IMG/VR virus record: IMGVR_UViG_3300035562_000123
Span: 1-40,071 of that record
Reading direction: 5' to 3' (one strand)
Origin: a virus
Taxonomy: Duplodnaviria; Caudoviricetes
DNA length: 40,071 nt
Shown: positions 1-40,071 of the stretch, one piece after another
Position numbering within the stretch: position 1 is the stretch's first letter
Layout: every line of letters begins with the position of its first letter
Notes under the pieces: model-generated
What the model was told of the DNA's origin: nothing
The model's input: only the letters and a program-made list of their open reading frames with translations
The model's database searches: none
Translations under genes and position numbers: made by a program

Positions 1-93
1 CTACGCAGGCATATTGGTAAAATTATTGGCATGGCATCCATGTGCGAAACCAAGGAGCAGTATGAGAAAGCCCTTGAGAGAGTATTTAAATAA
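1..93 (+). CDS. 3' end of an upstream gene, possibly P63C-domain phage protein (partial)
   Basis: Frame 1 reads LRRHIGKIIGMASMCETKEQYEKALERVFK*, followed by a terminator; resembles P63C C-termini from memory; not in ORF track. Confidence 0.5.
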   Translation, partial: LRRHIGKIIGMASMCETKEQYEKALERVFK

Positions 94-109
94 CGGTTTT
101 TCTCCCAAG

Positions 110-133
110 CCCGGCCACCGCGCCGGGTTTTCT
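110..133 (+). terminator. Intrinsic terminator
   Basis: CCCGGC-caccgc-GCCGGG-TTTTCT after stop at 93. Confidence 0.7.
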
Positions 134-213
134 ACACCCACCATCTGTACTATACTCGCATCAGGGGCAAGGATAAGCCTCGTAGCAATACCCCTCCCAT
201 TTACTGATAATGC

Positions 214-238
214 CCGGCTGCCGTGCCGGTTTTTTTTT
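214..238 (+). terminator. Intrinsic terminator
   Basis: CCGGC-tgccgt-GCCGG followed by T9. Confidence 0.75.
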
Positions 239-477
239 GCCTGCCGTTCTCGACTCTCCTGCTCTACCGACACCCCACCCTCGCTCTGTAGCCGCTGCTG
301 AGGCATGAAACCCTGTCAGCCAATCAAGTCGCCGGGTAGACATGTCTAAGTAGTGCTGCCCCTGCCGATGTTCAACCTGACTGAACGCTACGAGGCCGGC
401 GATGGGGCAGCGGTTTTTAGATAGGGGCTGAATTCACATTTTCAATGCCTGCCGGATTCCATCCCGGTGCAAAGGCA

Positions 478-1215
478 TTACCAAATCAGGAACTGCGGGC
501 CGAATGTGAACCGCAGATAGAGACAGATCGATTTGTACTCATCGACAGTCAGTAGCCGATTGAACACCAGCACAACCGAAACATGCGCCCAGCCAGTAAA
601 CTGCCCAGCGCTGCGATGGCCACCGATCAGTAGCGTGCCTGATTGCACTTGCCGGCCAGCCCCCAGCGACGAATTAGAGACAATATTTTTTGCGGTCGGG
701 TCATAGAAACCCGATACAGAACGCCCTGGGTTGAATTGACCGGTTCCGATAACAAAATCAGTGCCTGGAATGTTCACGATCGGCGTAATCGCATTTGTCA
801 GCCCTGCTGTTACCCAAGCGTTCGCCACAACTGATGTGTCAGTGAGACGCAGTGAATCTCCGCCGACGCCGTCATAGTTCGACACAACCAGGCCTTGCGC
901 GGCGGAAGCCGCAGTATCTGAGCGCAGTGCTATTGAGATAACACTCATTTCGTTCTGTGACGGAATGCCGGTATCAAAGCAGTTTTGCGCGTTACAGACG
1001 GCATACGGGCCATCGAGCTGCGGACTACCGATTTTCTTCAGTGGCTTGGTTGGATCGGCATAGTTGTAAAGTGCGTCGGCGGTATATTCAGTTGTGAAAT
1101 ACGCACCGAGCAGTCCTAACTTCACAGGAACATCCAGAGCGATAGTTTCGAATTCAGACGCTTTCGGAAATCCTACACCTGGCATGGTCCAATTAATGAT
1201 CTCAGGAAATGGCAT
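478..1215 (-). CDS. Tail-associated beta-rich protein, LamG/concanavalin-like
   Basis: 245 aa; GAGG RBS; C-terminal LLIGG...VLVFNRLLTVDE resembles LamG motif; follows SGNH gene. Confidence 0.6.
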   Translation of the reverse strand: MPFPEIINWTMPGVGFPKASEFETIALDVPVKLGLLGAYFTTEYTADALYNYADPTKPLKKIGSPQLDGPYAVCNAQNCFDTGIPSQNEMSVISIALRSDTAASAAQGLVVSNYDGVGGDSLRLTDTSVVANAWVTAGLTNAITPIVNIPGTDFVIGTGQFNPGRSVSGFYDPTAKNIVSNSSLGAGRQVQSGTLLIGGHRSAGQFTGWAHVSVVLVFNRLLTVDEYKSICLYLRFTFGPQFLIW

Positions 1216-1225
1216 TTTTTACCTC

Positions 1226-3085
1226 TCAAAGGAATTTTTCAACGTTCTGTGTTGCCAGCAGTTGTGCACCGACGTCGTTTAGATGGAGGTTGTTAAACCA
1301 AAGACCAGCAGCATCACCATCAGCCCAATTTTTAGGGAACACGTCATATCCGCTATAGAACTCGGCATTTTTCTGGACTGCTAGGCTCCTGATTGCATCG
1401 TTAAACACCGACATATTTGTGGCGCCGGTTGCATTTGGCACGGGGGGTGAAATAAGAATGATGCCCATATTTGGATTAACAGACCGATATGCATCAATCA
1501 GATTGCTGTACCCCGTATAAAATGCGTTTACATCTTCGCTAAGACGGTAGTCATTAACCCCGATGATGATAATTGCGACGTCCGGGTTGATATATTCAAC
1601 AAAATGCGGAATGTGTGGCAGAACATAACTATACATCGGCGTTGTCATGCCGCCATTGCCGCATTTGTATAGCGTGGCGCCAGTAGGTTTATCAGCATTC
1701 AATCCGTAGATGGCCACGGTGCCAGTGTTCCCATTTGTGTTGATGCGCAGTGAGTGCTCTCCGTCCGCAAGCCCGGTAATATCGATGAATTTTTTCGTTT
1801 TCGTATTACCACCCACAACAGCTACCCAGTCCCCAGTCCCGTCGACTCGGTAATTAAACGCACCATCACCGTCATAATAATTGATACGCAGCGTATTGCA
1901 GTTAGTCCCATTAATTTGCAGGGTCGCGAACTGATTTGCAGACGTCAGTGAGAACCCATCATGCGAACAACCAATATCTGAATTTGGCGCACTACCGTTC
2001 GACGCATCATAAACAGTGAAACCGTTGTGAACGATAGAAACATTATTCAGGCAATTGTTCGTTTCCGTACCGCCGTCAATGTTAAATGAAATCCACCCAT
2101 CTCCGCCGCGCCCATATTTGAAATAAATCAAATTTGCGATAGCCTGTGAAATCGCTTTCCACTCCATCCACGAGTCGCCGACAGTGATAATTCTCAGATT
2201 TTGATTACTGCCAATATCATGCTTTGCCACTTTAGCTCGGTATGGCCATAGCGAGCTGCCATCAGTAAAACTCATTATCGCAGAACCTTTAAGCGTGTCC
2301 TTATGAATACCTTTACCAAAAATAAGACCGTCTTTGATAGCAATTGGCACGTTACCAGCCAAGTCTTGAGCGATAATAAAATCGCTGAGGTTACGCATGG
2401 GCTTCAACACGTTTTGCGGTATCCTTAATTTTTTAGCGATAGATTTAACTAGTCTATTACCAGCCCCAAACGCATCAAATCGGCCGAATTCGAATGATGT
2501 CAGTACATTGCCCGACATATCCTGCGCCGTAGAAAAGTGCTCGCGGCTTTGTGCAATGCGCTTCGTTTTGTTCTCTAGCGCACCAACGCGGCGCAATGCC
2601 TGCATTACGCGGCGCGATACTGACGTTACAAACCGCTCACTGGCCTCCGAGTTAATAAATTCAGCAACTCCCGCCGCATTTTTGTAGTAATTGAAAATGA
2701 CTGTTACACCGCCGCCGTCAGGAATAGCAACACGGAACATTTTCCCGTCTGGTGTCCCGGCTATGCCCGCAATCGTTCCGTCTGGATCGGTAGGTGTTGT
2801 GTAGTAGGTATTGGCATCTGCGATGTTCTGGGCGTTTTCTGCGGCCGCCTCTGCCTTAGTAGCGGCGTCTGTCGAGATGACTGCATTCTCAGCCACGCCG
2901 TGGGCGGCTTCTACTGCGCCAAGTTCAGCCTGCGAAGCCTTCGCTGCAGAATTGGCCGCCGAAATTGCGCTACCTTGTGCCGCCTGGGCGTATGCATCAC
3001 CTGCTGATGCGCCGGCGGTTCGGCGCTGACCAAGGGTAACAGAAACCCCTACCACGTCAGTGACTGGCAAACCATTATTTGACAT
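1226..3085 (-). CDS. SGNH/GDSL hydrolase tail spike or appendage (putative polysaccharide deacetylase)
   Basis: 619 aa; SGNH blocks VGDSW, CGNGG, GVND, NNLH; Ala-rich coiled stalk; DPDGTIAGIAGT motif recalled from enterobacterial prophage fibres. Confidence 0.8.
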   Translation of the reverse strand: MSNNGLPVTDVVGVSVTLGQRRTAGASAGDAYAQAAQGSAISAANSAAKASQAELGAVEAAHGVAENAVISTDAATKAEAAAENAQNIADANTYYTTPTDPDGTIAGIAGTPDGKMFRVAIPDGGGVTVIFNYYKNAAGVAEFINSEASERFVTSVSRRVMQALRRVGALENKTKRIAQSREHFSTAQDMSGNVLTSFEFGRFDAFGAGNRLVKSIAKKLRIPQNVLKPMRNLSDFIIAQDLAGNVPIAIKDGLIFGKGIHKDTLKGSAIMSFTDGSSLWPYRAKVAKHDIGSNQNLRIITVGDSWMEWKAISQAIANLIYFKYGRGGDGWISFNIDGGTETNNCLNNVSIVHNGFTVYDASNGSAPNSDIGCSHDGFSLTSANQFATLQINGTNCNTLRINYYDGDGAFNYRVDGTGDWVAVVGGNTKTKKFIDITGLADGEHSLRINTNGNTGTVAIYGLNADKPTGATLYKCGNGGMTTPMYSYVLPHIPHFVEYINPDVAIIIIGVNDYRLSEDVNAFYTGYSNLIDAYRSVNPNMGIILISPPVPNATGATNMSVFNDAIRSLAVQKNAEFYSGYDVFPKNWADGDAAGLWFNNLHLNDVGAQLLATQNVEKFL

Positions 3086-3111
3086 GATTTTATTCTCTGA
3101 ATAGTGCGAAG

Positions 3112-4023
3112 TTAATACCCAGTGGCTTCCCAGTATGCTGATAATTCGTTAGCGTTCATCCATACAAAGAACCCTGAATTATTGGCGCCTTGGGCAATAA
3201 TATTGTCAGTAGAACCACCGTTTTCACTAACCTGTCTTAATGTCAACTTGATGCATAGTAATTTATTGGGGAATGGAATTGGAAAGGAAACGGGATTTGA
3301 GTTGGCCGAACGATTTACTATTCCTCCCTGCACGATTTTCCCTGCAGAATCACGCGACCACCAATTATCGCCATCGACATGCAGTTCATCCGGTCGATTG
3401 TTTGGGCTGTAAACCCGTTGGCCCGACTCGAAAATTGGAACTCCATTAGTTGTGTAAAAATTCCCTGCGGCATCCACGCCAAAACCGCGACCACTATCAC
3501 TTCGGCTTACAGCGAGTGAACCATCATCATAAGCTGCCACTATGCCGGTTTGATGCCCATCTGCATGACGAAAAACCACCACGCCACCTTGCGTGCCAAC
3601 GTCACCAAGGGTATTTATAGGCCCGGTGATTGTCCCCCCGGTAATTGGCAGGGCGCCCACGTCACCAGAGGATAGCGCAATGTCACCGGAGAGCGATTTA
3701 CCGTTAACTTTCTGAGTCTTTAAAACATATCGCCCATCGACTGAGCTACCGGTCAAATATTGATAAATTGCTTTCTCAAAAGACAGCTTCAGTTTATTTA
3801 AATCACCATCATCGATTACATCATCACCAGACTGCTCAGCAATAAAGTTACCTAAAACAGCAGACATTACCGATGCTTGACGCCATGTTTTATTAAGCTG
3901 CTCGCTTTTCGCTATACCTGCCGTATACCCAGCTCCGACAGCTGGAAGCGCTTCATATTCTTCTTGGGTCAAAACGTTTGCATATTCACCGATGGCAAAC
4001 GGTTTAAATTCATTCTTTGCCAT
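3112..4023 (-). CDS. Tail fibre protein
   Basis: 303 aa; MAKNEFKPFA N-terminus, VNGKSLSGDI repeat, C-terminal FPIPFPN motif; follows baseplate genes. Confidence 0.85.
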   Translation of the reverse strand: MAKNEFKPFAIGEYANVLTQEEYEALPAVGAGYTAGIAKSEQLNKTWRQASVMSAVLGNFIAEQSGDDVIDDGDLNKLKLSFEKAIYQYLTGSSVDGRYVLKTQKVNGKSLSGDIALSSGDVGALPITGGTITGPINTLGDVGTQGGVVVFRHADGHQTGIVAAYDDGSLAVSRSDSGRGFGVDAAGNFYTTNGVPIFESGQRVYSPNNRPDELHVDGDNWWSRDSAGKIVQGGIVNRSANSNPVSFPIPFPNKLLCIKLTLRQVSENGGSTDNIIAQGANNSGFFVWMNANELSAYWEATGY

Positions 4024-4602
4024 TTATCCCTCCGCAACTTCATAATTGACGGTGATCCCCATCGGTTTAATCGAGAGATAACCTTGCCGAATAATTTCTT
4101 TAGTGATTGCGGGTATTACTGCACCGCGAGCAGTGATCGTCATGCTCATGTCGAGGTTGTCAGAAAAAGTGATCGAGATACCGCCTTCCGGATAAATAGC
4201 CGCCAAAACGGCGGGCAACGTTTCTACAGTGCCGTCCCAATTGTTGGCGCCGATTTTGGCACGCAGTACCGTTCGATAGGTGTCGTCATCCAGATCGATA
4301 TACTCATCACCGGAGTCATAACGCCCCTTCCACGTTCCCAGGTCGAAACCTAGATCCGGATCATCGAACGAAAAATAATGGTTCACTGCCGGCGCTCGTA
4401 TGCGGCGCCCGCGCCCCACCCACAGGCCGATAACATCGAGCTGAGCGCCGATGGCGTTGTCGAGGTCAAAGGCCAGCACGATACCGCGCGTACTGTCCTG
4501 TTGACGCGCGAACGCCTCAGTGACCGCATTGACGGTTGCGAAATATTCGGGGAATTGGCAGTGATAAGCGGGTATTAATGCGGTGTATTTGTTGGTCATC
4601 AT
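4024..4602 (-). CDS. Baseplate wedge subunit, DUF2612-like
   Basis: 192 aa; FDLDNAIGAQLDVIGLWVG and DDDTYRTVLRAKI motifs; ATGA overlap with baseplate J. Confidence 0.85.
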   Translation of the reverse strand: MMTNKYTALIPAYHCQFPEYFATVNAVTEAFARQQDSTRGIVLAFDLDNAIGAQLDVIGLWVGRGRRIRAPAVNHYFSFDDPDLGFDLGTWKGRYDSGDEYIDLDDDTYRTVLRAKIGANNWDGTVETLPAVLAAIYPEGGISITFSDNLDMSMTITARGAVIPAITKEIIRQGYLSIKPMGITVNYEVAEG

Positions 4603-5789
4603 GCCACCGTGATAATTGCGATATTCTCCGGCGAACAGGTCGCAGACTCGTTAAAAAGAATCGGGATATTGGCTTCATTCATCGCGACCGCGTCTTTGCC
4701 GATACTTACCGTCATAAGGTCATAGGTTTTACCGCTGTCAGCGTTGCCCAGCGTGGCAGGAACGTAGAGCCGCGAAAAATAGACTGTGTCGCCGATGTAA
4801 AGCGTGTTGATGTAGTCAGACACGGCTTTTTTTATGTCTTCACCGATGTCGCTGGTGTAGCCAGGAAGCACCTTAATTTTGATAGCCGCGTAAATCGGGA
4901 CTTTGGTCGGCCGGAAAAAATGGATCGGCTTGTCTGTGCCATAGGCATCTTTGACGATCACCGTCGTAGTGCCAAACGTCGGCGCGCCAGGTGATTTTTT
5001 TATCGCGATGATCCTGGCGATCTCTTCTGCATCGCCGCCGTCTACCACCATCGAAACCGCATGCGCCGGCACGCCGTTGATGTCGGTTTCAGAAGTGTCG
5101 TTGTCGTAGCCCTTATAGCGCGTCACGCCGGTGATATTGGCAATAGCGCCTATCAGGCCTTCCATGACAGTTCGGGACGGTAGCGCGACGCTGAGCGCCT
5201 GGCGCTGGCGGAGCTCTGCGTCAGTTTCTACCGGCTTGCCGGCGGTGGCCGCTTCAGGGTTCGTGACGGATTGCCAGCCGCGCGTAGGTGTAGCGATTTG
5301 CGAAACATCGCCAGGCAGCGCGGTGATGGCGCCTGCCTTCTGCGCCGTCGCGGTTACCACCGCCTGGCCGTGAATATCGAGCTCCACCTCTACCGGTAAA
5401 TCCCAGAGGTTCCCGGCGCTGTCGCGCACTGAGGCATTTCTGATGACAATGCCAACCTGGCCGATCAGCCTCACGTCAACCGTGGAATTTGACGGCGCCT
5501 TGCGGCTGATGCCGTTGATTTTGACGTTACTCGCCAGCCCCACGCCGGTGCCGGTCGCCGGGCTAAATGCGTTCCAGGTAGAAATCGCCGCATTGTTGCC
5601 GCCGTGCATCGCGTAGGCGATCAGCGACAACAGCACGCCGTCTTTGCTGTCTGGTTCGATGTAGATGTCATCGCCATAGATGCCGCGAAAAATCGTCTGC
5701 CACCCGGTGAGGATGGTCTGGAATTCAGGCGCGCTCATCCCTGCCGCCGTTATTTTTGGAAGCATCGAATCGATAATGTCTTCATACAT
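4599..5789 (-). CDS. Baseplate J/gp47-like wedge protein
   Basis: 396 aa; SPATGTG and ETDAELRQR motifs; synteny. Confidence 0.9.
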   Translation of the reverse strand: MYEDIIDSMLPKITAAGMSAPEFQTILTGWQTIFRGIYGDDIYIEPDSKDGVLLSLIAYAMHGGNNAAISTWNAFSPATGTGVGLASNVKINGISRKAPSNSTVDVRLIGQVGIVIRNASVRDSAGNLWDLPVEVELDIHGQAVVTATAQKAGAITALPGDVSQIATPTRGWQSVTNPEAATAGKPVETDAELRQRQALSVALPSRTVMEGLIGAIANITGVTRYKGYDNDTSETDINGVPAHAVSMVVDGGDAEEIARIIAIKKSPGAPTFGTTTVIVKDAYGTDKPIHFFRPTKVPIYAAIKIKVLPGYTSDIGEDIKKAVSDYINTLYIGDTVYFSRLYVPATLGNADSGKTYDLMTVSIGKDAVAMNEANIPILFNESATCSPENIAIITVA

Positions 5790-6132
5790 AGGTTGTTACC
5801 GAGGTTTGGCCGAAGGCGGTGTTTAGCGTGGCGGTGATCAGGAGGTCGCGCGTATCAACATCGCGCTGGCTCTGGTACTCGACGATCTCGGTCACGTTCG
5901 GCGTGCCGAGGATGCGCTCGCGGATCACGATGTCATAGAGGCCCGACGTGTATTTGCCGAGTATCTGCGTCCAGTCGGTGCCGGCGGAGGTATCGAGGAA
6001 CCACTCGCCCTTTCGCAGCTGCAGGCGGCTGATCACCGCCATGCCCACAGCCTCGGGCGTGTTAATGAAGAAATCACCCTCGCCGCGCCCGAAACTATAA
6101 TCGCCGTTCTTGTCTTCTTTCCGGTATCTCAC
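5782..6132 (-). CDS. Baseplate wedge/sheath initiator, Mu gp46 or gp25-like
   Basis: 116 aa; GEWFLDT..GT.W motif; between spike and J. Confidence 0.8.
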   Translation of the reverse strand: MRYRKEDKNGDYSFGRGEGDFFINTPEAVGMAVISRLQLRKGEWFLDTSAGTDWTQILGKYTSGLYDIVIRERILGTPNVTEIVEYQSQRDVDTRDLLITATLNTAFGQTSVTTYV

Positions 6133-6887
6133 TGCGGGCCTCCCGTCTGGCCACCGCCAGTTTCTACACCACCGTGCTTGTGCGTCTGCAGGCTGATGCC
6201 CCCGGCGTTGACGTCGTTCGTCACGTTCACCGGCCCCAGCATTGTCGCCGTGCCACCACCGTCACCCATGCCCTGCGACAGGTTGCCGTTGATGGTCACG
6301 TTGCCGTTGAGCACAATTTCGGGGGAGTTGATCTCCGTGCCGCCCTGCGCGCTGGCGGTCAGCTTGCCCGGCGTGGTAACGGTCACCGCGTGGCTGCTGG
6401 GGTCGAGTTCGATAAATGCGGCGCCGTCGTCGGTGCGCAGCTGCGCGGCGCTGGTGCTGATGTTCGCTATTTTTCTGGCACAAGACTGTAGGCCGACGAT
6501 AGCGAAGGCGTCGGACAGATCGTGCATGCGGCCGTCTACCGGTTCCTGAACCCCGCCGTTCTGCCACCAGAAATCGATACAGCGGTCGGCAAACACAAGC
6601 AGGCACTCATCCCCCGCCTTAACCGGAAACGTCAGCGTGACGCCGCCGCCACGCGGGAAAATGACTGGGATATCCACCAGCAGCGGCAGGCTGGAGGAAT
6701 TTCCGCCGCCGGCGCTTTCCGGCTCGTAACCCTTCACGGCAGGCAGGACAACGCAGGTCACCGCGTCCGCGTCAAAGGATTGGATGATGCCGGGGATCGA
6801 TACGCGCATTCCCGCGTTGATGGCGTCGATCAGTGCCTGGTCGGCCTGCTGCTTATCGCCGATTTGAGATGTGAGGGATACGGGCAT
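6129..6887 (-). CDS. Baseplate central spike, gpV/Gp138-like
   Basis: 252 aa; PVKAGDECLLVFADRCID, MHDLSDA, C-terminal HKH metal-binding tip. Confidence 0.9.
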   Translation of the reverse strand: MPVSLTSQIGDKQQADQALIDAINAGMRVSIPGIIQSFDADAVTCVVLPAVKGYEPESAGGGNSSSLPLLVDIPVIFPRGGGVTLTFPVKAGDECLLVFADRCIDFWWQNGGVQEPVDGRMHDLSDAFAIVGLQSCARKIANISTSAAQLRTDDGAAFIELDPSSHAVTVTTPGKLTASAQGGTEINSPEIVLNGNVTINGNLSQGMGDGGGTATMLGPVNVTNDVNAGGISLQTHKHGGVETGGGQTGGPQ

Positions 6888-6900
6888 GAATTTTTCTCAT

Positions 6901-6921
6901 AAAAAAACCCGCCGAAGCGGG
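6901..6921 (-). terminator. Intrinsic terminator of HEPN moron
   Basis: Minus strand CCCGC-TTCG-GCGGG-T7. Confidence 0.85.
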
Positions 6922-6940
6922 GTAATCAATTAGTAAAAAA

Positions 6941-7318
6941 TCATTTAGATGATATGCGCCTAAAGAAATTTTTTGCCGTTTCTATAGACTCTATTGCAAC
7001 ACTTTCGCCAATTGATGATTCACTTATGCGATAGTCAGACTCATTTCGTGCTTGCCGCATTTGTCTCAATTCATAACCCAATATCTTTAACCTCGCAGGA
7101 GACAATTCCTCCCTAGGAACCCCTAAATCACCACGCATATACTTAATCAAGTTTGAGTGATGATCCCTAGTGCATGAAGGGATATTTTTTAACTCCTCCT
7201 GTGCTTTGTGATACATTGAGTAGTAAGCACGAGATATCGTATTCCTATAGCCAACTTCACATGCAAAGTTCAAGCAATGCTGACTAGAATCAAGAAAGTC
7301 ATCACTTTTTATAGTCAT
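6941..7318 (-). CDS. HEPN-domain protein (SRAYY...RxxxDY type)
   Basis: YRNTISRAYYSMYH and RQARNESDY motifs; likely start MTIKS at 7318 (ORF track extends to 7363); AT-rich. Confidence 0.8.
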   Translation of the reverse strand: MTIKSDDFLDSSQHCLNFACEVGYRNTISRAYYSMYHKAQEELKNIPSCTRDHHSNLIKYMRGDLGVPREELSPARLKILGYELRQMRQARNESDYRISESSIGESVAIESIETAKNFFRRISSK

Positions 7319-8075
7319 AAATACTATCTTTTCCTCCATCTCTTTTTGAGGTGTACCTAGCAATCATTTCGCAACTATCCATAATTTCCATAGCACAGAC
7401 CCTTTCAGCCAACTCAATGTTTAACTTAACTATTTCACTTGGGTCAATATTGGGTAATTGCACAAGATAATCACCACCAAAATCAGCATGAATAGAAACA
7501 TTTTCAGGGGTTATTTTATGCTCAGATAAAATCTCATGAGTAACCAGTCCAAGGTTCTGCAGTTGCTCCGGCGAACAAACATTAGAGCTATATACATTAT
7601 TCAAAGTTGAAACGAGCTCATCTCTATAAGATACGGAAGCTTGAATATCATCTTCGCGTGAAAACATAGATGCGTGCTTTGATAAATGCTTCTCAACTAA
7701 ATCAATGTAACCAAGACGGTATGCTTCCGTCCCTGCTAATATACTAAAATCCTTCACGTAAAAATTATCAGAGAAATCGAATATATACTCCCTCAACTCA
7801 TTAAAGTAAAACTTTCTATAAATGAAAGCAATGAAATTTTGTGCTACGGTAAAATTCCCATAATCTAAGTTTTTTATGAAATGAGCTCTAGCTAAGTCAT
7901 CCTCATCATTAAGTGCATAAGCAAAACCAACAGCACTTACATCATTCGGATCTGAGCTATGCAGAAATTTACTTATTACAGCATGATATGTAAACTCATC
8001 AATCCTTTCATTTTCATGCAACATTTTTCCAAATCGATTAATAAATTCACTCGAGGCTCTCGCAGGCTGTGCCAT
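7302..8075 (-). CDS. Hypothetical partner of HEPN protein (helical/TPR-like N-terminus, alpha/beta C-terminus)
   Basis: 257 aa; AGGGG RBS; AT-rich; 17-nt overlap with HEPN gene. Confidence 0.8.
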   Translation of the reverse strand: MAQPARASSEFINRFGKMLHENERIDEFTYHAVISKFLHSSDPNDVSAVGFAYALNDEDDLARAHFIKNLDYGNFTVAQNFIAFIYRKFYFNELREYIFDFSDNFYVKDFSILAGTEAYRLGYIDLVEKHLSKHASMFSREDDIQASVSYRDELVSTLNNVYSSNVCSPEQLQNLGLVTHEILSEHKITPENVSIHADFGGDYLVQLPNIDPSEIVKLNIELAERVCAMEIMDSCEMIARYTSKRDGGKDSIYDYKK

Positions 8076-8105
8076 ATATCCCCTAAATATTACTTCATTT
8101 CATAT

Positions 8106-8134
8106 ATCCTAGCGTCTAAAAACACGAGTGTAAA
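8106..8134 (-). promoter_or_regulatory. Sigma70 promoter of HEPN moron
   Basis: Minus strand TTTACA-17 nt-TAGGAT, about 30 nt upstream of the ATG at 8075. Confidence 0.7.
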
Positions 8135-8154
8135 ACTTTGTGTCTCTGAAAATC

Positions 8155-8508
8155 CTAGTTTTGTCTATAACCAACTTTCACACAATCATAGGTCGCATAC
8201 TGGCGCGGCGCGTCGATGCTAGCCTGAAGCAGTTGAACGTTAAGAAAACGCTTCGTGCCCCCACGCTTCACGTACTCCATACCTAACCATTTCCCCGGCT
8301 GGTTCGTTGCGACGCGCCACTCCATTTTGACATTGTCGTAATCTGGTGGATTTGTCAGGTATGTAACTTTCTGGGTTTCTGGCCGCACTCCATTTATGTG
8401 CATGAATCCATCATTGCTCGGGGTTAAAAGATAATCTCCACACCGTACGTCTGCAGTAGCGTGCATTGAAAATGAAGCGGCAAGTAAACAAAAAATTATC
8501 CTTTTCAT
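8155..8508 (-). CDS. Exported small protein with Sec signal peptide
   Basis: 117 aa; MKRIIFCLLAASFSMHATA-D signal peptide; one Cys near each end of the mature chain. Confidence 0.8.
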   Translation of the reverse strand: MKRIIFCLLAASFSMHATADVRCGDYLLTPSNDGFMHINGVRPETQKVTYLTNPPDYDNVKMEWRVATNQPGKWLGMEYVKRGGTKRFLNVQLLQASIDAPRQYATYDCVKVGYRQN

Positions 8509-8517
8509 ATCCCCTGC

Positions 8518-9579
8518 TTATGATTGCCTTGAAAGCGCTGAACTGCTTAGCATATCAGCGGAACCAATCGCGAAGCACATCAGATCCATGTACCACGCCT
8601 GGCCCCGTGTGTCGCCAGTATAGTCGATCGCTTTCACGATATACACGCCGTCCGTCGCGATGCTGGCGGGCTGCTGCAGGGAACCGGCGACAACTCGGTT
8701 TCCATTTTGGTCGGTTTCGCTGATACGCCCGCCGAATTGGGCGATCTCACTGTCGGATAGTGCTGTTCGATAAACTGATGCCTGGTCGAGTTGGATCAGG
8801 CCATTGATGCGAATATTCGGGTTGATGAGGCATCGCACGTTAACGCCGGCCCCCATCGTCTGCTGAGGCATGCCGATCAGTCCAGTTTCGCTGTTCAGCA
8901 CGATAGCTTCATGAATGTATTTGTTCTCGTTGACCATCTGCAGCTTGCCATCAATCAGCTGCCAGGTGGCCTTACACATGCCGACAACGGAGTCCATAAC
9001 ATCGCGCGCGGATTGGAACAGCGCCAGCCCGCGAGGAAAAACCGTATCGGGAAAAGTTCCGGTGATCCCCTGGGTGATGCCGTAGGCGTTGAAGCTTTTC
9101 AGGGCGGCATTGTACACGTCAGCCACGGTATAGCCGGCGGCCAGCGTGGTGTTCACCGTCGCATAGAGAAATGCCTCATGATCGCCCACGGCCTGAATCA
9201 GTACCCAGGAATCGGTCGGGTTGTCTTTGCCAGTGATCGTGAAGCGCAGATCTCCCTCAAAAATCAGGCCAAAGTTCTGGCCGTCCCGCTGGCCTGATTT
9301 TGCCGGGTCCACCGGCCGCGCTACGCCGACCTGAGTGGCTTCTGCATCTGGGGCTATCCCATCATAGCCGGCAATCATGCGGATTTTAGAAAACTCGCTG
9401 CCCAGAATCCGGTTTTGAGTATCCGGCGAAAGGTTGTAAATTTTGACGTTGGCGACGCGCGGCCACCGCGTATCGGCCCACTCAATGCGGAAAGTGACTT
9501 TAAAATCTGACAGGCTGATGCCGCTGCCCTGCTGGTCCAGCAGCTGCAGCTCAAAATGCCGCATCCAGTTCTGACTCAT
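8518..9579 (-). CDS. Baseplate hub protein (Mu gp44/T4 gp27-like)
   Basis: 353 aa; KIYNLS, IAGY, TGLIGMP, GDTRGQAWY motifs; synteny. Confidence 0.85.
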   Translation of the reverse strand: MSQNWMRHFELQLLDQQGSGISLSDFKVTFRIEWADTRWPRVANVKIYNLSPDTQNRILGSEFSKIRMIAGYDGIAPDAEATQVGVARPVDPAKSGQRDGQNFGLIFEGDLRFTITGKDNPTDSWVLIQAVGDHEAFLYATVNTTLAAGYTVADVYNAALKSFNAYGITQGITGTFPDTVFPRGLALFQSARDVMDSVVGMCKATWQLIDGKLQMVNENKYIHEAIVLNSETGLIGMPQQTMGAGVNVRCLINPNIRINGLIQLDQASVYRTALSDSEIAQFGGRISETDQNGNRVVAGSLQQPASIATDGVYIVKAIDYTGDTRGQAWYMDLMCFAIGSADMLSSSALSRQS

Positions 9580-9582
9580 GCC

Positions 9583-9888
9583 CTACTCCTGCACAAAATA
9601 AAGGTGGCTGCCGATCCCGAGGTTGGTTTTCGTCGGTAGCTCTGGTTCGTTGTTGTCGACCATGACGATCAGCGCACCGGTAAACCCCAGGTGCGCATGC
9701 TGCGCCAGCAGATTGGCGCCAGGCACCAGCGGCACACTATTCACCAGCGCGCCGCCGGCGCTGTCCATGAGGTCGAGCAACCAGCCGGCCTCATCGCGCC
9801 AGGTCAGCCGCATAGTCATCTGCTGGCCGCCCAGAGCGATCCCGAATTGCTGATTGTCCGGCGTCAGCGGAATTTCCTGAATGTTCAC
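9583..9888 (-). CDS. Small baseplate (plug-like) protein
   Basis: 101 aa; EIPLTPDNQQF..., PLVPGANLL; synteny. Confidence 0.75.
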   Translation of the reverse strand: MNIQEIPLTPDNQQFGIALGGQQMTMRLTWRDEAGWLLDLMDSAGGALVNSVPLVPGANLLAQHAHLGFTGALIVMVDNNEPELPTKTNLGIGSHLYFVQE

Positions 9889-10490
9889 CCGAAACCTCCC
9901 AGCACTCCCAGCGCGCCGCGCTGCGCCTGGGAGAGCAAACTTTCGTTGACCGGCTTGGCCGATTTAGTGCCAGAGTTCTGCACCGCCGACGTGCTGACGC
10001 CGTCGGCCATGTTGGCTTTGTCCGCAACCGAAACGCTCTGCGTGCGGGAAATGATGACGTTGCGCAGCGTCAGGACACACATCAGCACGTTTTCGCTGGT
10101 GCGATCGGTCGTGACATCCAGTGAGCGGATCAGCATGTTCTGGTACTGCCGCTTGCCGGTGGTGACGTCGAACGGCAAGCGGCTTTCCTGCAGCGCGAGC
10201 AACTGCTTATAAACTTCCCGCGGGCCGCTGCTGAGCGTCCGGCCGCTGTTGATGTCGATAAACTGGGTTGTGTCGACGCCATCCAGCAGCGAGCCGCCGC
10301 CGGCGAAACCCAGCTCCATCGTCACCTCCGGCGGCCGCTTGTAGGCGTGGTCGCTGACCGGTGCGCCGTCTTCGATCGGATGCTCGGTGATCTCCAGCGT
10401 GTCGCTGTGTTTTTCCGAGATTGCCACGCTCGGGATGATGCCGCCGATCTTCCGGGTCTGCTGCGAAAACAGGACGGAGAGAATATCCAT
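9885..10490 (-). CDS. Tail tube initiator / Dit-like baseplate protein
   Basis: 201 aa; ITEHPIEDGAPVSDHA and VTTGKRQYQNMLI motifs; follows TMP. Confidence 0.85.
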   Translation of the reverse strand: MDILSVLFSQQTRKIGGIIPSVAISEKHSDTLEITEHPIEDGAPVSDHAYKRPPEVTMELGFAGGGSLLDGVDTTQFIDINSGRTLSSGPREVYKQLLALQESRLPFDVTTGKRQYQNMLIRSLDVTTDRTSENVLMCVLTLRNVIISRTQSVSVADKANMADGVSTSAVQNSGTKSAKPVNESLLSQAQRGALGVLGGFG

Positions 10491-12496
10491 TATTGCGGCC
10501 TCGCATAGAGTTGCTGGGTCAGGCGGGAGTTCACGCCAGTTTGACGATCGGCGACTTCCATCCCTGCGCGAGCAGGATCGTTAACGCCGTGAATATTGAT
10601 CACCGTCTGCTGATTCAGGCTATTCCCGCCGGCGCCTGGCATGTTGCTGAGCACTCTCGGTATGTAGTTGCGCGTCTCCGCCGGCATCAGCCCCATGCCG
10701 TGCTTCTGAACGTTGCCGATCCCCCAGTTATAGGACGCCAGCGTTTTTTCCAGATCGCCGCCATTCATGCGCAGCAGCATACCCAGGTAGCGAGCAGCGG
10801 CCGCCGCTGATTTGGAGGGATTGAAGACGTCATCACCGCGCAGCCCCATGTCCCGGGCGGTGCCAGGCATGAACTGGAACAAGCCTTTCGCGCCGGCACC
10901 GGAAACAGCAAACTGATTGCCGCCAGATTCGGTTAGCGCAACGCTGCGCAGCAGGCCCGCCGGCAGGTTGTACATTGCCTCGAGCTGCGTCAGTTTGGGC
11001 TGCAGCCAGCCCAACAGCGCCGCCCCGGCTTTTGTAGCCTGCGGCCGGCGTACCGACTGGCCGTATTGCGTAGATTCACCACGGCGCCACGGCAGCAGTT
11101 TGCGCCCCCATTCGTCGACTGTATCACTGCCCGGGAGCTGGTTCAGGAAATTGGCGACGGGGTTGTTGGTCAGCCAGGAGTATTTCCCCTCAAGCGGTTT
11201 AACGACAGCCTCTTCGACCGCAAGCAAGCCGCCGATCACGCCGACTTTGCCCAAGCCGCCCATCGCTTTTGACAGGCCACCGACGCTTTTAGTCACGGAG
11301 CCGATCGCGCTGACCATTTTCGCCGCCCAGGTAACAGCCACGAAACCGGCCAAAATTTCCAGCGCAGTTTTCCAGCCGCCGACGGCGTCTTTCAGTTCGA
11401 GCAGCTTGTCACGCAGCCAGATCATCGCATTCTTGGCCTGGGTGATAGCCGGCTCCCACTTCGCCCAATCGATGAGGCTTTTTCCGCCTTCTTTCCAAGT
11501 GCGGTAATCGTCCCACAGCAGGCCGATACCTACGATAAGCGCAGTGATCATCCCAATCGGCGACATCAGGAAAGCGCCATTCAACAGCCGCCAGGCAACC
11601 AGCAGCGCGCTGAAAATCCCGATCAGTTTGCGCGATTCGGTATCGAGGCTTTTCCACCAGGTGATCACCTGATCGATAGCCTGATAGCCACGGTAAAGCA
11701 TCCGCCCGAAAACCTCGGCTAACCAGAGAACGCCTCGGACGGTTTTGGTGATGAATCCCTCTATCTTCGGGAAATTATCCATGATGCGCCGGCGCAGCGT
11801 ATCCAGTGAACCACTCAGTCCGCCGGCCAGACCTGAGCCGATTTTGTCTTTTGCCATGCCAAGCAGCACGGTCAGGCTGCGCATGGAGGTCATGAATTTA
11901 TTAGACTGCTGCGCCGCGCGGTCGGCGTTCAGGCCGGTGGCTTTCAGCATGCTCTGGTAATCGGCAGTAAAACCGTTGATGCCGCGGCGCATGGCGAGGA
12001 GCGTGTTTTCGTCGATCCCCAGCATCTGCGCATACTGATTCGCTCGGTAATACGGCATGCTGCGCAGCTTATCGCCGACACCGGTAAAAATGGCGGCGGC
12101 ATCGCGCATCTGACCGTTCGCACCGCGCGTCTGCACGCCCAGGCGGTTCAGGAAACCTTCGGCGCCCGGGTTGTTACGGATGAATCTCGCGAGGCTCTCC
12201 AGCGAACCCTGCGCAGCGGCCGCGTCCGCGCCCATCTGCGAGGCGGCATATCCCAACGCGCGGATGCCCGCCACTGAGGTGCCGGTGCGCTGCGATGCAA
12301 AATAGACTTTATCCAGGCCATTGGCGATCTGCGTGGTAAAGCCGACGATTGTCAGCGCGGCCCCTTCTACTGCCGCCCCCATTTTGAGCACGTTCGCCGT
12401 GACGCCGGCGACGACAGCAGAGAATTTTCGCTCGCCGGTGGAGTCGATTTCGAAGCCCAGAGAAATCAAAAAATCCTTGATGGTTTCAGCGTTCAT
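10490..12496 (-). CDS. Tape measure protein with C-terminal lytic transglycosylase (SLT) domain
   Basis: Start MNAETIK at 12496 (ATGA overlap with T frame); hydrophobic segment; SLT motifs TESGG, GLFQFMPGTA, SYNWG, ETRNY. Confidence 0.9.
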   Translation of the reverse strand: MNAETIKDFLISLGFEIDSTGERKFSAVVAGVTANVLKMGAAVEGAALTIVGFTTQIANGLDKVYFASQRTGTSVAGIRALGYAASQMGADAAAAQGSLESLARFIRNNPGAEGFLNRLGVQTRGANGQMRDAAAIFTGVGDKLRSMPYYRANQYAQMLGIDENTLLAMRRGINGFTADYQSMLKATGLNADRAAQQSNKFMTSMRSLTVLLGMAKDKIGSGLAGGLSGSLDTLRRRIMDNFPKIEGFITKTVRGVLWLAEVFGRMLYRGYQAIDQVITWWKSLDTESRKLIGIFSALLVAWRLLNGAFLMSPIGMITALIVGIGLLWDDYRTWKEGGKSLIDWAKWEPAITQAKNAMIWLRDKLLELKDAVGGWKTALEILAGFVAVTWAAKMVSAIGSVTKSVGGLSKAMGGLGKVGVIGGLLAVEEAVVKPLEGKYSWLTNNPVANFLNQLPGSDTVDEWGRKLLPWRRGESTQYGQSVRRPQATKAGAALLGWLQPKLTQLEAMYNLPAGLLRSVALTESGGNQFAVSGAGAKGLFQFMPGTARDMGLRGDDVFNPSKSAAAAARYLGMLLRMNGGDLEKTLASYNWGIGNVQKHGMGLMPAETRNYIPRVLSNMPGAGGNSLNQQTVINIHGVNDPARAGMEVADRQTGVNSRLTQQLYARPQ

Positions 12497-12723
12497 TGAT
12501 CCTCTCTCCACCTGGCGATCCGGGCTTCGTTATCCGCTTTCATGTCCAGGTAATCATTCATCAGCGCGACGTCGAACAAATCGAGGCGCCCATCCTTGAG
12601 CGCCTCAAAGCTGCACATGCCGGCATCCACCGGGCGTAACAGGTAATCCTCGCCGCCCGGCAGGACGTCCAGCGTCAGGCCGGCGGCTGGTCTTTCGTCT
12701 CGCTGTCGGGGAGTGCGGGCAAA
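12493..12723 (-). CDS. Tail assembly chaperone T segment, reached by -1 frameshift (G-T fusion 203 aa)
   Basis: -1 frame reads FARTPRQ...LPGGEDYLLRPVDAGMC...RWREDQ*; stop overlaps TMP ATG; slippery G-GGA-AAT-TTT-TTG at 12720-12732. Confidence 0.85.
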   Translation of the reverse strand, partial: FARTPRQRDERPAAGLTLDVLPGGEDYLLRPVDAGMCSFEALKDGRLDLFDVALMNDYLDMKADNEARIARWREDQ

Positions 12724-13103
12724 AAATTTCCCAACGAGTCCCCGACCACGCGCGCGACGATTTGCAGCATGTCCATCATGTCGATGTCATCGAACATCAG
12801 TTGACCGCTGGTAAAGATCGACGTGTAGACGGTGCCATTCTGGCGTGACACCACCGCCAGGCAGGGATGAATAATCGCGTTGCTGTCATCGTCGCTGACG
12901 TCCGCCAGCGTTTGTGCGATCACCGGTAGCGCCACTTTGAGCGCATCCTCAATCGAAATCTGCCCGGTTTTCAGCTGGCGCAACACCTTAATTTCCCCCA
13001 GCAGGCCGGACAGCAGCGGCAGCAGCTTCCGGGAAACTTTCAACTGCTCGAAAACATTCAGTTTGGCCGCGCGGTATTTTTGGCCCTTAATTTCAAATTC
13101 CAT
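12675..13103 (-). CDS. Tail assembly chaperone G
   Basis: 142 aa between tube and TMP; ends just after the slippery run. Confidence 0.85.
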   Translation of the reverse strand: MEFEIKGQKYRAAKLNVFEQLKVSRKLLPLLSGLLGEIKVLRQLKTGQISIEDALKVALPVIAQTLADVSDDDSNAIIHPCLAVVSRQNGTVYTSIFTSGQLMFDDIDMMDMLQIVARVVGDSLGNFLPALPDSETKDQPPA

Positions 13104-13113
13104 GCATTACCCC

Positions 13114-13554
13114 TTAAAACGTGCCGAGCAGTTGGTCGATCTTGATGCAGTCGAACACCCAGGCGACGGTGTTACCGTCTTTGGCGTTCTGCCAATCCGG
13201 CAATTTCTTGAACGCGACGCCGCGCGCCGTGGCCACGTCGTTGCTGGATTTGTTGCGGATCACGATGACGTTGTTGCCCCAGGTCGCAGATGACAGCGAC
13301 TGCGCGTTATACATCACCGACAGCTTCGCGTTCGTCGGGCTGGTTTTGAGTAGGTTGACGGTGATCGTCCCCGATTTGTCGGCGTGCAGGCTGTGCATCC
13401 CCTCACCATCGGCGCCGGTCACCATCGTGTTTTTGTCGCCGCCCATTGCAACGACGATCCCTTCGTCAGACGTAGCTGCACCGTTGCCGAGGTCAATCGA
13501 ACCGCCGATGCCGGTGATATTGGCGGACACATCCAAAAAGCTATAAGTAGGCAT
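13114..13554 (-). CDS. Tail tube protein, DUF3277-like
   Basis: 146 aa; GADGEGMHS and SGTITVNLLKTSPTN motifs; follows sheath. Confidence 0.85.
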   Translation of the reverse strand: MPTYSFLDVSANITGIGGSIDLGNGAATSDEGIVVAMGGDKNTMVTGADGEGMHSLHADKSGTITVNLLKTSPTNAKLSVMYNAQSLSSATWGNNVIVIRNKSSNDVATARGVAFKKLPDWQNAKDGNTVAWVFDCIKIDQLLGTF

Positions 13555-13565
13555 TCCCCGGCTCC

Positions 13566-15047
13566 TTAGCGGTTAACGTTGATGATGACGTCGCCGAAGT
13601 GCACGGCGCCGGCCAGTTTGATTGCCACCTGCATCACCGGGGCTTTGCGGGCTTCGCGCTCCGCTTGCGCCTGCTGTGCAATCGGCGGGGAATAGACGTA
13701 ATACCCCTTTGTCAGCGTTTCGCCGGTATTCAGCGCGCCGAAACCGTCGCCACTCCACACGCCAGGCGCGATCAGGCCGTTTTCAGCCCCCTGAGCCAGC
13801 GATGCTTCGACGTTGGTCAGCAGATCGGTAATGCCCTCATCGGTCTGAGGAACCTTTGTCGAACTGGTATAGAGGCGGTTGTAGTAGTTGGTCTGAACGT
13901 AGTTCTGTAGCCAGTCCAGGCCGTGTCGCTCGTCAAAGAAATCAGCGTTACACATCACGCCTTCTTGCAGGATTGCCGTGTCGTTGTCGTAATTGACGAA
14001 CACGTTGCAGTTTTTCTGCTGCAGGGTCAGCGCCTGGGTTTGTGTCAGCGTTTCCGCGACGATCCCCGGCTCTTGCTTAAATTTGATGGTGATCGTGGTG
14101 CGCCAGCCGGCGAAATTGACCGTAAAGGCACGGCCCAGAATCGACACCGCGGCGTAAGGGCTCTGGCTGGAATACTGGACACAGGTTGTACCGAACGCCG
14201 CGGCTTTCAGCCGGCTGGCAATGTCGGTGTTGTTGTCCGCATCGAGCACGGCGGTATTTTGCGTGGTGTGGGCGTAAATGCGGGAAACGTCATCGGATTG
14301 GATCAGGCCAGCAACGGCGAGCACTTCATCATCAGAAATCGTCTCAGCGATATACAGGCCATACCATTTCGACGACAGGTCGATAAATTTCGCGACGCAT
14401 TCGGCGATGCTTTCCGCCGGCTGCCGGGCGATAATTTTCGCGCCGGTGCCTTCAAGAATACCCATCAACGCGGAAATATCTGTTCCCGTAGCGTTTGGCG
14501 TAGCAAAGCCAACTGCGGACGTCTCGCCTGTGGTTTTCGAGGTCACCACAAACCGCGCGTTGTTCGCATCCCAGACGACGTTCGCCGTGGTCAGCTTTTC
14601 CGCTACGCGCGCAGCGACGCCGTTCAGATTGTTTTCTGCCGACAGGTCAACTCCGGAGACCGTTTTTACCGTCCCATCGACGCTGATTTTCATTGCGCCA
14701 TCGGTCACGGTTGTGAAATTGGTCATCGCCTGTTGCGCAGTATTCAGGATTGCACCGCGCAGCGCGGCGGCAGTGTCCACTTTCACCCAGCGGCCAACGT
14801 ACAGATCGATCGGCTGCGGGCGCTGCCAGTAGTAAACCTGAGCGGCTAACGCCTCAGGCGCCTGGATGCCGAAGTCAGATTGCACGCCGGTAATGCCGGA
14901 ATAAGCGCGCATCCGCTCACTGGCGTCTATCACCGGTGAAGCGCCGATAATCAGCAACGAACCAAAGTTTCGAGCCTGCGCCGCGCGCAAGGCCATATTA
15001 ATCGAGACGCCGACGACGTTTCGAACAGGTAACCCCTGCTGTGCCAT
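13566..15047 (-). CDS. Contractile tail sheath protein, DUF3383-like
   Basis: 493 aa; [32 protein letters not shown] motifs. Confidence 0.9.
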
Positions 15048-15050
15048 AAA

Positions 15051-15599
15051 TTATTCTCCGAAGAATTTTACCGTTGCCTCTGCGATCGGCTTGATGCCGT
15101 ACTCGCGGACAACCTTGCGGCGCAGGCGGACGGTAATGTCATACCGGCGCACCCACTGGTTGTTGATGAGTTCAGGGAAAGGAATGATGTCGCCGATGCT
15201 GCCGAGCGACAGACCGACGGCGATCAGCTGATCGTTGTTTTGTGACAGGGTTAAACCATCACGGAAAATTGACGCTATACGCTGGCTATGCGGCCCATAG
15301 AACGACGCCAGGCACTCGGTCACCTCGTGGCGCCACAGTTCCGCGCTGTCGTCGCTCTGCCGCGTAAACGCTGGATTATCATCACCGATAAAGCCGGAGA
15401 TCCCCACGGCCGACCAATCCACATCAGGCGGCATCAATGGTGGCTGTGTGGGTGTCCAGCGCGGCCGCACGTTGCCCGGCGGCAGCCCTGTTATACCGAG
15501 CACCCAACGATTTAGCGCACGTTCGAGCGCCTCATCATAATCAGGGCCGGGCGAAATTGGCGTCAGGTAACCGGCCTGCGTGCTGGTGTTATTGCTCAA
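15051..15599 (-). CDS. Neck / tail terminator protein
   Basis: Likely TTG start at 15599 after GGAGGG (ORF track starts at 15656); precedes sheath. Confidence 0.75.
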   Translation of the reverse strand: MSNNTSTQAGYLTPISPGPDYDEALERALNRWVLGITGLPPGNVRPRWTPTQPPLMPPDVDWSAVGISGFIGDDNPAFTRQSDDSAELWRHEVTECLASFYGPHSQRIASIFRDGLTLSQNNDQLIAVGLSLGSIGDIIPFPELINNQWVRRYDITVRLRRKVVREYGIKPIAEATVKFFGE

Positions 15600-15978
15600 C
15601 GGGGATCCCTCCATCGAACGGCAGCAGCTCACAATGCGCCTGAACGAATCCCGCACCGTAGGCCGTGTAAGGGTCGACGAAGGTCACACGGTAATCGCGG
15701 TTCTGATATGTCACGATGTCCGCGTCGCGCGCCGTCTGCCCGGCGGTGAGCCGCTCAGTGGTCACAATCAGGATTGCACCGGTGACCACCTGGCCCGCTA
15801 TCATGCGCCGCGCTTCGAGCGACCGATCGACGGTAACCACTCCGGCAAACGGCATTTTTACCGGGGCGTTGGTGGCGAAGCCGTCATCGTCTACGGTCTG
15901 CAGGTTGCGGGTGACAATCAGGGAGGTGTCGCAAAACTCGGGATCGAAAAGCACGTCTGTAACGTCAAGAGTTGGCAT
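15589..15978 (-). CDS. Head closure / head-tail adaptor
   Basis: 129 aa; [12 protein letters not shown] and YGAGFVQA motifs; synteny. Confidence 0.75.
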   Translation of the reverse strand: MPTLDVTDVLFDPEFCDTSLIVTRNLQTVDDDGFATNAPVKMPFAGVVTVDRSLEARRMIAGQVVTGAILIVTTERLTAGQTARDADIVTYQNRDYRVTFVDPYTAYGAGFVQAHCELLPFDGGIPVEQ

Positions 15979-16528
15979 TTTTGTCCCTCACGATGTAGGT
16001 CATCGCGCGCCGGTATTGTCCCTCATCGATCAGGGGGCGAGCGTTGGCGTTGTCCGGCGCGTTGCCGGCGGCCCGGCTCTGCAATTCTTTAGCCGCACCT
16101 TTGCGCCCGCGGCGCGCCCGGACTTTTAGCGTTGCTGGTGACAGCGGCGTAAAATCGGCGCTGGTCATGTAGCTTTTAACCGCCTGGCTGGCGATAGTGC
16201 CGGCCGATTCCAGCGCCACAGTAGCAGCGCCGGCGCGACCGTCAAACACCGCTTGCGCCGCGGCCTTCATTTTTGCGGTGCTCTCGGCATGCACCGATTT
16301 CACTCCGGGCTGAAGGTGCGGGCGCGGCGGGATGTTCTGCGCCGGCGATCCGTACTCGTTGATGTAGCCGATCTGTGCGTTGCCTATCCCGGGCTTTTCG
16401 CCATCCTCCGGCTGTCGTTCTGATGCCGATTCAGGGATCCCGACCAAGACGTCGCGGCGCGCGATTTCATTCAACGCAGAAAAAACGGCCTGCGACCGGT
16501 CGGCCCGCACCTTCAACCCGCTTTTCAT
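15965..16528 (-). CDS. Neck / tail completion protein
   Basis: 187 aa; NEYGSP..IPPRP and PLIDEG motifs. Confidence 0.75.
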
Positions 16529-16929
16529 AGCTGCCGCCCTCCCATGCCGAACATCTGGATCAGCTGCCAGAATTCGGCCCCATAGCGGGTGTTGTTCCAG
16601 AAGCCCGCGTCCGGGTTCATCGTGGCGCTGCTGTCATAGCTCACGCTGACTTTGTCGACCGATTTCGACGACACAACGCCGCTATTCGCCCCGCCACCAC
16701 CACCGATCGCCGCCGCCCGGTTATCCGCCGCCTGGAGCGCCATGTAATGCGCGACAAAAAGCTCGGCTAGGTACGGGAATACCTCGCCGAAATTGTTTTC
16801 ATCGAGCAGTTGGTCAGCCAGATTTAAGCGGAATTGAATTTGAGCGTTGGGAAAGGTGACGGCGTTGCCGAACTGCGGGAAATCTTCGCGGAATTTATCG
16901 ACGGTCGGCAGATGGTTATTTTTTGCCAC
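16525..16929 (-). CDS. Head-tail connector, DUF4054-like
   Basis: 134 aa; [26 protein letters not shown] motifs. Confidence 0.85.
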
Positions 16930-17308
16930 CTTTCGCGCCCTCAGTCAGCGCCGCCGCCAGCTGCTTCTGCAGGTCGGCGATCGTGTCATCGCATTTGCCG
17001 ATAGTGGAGACGTGCTCGGCGATGATCTGATCGCGTTCGTCACGTTCCGTCGTCAGGTCGGCTACTTTGCTTTTTTCCTCCGCCAGCTGCTTCTGCAGGT
17101 CGGCGATCTGCGCCAGCACCTCCGCTGGCGCGCCTGCATTGTCACTTTTGCCGCCGTCGATAACTTCCGCATGCTCCAGGGTGAACCAGTTCTCGGCTAC
17201 CTCTGGCGCCACCGAATGCAGGCCAGCGGAGAATTTTTCCACTTCATAATTCGGGTGCGTGAAAGTGAACGGCGTATGCACGCGGATTTTTACCAGTGAT
17301 TGCTTCAT
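16916..17308 (-). CDS. Small head-associated protein with coiled-coil C-terminus
   Basis: 130 aa after capsid gene; VHTPFTF...VAENWF; IADLQKQLA occurs twice. Confidence 0.7.
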
Positions 17309-17342
17309 GTGCTTTTCCTATAAGCCCCTTGCGGGGCTGTAT

Positions 17343-18287
17343 TTAGATACCGTCGACGTATGCCAGGGTTTCGCGATATGGGGACTCCACCGCGCCCAGA
17401 CGGCCGTAGTAGGTGGTCAGTTGGTACAGCCCGCGATACTGGATCGGGACGTTCTGCAGCGGAACCATTGGGAAACGCACGAACTTTTTGCTGTTGGTGT
17501 AGGCCACCATGCGATCCTTGCCGCCCGCACCGGCGCCTTTCAGCCATTTCACCGCACGAATATTCAGCGGGACGCCGTTCTGGTGGTAGGCGATGGTGTT
17601 GGTCTGCAGGTAGGTCAGCAGCGACTGATTGCCAGCGGACGAAACGATGATGCTCGACAGCAGCGCGAATTGCTCAGGCGGTAGCAACAGATCACGCGGA
17701 ACGATCGTATAGCCGGAGTTGGCCCAGGCGGCCGACAGTGCGGAGTTGATCGACTGACGAATTTCGTCAGCTGTTGAGGCCGTCCAGACTTTCGGGGCGT
17801 TGGTGGTCAACACGCCGTTGTAGTTCACCAGGCCTTTTACGCCAATCAGCGAATCGCCGCGGTAAACCTGCTCGTCGGTGTCCATGTTCCACTTCAGCTG
17901 CATGCCTTCGAATTTCTGGGCATCAACCGGGCGGCCGACCTGCTGCGCGGCAGCCAGCTCAACAACAGTCCAGCCAAGTTCCATCCCCCACAGGGTCAGC
18001 GGGAAACCGGTTTTGTTGATGTCGAGATTAACGGTCGCGATCTCGGTAGAGTTCTTGCCGATCCAGTTTTTGCCGTTCGGGTTTGGCGTACCGGAGGCAG
18101 CAAGCTCGGTGTTGGTAAAGCTGGAAATGTCGTCAGCGATCGACACGTCCTCGCGCAGCTCAATATCACGGCTCCACGTATAGCCCACCAGCGGCATATT
18201 CAGTTCTTGGTCGAGCCGTTCCAGCTCGCCGATCAGGAATGCGCCGGTGCTGTCTACGGTCGCCTGGTCAAAGGTATGAAGTGACAT
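17343..18287 (-). CDS. Major capsid protein, DUF2184-like HK97 fold
   Basis: 314 aa; FLIGELERLD motif; followed by hairpin at 17323-17338; synteny. Confidence 0.9.
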   Translation of the reverse strand: MSLHTFDQATVDSTGAFLIGELERLDQELNMPLVGYTWSRDIELREDVSIADDISSFTNTELAASGTPNPNGKNWIGKNSTEIATVNLDINKTGFPLTLWGMELGWTVVELAAAQQVGRPVDAQKFEGMQLKWNMDTDEQVYRGDSLIGVKGLVNYNGVLTTNAPKVWTASTADEIRQSINSALSAAWANSGYTIVPRDLLLPPEQFALLSSIIVSSAGNQSLLTYLQTNTIAYHQNGVPLNIRAVKWLKGAGAGGKDRMVAYTNSKKFVRFPMVPLQNVPIQYRGLYQLTTYYGRLGAVESPYRETLAYVDGI

Positions 18288-18301
18288 AATCAGCGATTTC
18301 C

Positions 18302-18793
18302 TTAAATGTTGTATTCGATTTCGACGTTGCCAGCGGCATCACCGGGGCCGGTGAAAAATGCGGTCGGCAGGACGACAGTTTCATCAGCCACGGCTGCGGC
18401 CACTGGCGCGCCAATCGGGCTGGTAGCGCTCGGGTTGGCGATGCGGATATTCACCGGCGTATGCGGCGTGATGCCGGACGCGTCAACGCCGACATTCACG
18501 GTCATGTAGCCGCGGCGCAGGCGGTCGCCGGTGAGGTTTTTATCGGTGCCCACCTGGCGGACCAGATCAGGCGTCGAGGTGGTTGGGTACGGGCGAATGT
18601 AGAAGCCCAAGATCACGCCGACAGCGTCGCCGGCTTCCAGCGGCACGAAATAGCCGCCTACGTCTTTACCCGCCAGACCGTAAGCGCCGAACGCTTTGGC
18701 GTTGTTCAGCGCGACAGGCTCTGCAGTGAGGTGGTGAGGGCGTGAAACAGCCCCGGCGATGCCCGCAGGCATCCGGTACGTGTAAGCAGTCAT
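18302..18793 (-). CDS. Capsid decoration / cement protein
   Basis: 163 aa; RMPAGIAG, RRGYMTV, GNVEIEYNI; precedes capsid gene. Confidence 0.75.
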   Translation of the reverse strand: MTAYTYRMPAGIAGAVSRPHHLTAEPVALNNAKAFGAYGLAGKDVGGYFVPLEAGDAVGVILGFYIRPYPTTSTPDLVRQVGTDKNLTGDRLRRGYMTVNVGVDASGITPHTPVNIRIANPSATSPIGAPVAAAVADETVVLPTAFFTGPGDAAGNVEIEYNI

Positions 18794-18804
18794 CGGCTTT
18801 TACC

Positions 18805-20028
18805 TTATTTTTTCCAGTATTCGGCGAAGGCTTTGTTCAGCGCTGCCGGTGAGTTGCGGTTTTGATGGTCGAAGGTGCGCAGCTGGGCTGCGGGCTGGTT
18901 GGCACGCTTGGCGATTTCGCTGGCCGCGGTAAATGCGGCATCCAGCGACGCTTTCGGCATGGTTTTAAAATCGGGCTTGTCGCCGACCAATGGGACAAGG
19001 ATCTGTGCGCCTTTTTGCGTGCGGAATGCAGCATCGAGCACTTCGCGTTTAAACGTCGCCAGCTTTCCACCCTCAGGCAGCTTGATCCCCGGAACCAGCA
19101 ATTCAGCCCGGGCGATCACCGCCTGCTGATAGCCGGCGTCGGTGGTGGCCTTTTTCTTTTCCTCTTCGTCGTCATCGTCGCCGGGTTCGCCGTCGTTCGT
19201 GCCGCCGCCTTCCAATTTATCCAGGCGCGCGAGAATGGCTTGCGCCCAAGCAGGCACATCCTCCTCGCCGTCTTTGGTAATGCCCGGGCCGCCGCCCATC
19301 TCGGGATCCTTATCCGGGAGTGGGTATTGCGGGCTGATGTTGATGTTGATGGCCTTCGGCAAATCACCCCCGCCCTCGCCATCATCGGTGGTGAGTTCGG
19401 CCGGCGCATTACTCATGGCCTCTTCGATCGCCGCGTTGTCTTTGGTTTTCAGCGCGCGGCGCAGCGAATCAAACCACGTTTTTTTAGTTGCCATTGTTCT
19501 GCTATCTCCAATTGAACAGCGGATTCCCGCGCGGCCGGCAGGAACCAGCGCGACATGATTGCCGACAATGTCGTATTGCTCGGCTTTTCCCGGGGCCGTC
19601 TGCCGATATTCGGCGTCATACCCGCAGGAGATTTGATCCACGCCCTGATAAATCGCCTGGATGGCCTCGCTGCTTTTAACAACGAGATCTGCCAGCAACA
19701 AATCCGACTGTTCGCCGGTGCCGCGGCGGATATTGGTCGCGTGGCCGTGGGCGTTCTCCCGCCAGTTCGACGGGTTGACCATTTGCTCAGGGTGTAAAAC
19801 GGTGAACGTCATCCCCTCGAATGAGGCGATCGTCTCTGGGCGGAAAACTTCTTCGGGGGAGCGATAAACGGAAATTTCGCCATCGCTGTCAGGCTCGATC
19901 TCGTCGAGTTCTGCGGCGTTGTAGACCTGCCAGCCAACCCGAGCGATCGGTACGGCTTCGCACAATAGGGAGCCGTCGGCTAACTCGTAACGGGTGTTAC
20001 CGAGCCGGGTATTAAAGAAATATTTCAT
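18805..20028 (-). CDS. Prohead protease/scaffold, DUF2213-like
   Basis: 407 aa; VPIARVG, ISCGYDA, NHVALV..GRAG motifs; acidic scaffold C-terminus. Confidence 0.9.
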   Translation of the reverse strand: MKYFFNTRLGNTRYELADGSLLCEAVPIARVGWQVYNAAELDEIEPDSDGEISVYRSPEEVFRPETIASFEGMTFTVLHPEQMVNPSNWRENAHGHATNIRRGTGEQSDLLLADLVVKSSEAIQAIYQGVDQISCGYDAEYRQTAPGKAEQYDIVGNHVALVPAGRAGIRCSIGDSRTMATKKTWFDSLRRALKTKDNAAIEEAMSNAPAELTTDDGEGGGDLPKAININISPQYPLPDKDPEMGGGPGITKDGEEDVPAWAQAILARLDKLEGGGTNDGEPGDDDDEEEKKKATTDAGYQQAVIARAELLVPGIKLPEGGKLATFKREVLDAAFRTQKGAQILVPLVGDKPDFKTMPKASLDAAFTAASEIAKRANQPAAQLRTFDHQNRNSPAALNKAFAEYWKK

Positions 20029-20031
20029 GGG

Positions 20032-20790
20032 TTATTTTTCCGGGATGACAACTTCGCAGTAACAGCGGCAGTTAGGCAGCGCGCCGGCGTGGCCGGTCAT
20101 GCCGTCAAGCGTCGGCGGGTCACCCCAGCGGACGAATTTTCCTTCCATTTTGGCGTGAGAGTGTCTGACGTCGCCGTCGTGTGCTGTTCGCCAGATGTAA
20201 CCCTCGGAGCCAATAGCGGTCGCCCGGGCTTGCGTCAGCGCCTGCGTGGCGCGGCCTATTTCCGTCCTGGCGATCAGCTTCGCGCGTGACCAGGCAACAT
20301 CGCCGCTTCGGAAAATTTCAGCGGCAAAATCTTTGCTGCGCTCGCCTCTGATCATCGCCTCAATGGCGCGGGCGTGGATCCCGCTCACCCGGTCAGCAGC
20401 ATGCAGCGGCAGCGATTTCATCAGCTTGATGTTCTCCTCAACGATATTTCGCGCCACCTGGCCTACTGATGTGCTATCCATCTGAAAACGCAGCCCCGCA
20501 GAAATTTCCTGCGAGATCTGGCGCCACTGCGTCGCCTCTCGGCGCGCGACGGCATCAAACATTTTCAGGGCAACGGATTCCGCCCAGGGGGCGATCAGTT
20601 CGGAGTAACGGGTCAGGCGGGTGTTGATGAGGATGACGGAATTATCGGAACCATCGTAAGAAGTCGAGACGATGTCCCCGACCACCTGCGCTATCTTTCG
20701 TAGCTGCGTTGCGTACTGGCGCTGTAGCCCCTTCGGCGTCTGGGTCGAGATCGTTGCCCTCGAACGCCGGCGGGTCGATGTCCTGCGCAT
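20032..20790 (-). CDS. Minor head morphogenesis protein (SPP1 gp7/Mu gpF family)
   Basis: 252 aa; LIARTE, YIWRT..DGDVR.SH, NCRC motifs; GAGG RBS; 149-nt overlap with portal. Confidence 0.9.
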   Translation of the reverse strand: MRRTSTRRRSRATISTQTPKGLQRQYATQLRKIAQVVGDIVSTSYDGSDNSVILINTRLTRYSELIAPWAESVALKMFDAVARREATQWRQISQEISAGLRFQMDSTSVGQVARNIVEENIKLMKSLPLHAADRVSGIHARAIEAMIRGERSKDFAAEIFRSGDVAWSRAKLIARTEIGRATQALTQARATAIGSEGYIWRTAHDGDVRHSHAKMEGKFVRWGDPPTLDGMTGHAGALPNCRCYCEVVIPEK

Positions 20791-22105
20791 TTTCGATGTC
20801 CTCGTCGGTGATGGTTGAACCCACGCCGGTGATCCGTGACGATTCCTTCAACTGCTGCGCGCCGGCTTTTAGCGTCATCAGCCCAGCGTCGACGGCTTTC
20901 GTCACCGCATCAACCGTGTTCACGGCCACGCCTGCGCGATCGGGTTCGCTCATCTGCCACAGCGGATTAAATTCGAAGGCGAAATCGTCCGGTAATGGCC
21001 GGCTGAACAGCGACATGTGCAGCACCTGCATGACTTTATGCAGCGGGCGGCGCAGCCGGCGCTCCTGCTGTGTGCTGACGTTGTCGTAGTAGTTGGAGAG
21101 GTCGGTTTCACCGGTCGAGAATCCGGCCGGTGACTGGCCGAATAGGCGCACCAGTGGAATTCCTACCGCGCCGGCGACCTGCTGGCCGAACTGCGCTAGA
21201 ACGTCGGACAGCCCTGCGAACGTGTAGCTGTGGGTCGCGAATTCGTCCTCCGCATCCATGACCGTCATCCCTTCGATACTTTGGTACTGACGGATCATGT
21301 CCATGTGGGCCATCAGCCCTTTGTAAGCAGCGGTGTTCTGCCCCATGCCCAGCACTGAACGCAGACCTTTTATCGAATAGGTTCGCAGGTGCGCTTTATA
21401 GACCAGCTGCGCGGCGCCGGTGGTGGCGCTATCGAATGCCATCAGACGATCGAAGATACGCTCAACCACCGATTGCCCCCAATCGTTCTCGGTGAGCATC
21501 TGCTGGTAAGGCAGCGTGACGCCGTCGAAACGAATGATGCGGCTGTAGTGGATTTTCCACGGGGGGATCCCGGTGGCCGTTGTCACTACCTGATAAAATT
21601 TTGGTGTGCCGAAATCCGGCCCCATGTCGGTAACGCGGTCTTGCGTGGTCGGGGTAACCATCCAGCGATCGAGGACCATCACGCCGCGGAACGCGCCCGG
21701 GCCGACCGTTTCCATGCGCATCGGCGAGCTCATGTCCTGCCCGTCAATCATGATGACGCCGATCGCGCCGCCATAGAGTCGGCCCCACTTAATCGTATCG
21801 TTCAGGCGATCCCAGAGCGCCAATTCCTCCCAGGCGTTATCCAGCTTGGATTTTTCTTCAGGCTTCAAACCGCCGGTGATCGTGATGCCCTTGCGGGTCA
21901 TGTCATCAGCGACGGCATCCACGGCCACGCCCACCAGCCAGGAGCTGCGATAGGCGTTCTCGATCTGCAGGCGGTTGCGGCTGGTCCAGTTCGGCTGATA
22001 GGTGCCGTCGCTGCTCATATTGGGCGTGCGAAGCCCCAGGCGCGCCGTGAAGTTCTGGTAACTGTCCCGGAACCACGCGCGCACCCCGTCTTTTTTTTGG
22101 CTCAT
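20642..22105 (-). CDS. Portal protein, DUF1073-like
   Basis: 487 aa; [28 protein letters not shown] motifs; follows terminase. Confidence 0.9.
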
Positions 22106-23403
22106 GCGTCTTGTCTACCCAATTGCGCCCAGGTGCCGAGGCCGTCGGAGCTGGTGATATAACCGTCCAGCGAGTAGCGCACCGCATCCCAGCAGTGGTT
22201 GTGTTTGTCGAGGACGATCGGTAACACCTCACCCGTGAGGCGGTCTGTTTTGTAGGAATAAAGCCGGGCCTCGTCGATCATGTGCTTGCAGCGCTCATGG
22301 ATGACGATTTCTTCGAAGCCGCGGAGGTAGGTGATCCCGTCCTCAACGCTGCCGGCCCATTTCGTGGCGCCGTCGATGTTGAAGCCTTGCCGCGCCATGT
22401 AGCTGATCGTTTCGGGGCGGCTGCAATCGCCATGAATCGGCCACTTGCGAGCCTCGGGGATCGAATCGTAAAACTGCGGCATTTCGTCCAGCTCAACGCC
22501 GACGCCGTAGGCTTCGTATTCGATGTAGAGTTTTCGCCCGATGATGAAGCAGCGGATCAGCGTTGAAGGGTCTTGCGAGAAGCCGAAGTCGGCGCCATAA
22601 AAAAGCCGGTCGGCCTGCAGATAGAGATCGTCAGGAAATGCCTCGACGCGATATTTTCCTGAGAAAATAACCGCCTCGCTGAGCGCCTTCGGCAGCCCTA
22701 ACCAGATGTGCTCATAGGCTTCATAGTCGACGCGCTTGCAATACTCCATTTCCTGCCGCAGCACGTCCGGGAAAAACGCGTTATCGGGATAATTGACCTG
22801 GCGAATAATGACGCCGCCGTCCGGTGGATCGACTTCGTGGCGCTTCATCAGGGTGTAGGTCGGGTCGGTGGCTTCCCGCGGGTTGTACGAAACCCAGACC
22901 TCGGAATTATTGGCGCGCACCGTCGGGCCGAGGGTGTCCCAGCTATCCTGGGAAACGGTCTGCGCTTCCTCCACCCAACAAATTTTGATGCCAAACATCG
23001 ATTTGATGGATTGCAGGTTGGTGCGCAGCCCTTTGAACGTGAAGCGGGTGCCGTTGCGCCCGGTGATCTCGTTATTTTTTACGGTGTAGAAATGGTTGAG
23101 GCCCAGGGCATAAATTTCGGCCTCAAGCAGCGCCAGCACAGAATCGCTGATTGAGTTCTGGAATTCGCGGGCGCAGAGAATGATCATCGGATCGATAGCG
23201 CCAAGGATAACCAGCGCGCGCGCAATCTCTACCGATTTACCACCGCCGCGGCCACCGTAGGTCCAGCGCCAGCGCACGGAACCGATCGGGGCGTCGTAAA
23301 GGACGTCTGTCGCCCAGTCACTGCTGAATGCGTACAGAACGCCGTCAATTATGACTGGGCCGTCGGCTTTCCCTCGCGCAGCTTTTCCATGTGAGTAGCC
23401 CAC
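22102..23403 (-). CDS. terL: Terminase large subunit, PBSX/P22-like; start uncertain, possibly expressed as TerS fusion
   Basis: Walker A GGRGGGKS, Walker B CWVEEA, YNP coupling motif, GADFG nuclease, NHCWDAVRY. Confidence 0.95.
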
Positions 23404-24080
23404 ACGTCCGCCGGGCAGTTCGCCGGGGTCACGATGCAGACCTTGCCGTAGCTCAGGCCGGCCAGATCGACATTCACCTCGGTTTTATTCGTGCTCATGT
23501 CGATGCCGGTCAGCTGCGCGGCATTCTTCACGTTCGGCGCGACCTGACCAAATTTTTTATTCTGCAGTGCCAACTGCGCAGATTTATACGACAGCTCTGC
23601 CAGGTGGCCAGCGTTGAAGGAAACCAACAGCGCAGCGTTATTGCGCAGCTCCTGCACGCGGGCTTTTACGTCCGGCCGGCTCATCAGGATTGAGGCTTGC
23701 GATTCGGCATTCGTCGGCGCGTAGCCTGCGCAAATCGCGGCCTCTTTCTGCGGCATGCCCTGCGCAATGTTCTGCGCAAATTGTTCATGCTGTGGTTTTA
23801 AAAGGCTTGGGCTTTCTTTGGCGCCCCCTTCCTCTTCGCCACCGACTTCCTGCGGCGCCTGTTTAGGTTCTGCGAGGCTTTGACCGTTTTGCGCACTCTG
23901 CGCACTGCGCACTATTTTCTGCGCACTTTGCGCATCATTCTGCGCAGGCAGTTTGATATAGCGTCGCGCGCTGGTGTAGTTAAGTCCCTTTGCCTCGCAC
24001 CATGCCTTGGGGGATATCTTCGTCTTGGCGTGCTCGCTGAGGAACTGATTCTGCAATGCCCCCCAATCCGGTTTTGCCAT
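23349..24080 (-). CDS. terS: Terminase small subunit
   Basis: 243 aa; MAKPDW HTH N-terminus, HEQFAQ...EAAICAGY motif; GGAGG RBS. Confidence 0.85.
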
Positions 24081-24196
24081 GATTCCTCCAAAATAAAAAA
24101 AGTCACCAGCCTCTACCCCACAGCGAGCCGGGTAGATTCGGTGACTTTGCTTTGCGCATTACACAACACCCGGATGGGCGCTCTGTGATGGGCAAT

Positions 24197-24219
24197 AAAA
24201 AAACCCGCTATAGCGGGTT
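24197..24219 (-). terminator. Intrinsic terminator
   Basis: Minus strand CCCGC-TATA-GCGGG-T7. Confidence 0.8.
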
Positions 24220-24243
24220 CAGTAATTGAGGAGCGTTGGCGTA

Positions 24244-24468
24244 TTAAGGTTTACTGGCATACATTGTCTTTATTTCATCAACCACTTTATCAATCGCCAG
24301 AATTGTTCTGGTCACATCTTTGTTGGCGTGGTCGACAAACCGATAAACTTCATTACCAGCCATTACTTTTTTTGCTCTAATAGCAATTTCGTCAACATCA
24401 TAACCAAGTTCAATCGCTGCGCCGAGAACCGCATGAACTGCTTGCTCCCATACTTGCTCTTGTGACAT
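24244..24468 (-). CDS. Small hypothetical moron protein (74 aa)
   Basis: MSQEQ start after AGGAG; followed by terminator. Confidence 0.65.
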   Translation of the reverse strand: MSQEQVWEQAVHAVLGAAIELGYDVDEIAIRAKKVMAGNEVYRFVDHANKDVTRTILAIDKVVDEIKTMYASKP

Positions 24469-24549
24469 TTTCCTTCTCCTTAATCGAACGAAGGATAACA
24501 ATACCACGGGTATTAATAGAATACCCCTGCGACCCGCAAGGTATGCAAC

Positions 24550-25086
24550 TCATCGCACATTCATCATGTCGAGGTGACGTATCGCCAGCAGTTGGTTATT
24601 CGCTTTGTCGAGCGCCGCCAGCAGCGGATCAATCCATAGCACCACCTGGCAGTATGTCAGGGTGCCGGAGGCAGTGGCGCCAGCACCGGTTGCGTCAGCG
24701 ACGATGGTATCGGCTGACATTGCGTGGGAACGTAGACGGTGCGTGTAGTTGAGCAACCCACCAGCAATAGCAGCGGGAACAGCCAGATCGCACGTCGGTT
24801 GATTCTTGAGGATCGTCCGGTATTCAATTTCTTTCCCCTGGGTGGCTGCGTCGGTGTTGATGCCGTACTTAGTCGCCGCGGTGCTGATTTCGTTGGCGCG
24901 CTGGAAATGAAACGCCTGTCTGGCGATTGTATTCGCCTGCAGGTCGTTATCGCTCTGAAGCTGCTTAACCTGCTCACCGGCCTTTACTGCGCTGCTGTGG
25001 AAGTGAAACGCCAACCTGCCGGCAACAATCAGCGCCACTAGCAGCAGTCCGATCGCCATCGTGCGGAAGCTGAATGAGGTGTTCAT
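24550..25086 (-). CDS. Rz: Inner-membrane spanin (Rz-like)
   Basis: 178 aa; N-terminal TM then coiled coil; follows endolysin. Confidence 0.85.
   Translation of the reverse strand: MNTSFSFRTMAIGLLLVALIVAGRLAFHFHSSAVKAGEQVKQLQSDNDLQANTIARQAFHFQRANEISTAATKYGINTDAATQGKEIEYRTILKNQPTCDLAVPAAIAGGLLNYTHRLRSHAMSADTIVADATGAGATASGTLTYCQVVLWIDPLLAALDKANNQLLAIRHLDMMNVR
24657..24827 (-). CDS. Rz1: Embedded outer-membrane spanin lipoprotein (Rz1-like)
   Basis: TTG start after AGGGG; lipobox LVG-C; Pro-rich 32-aa mature chain; +1 frame within Rz. Confidence 0.8.
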   Translation of the reverse strand: MNTGRSSRINRRAIWLFPLLLLVGCSTTRTVYVPTQCQPIPSSLTQPVLAPLPPAP

Positions 25087-25517
25087 GACAAAAACATCTC
25101 GCGCTCTGCCGCGCGACGCATCACCAGCCCTGGCATAACTTCACCTGCCGCCTTGCGCCATTTAGGGAATTCATCCGCTGCGCCTTGCACATCCCCAGCG
25201 TTGAATTTCTTCACCAGCGTTGATTGCGCGAAGTTCGGGCCGCCGATATTGAACGCCAGCGAGACCATAGCGTCAAACTGGTTCTGCGTCATCAGCCGCT
25301 TAATCGCGCTGTTGACCGTCAGCTCAAACACCGCCAAATCCTCGGAGAAAAATGATTCAGCCTGCTCCTGGGTGATGCGGTCGCCCTGCATCACGCCCTT
25401 GGTGTGGCCCCAACCAATCGTCCAGGGTTTGCCGCTGGTGCCGGGGTCTGGGTATGCCTTCAGGCGAAGCTGCTCAAAGCCCTTGATAAACTGACGACCA
25501 GTCTTACTTGTTTGCAT
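25083..25517 (-). CDS. Endolysin, GH24 lysozyme
   Basis: FE.LRLKAYPD...WTIGWGHT catalytic motif, QFDAMVSLAFNIG, GLVMRRAAE; likely start MQTS. Confidence 0.95.
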   Translation of the reverse strand: MQTSKTGRQFIKGFEQLRLKAYPDPGTSGKPWTIGWGHTKGVMQGDRITQEQAESFFSEDLAVFELTVNSAIKRLMTQNQFDAMVSLAFNIGGPNFAQSTLVKKFNAGDVQGAADEFPKWRKAAGEVMPGLVMRRAAEREMFLS

Positions 25518-25851
25518 CTTGATTGCCCCCACCGAAGCGATTACCCACGTAACCAGACAAGAACGAGCTGAGTTTCTTCACGCCGACAAAGCCGATGAAT
25601 CCACCGATGCCTACCGTTAAGGCTTTCGGCACGTCGAAGTAATCCAGGGCTGAGTAAGTGGTCAGCGCCAAGGCGCCACACATCAAGCCTTCGAATATGG
25701 TCTCTTTCCAACTGCTGCCTGAGTAGGCCATCCGCAAAACGGCCATAACAACGGCCATGATGACGCCACCAATCGGCACGTCACCGCGCCACCAGGCCGC
25801 AAGAATGTCGCTGAGCTCTGCCCAGTTGTGAGGGTTAGTTGGCATCTTCAT
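25504..25851 (-). CDS. Holin, lambda S-like, dual-start Met-Lys-Met
   Basis: 115 aa, three hydrophobic segments, MKM start, GGAGGTGGAG upstream. Confidence 0.9.
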   Translation of the reverse strand: MKMPTNPHNWAELSDILAAWWRGDVPIGGVIMAVVMAVLRMAYSGSSWKETIFEGLMCGALALTTYSALDYFDVPKALTVGIGGFIGFVGVKKLSSFLSGYVGNRFGGGNQDANK

Positions 25852-25892
25852 GACTCCACCTCCCGGTTATCGGGCTGTGCTGTAGTAAAACG

Positions 25893-25922
25893 AAAAAAAA
25901 GCCGAGCATTAGCTCAGCTTTT
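25893..25922. terminator. Imperfect bidirectional terminator-like hairpin
   Basis: A8-GCCGAGC-ATTA-GCTCAGC-T4. Confidence 0.5.
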
Positions 25923-25998
25923 GAATTATTTGCCTGTTAATTCCCAATCCTACATTTCGATGTTAACTTGAGGTTTCCACACCAGAAAGGGCATCAAA

Positions 25999-26292
25999 AT
26001 GAACGAAGAATTAGCAAACAAGATGTTTGAGCAGATCAATCAACTTCAGGAAGCCGCAAAAATTACTGCCGTAAGAACAGACCTACTGACTCACTTGCTG
26101 GGTTACGCTGTGATCATATCCCAGGCTGATCCAGAAACTCTTATTGAGCAACTCCAATTAATAGAGCCCACGTCAGAAATGCCGGGTCTAAGGGAAATGC
26201 TAAAAAATGAAAAACAACATATCGCTACTGAGTTAAGAAAAGTGATCGCAGTGAGGGACAAAGTTGTTCGCAGTCTAACCGACCAACCTTGA
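25999..26292 (+). CDS. Hypothetical helical moron protein on opposite strand
   Basis: 97 aa; AAGGG RBS; AT-rich; hairpin and pyrimidine run downstream. Confidence 0.7.
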   Translation: MNEELANKMFEQINQLQEAAKITAVRTDLLTHLLGYAVIISQADPETLIEQLQLIEPTSEMPGLREMLKNEKQHIATELRKVIAVRDKVVRSLTDQP

Positions 26293-26475
26293 AGCACTCC
26301 AATACCGAAGCCTCCTTGCGGGGCTTATTCGCTTTCATTTTTCTCTTTTCTTTTTTCTTATCTGACATATAAACCCCCAGTTCTATGGAAGATAATGTGG
26401 TTCAGCCACCAGCCGTAAACGCTGCCGGTAATAGGGTGTGCCGTGTGTGTCGTCCGTTGGCTGGGGCTGAAATGC

Positions 26476-26501
26476 AAAAGCCCCGCACGATGGCGAGGCT
26501 T
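26476..26501 (-). terminator. Intrinsic terminator after RNA cassette
   Basis: Minus strand AAGCCTCGC-CATCGT-GCGGGGCTTTT. Confidence 0.75.
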
Positions 26502-26509
26502 GAATGTTG

Positions 26510-26634
26510 TGTGGTGGCGGGACTCGAACCCGCACTCAGGATCAGCATTAGCATCATGCCTGCCCTGCCGGATAAACCGGTTGATGCCTTACTCTACCCA
26601 TCTAACCCGCGAGCGAGAATTGAGTTACACCACA
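26510..26634 (-). ncRNA. Enlarged tRNA-like RNA (125 nt)
   Basis: Acceptor TGTGGTG/CACCACA, TA, D-stem ACTC/GAGT, perfect T-arm GCGGG-TTCGAGT-CCCGC; D-loop and anticodon arm expanded; no CCA. Confidence 0.65.
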
Positions 26635-26758
26635 CAGGTAAGAGCACTGCTTAATTCAACAACTATCCGGCAAATTAGGTTTCTCAGGCCCACCTGATAG
26701 CTGCACACACTCCCGCGCTGACTATGACCCAGCGCTTGCAGTGCTCTTGCTTGTTGTG
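26631..26758 (-). promoter_or_regulatory. Long stem, putative RNase III processing site
   Basis: Minus CACAACAAGCAAGAGCACTGC...GCAGTGCTCTTACCTGTGTG; resembles a stem recalled from the lambda pR' late leader. Confidence 0.6.
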
Positions 26759-26795
26759 ATCAAAAGAGCTTGGCGATTTCCAGAAGTTTCATTTT

Positions 26796-26975
26796 TCAGT
26801 TAGAGGCAATAAGACGCGCCCCTCGCTTGACATCCAGGTAGCTTCTTTCAAAGTGAAATACTTCCAACACGCCGAACCAGTTTTTTTTAATTGCCGCCTT
26901 CCGCAATGCCCGATCATCACTCCACTGGCGCTTAAGTGTTCGAATTTGCCACCAGCGTTTTAAAGTGATAACCAA
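26796..26975 (-). CDS. Possible small basic hypothetical protein (start uncertain)
   Basis: LKRWWQIRTLKRQW... open frame between tRNA-Gly and the stem; weak TTG start. Confidence 0.3.
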   Translation of the reverse strand: MVITLKRWWQIRTLKRQWSDDRALRKAAIKKNWFGVLEVFHFERSYLDVKRGARLIASN

Positions 26976-27082
26976 TATTAATCTCGATATAGTTGGAAGG
27001 TGAATGGAGTGACAGCAAAGTATGCGCTGTTTAGGAGGTAGCGTCTGAACAAAAAATGCAACCTGCATTACGGCATCAACGT

Positions 27083-27157
<75 letters not shown>

Positions 27158-27159
27158 AT

Positions 27160-27240
27160 TGGTCCGCCATCGAGGTCTCGAACCCCGGCTCTTACTTCCT
27201 GTCACGAAGCAATGCTCTTGCCACGTTGAGCTAATGGCGG
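27160..27240 (-). tRNA. argN-like tRNA with remodelled anticodon arm (7-bp stem, loop GTGACAG); identity uncertain
   Basis: Acceptor CCGCCAT/ATGGCGG, GCTC/GAGC D-stem, T-arm CGGGG-TTCGAGA-CCTCG, A-CCA end. Confidence 0.7.
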
Positions 27241-27242
27241 TT

Positions 27243-27319
27243 TGGTGGCCCTTGCTGGGCTTGAACCAGCGACCGAGCGATTATGAGTCGCGCGCTCTAA
27301 CCAACTGAGCTAAAGGGCC
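27243..27319 (-). tRNA. ileZ: tRNA-Ile2 (CAT, lysidine type)
   Basis: GGCCCTTTAGCTCAG...CTCATAA...AAGGGCC-A-CCA; ileX/ileZ-type acceptor stem. Confidence 0.92.
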
Positions 27320-27338
27320 GAGGCGAGGATAAATGTTG

Positions 27339-27392
27339 TGTGGTGGCCGGCGCTTATCTTCGGCTTGTCTCGGTGGACTGCAATTCACCACA
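27339..27392 (-). ncRNA. C4/CI-like antisense RNA
   Basis: TGTGGTGAA-TTGCAGTCCACCGAGACAA-GCCGAAGATAAGCGCCGGC-CACCACA; complementary to minus-strand 36034-36068. Confidence 0.7.
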
Positions 27393-27456
27393 ACCGGAGA
27401 GTACCGTACATCACCGATAACTACCAGCAAAGCTCACCGGTACCCTTTCCGTTGTG
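27389..27456 (-). promoter_or_regulatory. Second putative RNase III processing stem
   Basis: Minus CACAACGGAAAGGGTACCG...CGGTACTCTCCGGTTGTG, directly 5' of the C4-like RNA. Confidence 0.6.
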
Positions 27457-27459
27457 CTG

Positions 27460-27732
27460 CTACCAGCGACGCTTCTCTGACTCGAATTTCTCGCTTAACG
27501 CGATACCGTCAGGCAACAGGGCCCAGGCGACGTAGAAGTCATGCGGTGACATTTCTTCCATCAGCCAAGTGTGAATACCAATGTGGTAAACCTCACCATC
27601 CTCTTCGAATGCCCGGATATGCCCTTCGTGCCACCCATCACAGGGATTGAGCACCAGCATGCCGTCGAGGTCAGCGGTCGGTAATTCGCTCGCCGGTCGG
27701 AAAACGAGGCTTTCGGTTACGTGCTTTGACAT
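27460..27732 (-). CDS. Small phage protein, DUF551-like
   Basis: 90 aa; PASELP...VAWALLP motifs; GGAG RBS. Confidence 0.65.
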   Translation of the reverse strand: MSKHVTESLVFRPASELPTADLDGMLVLNPCDGWHEGHIRAFEEDGEVYHIGIHTWLMEEMSPHDFYVAWALLPDGIALSEKFESEKRRW

Positions 27733-27751
27733 TTCTGGGCTCCAGAACGAC

Positions 27752-27772
27752 AAAAACCCGCTGCGTGCGGGT
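27752..27772 (-). terminator. tR'-like terminator
   Basis: Minus ACCCGC-ACGCA-GCGGGT-TTTT, about 45 nt after the pR' start. Confidence 0.8.
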
Positions 27773-27820
27773 CCAGGTAATCATTCGTAGTCTTCAGGCG
27801 AGATATGCCACCATTTAGAG

Positions 27821-27849
27821 AACTTACGCCAACTTTATGCAAAATGCAA
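27821..27849 (-). promoter_or_regulatory. pR'-like late promoter
   Basis: TTGCAT-17 nt-TAAGTT just downstream of Q, followed by a terminator. Confidence 0.75.
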
Positions 27850-27890
27850 TACCCTGCTTAAAAAATGTCGGCATCCGTGCCAAACGTGCT

Positions 27891-28673
27891 TCACTTTGTT
27901 ATTTTGTTGAATACAGACGCAGCCACACCTTCTTCAATGTCGCATTTCGCTACCAGCGCCTCATAGAAGGGCTTCCAGTTGCGCGACCATGATGATTGTG
28001 TCAGTTCGGGGAGCAGCGCTGTAATCGCCTTATAAGCCACAGATGAAGGCATGCGGCTAAAGCCTTTTCCGCCACAGCGTTCGCAGTCCTTGATGACCGG
28101 TGCGCCGCTGGCTTTGGTTGCCACCCGGTCGAGCGCCTTACCCGTCCCCTTGCAGTTCCGGCAGCGTTTATGGATTTTTCCCTTACCGTTGCAGGTCTGG
28201 CATAACTCGCGCACCACCTGGCGCTTCGTTGTCGGCGGTATTTTCTCTTCGCCATCCATACCGACATAACCCGGGTAGGTCACGACATCACGCTCAACCT
28301 CCACCAGCCCCTCGCCGTGACAATCGTGACAGGTCACGCTGGCGCCGGCGGAGTGCGAGTATTCCTCGTAGGCCAGTGCGGCCAGAATTTGCATGCAACG
28401 AGCCATGCGCCGGCCGGCGACTTTCCCGACGTGCTTAGGGGCCTTGCGCATCGCGTACTGCGTCAACTCTGCAATTGCCCTTTCCCGGTCTTCGTTGCTG
28501 ATCCCCGTTTTACCCAGGAACGCCGCCATGCCAAAACGGGCTTTCGATTCCGCCAATCCCAACGCCGCCATAACATCGGTGCCGGTGATGCGGTCTGCTG
28601 ATGTGCACGTGGGTGAATCGGTAATTGCCAAACCCTGCGGGCTGAAGTGCTTTAACGCCGCTTCCAGTCTCAT
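27891..28673 (-). CDS. Q: Late antitermination protein Q (Zn-finger type)
   Basis: MRLEAALKHFSP, TDVMAALG, four CxxCxGxG repeats, WSRNWKPFYE; upstream of pR'. Confidence 0.9.
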   Translation of the reverse strand: MRLEAALKHFSPQGLAITDSPTCTSADRITGTDVMAALGLAESKARFGMAAFLGKTGISNEDRERAIAELTQYAMRKAPKHVGKVAGRRMARCMQILAALAYEEYSHSAGASVTCHDCHGEGLVEVERDVVTYPGYVGMDGEEKIPPTTKRQVVRELCQTCNGKGKIHKRCRNCKGTGKALDRVATKASGAPVIKDCERCGGKGFSRMPSSVAYKAITALLPELTQSSWSRNWKPFYEALVAKCDIEEGVAASVFNKITK

Positions 28674-28774
28674 TTTTTCCACCTTTCACGCAATGAAATC
28701 AACGCACCAATTATTGCATAAATTGCAACATAACTCACTTCATTGCATTTTACGAAACGACACAACAACCAGCA

Positions 28775-29695
28775 CTAAGCCACTTCATGCATACCGATCA
28801 GATTCAAATACACGCCATCGCTGTCTGCATTCATATCCTGATAGCGCGGATATGTCAGATACCACTTCAGCACATCAAGCGCCTCAATCCGGGTAAGCGG
28901 CCTGATAGTTTCCAGCAGGTGATCAAGGTATTGCTCCCGATCCCACAGATGGCCATTCTCATTGGGGTATTCATTTGGATACAATTCCCTGAACGCGCCA
29001 TTGCGCATGGATGACAACCAATCCCAATATTGGATTTCCCTTACCACATCGCTCAGCGTGTAAGGCTCAGGCAACACATCAGTGAAGGCAAATTCTCCTG
29101 GCCCTTCTGCCATGTAATCGCAATAAATTTCCTGGTACACCCCATAGACTTCTTCGATGAGGCGCTCGGCTTCTACAGGTTTGAATACAGCCTCCAGGCT
29201 GCCAAACACACCACGCACGGCACCCGCTTTTTCGTACTGGGCCTTCGCCTGGTCAATGTAATGCTGCGGATTGTCCATCCACATGGTTGAAAACACCGAA
29301 GTCCAACCGGCCCCTTGTGCCTGCAGGTGGCGCGTGTAGTTCTCCTGCGCCTGCTTCGGCGTAATGGTCAGCTTTTTCAAGGCGTCTTCCGCTGCGGCAA
29401 TGTGTGCAGGCTCACCGGTCTTGATGACTTCCAGCACCCACAAATAGGCATCGGTCTGTTTATCGCCCGTAATTGTGCGCTGAGGCGGTAACGGCTTGGG
29501 CACCGCCACAGCCGTGATGTATTTCTTCTCTGGAATGGTGAAGAGCACCCGGTGTTCAGGATTATCACGGAACAGCCCCGACCGGCGGCAGGTGGTCTTT
29601 ACCGTGTTAAGGTTCACGCTGGTAAGACGTGAGATGGTTTTATATCCCTTGCCTTCTCGCTTAAGGCGCAGGATTTCGGCTTTCTGCTCTTTCAT
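28775..29695 (-). CDS. Hypothetical protein with N-terminal HTH
   Basis: ILRLKREGKGYKTISRLTSVNLNTVKTTCRR HTH; likely start MKEQK. Confidence 0.8.
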   Translation of the reverse strand: MKEQKAEILRLKREGKGYKTISRLTSVNLNTVKTTCRRSGLFRDNPEHRVLFTIPEKKYITAVAVPKPLPPQRTITGDKQTDAYLWVLEVIKTGEPAHIAAAEDALKKLTITPKQAQENYTRHLQAQGAGWTSVFSTMWMDNPQHYIDQAKAQYEKAGAVRGVFGSLEAVFKPVEAERLIEEVYGVYQEIYCDYMAEGPGEFAFTDVLPEPYTLSDVVREIQYWDWLSSMRNGAFRELYPNEYPNENGHLWDREQYLDHLLETIRPLTRIEALDVLKWYLTYPRYQDMNADSDGVYLNLIGMHEVA

Positions 29696-29752
29696 GCGTT
29701 GCACACCCTATGTTCAGCTTGTCAGGGGGCGGCCAGATGACCGCCCTTCTCG

Positions 29753-30097
29753 TTATTGACTCTGGCGCTTGCCGCCACTGCGTACCGTGCGGGCGCTGAT
29801 AACCGAGTCCGCCAGTACCTGATACCCAGTGTTCGTCTGTCCATCGCCACCGGTCCATTGACTGATATTCAGGATTCCCGAGACACTGATAAGGTCGCCT
29901 TTGGTGTGTTTCGCCAGGAAATCCGCCTGTTTGCCAAAAGCCGTTACCGCCAGCCAGAATGTCGCTTGTCCCTCTTCGGCACCGTGACACGGCAGTGGTA
30001 CGGCCATTCTGCCCAATGCCATCGAGTGCCCGTTGCTGGTGGTTTTGGTTTGCACATCGGCCACCAGCCGGCCGTGTGCTGCGATATGTGCCGTCAT
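29753..30097 (-). CDS. ssb: Single-stranded DNA-binding protein, short satellite type
   Basis: 114 aa; GRLVAD, FWLAVTAFGKQA, KGDLISVSG OB-fold motifs; no acidic tail. Confidence 0.85.
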   Translation of the reverse strand: MTAHIAAHGRLVADVQTKTTSNGHSMALGRMAVPLPCHGAEEGQATFWLAVTAFGKQADFLAKHTKGDLISVSGILNISQWTGGDGQTNTGYQVLADSVISARTVRSGGKRQSQ

Positions 30098-32808
30098 TAC
30101 ATGTCCTCCTCGGTGTCGTCAGGCATCATCAGCACAACAAAGCGCGGCTGTTTGCCATCAATCCTCAACGTCTTTTTGGTCATCCCTTTGGCCGGTTTAT
30201 CCAGCATGCCGGCATCTGCCAGCGCCTGCGCAAACGCGACAGGATTGGCACCGGCGGCAATCTCATCGCGGAACACCGACGGGTAGGTATGAAATATCAG
30301 CGTCTCAAGCCCTGGGCGTTCTTCCCGATACCCGGCCAAATCCCGGATTGGCAAATCGCGTGGGTCAGTATGCGGATGCGGCAGATAGCGGCTGTAACCG
30401 AAGCGTTGCAAAAAGGCTTCCGCCTGCTCAACCCAGGCCTTGGCCTCACGATTCCCCATGCCGAACTCATTAACCCAGGCGTTAAAGCTGTGCTGCAGCG
30501 CGTCGCGGCTTTCCTGTTCACTCCAACCCGTGAGCGTTTTCGACAGGATCAGCGCCCCCTCCAATACGGCAAAACGTGACGCCACTCGCCGAACCTGTTC
30601 GCTCGCTTCTTCTGGCAATAATCCCAACCACCGGCGTTCGGCAGCACGAACCGCATCAATAGCCGCCTTCTTCTGGCCGGCAAGCTGGTTTATCCACTCA
30701 CGTCCCACAACGCCATAGTTCTGTTTGCAGGCGTCACGCATTGCATCAGCATGTGTTTTGCCGTCGGCATAGCCGTGGTATTGCGTCGCCTTGGTGATTG
30801 GCACATTGAGTAGCCGCACCAGTTGCCCGGCGTTGATTTTCCCACCGTCGGCACGAATGTAGCTTTCGAGGTCAATCTCGCCGGTGCTGAACGCCATTGC
30901 GCGCCAGCGCTTGATATCCCGGTTGCCGCCCTCCTTGGCGCCCTGAATTTTGCCCACGCCGTTGAAGAGCGCATAGGCTGCCTCCGCTACCACCCTGCGG
31001 TTGCTGCCCTGGCCGATTTCATCCAGCGGCATAAATCCGTCGTTGTGCGCCGCCGCTTCGTTCACCAAGCCTAGCGCCGTTGAGTACCAGGTTAATTTCA
31101 ACGCATCGGGCTCACCGTAGACGGTACTGGCAGCGTTGCCGGTGGTGGTTTTCCCCGCCGACGAACCGCCGAACAGGTGCACCCCGAAACCGTCCGCGCC
31201 GGCGATGCCAATCAGCGGCGCAGCCAATGCGCAAGCAATACCCAGCATCATCGATGGGTTGCCCTTCGCCAGTTTGGCAACACTATTACGCCAGCTATCA
31301 ACCGTTCCCTTGACGGTATATCCCCGCGCAGCAGCAGAGCGTCCATTGAACAGCACCGGCTTTTCTGGTGTGCCCAACACTTCCCCGTCGGGCATGATGT
31401 AAGCGCCACTCTGCCAGCCGCTGGCGCTGGCAATCGCCCACATATCACGTCTGCCACTGCGCTGCAGGTGATCGGCAAGAATGGCTCGCAGACCGCTTTT
31501 CGAGGTGATCAGCATGCCGCCGGCCTTGAGTTTGGCCCAGCCGTCACGCTCCCCGATATCGCGTAAGGGAACCGCTTCGGTGCGCCGTTCATTACTGCCC
31601 TCCGGCATCCAGGCGAGAATGAGGTAACGCTCCGAATCATCCTCGCCCACGCCCACCACCTCGACAAACGACGAGAGCCACACCTCTTTTTCGACAACCT
31701 CCCCGCTGTCCTTGTCCAGCTTGGGCTCCACCCAGTACAGACCGCCACGGCGCCCGTCGATATAAGGCTTTAGATCGTCTTTCGTTGGACGGCTGTCCGC
31801 AGCGGTGATCTGAATACCTGCCGGCTGATACAAGCCATTGACGAAATCCTGTCGGGAAATATCAACTCCATGCAACTGCCGGTGGTCATCCCAATCGGCT
31901 TTCACCTCCCCCGGCGGGAGCGTGAGCCAACCATCAACGGCTTTTGCCGCCTTTTCTGCCGCCAGTTTGCCGGTGTTAACGCGTGGTTTACTTTGTTCAT
32001 CAACTTCACCCGGCGCATGCCAGTCATTGTCACCGGCGATAATGATCCGCGCTGCCGGGTATGCTTCACGAAACGCTTGCGCCACGGGAAGGAGGTTCCC
32101 GGCATCAATAGCGGCCACATGCAACACATCAGGCATCAGTAACGCCGCTGTAACGCTGGTGGCGTTACCTTCGGCGATCACAACCGTTTCAATCGCATCG
32201 GGTAGTGGCCATGGCGCAATAAACGCGCCTTTCTTTTTGGTGCCGGCCAGCAGACGCTTTTCGCCTGTCGGTTTGATGATCTGCGCGCCGGTAACCGCCC
32301 CCGAAATCGACCGCAACACCAGCACCATCGAGCCATCGTCCAGCAGGGCTTCGAAGGGGCTTGGAAGCCCCTTGTTGGCAAGGTAAAGCGCATCACCCGG
32401 ATGGGTTTTCAACAGCAATTCAGCGACACGGTCTGCGATCGACTTCTCGTCCCTGTCCTCACGGGCAGGTTTGACGGGCGGCGGCGTGACGATTGCCGGT
32501 ATTTGCGTTGAACGGTCACCGATACCCAGTACCCCGGCCACCATTTCGGCGGCTTCAGTGATGCCGATACGATGCGTACGCGCTACCAGGTCAAGACCAT
32601 CGCCATGATTCGGCGCATCACACTGACGGCAATGCCACTCGCCGCCGTCGTGATCGTCGATAAAGTGAAATCGGTCAGTACCGCCACAGACAGGGCACGG
32701 CCCATGCCCATCACGGGCGGGAACATCAACGCCACACTGCGGCAAAAGCTGGGACCACCCCCCCGTTGACTGGCGTTTTAGCTCTCGGATCAGTTCGATG
32801 TTACGCAT
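30097..32808 (-). CDS. Primase-helicase (Zn ribbon, Toprim, DUF927/Cch-like helicase)
   Basis: 903 aa; CPVCGGTDRF..CRQC, AEG..T, AGDND, DWDD, Walker A GGSSAGKTT, LDEIG, STGE. Confidence 0.92.
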   Translation of the reverse strand: MRNIELIRELKRQSTGGWSQLLPQCGVDVPARDGHGPCPVCGGTDRFHFIDDHDGGEWHCRQCDAPNHGDGLDLVARTHRIGITEAAEMVAGVLGIGDRSTQIPAIVTPPPVKPAREDRDEKSIADRVAELLLKTHPGDALYLANKGLPSPFEALLDDGSMVLVLRSISGAVTGAQIIKPTGEKRLLAGTKKKGAFIAPWPLPDAIETVVIAEGNATSVTAALLMPDVLHVAAIDAGNLLPVAQAFREAYPAARIIIAGDNDWHAPGEVDEQSKPRVNTGKLAAEKAAKAVDGWLTLPPGEVKADWDDHRQLHGVDISRQDFVNGLYQPAGIQITAADSRPTKDDLKPYIDGRRGGLYWVEPKLDKDSGEVVEKEVWLSSFVEVVGVGEDDSERYLILAWMPEGSNERRTEAVPLRDIGERDGWAKLKAGGMLITSKSGLRAILADHLQRSGRRDMWAIASASGWQSGAYIMPDGEVLGTPEKPVLFNGRSAAARGYTVKGTVDSWRNSVAKLAKGNPSMMLGIACALAAPLIGIAGADGFGVHLFGGSSAGKTTTGNAASTVYGEPDALKLTWYSTALGLVNEAAAHNDGFMPLDEIGQGSNRRVVAEAAYALFNGVGKIQGAKEGGNRDIKRWRAMAFSTGEIDLESYIRADGGKINAGQLVRLLNVPITKATQYHGYADGKTHADAMRDACKQNYGVVGREWINQLAGQKKAAIDAVRAAERRWLGLLPEEASEQVRRVASRFAVLEGALILSKTLTGWSEQESRDALQHSFNAWVNEFGMGNREAKAWVEQAEAFLQRFGYSRYLPHPHTDPRDLPIRDLAGYREERPGLETLIFHTYPSVFRDEIAAGANPVAFAQALADAGMLDKPAKGMTKKTLRIDGKQPRFVVLMMPDDTEEDM

Positions 32809-33410
32809 CAGTGCATCACCTCTTCAGGAAGCGGGCCGTTGTCAATCAGCTCGATGGCCTCGAAAAATACCAGTTTCAGCTTTTCTGTCGCTTCGATGCC
32901 CAATGGCGTCAACCACTGAGAAGAGCCTGGCGGAGCCACCATTTGTGCATACATCCTTAGCGCCATCTGGGTGCCTTCCTCTTCGCCCAGATGCTCAATC
33001 ATGGCCCCTTCCATATGGCTGGCTACGGCGAAACGCATGGCGCGGGGATGCATCGGCAAAATATTCAGATTCCCATTAACTTCATGAGTGAAGGATGCCG
33101 CACCGGTTAACTCAGTTTGGTAATTCCGCCAGCAATCGACAAAACGCCAGCGCCAGAACAGCAGCATATCGTCTGCCGATGGCTCCCCCATCTGACCACC
33201 CCAAAATGCCATTAACTCGGCGTCTAACAGACTAATGCTCACTTCCTGCTCATTAATCCATTTGGGAATATCTTTCGCCAATATTGTCGCGATAAACGCT
33301 CTGCCATGTTGTGAATGAACGGTAATATCCACCAGTCCCTCCTCCGACATGCCTGGCGTTAAAATAAATTCACCCGAGCGAATAATTTCAGGAATAGTTT
33401 TCGCTGCCAT
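32808..33410 (-). CDS. Hypothetical protein
   Basis: 200 aa; 1-nt overlaps with both neighbours. Confidence 0.75.
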   Translation of the reverse strand: MAAKTIPEIIRSGEFILTPGMSEEGLVDITVHSQHGRAFIATILAKDIPKWINEQEVSISLLDAELMAFWGGQMGEPSADDMLLFWRWRFVDCWRNYQTELTGAASFTHEVNGNLNILPMHPRAMRFAVASHMEGAMIEHLGEEEGTQMALRMYAQMVAPPGSSQWLTPLGIEATEKLKLVFFEAIELIDNGPLPEEVMH

Positions 33411-33778
33411 TAGTACATCTCCAGACCGAGGGTATTGTCCTGCGGGTTCTTTAACGCCATCTCTACCGCATTGCTCATTAGCGATGCCATAAACTCGATG
33501 CCTTCCGGCGATAATTTGCTGTTGTCTTTATTCAGCATGCCGGCATAGGTCGATTCCAACAGTTTGAGGCTGTTCGCCTGGCCGTATTTTTTGAAACACT
33601 CCACCTCAAAACAGTCTGTCAGGCAGCGGTGCACGGCCTCTGCTCTCAGTTCGCCAAGGATGACCTGCTGGCGATTTACTGTTACAGAGAACACCGGGTG
33701 TCCGCCGCTGCGGCGCTTGCAATAATCCACAAACGCCTCGGCAATGTGCTTGCGATTTAATTCAATTGAGCGATTCAT
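33410..33778 (-). CDS. Hypothetical protein
   Basis: 122 aa; AAGGA RBS; strong hairpin upstream at about 33789-33830. Confidence 0.75.
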   Translation of the reverse strand: MNRSIELNRKHIAEAFVDYCKRRSGGHPVFSVTVNRQQVILGELRAEAVHRCLTDCFEVECFKKYGQANSLKLLESTYAGMLNKDNSKLSPEGIEFMASLMSNAVEMALKNPQDNTLGLEMY

Positions 33779-33866
33779 ATTCCATCCTTACCGAATTCCG
33801 GCCGAGTGAAGCCCCCGACCGGCGTCGGTATTAAATTTGTAGATAGCGATTAATTAATGCTGGACG

Positions 33867-34172
33867 TTAGCGTTTCTTTTTCTGCTCACTCTCACCAATA
33901 TTAAAGTTTGCGGTTTCCGCATTCGTTTTCAGTGCGGCGGCAATTCCCGGCAGATGCATTAACATTTCGCCCAAACTACGCAAATCCTCTCGCGCATTTG
34001 ATTCCGAATAATTTTCACTGTCACACGCCCAGAAAGCCAAATTACCGATTGCGCCCAGCCCGGAAATGATGCCCTCATAGGCCGCGTCAGAGTGCTGGCG
34101 GATGTAGAACAGCGCATCGGTATCTTCTTCCTGCATGGTCGCCTGGGTTAATACCTGCTCAATATGGCTCAT
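33867..34172 (-). CDS. Hypothetical helical protein typical of P4-like/PICI early operons
   Basis: 101 aa; GGAGGTGAGG RBS; ATGA overlap. Confidence 0.75.
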   Translation of the reverse strand: MSHIEQVLTQATMQEEDTDALFYIRQHSDAAYEGIISGLGAIGNLAFWACDSENYSESNAREDLRSLGEMLMHLPGIAAALKTNAETANFNIGESEQKKKR

Positions 34173-34954
34173 GCCTCACCTCCGAAGATTTTGCGCAGAT
34201 CGACGCCGTACACATCCAACCACGCGCCCGCCGGCCAGGACTTGACACTGCCATAACGAGGGTCGGGCGCATCCACTGCCGTTACGCCTCGCTCTTTGCA
34301 CCATTTGCGAAGGAGCGAAAACTTAAATTCACCGCCGGTTTTCTTCTCTACCTTGGTGATCGTCGCATGTTTCACGCTTTCTCCCAGGCGTTCCTCAAGG
34401 TCTCGGCATTTGCGTGTGGCCGCGCTGAGTTTGCCAAGGGCTGATGCTTCGCGTTTGCGGCTGATTTGCGATTTGGTGCGTTCAGCATGGTCTGCACGCT
34501 CTTTTTCTGCCAGCCGACCTTTTTCGGACTCAATGGCCAGCTGCAGGATCTCCAACTTCGACAAGTCGGCCGGTGCGGGCAGTGCCTCACGACGAGTGAA
34601 GTAGAATTCAGCCAGGTCGTTGAAGTAGTCCCAGGCTTGATCGGTGACCAACATTTTCGAATGGTTAGCCGCACCTCGCTCTGTCCAGAGGAGCAGGCTG
34701 CGAGCATTCTTACCAACTAACCCGATAACTTCGGGTCTGTTCTTCAAGCCGCGAAGTTCACTTCCTTCCACTGTAAAAAAGTGCTTACCTTCAACAAACC
34801 GCTGGCGGTTGTTCTGGAAATTATCCTGAATGTTTTTGACGCTGGCGCCATAACCAGCTGCCATCTGCTCGGTGGTCACCACGCGCTGACCGCGATACTC
34901 GATGATCTGCAAGTCTTTAGCCTCGACGGCCATCAATTCGGTTTTCTTAGCCAT
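34169..34954 (-). CDS. ORF6N-domain antirepressor-like protein
   Basis: IEYRGQRVVTTEQMA, FVEGKHFF, LWTERGA motifs; start MAKKT. Confidence 0.85.
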   Translation of the reverse strand: MAKKTELMAVEAKDLQIIEYRGQRVVTTEQMAAGYGASVKNIQDNFQNNRQRFVEGKHFFTVEGSELRGLKNRPEVIGLVGKNARSLLLWTERGAANHSKMLVTDQAWDYFNDLAEFYFTRREALPAPADLSKLEILQLAIESEKGRLAEKERADHAERTKSQISRKREASALGKLSAATRKCRDLEERLGESVKHATITKVEKKTGGEFKFSLLRKWCKERGVTAVDAPDPRYGSVKSWPAGAWLDVYGVDLRKIFGGEA

Positions 34955-35180
34955 TGCACACCCCCTGTTCATTTTTCACCGTTGGTTGCTCACCGAGATC
35001 CAGCGCGTTAGCTGCCCGTTGAGTGAAATCCTCGGCAACATCCACCAGCGACATAACGTATTTCTGCATATGCTTGTCCTGTGCGTTGATAATGAGCTGC
35101 GCACAGCTCAGCAGATCCAGCGACCGCTGCAGGTGCAGCAGCACATCCTCATTCACCTGATAGGTGTAGGTCTTATTCAT
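34947..35180 (-). CDS. Small hypothetical protein
   Basis: MNKTY start after GGAGG; coupled chain. Confidence 0.65.
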   Translation of the reverse strand: MNKTYTYQVNEDVLLHLQRSLDLLSCAQLIINAQDKHMQKYVMSLVDVAEDFTQRAANALDLGEQPTVKNEQGVCNG

Positions 35181-35343
35181 CGTCTGCCTCCACACAGCGC
35201 CGGGCCGTCATTTCGATGATGTCCAAAAGCTCAAAGCACAGGCTCTTTTCCTTATCGTTCGCGGAAAGGTAACCGGCAGCAGCGGCCAAAGCCTGTATTT
35301 TGGCGAGCGCATCCAACGTATCGAGCGAACCAACGTTACGCAT
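35173..35343 (-). CDS. Small hypothetical protein
   Basis: MRNVG start after GGAG; coupled chain. Confidence 0.6.
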   Translation of the reverse strand: MRNVGSLDTLDALAKIQALAAAAGYLSANDKEKSLCFELLDIIEMTARRCVEADDE

Positions 35344-35536
35344 TTTTCTTCTCCCGGCGACGCTGCTCTTCCTGCAACCAAATGGCAGGCCCGTTGACCA
35401 AATCAATCGCCAGCGTGACTAGCGTGTTTATGTCCGTAATATCGAGCTCGTCAGCGCCGATATTCATCGCTACCAGCAACGCGTTTAGCTGATCTGCCTC
35501 TCGGCTAATCTCTGGCAATGAGGTTTCATGCAACAT
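35336..35536 (-). CDS. Small hypothetical protein
   Basis: 66 aa; GGAGGT RBS. Confidence 0.65.
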   Translation of the reverse strand: MLHETSLPEISREADQLNALLVAMNIGADELDITDINTLVTLAIDLVNGPAIWLQEEQRRREKKNA

Positions 35537-35747
35537 TGGCCACCTCCAAATCAGGGCGTTCCGGTGAAACGTGCCACCCGGCGCGCTGAGTCAGTTCGAT
35601 AAAAGTCTCGACCGAACAGCAGAAATGATGCTCGGGGATCGGCAAGTTCGATGTGATGACGCCGTTCTCCACGTACAACATCACGCGGCCGGTAGTACCA
35701 GGGTAAATGCCAAGCAAGGTCAGGATTTCAGGGGGGATGTTATGCAT
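35526..35747 (-). CDS. Small hypothetical protein
   Basis: MHNIPP start after GGAGGT. Confidence 0.65.
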   Translation of the reverse strand: MHNIPPEILTLLGIYPGTTGRVMLYVENGVITSNLPIPEHHFCCSVETFIELTQRAGWHVSPERPDLEVANVA

Positions 35748-36012
35748 GGGACACCTCCGGCGCGACTTGGCGCTGTTCGTAAACCCACATAAAGCCGTCG
35801 TCCGTAGAGAAGATTTGCAGGCGACAAGGTGCTGTAGTGCGGATTTGAGCGGCAAAGGTCAACGTCCAGCGGGGGAATTTGGCTCGAGCATCACTCTCGG
35901 TGTCGGCCTCAGCGCGAAGCACTGTCGGCGTAGAGTTGGGAAATTCGTCAGGGGTTCCTAGGAACAGGTATACGAATTTAGGGCGAGTTGGGCTATCATG
36001 TAAGCATGCCAT
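35740..36012 (-). CDS. Icd/Kil-like host cell division inhibitor
   Basis: MACLHD start after AGGAG; FVYLFL...AEADTESDARAKF...LTFAAQIR motif. Confidence 0.8.
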   Translation of the reverse strand: MACLHDSPTRPKFVYLFLGTPDEFPNSTPTVLRAEADTESDARAKFPRWTLTFAAQIRTTAPCRLQIFSTDDGFMWVYEQRQVAPEVSHA

Positions 36013-36033
36013 AGTGTTACTCCTGATAACGGT

Positions 36034-36074
36034 GTGGTTAGAAGCTCTGGTTGGACTGCAATCCACCGGAGCTT
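36034..36074 (-). promoter_or_regulatory. C4 target (a1b1/seqA-like) site in icd leader
   Basis: AAGCTC-CGGTGGATTGCAGTCCAACCA-GAGCTT-CTAACCAC hairpin just upstream of the icd RBS. Confidence 0.65.
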
Positions 36075-36100
36075 TGCTGTTCTTAGGTGCCGCAACACCA

Positions 36101-36183
36101 AAGTGGAATCCAGTATAGACGCCAAATGGATTCCACTTCAACCTTTTTATTGCCCCATTATTCCTATATACTGGATTCCACTT
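36101..36183. promoter_or_regulatory. Divergent promoter region with three operator repeats
   Basis: Perfect 17-bp inverted repeat AAGTGGAATCCAGTATA (36101) / TATACTGGATTCCACTT (36167), third copy TGGATTCCACTT (36127); TTGAAG-18-TATACT on minus strand. Confidence 0.75.
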
Positions 36184-36202
36184 GAAGCAAAGGAGTTTGG
36201 CA

Positions 36203-36388
36203 GTGCAAAGAGACCATGTGAATAACAAATCACAAAAAGTACAGGCCCGCGCCCCACATGAAGTAGTAGAAGCTATGGAGTCTGTAAAAGAAGAGGGTGA
36301 AACAACAGGGCAATTTATCGTCACGGCAATGCGAGGCGAGATCAAACGCCGACAGCGCAGGAAAGCCAAGGAATCACCAGAAGGCTGA
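36203..36388 (+). CDS. YlcI/YnfO-like ribbon-helix-helix regulator
   Basis: GTG after AGGAG; NNKSQKVQARAPHEVV...GQFIVTAMRGEIKRRQRRK. Confidence 0.85.
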   Translation: MQRDHVNNKSQKVQARAPHEVVEAMESVKEEGETTGQFIVTAMRGEIKRRQRRKAKESPEG

Positions 36389-36515
36389 CCTACGAAACTT
36401 TCGTAGTGCCGATCCTGCGGTTCTGCAATATACTGATAGAGCTTCTGATTGAGAAAGTAGTCGTCCCAAAGGGCAGCATTTGCGGTGCTGCCTTTTTCTT
36501 TCCAAGTGCCGGTCA

Positions 36516-37163
36516 TCATTTACACACCTCACCATCAGAGAACTCAAGCCCCAGCGTGAAAAAGATGAATTGCTTTGCGGCCCGATCCGCATTCTCGATC
36601 GCTTTCTTCTCTTTTTTTCGGCGGTGCATTTTCATGCTGCCCTTGGTACCGTTCTCCCGCTTTGAATATTCCTCCGCCTTAACGAGAAAATCGGTGATTT
36701 GTTTTACCGACAAATCCTTCAATGAGGCGAAGCTGAGGTTTTCCAAATCTAATGCCTGTGGCTTGGTTTCTTGCTCAGCAAGGTCCAGCAACCAAATGCG
36801 TAACTCTTTGGCGATCTTGGTACGTGAAAGCATGCCGATCAGGTGAGCGCCGCGAAGAGAGAACAAACGAACTTCTATCGTCAACTCACCGTAACTCATT
36901 GATTTATCCGAGACCGTCACTTTGGTCGTCATGCTTTCAGTAAACTCTTCCTTGTGGCGCTGGAAAATCTTGTTCACCTGCTTCACATCCGCATATCCGA
37001 GCAGCTTGGCCAGTTGCTCGGCCGTGAACCATATTTTCCCGTCGCCATTATCGAACGGAATTACCACCTGGTCGTGGAACTTCAGCTCGATGATATTGGC
37101 GCCGGCAGTGAATTCAGGGTGAGTTGGGGCCCGACTGAGAATGGCCGTATCTTTCAGTTTCAT
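36516..37163 (-). CDS. Bro-N domain antirepressor-like protein
   Basis: 215 aa; WFTAEQLAKLLGY and RLFSLRGAHLIGMLSRT..AKELRIWLLD motifs. Confidence 0.85.
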   Translation of the reverse strand: MKLKDTAILSRAPTHPEFTAGANIIELKFHDQVVIPFDNGDGKIWFTAEQLAKLLGYADVKQVNKIFQRHKEEFTESMTTKVTVSDKSMSYGELTIEVRLFSLRGAHLIGMLSRTKIAKELRIWLLDLAEQETKPQALDLENLSFASLKDLSVKQITDFLVKAEEYSKRENGTKGSMKMHRRKKEKKAIENADRAAKQFIFFTLGLEFSDGEVCK

Positions 37164-37259
37164 TGGTTATTCCTCGTTAAAGCTTTTGATTGCCGCAAGT
37201 GAATAATGGAGACGATTCACCGCAACAGCACGCAACAAATGCACACCCGGTATTCTTTA

Positions 37260-37457
37260 TCAGGCGACCTCCTTGCGGGACTCAGCAATACGTTGATTAA
37301 CCCAGTCGTCAATCTCGCTTTCAACGAAGGCAATGGCACGAGTGCCAATTTTTACAGATGCAGGGAATTTACCCTGAGACATGAGACGATAGATCCAAGC
37401 CTTACTGTAACCTGTACGGCGCTGGACATCAGGTAATCGGATAAGATTATGTGACAT
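37260..37457 (-). CDS. alpA: AlpA-family regulator/excisionase
   Basis: 65 aa; LIRLPDVQRRTGYSKAWIYRLM..GKFP..VKIG.RAIAFVESEID. Confidence 0.95.
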   Translation of the reverse strand: MSHNLIRLPDVQRRTGYSKAWIYRLMSQGKFPASVKIGTRAIAFVESEIDDWVNQRIAESRKEVA

Positions 37458-37581
37458 GTACCCCCCTGTTTATGGTTATCGTCATTGGTAGACGCTGGTA
37501 GAACAAGGAGGATTAAAATTTAATTAAAAAGTCATGTCACTGCATGCAAAATGCAAAGTTCTGCATGCAAAGCTAAGTTTC

Positions 37582-38541
37582 TTATTTGATTGATTTATTT
37601 GCTTTAGAAAATAGACCATTTACAACCCGCTCACCAAGATTTGGAAGTTTTTTCTCAGCAATAGCAACAGCGAGATCCCCCTGTGTCCATTTTTTAGCCT
37701 TTGAGGTAACTACATTAAGGACGCCACCAAGTAATTTTAATAACTGCTGGCTGGAGATACCATCATCTTTGTCAGATAATTTACGCTCAAACTCTATAAG
37801 GTTTGAAGGGGATATGCCAAACTCACATCCATCAGGTAATCCATCAGCAGGGAAATAATCTCTAGGGTTTAAATAACCCCCTCTTTCCCCGTCATTTGAA
37901 TCTTTGTATCTCTGCTTCAGGTAAGCATCATCAAATCGCTCCATAATATTATAAATCCTACCTTCCTCATCCCTCAAAAACGCCCCATCTAAGTTACATA
38001 GCTCATTAACCTTTCTTTTCCTGTTTATATCCATGAGAGCCATTGCATCGAGACGTTCAGCGCCAATCATAGGCAATTCGTAGGTATACCCCTCAAGGTA
38101 AAGCAGTTCATCAGAATACTCAAGGTAAACCCTTTGAAGTTCGTTGATAAAATATTCATATGTTTTATTGTGTTCTGGGACTGAATCACTGCTACTGTCA
38201 ATTCTCTCAACATACTTCGAATACTCATTTTTTATGTATTCTTCCTCATAAGATTTGTATTCCTCAGTTACTTCTTTGTATGGCTTACACTTCTTTATTG
38301 AAAAGTCCACTTCACATACTTTCTTTAGAAAATCGACGTAAGGAGCTGCCACCCACTTCGCCTCTCTAACAACATATTTATGGGTATATGGAAGACGAAT
38401 GGACAATGTAACTTCTTCATCAATACCAAGTTCAAGAATATCTAACGCGCTAACAGGTTCTTCTATAGCCAATGATAATCGTGCGGCGGCTTCATTTAAA
38501 TCAAGCCATTTTTTTACTTTGAGTATTTTACCTTTCAACAC
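37582..38541 (-). CDS. Hypothetical protein with N-terminal HTH (int-alpA intervening gene)
   Basis: GTG/TTG start after GAGG; KWLDLNEAAARLS..VSALDILEL; AT-rich. Confidence 0.75.
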   Translation of the reverse strand: MLKGKILKVKKWLDLNEAAARLSLAIEEPVSALDILELGIDEEVTLSIRLPYTHKYVVREAKWVAAPYVDFLKKVCEVDFSIKKCKPYKEVTEEYKSYEEEYIKNEYSKYVERIDSSSDSVPEHNKTYEYFINELQRVYLEYSDELLYLEGYTYELPMIGAERLDAMALMDINRKRKVNELCNLDGAFLRDEEGRIYNIMERFDDAYLKQRYKDSNDGERGGYLNPRDYFPADGLPDGCEFGISPSNLIEFERKLSDKDDGISSQQLLKLLGGVLNVVTSKAKKWTQGDLAVAIAEKKLPNLGERVVNGLFSKANKSIK

Positions 38542-38570
38542 ACACCACCTCACACCCTCTAAATTCTGGC

Positions 38571-38626
38571 GGCTATGCCAGCCCACAGAGGTGTGCGGGT
38601 TTTCGGGGATCAGCCTAGACATAGCC
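38571..38626 (-). ncRNA. Structured leader RNA, probably int-alpA motif
   Basis: GGCTATGTC-TAGGCTGATCCCCGAAAA-CCCGCAC..GTGGG-CT-GGCATAGCC between int and alpA; family name from memory. Confidence 0.55.
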
Positions 38627-38723
38627 TTTTCGTTATATCGTCTACTGAAGTCTATCAACTGGTTATCTATCCAGCAACTCCAGCGTGCCAAGGGTTGTTC
38701 TTTTCGAATTATGTAGCATGGGG

Positions 38724-38832
38724 GTCGGTTCAAACGGCCTAAAGTCGGTTCAGGGTCGGTTCAGCAACTCAATAAAAGTACATATAAAACATATAAATAA
38801 ATAATTGAACCTACTGAACCGACTGAACCTAC
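38724..38832. repeat. Iteron array, putative replication origin
   Basis: GTCGGTTCA x3 (38724, 38744, 38755), AT-rich core, inverted TGAACC(T/G)AC x3 (38806, 38815, 38824). Confidence 0.75.
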
Positions 38833-38901
38833 CTACTTTTCTCACACATGAGTGAACGCTATAAGACGGAGATCCATCTTCTGGCTGGCAGCCTACGAAC
38901 G

Positions 38902-40071
38902 CTACAACGACTCGATATAGTCAGCATACCACTGCAACATCTCTCTACGGCCTTCCAGGTACTGCGCATGGTTGTAGGTGCCCCTGATACTGTTCTTATC
39001 GACGTGAGCGAGCTGTAGCTCGATCCAGGCGCTATTAAAGCCCTGTTCGTGCAATATGGTGCTCATCGTATGCCTGAAGCCGTGGCCAGTAACCTTACCG
39101 CCATATCCAATACGCTTGATAACCTGATTGATACTCGCCTCGCTCATCGGCTTCCCTGCATCATTTCTACCGGGGAAAACAAACTTGAAGCCACCTGTTA
39201 TCCTCCTTAAATTCGATAGAATACAAATAGCCTGCTCTGATAGTGGTACAATATGAGGGCGTTTCATTTTCATCCGTTCGTTAGGGACTTGCCAAACTCT
39301 TGAGTCGAGATCGAACTCAGCCCATTCAGCGGCCCGTAATTCGATTGTGCGAGTACCAGTCAACATCAACAATTTTGTTGCATTTTTAGTAACCTCGCTT
39401 CCACTGTAATTATTTAAAGACCGCAGAAAATCGGCAACTTGATCGGAGGATAAGTGAGGGAAATGTTTTTGTTTGGGAGCTTTGAGCACACCGGCCAAAT
39501 CAACCACAGGGTTATTTTCAGCTCGTCCGGATATAACAGCATATGTAAATATTTGTCGGCAAGCCTGCCTGGTTTTTCTGAGTTTATCAAGAACGCCTCG
39601 CTGCTCCATTTTACGCAAAACCGATAGCATTTCGGGTGGTTTTATATCTGATATAACTCTTTTACCAATATGAGGAAAAATATCCTTTTTTAAATATTCA
39701 AGAATGTCGTTAGAATAGCCCTTTGACCATCCATCACATTTATGTGCGTGCCATTCAAGAGCTATTAACTCGAATGTATTATTAGCCTCGGAGGCTTTGG
39801 AGACCCTCTCAATTTTCTTCATTACGCCGGGATCACCGCCAGCGGCTAATGTTCCTTTAGCTTCTTCACGCTTCCCCCGAGCATCGGCAAGGCTGACTGT
39901 GGGATACACACCAAAAACAACTCTTTTCTCCTTACCGGCAATACGGTACTTCATTCTCCAGCTTTTGGTGCCGTTGGGGAAAATTTCTAAGTACATGCCC
40001 CCACCATCGGAGAGCTTGTAAGGTTTGTCTTTTGGCTTGGCAGACTCTATCTGACGCGCATTTAGCTTCAT
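38902..40071 (-). CDS. int: P4-like tyrosine integrase
   Basis: 389 aa; arm-binding KLSDGGGMYL, catalytic GTRTIEL, HGFRH, LAH, YNHA. Confidence 0.97.
   Translation of the reverse strand: MKLNARQIESAKPKDKPYKLSDGGGMYLEIFPNGTKSWRMKYRIAGKEKRVVFGVYPTVSLADARGKREEAKGTLAAGGDPGVMKKIERVSKASEANNTFELIALEWHAHKCDGWSKGYSNDILEYLKKDIFPHIGKRVISDIKPPEMLSVLRKMEQRGVLDKLRKTRQACRQIFTYAVISGRAENNPVVDLAGVLKAPKQKHFPHLSSDQVADFLRSLNNYSGSEVTKNATKLLMLTGTRTIELRAAEWAEFDLDSRVWQVPNERMKMKRPHIVPLSEQAICILSNLRRITGGFKFVFPGRNDAGKPMSEASINQVIKRIGYGGKVTGHGFRHTMSTILHEQGFNSAWIELQLAHVDKNSIRGTYNHAQYLEGRREMLQWYADYIESL

Follow-up and report, generated by a model that had tools for sequence, protein, structure and literature searches.

Genes and features of the window

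The stretch of DNA analysed here, referred to as the window (40,071 nucleotides), represents a complete-looking temperate myophage with integrase, lysis and head genes and a tail module of the XM1/Pam3/E217 type on the minus strand. Among named relatives, a prophage of Serratia sp. PL17 is the closest. The features relevant to the present analysis are compiled in Table 1. Judging from gene position and by analogy to solved relatives, the wedge subunit phrog_120 may be the sheath initiator that accepts the arms of the first ring, and the 245-aa phrog_4390 protein is possibly a chaperone or a binding partner. Many loci have a gene of similar size after the spike gene, and a weak counterpart occurs in podophage KYP. 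A variable slot of the window (6941-8508, minus strand), flanked by the genes for the baseplate hub and spike, contains three uncharacterised genes (phrog_5176, phrog_17809 and phrog_3443).

Table 1. Position of the spike, sheath and neighboring tail features in the window.
Feature	Position	Strand	Remarks
SGNH spike protein, whole gene	1226-3085	-	after short tail fibre gene
Sheath-arm copy, spike residues 1-21	3023..3085	-	core G5-S15 = 3041-3073
Spike RBS region	3086..3099	-	worn terminator-stop/sheath-start junction; GAGAATAA common to 15048-15060
Ala-rich helical module and stalk, spike residues 22-90	2816..3022	-	residues 21-50 conserved alongside arm
Small domain, spike residues ~91-150	2636..2815	-	also in many prophage fibre/spike proteins with other anchors
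SGNH hydrolase domain, beta-sandwich insert, Ape1-like fold, residues ~290-619	1226..2218	-
245-aa protein (phrog_4390, no Pfam)	478..1215	-	after spike; travels with cargo
Short baseplate-type tail fibre (PF21882 tip)	3112..4023	-	gene upstream of spike
Small baseplate wedge subunit (phrog_120)	5782..6132	-	putative sheath initiator
DUF3383 tail sheath (XM1 gp6 / Pam3 / E217 gp31 family)	13566..15047	-	N-terminal arm 14985-15047
Tail terminator (PF23961)	15051..15596	-	last codons = sheath RBS

By family profile (PF13472, E 1.9e-13) and modeled fold, the best match of which is the O-acetylesterase Ape1 (E 2.1e-19), the cargo of the spike is an SGNH/GDSL hydrolase and a putative esterase. The motifs GDSW (residue 303), GNGG (476) and GVND (509), which we take to be SGNH blocks I, II and III with the residues Ser, Gly and Asn, are followed by block V at residues 598-601 (window positions 1283-1294, minus strand), which reads NNLH and not DxxH, with His601 present. 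Relatives carry DGLH or DSYH at this site, and NNLH is shared by one related protein (L102). Two SGNH proteins from Klebsiella prophages are reported to be esterases (PMC13123978).

Resemblance of the spike N-terminus to the sheath arm

The initial annotation had noted that the spike and the sheath proteins start alike, and both N-termini, re-read from the sequence, are as it gave them. Among the first 21 residues 11 are identical, and all nine identities within the core (G5-S15) are specified by different codons, such that only M1 and R21 share theirs. The arm is coded by 3023-3085, a slightly wider range than the 3030-3085 given there. The arm pair has an ungapped BLOSUM62 score of 52, compared to 22 for the runner-up among 666 N-terminus pairs from 37 window ORFs. 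When the sheath arm was shuffled 2000 times and compared to every 20-mer of the other ORFs, no shuffle came to 52 (maximum 41), which rules out a chance resemblance. When 17 spike starts were compared with 57 sheaths by HHalign, columns 1-25 aligned with a probability of 91.6% (E 8.1e-7). Between the spike arm and the sheath arm of the window, pS amounts to 13.7/14.7 = 0.93 and pN to 8.3/36.3 = 0.23. Together with the codon differences these values rule out a recent duplication and bear out the proposed selection at the protein level.

Among 32 distinct spike 5' sequences, in which the motif is indeed kept, G5, L6, P7, L18 and R21 are unchanged throughout, each being specified by two to five codons, while V8, V11 and V12 are each kept in 31, as many as have V or T at position 14. 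All of 54 sheath starts have P7 and V14, with G5 and L6 retained in 53. In these alignments, the conserved positions of the spike arm are the conserved positions of the sheath arm. The spike arm has the sheath-arm residues and the alternating hydrophobic pattern, as for a donor of strand 4 (see below). A profile built from spikes only gave five strong spike matches and 11 weak matches in 401 genomes; nine of the weak ones are N-termini of DUF3383 sheaths and the other two contain stops. A 51-nt tree comprising 23 arms from spikes and 44 from sheaths left the two groups unseparated and was dropped as uninformative. Searching the arm profile against the PDB gave no real match, and in the ESM Atlas spike residues 1-160 fell into unnamed clusters only. 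AlphaFold monomers have sheath residues 1-28 and 479-493 disordered and spike residues 1-112 at pLDDT <50, and disorder of the arms in such monomer models says nothing about docking.

Origin and decay of the arm

The ribosome-binding site of the sheath gene is encoded in the last codons of the terminator gene. Of 27 distinct spike starts, 8 have TCGGAGAA, the sequence of this terminator end and sheath RBS, upstream of them, compared to none of 188 other starts, which were called mechanically with sheath starts excluded. The arm looks like an old duplication of the junction between terminator stop and sheath start and not like a product of convergence, and this junction would have been duplicated long ago in front of a receptor-binding gene. 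The resemblance that the initial annotation had described as a mimic of the sheath arm stands, but with TCGGAGAA kept upstream of 8/27 spikes it is better taken as an old copy made by duplication.

A single natural control for the pairing of arm and sheath is provided by the complete provirus G805 (locus L110). Here the 5' DNA of the arm is present (77/90 nt) with a stop after 22 codons, the baseplate genes are of the Mu type, the sheath belongs to PF04984 and has an unrelated N-terminus, DUF3383 is absent and the spike has a different N-terminus. In terms of gene content, this is a Mu-like prophage with another sheath type in which the arm is decayed and a different anchor is in its place. 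The start of its spike is similar to an anchor family of non-Serratia phages described below. Five chromosomal relics (L129, L130, L133-L135) were left out as controls, as they reflect general prophage decay.

Distribution of the arm and diversity of its cargos

Of 20 loci retrieved via the baseplate J protein, 17 have the motif on both sheath and spike and three distant ones lack it. A search with residues 1-60 yielded 68 proteins among 257 candidates, and those with names stem from Serratia bar one labelled Klebsiella pneumoniae. By scoring the sheath arm of each locus against its other ORFs, a second subfamily was detected (L040, L053, L054, L057, L070 and L076) that is 34-40% identical over the first 50 residues. 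A 50-position profile, run against 1.84 billion representatives, gave 46 matches including a third subfamily; in 43 of these the match begins the protein, in two an upstream extension precedes it, and one (P0229) was dropped as a repeat artefact. Named members are present in seven of ten clusters looked up and all are Serratia. As far as these searches reach, the arm heads three diverged spike or fibre subfamilies that are named almost only from Serratia. Besides the window, a DUF3383 sheath shares a record with an arm-bearing spike of at least 400 aa in 26 cases, many of them near-identical (L001-L017 minus the contig-cut L011, the six loci of the second subfamily, L132 and G802-G804).

The cargos behind the arm comprise SGNH, SASA, GH28, GH43, polysaccharide deacetylase, Tail_spike_N, S74 and fibre tips, and nine of 31 arm-bearing proteins scanned were without any Pfam match. 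L102 carries the cargo of the window (90% identical over 530 residues) under an arm of the second subfamily, the two arms being 36% identical. Residues 104-607 of the window protein are 30% identical to the fibre of podophage KYP, the N-terminus of which is the T7 anchor PF03906. The earlier suggestion that the arm fronts swappable enzymes is well founded in these unrelated cargos. As is the case for receptor-binding proteins of virions, the spike appears to combine an N-terminal anchor with a swappable cargo and adjoins fibre genes. Comparison across these families shows that the arm is homologous to the sheath arm, kept at the protein level and fused to many cargos, and that it occupies the place where other phages carry a virion anchor.

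The initial annotation had also proposed to look for the motif on non-sheath proteins of DUF3383 phages. It was found in Serratia-type prophages but not elsewhere among the DUF3383 phages covered: no independent arm copies were found in 44 loci of other DUF3383 lineages (best score 33), in 35 further DUF3383 loci whose downstream sequence spans at least 6.4 kb (best 29) or in Mulock, Magia and Ab105-1phi (best 30). Many of the loci end shortly past the fibre gene, so that the negative result applies to the sequence covered. No isolated phage among 50,697 records has the spike N-terminus. Second receptor-binding proteins of other DUF3383 phages (L065, L067, L097, L098 and Mulock) have an unrelated N-terminus. 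A different N-terminal anchor family, found in the gene slot of the spike in non-Serratia DUF3383 phages (L065, L067, L097, L098 and L201:10994-14821), has starts such as MALYKTGNPVPSS and MPFYLTRDPVPS.

Sheath, terminator and the strand slots of the top ring

The window sheath matches PF11863 (E 1.3e-144) and XM1 gp6 (E 2.5e-52). XM1 gp6 also aligns from residue 3 (E 4.8e-82) and Pam3 over LPVRNVV, and by sequence the window sheath is homologous to solved DUF3383 sheaths, N-arm included. The two-stranded sheet of a sheath subunit is completed by the C-arm (strand 3) and the N-arm (strand 4) from the ring above (PMC10329688). In XM1, the N-arm and the C-arm of a neighbor are described to augment the C-terminal domain in the lower ring and the C-terminus of the terminator to augment the top ring (PMC10457771). 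In the top ring of such homologues a one-strand terminator occupies just slot 3. At the E217 gateway the sheet is three-stranded, and the legend of Fig. 4 in PMC10329688 assigns residues 6-12, the N-terminal arm, to strand 4; labels for strand 3 differ between running text and legend in that report, and the legend and residue numbers are followed here.

Terminators generally give one strand, as stated for phiTE, whose own terminator also replaces S4, the N-terminal strand (PMC11972413). In phi92, a terminator hairpin occupies both slots and the initiator accepts the arms of the first ring (PMC13450770), and for XM1 the T4 paper gives a terminator of 13 residues forming one strand (PMC12929629). 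The window terminator ends in one short predicted strand (ATVKFFGE) and aligns with that of Pam3 through the last residue (E 6.5e-4), XM1 gp5 reaching only E 0.24. Its C-terminus is as short as those of Pam3 and XM1, and the vacant slot itself is shown in homologues only. A one-strand terminator in conjunction with the solved relatives leads to a predicted lone unfilled N-arm site at the neck-proximal ring, six per tail. The vacancy originally proposed for a terminal ring is in agreement with the neck-proximal ring in E217 and XM1 as described but not with the baseplate end, where the initiator accepts arms.

Proposed docking of the spike and alternative explanations

By analogy with these structures, the spike arm probably docks in the empty strand-4 slot of the neck-proximal sheath ring, and this appears the best explanation because E217 and XM1 leave the N-arm strand slot of that ring empty. 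The one-strand terminator would fill only slot 3 of the top ring, leaving six strand-4 slots open in the window phage. After termination the spike arm would add strand 4, the Ala-rich helix would carry the cargo outward from the neck ring and the SGNH domain would remove O-acetyl groups from Serratia surface polysaccharide. Spike residues 23-90 are 40% Ala, and about 70 helical residues correspond to roughly 10 nm, given the rise per residue. A stalk of about 70 residues is short compared to the tail, and an enzyme at the neck would therefore act in side-on contact.

Several observations count against docking. No residue covariation of spike arms with the sheath arms of the same phage was found (scores 32-51), and a single spike arm sequence is paired with sheath arms having G13 or D13. 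L131, a deleted prophage, retains an intact arm-bearing spike, its genome being without DUF3383 match, and the unrelated N-termini on the second receptor-binding proteins of other DUF3383 phages imply that another route of attachment exists. Furthermore, L032 (4004-6163) encodes an intact 719-aa spike in which the helical module is present and the arm absent; it lies beside baseplate genes of the arm-bearing family on an 8.6-kb contig that stops short of the sheath gene. The last case bears on the alternative that the helix (residues 21-50) is the main anchor, held in a helical bundle with fibre or baseplate, and that the arm is accessory or left over. The helix could be the real anchor as its pairwise pN/pS among spikes (0.49) about equals that of the arm (0.45); the spike gene adjoins a tail fibre gene, and attachment of a tailspike by a helix bundle is described for siphophage Sf11 (PMC12724387). 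Among 190 helix-profile matches in redundant loci and proteins, L032 is, however, the only true arm-less case, and a scan of viral contigs for a second arm-less spike with the helix found none. The main profile search would miss arm-less forms (E 10) and a protein search for arm-less relatives was so insensitive that even the query was unrecovered. A helix anchor also leaves unexplained why the invariant residues of the sheath are kept at saturated synonymous distance, and we regard it as unlikely.

We consider it still less likely that the arm inserts at another sheet of the sheath type, i.e., in a displaced slot between the top two rings, at scattered sites along the sheath or in the baseplate initiator. 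In phiTE, the N-arm of the top ring is pinned to the side, and between rings 1 and 2 the terminator stands in for strand 4 (PMC11972413), and a position at the baseplate would suit an enzyme that needs contact with the cell surface. On the other hand, in the published structures considered, the initiator sheet is already filled by the two arms of the first ring (PMC13450770), and if strand 4 were replaced along the sheath, the connections driving contraction would be severed (PMC10329688, PMC11972413). That the spike gene took over its 5' end from the sheath gene as a mere translation start, with a peptide devoid of a binding role, would fit the upstream junction sequence that came with it and the decayed copies persisting in chromosomes; this is very improbable, given that the residues are kept at a saturated pS with pN at 0.23 and that the invariant ones use up to five codons. 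A role in assembly, by which the arm would cap or stabilise the final ring of the sheath with enzyme display coming second, has a precedent in the terminators of T4, phi92 and phiTE that fill more slots and for which a strengthening of the neck-sheath joint has been proposed (PMC12929629, PMC13450770, PMC11972413). We give it hardly any credence, as the same short terminator occurs without an arm copy in most of the DUF3383 phages examined, and the arm was seen on receptor-binding cargos or truncated frames, not as a free intact gene.

Relation to known systems

The terminators E217 gp29, XM1 gp5, Milano gp18, phi92 gp129 and phiTE TT likewise place non-sheath strands in the sheet of the top ring. 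Phi92 gp129 and phiTE TT also fill strand 4, and the phiTE extension has been described as mimicking sheath interactions (PMC11972413). These strands are, as reported, C-terminal extensions of a hexameric connector, whereas the spike arm is an N-terminal copy of a sheath arm, recognisable by sequence, on a variable receptor-binding protein. A precedent for a neck-mounted spike is the tailspike-like collar spike gp40 of XM1, a phage with a homologous sheath; gp40 is displayed at the neck and binds gp4 and gp5 via an Ig-like domain (PMC10457771) and not via a sheath-arm peptide.

Klebsiella prophages have receptor-binding proteins of the SGNH-esterase type (PMC13123978), which, like G7C gp63.1, represent the same kind of cargo as that of the window spike, and the main text of that report does not contain the word 'sheath'. 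Klebsiella phage fibres are 28-36% identical to the window cargo over most of its length, and since these matches start at residue ~104 or later the anchor differs. Modular anchors such as the N-terminal domain of T7 gp17 (PF03906) likewise stay constant and bind the virion while the enzyme at the C-terminus is swapped; in phage KYP, PF03906 is joined to the cargo of the window. Anchors of the T7 type are folded domains, whereas the spike arm comprises 21 residues, is unstructured in the monomer model and, unlike them, is taken from the structural protein that it likely binds. A receptor-binding protein anchored by a copy of a sheath arm was not found in the full-text literature searched, which comprised titles and starts of abstracts, passages from reports such as PMC10491603 and PMC8195476, and few subscription papers. 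Donation of strands to the sheath is known, as are neck spikes; their combination was not found in this literature.

For the attachment of second receptor-binding enzymes of temperate myophages to the particle, docking at the neck predicts that six sites at the neck-proximal sheath ring are occupied via a short peptide and that enzymes modifying capsule or O-antigen reside far from the baseplate. A new attachment site would have arisen from the 5' end of a structural gene copied for an unused socket in the lattice. If the peptide suffices, it would be a minimal display tag for contractile tails. In this respect, we tentatively suggest, with not quite even confidence, that the 21-residue arm might be a self-sufficient strand-4 plug, serving Serratia prophages as neck mount for interchangeable polysaccharide-attacking enzymes and fibres, and that any protein could be mounted likewise wherever a one-strand terminator occurs, be it in a myophage, a tailocin or an injection system.

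Genes accompanying the spikes and variation of the sheath

In the Mu-like provirus, an acyltransferase gene (PF01757) lies on the opposite strand upstream of the decayed arm (L110:8844-12227). Variable genes are frequent between fibre and spike in this group (L076, L130 and L157), some of which are acyltransferase-like by eye. Acyltransferase-like genes near spikes suggest exclusion by surface acetylation paired with an esterase. In L129, L130, L133 and L135 (G666, G574, G774 and G786), remnants are present, apparently at one site near a ferritin-like gene, in which acyltransferase-like genes are kept and the spike is decayed, and L131 lies at a similar site. Across L042-L101, DUF3383 sheaths of ~490 aa or ~381 aa occur that differ in an internal domain and have the same arm.

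Follow-up and report, generated by a model that had tools for sequence, protein, structure and literature searches.

Conserved -1 frameshifting in tailed phages is best known from the tail chaperones. The G/GT pair of lambda uses GGGAAAG (PMC3296357, Table 1; the text of that article misprints the site), a sequence which, read as G_GGA_AAG, is reported as highly shift-prone in Escherichia coli, and a product ratio of 30:1 is given for G/GT (PMC5009743). The locus described here, the terS-terL junction of a 40,071-nucleotide stretch of provirus DNA (the window), resembles lambda G/GT in having GGGAAAG near the end of the upstream gene, and would resemble it in making the short product in excess and the long fusion as a minor species (PMC5009743, PMC3296357). 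It differs in that the terminase subunits would be joined, the downstream part being a complete 421-residue enzyme which relatives make separately, and in that one sub-lineage adds a 3' structure.

Published accounts treat the terminase subunits as separate proteins, and neither their transient association nor their stoichiometry is regarded as settled (PMC9611059). TerS forms rings of 8-12 subunits, and the C-terminus of P22 TerS binds the N-terminus of TerL (PMC9611059, PMC5850374). The P22 TerS9:TerL2 and lambda TerS2:TerL1 holoenzymes are comparable to the arrangement proposed here in that the TerS C-terminus binds TerL and TerS is in excess, but they are built from separate polypeptides with their own starts which associate non-covalently (PMC9611059). 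Among solved structures, the one closest to the window TerL in both sequence and fold, Sf6 gp2 (PDB 4IDH), is a stand-alone chain, whereas the window TerL has about 18 extra codons ahead of the aligned part, reaching back to the slippery site.

Recoding that is required to express an essential terminase has been described for Streptomyces phage Hau3 and two prophages. There, however, UUA-triggered bypassing of 7-10 nt inserts takes place inside terL at a rare codon (3/100 genes) and yields a normal TerL with no TerS fusion (PMC10732093). The bacterial IS3-family OrfA/OrfAB and dnaX systems have a -1 shift on a heptamer ending in Lys codons with a 3' stem-loop or pseudoknot, features which the present locus would share, the last of them in one sub-lineage, and IS3 elements fuse a DNA-binding protein to a catalytic domain, as would be the case here (PMC7556043). 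These are other genes, and the site at the terminase junction is G GGA AAR rather than A AAA AAG, with no conserved upstream Shine-Dalgarno (SD) stimulator. No TerS-TerL frameshift or fusion was found in the literature covered, which lay mostly outside subscription papers, and the only terminase recoding met there was the Hau3-type bypassing inside terL (PMC10732093, in the sections available). The word 'terminase' is absent from the main text of PMC3711429; PMC8065852 presents Providencia phage PSTCR3 as a temperate myovirus and makes no mention of terminase; the accessible portions of PMC12846349, PMC7556043, PMC4168068 and PMC7260188 deal with other genes. The mechanism proposed below is a known one in a new and surprising place.

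The packaging genes of the window and their junction

The window is a 40-kb provirus record of a temperate myovirus, with genes for an integrase, primase, lysozyme, TerS, TerL, portal, head and sheath proteins, a tail assembly chaperone and a tape measure protein. It is a Serratia-type myovirus prophage; the named members of the close TerS cluster come from Serratia, mainly S. marcescens, and an S. marcescens TerL is 98% identical to the window TerL across the first 110 residues. The features of the packaging genes and of their junction are as follows.

23349..24080, minus strand: terS, terminase small subunit, 243 amino acids (open reading frame; Pfam Terminase_2, E 8e-6; PHROG 51, E 3e-35)
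24085..24089, minus strand: Shine-Dalgarno GGAGG of terS (anti-SD duplex -9.3 kcal/mol, the strongest among 14 starts tested)
22102..23373, minus strand: terL frame counted from the heptamer, 423 codons (421 post-slip; Pfam Terminase_3 and Terminase_3C)
23233..23256, minus strand: Walker A motif of TerL (from the translation; 117 nt from the first base of the heptamer)
23401..23403, minus strand: GTG chosen by gene callers as the terL start, not conserved (a usable start there in 32/62 intact junctions)
23367..23373, minus strand: slippery heptamer G GGA AAG (GGGAAAR across the clade; 65/65 distinct junctions)
23361..23366, minus strand: 6-nt spacer, which varies as if coded in the -1 (TerL) frame
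23349..23351, minus strand: terS stop TAA, overlapping two terL-frame Ile codons (ATA, ATT)

The window TerL matched Sf6 gp2 with an E-value of 1e-52 over the ATPase domain, the best sequence match among solved structures, and its structural model (pLDDT 87) also had Sf6 gp2 (4IFE/4IDH) as the best fold match. TerL is an Sf6-like, PBSX-family large terminase with a Terminase_3 ATPase, a Terminase_3C nuclease and both Walker A and Walker B present. The genes at the junction are terS and terL, not a chaperone pair flanked by tail-tube and tape-measure genes as in the G/GT family. The SD of terS would be the sole point of ribosome entry for both products.

A reading made from the window sequence alone had proposed that TerS and TerL are joined by programmed -1 frameshifting, and the anatomy on which it drew was rechecked. 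The coordinates and phase which place terL in the -1 frame of terS are all correct, and G GGA AAG does lie at 23373-23367 in terS phase, five sense codons before the TAA. The 9-bp stem reported 6 nt past the heptamer (arms 23360-23352 and 23320-23312) is present, and one U-G pair can extend it; the complementarity of UCUGU (23338-23334) and ACAGA (23310-23306) exists as well. The terL frame was likewise found to have no ATG ahead of Walker A, and the GTG at 23403 no well-spaced SD. A second in-frame GTG, at 23277 and just 7 codons ahead of Walker A, does not figure in that reading.

Contigs from 3 of 4 runs, those covering the junction, had no indel there, and the arrangement is therefore not a sequencing error. 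As a chance estimate, 33 minus-strand open reading frames with 10,408 codons in all contain GGGAAAR in phase 3 times; a Watson-Crick stem of at least 9 bp at the same spacing arose in 1.0% of 5,000 synonymous recodings and at 0/361 other terL positions. The window genome alone is suggestive only, and the case rests on conservation.

Three further features were observed in the neighbourhood of these genes. Between the lysis region and terS there is a terminator-like hairpin with a long run of T (24220-24195, minus strand), which suggests that the packaging genes rely on antitermination or have a promoter of their own. Among close relatives the 5' part of terS (23820-24080, minus strand) is variable, contigs from three runs matching as far as 23820 and then diverging, a pattern which would fit an exchange of the DNA-binding region. 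At the end of the tail assembly chaperone gene (13103-12675) stand the overlapping in-phase slippery heptamers G GGA AAT and T TTT TTG (12732-12720, minus strand), with the -1 frame open towards the tape measure gene. This is an ordinary G/GT-type site, separate from the one in the terminase genes, and the phage would thus use two -1 frameshifts.

Conservation of the heptamer, the phase and the missing terL start

Viral, genome and metagenome collections were scanned and, with three annotated records, gave 228 sequences including the window, many of them repeat fetches of one contig. The clade TerS C-terminal motif was carried by 186 of the 228; 3 of these were too short and the remainder, from related prophages of Enterobacterales, gave 65 distinct junctions of 191 nt. 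An earlier set of 63 junctions, less 7 with a broken or truncated terL, left 56, from which 29 representatives below 95% identity were chosen (pairwise nucleotide identity 68-95%, median 76%). Named hosts of the junctions are Serratia, Photorhabdus, Xenorhabdus, Pantoea, Escherichia (17/5,426 E. coli genomes) and Morganella; Yersinia, Klebsiella, Citrobacter and Enterobacter are added by protein cluster membership, not by junction DNA. The isolated temperate myovirus PSTCR3 shares the junction arrangement. No more distant relatives with the same junction were found, the C-terminal half of the clade TerS forming one 50%-identity cluster, and every line of evidence below comes from this one clade.

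GGGAAAR was found in terS phase in 65/65 distinct junctions (GGGAAAG in 45, GGGAAAA in 20), so that the check on homologous junctions for the heptamer and the -1 phase was passed, and the -1 frame was open through Walker A in 62/65. Walker A was located in 59 of 63 junctions, and in every one of these it stood at the 117-nt distance from the heptamer. Among the 29 representatives, the heptamer begins at the third position of a codon which varies between Glu (23), Ala (3) and Thr (3), and yet its first base is always G (29/29); the Gly codon of the heptamer is GGA in 29/29. Both silent heptamer positions were therefore invariant, compared with 0/115 other four-fold sites in the last 42 terS codons and terL. 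On a nucleotide tree, the first six bases of the heptamer had 0 parsimony changes (mean 8.3, minimum 1, at 53 control sites), and the seventh alternates solely between A and G, preserving the X XXY YYZ pattern. The two silent invariant bases would be exactly those needed for -1 tRNA re-pairing, and the heptamer is constrained as RNA, beyond any protein constraint.

With the same phase in 65 junctions from many genera and in an isolated phage, and with terL under purifying selection and its motifs intact, the possibility that the arrangement reflects an error or a decayed gene is effectively refuted by conservation, even though some relatives are defective (the 7/63 junction loci dropped for a broken or truncated terL). 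A near-identical fusion could also arise if RNA polymerase slipped and inserted one base in some transcripts. A run of at least four A after GGG is present in 20/65 junctions, but in the window and the other members of a group of 45/65 no run in the heptamer exceeds three bases, and tracts prone to polymerase slippage are much longer than that. The X XXY YYZ pattern and its phase are a requirement of tRNA re-pairing and argue against polymerase slippage, and the one RNA-run contig which crosses the junction has no insertion, although contigs drop rare variants. Polymerase slippage was accordingly judged very improbable.

Under frameshifting on the ribosome, the preferred reading, the spacer would be translated in the -1 frame, and its pattern of change is as expected if it is read in that frame upstream of the Ile codons and of any alternative start. 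By position, the six spacer bases had 10, 9, 1, 1, 7 and 2 parsimony changes; the TerL-frame wobble positions account for 9 and 7, compared with 1 and 2 at the terS-frame wobble positions, and the first base, a second position in the TerL frame, is also variable (10 changes). A -1-frame stop abuts the 5' side of the heptamer in 5/65 junctions and lies 9 nt before it in 12 more, while the terS stop follows the heptamer by 15 nt in 54/65, 18 nt in 10/65 and 0 nt in 1/65. With the -1-frame stop directly 5' in some relatives and the terS stop directly 3' in another, the shift is confined on both sides. A stimulatory SD, as in dnaX and IS911, lies 9-14 nt 5' of the slip; 13/29 representatives carry a GGAG at such a spacing (11 nt), and the window has none.

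No start position for terL is common to the clade. The commonest candidate, at the position of the window GTG 23403, is present in 32/62 intact junctions, and 10/62 have no ATG, GTG or TTG at all ahead of Walker A. Database entries for TerL in the clade have many different annotated starts. Two E. coli records place the start 20 codons past the heptamer, and the GenBank TerL of PSTCR3 (L079, 3688-3874; MW057855.1) starts 62 codons past it, beyond Walker A, and the deposited protein is therefore truncated. For comparison, 15 outgroup loci were picked from 41 without the clade motif. An ATG 25-40 codons ahead of Walker A was present in 14/15, 11 of which form an anti-SD duplex at least as stable as -5.8 kcal/mol, and no in-phase GGGAAAR was found in the 15; the start codon and ribosome-binding site of an ordinary two-gene terminase are thus present in 14/15 outgroup loci and were not found as a shared feature of the clade. 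In the TerL tree (midpoint root; 15 vs 9 rows) the frameshift clade forms one branch with support of 100/99, and a single gain from an ATG-bearing ancestor is therefore the simplest reading.

One sequence labelled as outgroup (L077, 1170-1400) sits on a long branch next to the clade and has neither an ATG 15-40 codons before Walker A nor GGGAAAR; this single sequence may use a CTG start or another recoding event.

Gene-calling pipelines assume that TerL is made from an ordinary alternative start, at GTG 23403 or at a GTG or CTG further downstream. This was considered scarcely credible, less so even than polymerase slippage: the start codon which stands in an open frame at the 23403 position in 32/62 intact junctions is missing or severed by a stop in the other 30, 10/62 have no ATG, GTG or TTG to offer, no start position is shared by the clade, and initiation at GTG 23277 would delete a predicted helix at TerL residues 19-26.

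The most probable of the alternatives, though still an unlikely one, is translational coupling, in which ribosomes would restart at the near-cognate ATA/ATT overlapping the terS TAA and give a separate, low-level TerL; this could also accompany frameshifting, and the two can coexist within one gene pair according to PMC3711429. The terS stop overlaps Ile-Ile codons in 64/65 junctions (15 or 18 nt past the heptamer) in the manner of coupled stop-start overlaps, so that weak re-initiation is conceivable, and a start there would retain everything that can be aligned with Sf6 gp2. However, no conserved ATG or GTG was found close to the terS stop, only these near-cognate Ile codons, and no SD lies at a usable distance from them. 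The second Ile codon is free to vary, being ATT in 16, ATC in 9 and ATA in 4 of the 29 representatives, one junction ends terS right after the heptamer, away from the Ile codons, and in the window these codons are in or beside a stable stem. Coupling also leaves the invariant heptamer 15 nt upstream and the TerL-frame pattern of the spacer unexplained.

RNA structure downstream of the heptamer

The structural elements considered in the window are listed below.

23351..23360, minus strand: stem 1, 5' arm (100% paired in 13/13 of the window sub-lineage; 5-bp core pairs in 29/29)
23312..23321, minus strand: stem 1, 3' arm (window folding and alignment pairing)
23323..23349, minus strand: upper part of a long-hairpin fold, the rival of the pseudoknot (window MFE and centroid; 95% of cells paired in the sub-lineage)
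23334..23338, minus strand: stem 2 core, 5' strand UCUGU, also the apical loop of the long hairpin (invariant in 13/13, including two four-fold wobble sites)
23306..23310, minus strand: stem 2 core, 3' strand ACAGA (invariant in 13/13, one of its positions being a four-fold wobble site; not retained by the remaining 16)

Nested folding of the window favours one long hairpin (-36.3 kcal/mol, z -3.8). The 29 representatives were split into a monophyletic sub-lineage A (n=13, including the window) and 16 others. In sub-lineage A, the 10-bp stem 1 is 100% paired, the consensus fold is a single long hairpin beginning 6 nt past the heptamer (-26 kcal/mol), and each member folds better than its own synonymous recodings, with z between -2.0 and -4.8. 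Within this sub-lineage terL codons 11, 12, 20 and 21 are invariant at their four-fold sites, compared with 1/95 background sites, while the neighbouring codons vary normally. Three of these four sites fall in the UCUGU/ACAGA pair and so support a second stem in sub-lineage A. In the other 16 representatives only the 5-bp core of stem 1 pairs, with a G-C to A-U change in 3, and no silent-site constraint is seen downstream. The 9-bp stem of the sequence-only reading thus stands as a fully paired element in 13/29, including the window, and is reduced to its 5-bp core in the other 16. The heptamer, and not the structure, is the element common to the clade.

The proposed H-type pseudoknot is the least secure part of the earlier reading. 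The 5-bp core of its stem 2 is invariant at silent sites in the 13, but it has no covariation there, one pair of the 4-bp extension fails in 6/13, and the rival hairpin is equally conserved; stem 2 pairing in the other 16 representatives is 62%, and the loop lengths are unusual, with 1 nt between stem 1 and stem 2. Pair counts over all 29 were weak for both folds, with 77% paired for the pseudoknot (8/500 shuffles as high) and 81% for the long hairpin (58/500), and the folding tools used cannot score pseudoknots. On geometric grounds the two folds cannot coexist, and they may therefore be alternative conformers.

A third fold (85% paired, 0/500 shuffles as high) was dropped, as it had been chosen post hoc after alignment and its sub-lineage has no silent-site constraint. 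Given all 29 with long flanks, RNAalifold returned another fold, which had no compensatory changes and was not accepted, and Rfam gave no match at the junction.

Among the relatives sampled, four defective ones (L103, L105, L106 and L107) retain terS and the heptamer and lose terL a few codons beyond the 3' arm of stem 1. In L105 the sequence continues into the -1-frame C-terminus of the tail chaperone, and at least two different deletions among the four begin near the foot of the hairpin. In L072 and L093 (Morganella psychrotolerans), terS is apparently frameshifted upstream of its C-terminal third with the heptamer and terL intact, which is probably a defective copy or an assembly error.

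The predicted TerS-TerL fusion and the packaging motor

An in-phase X XXY YYZ heptamer, an open -1 frame with no conserved start and constraint at the nucleotide level together argue for programmed -1 ribosomal frameshifting at G GGA AAR as the means by which terS and terL are joined. We give a probability of about 0.85 to this reading, for which the phase, the heptamer, the lack of a conserved start, the silent-site constraint and the single origin of the clade have direct support in the sequences compared. The product in the window would be a TerS-TerL fusion of 659 amino acids, the length predicted earlier, here computed as 238 + 421 residues, and this fusion, of which TerL forms the C-terminal part, is likely the sole form in which TerL is made.

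By analogy with lambda G/GT, ribosomes would start at the terS SD, most would stop at the TAA and release free TerS, and a minority would re-pair tRNA-Gly and tRNA-Lys from GGA AAG onto GGG AAA and continue through terL. The heptamer alone would probably give a shift of a few percent (lambda, about 30:1), and in sub-lineage A the structure 6 nt downstream, be it the long hairpin or the pseudoknot-like alternative, probably raises or tunes it. The frameshift would in this way fix the ratio of TerS to TerL. Fusion chains would enter TerS rings through their TerS part and tether TerL to the DNA-recognising ring, the covalent link replacing the non-covalent contact of the P22 type between TerS C-terminus and TerL N-terminus, with TerS kept in excess. 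Since the fusion joins these two termini, each ring would hold a few tethered TerL units.

Conservation is strong over the final 30 residues of TerS, right up to the heptamer, as is expected for a functional tether. The linker region was modelled at low confidence, including TerL residues 1-13 post-slip; the model of the TerS C-terminus (pLDDT 49) was too poor to use, and a complex prediction for the TerS tail (60 amino acids) with the TerL ATPase domain gave a score of 0.02 and a mark of 0.32 and was counted neither for nor against the fusion. Searches for a natural in-frame fusion returned none. There were 0 among 164 candidates when TerS residues 110-243 were compared with proteins of 427-2000 amino acids (a weak search); a TerS profile run against 1.84 billion representatives gave 41 matches, none longer than 254 amino acids; and the 31 clade-level TerL matches among the 120 matches listed were all of 479 amino acids or fewer.

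It is also conceivable, if improbable and slightly more so than coupling, that frameshifting does take place but yields a precursor which is cut in the linker, so that the motor works with ordinary free TerL and the frameshift just sets the ratio. One protein of the phage resembles a head maturation protease (PHROG 530/12864), the linker is the region of low model confidence, and the motors characterised to date work with free TerL (PMC9611059, PMC5850374); against this, no cleavage site was identified and the TerS tail is conserved right up to the heptamer.

Taking the uncut fusion as the preferred product, we lean slightly towards a motor in which each ATPase-nuclease subunit has a TerS chain covalently attached, a frameshift of the Gag/Gag-Pol kind sets the number of TerL units per TerS ring, TerS stays on the motor during translocation, and a hairpin/pseudoknot switch or host tRNA-Lys modification tunes the ratio. 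On the frameshift reading, TerL is at present annotated with arbitrary starts in prophages of Serratia, Photorhabdus, Providencia, Yersinia, Escherichia, Klebsiella and others, in one case past Walker A. If true, the obligate fusion of TerS and TerL, in a proportion laid down genetically, would represent a new packaging-motor architecture and a naturally tethered holoenzyme for structural work, in which the TerS:TerL ratio, and whether TerS leaves the motor, would become testable by point mutation.
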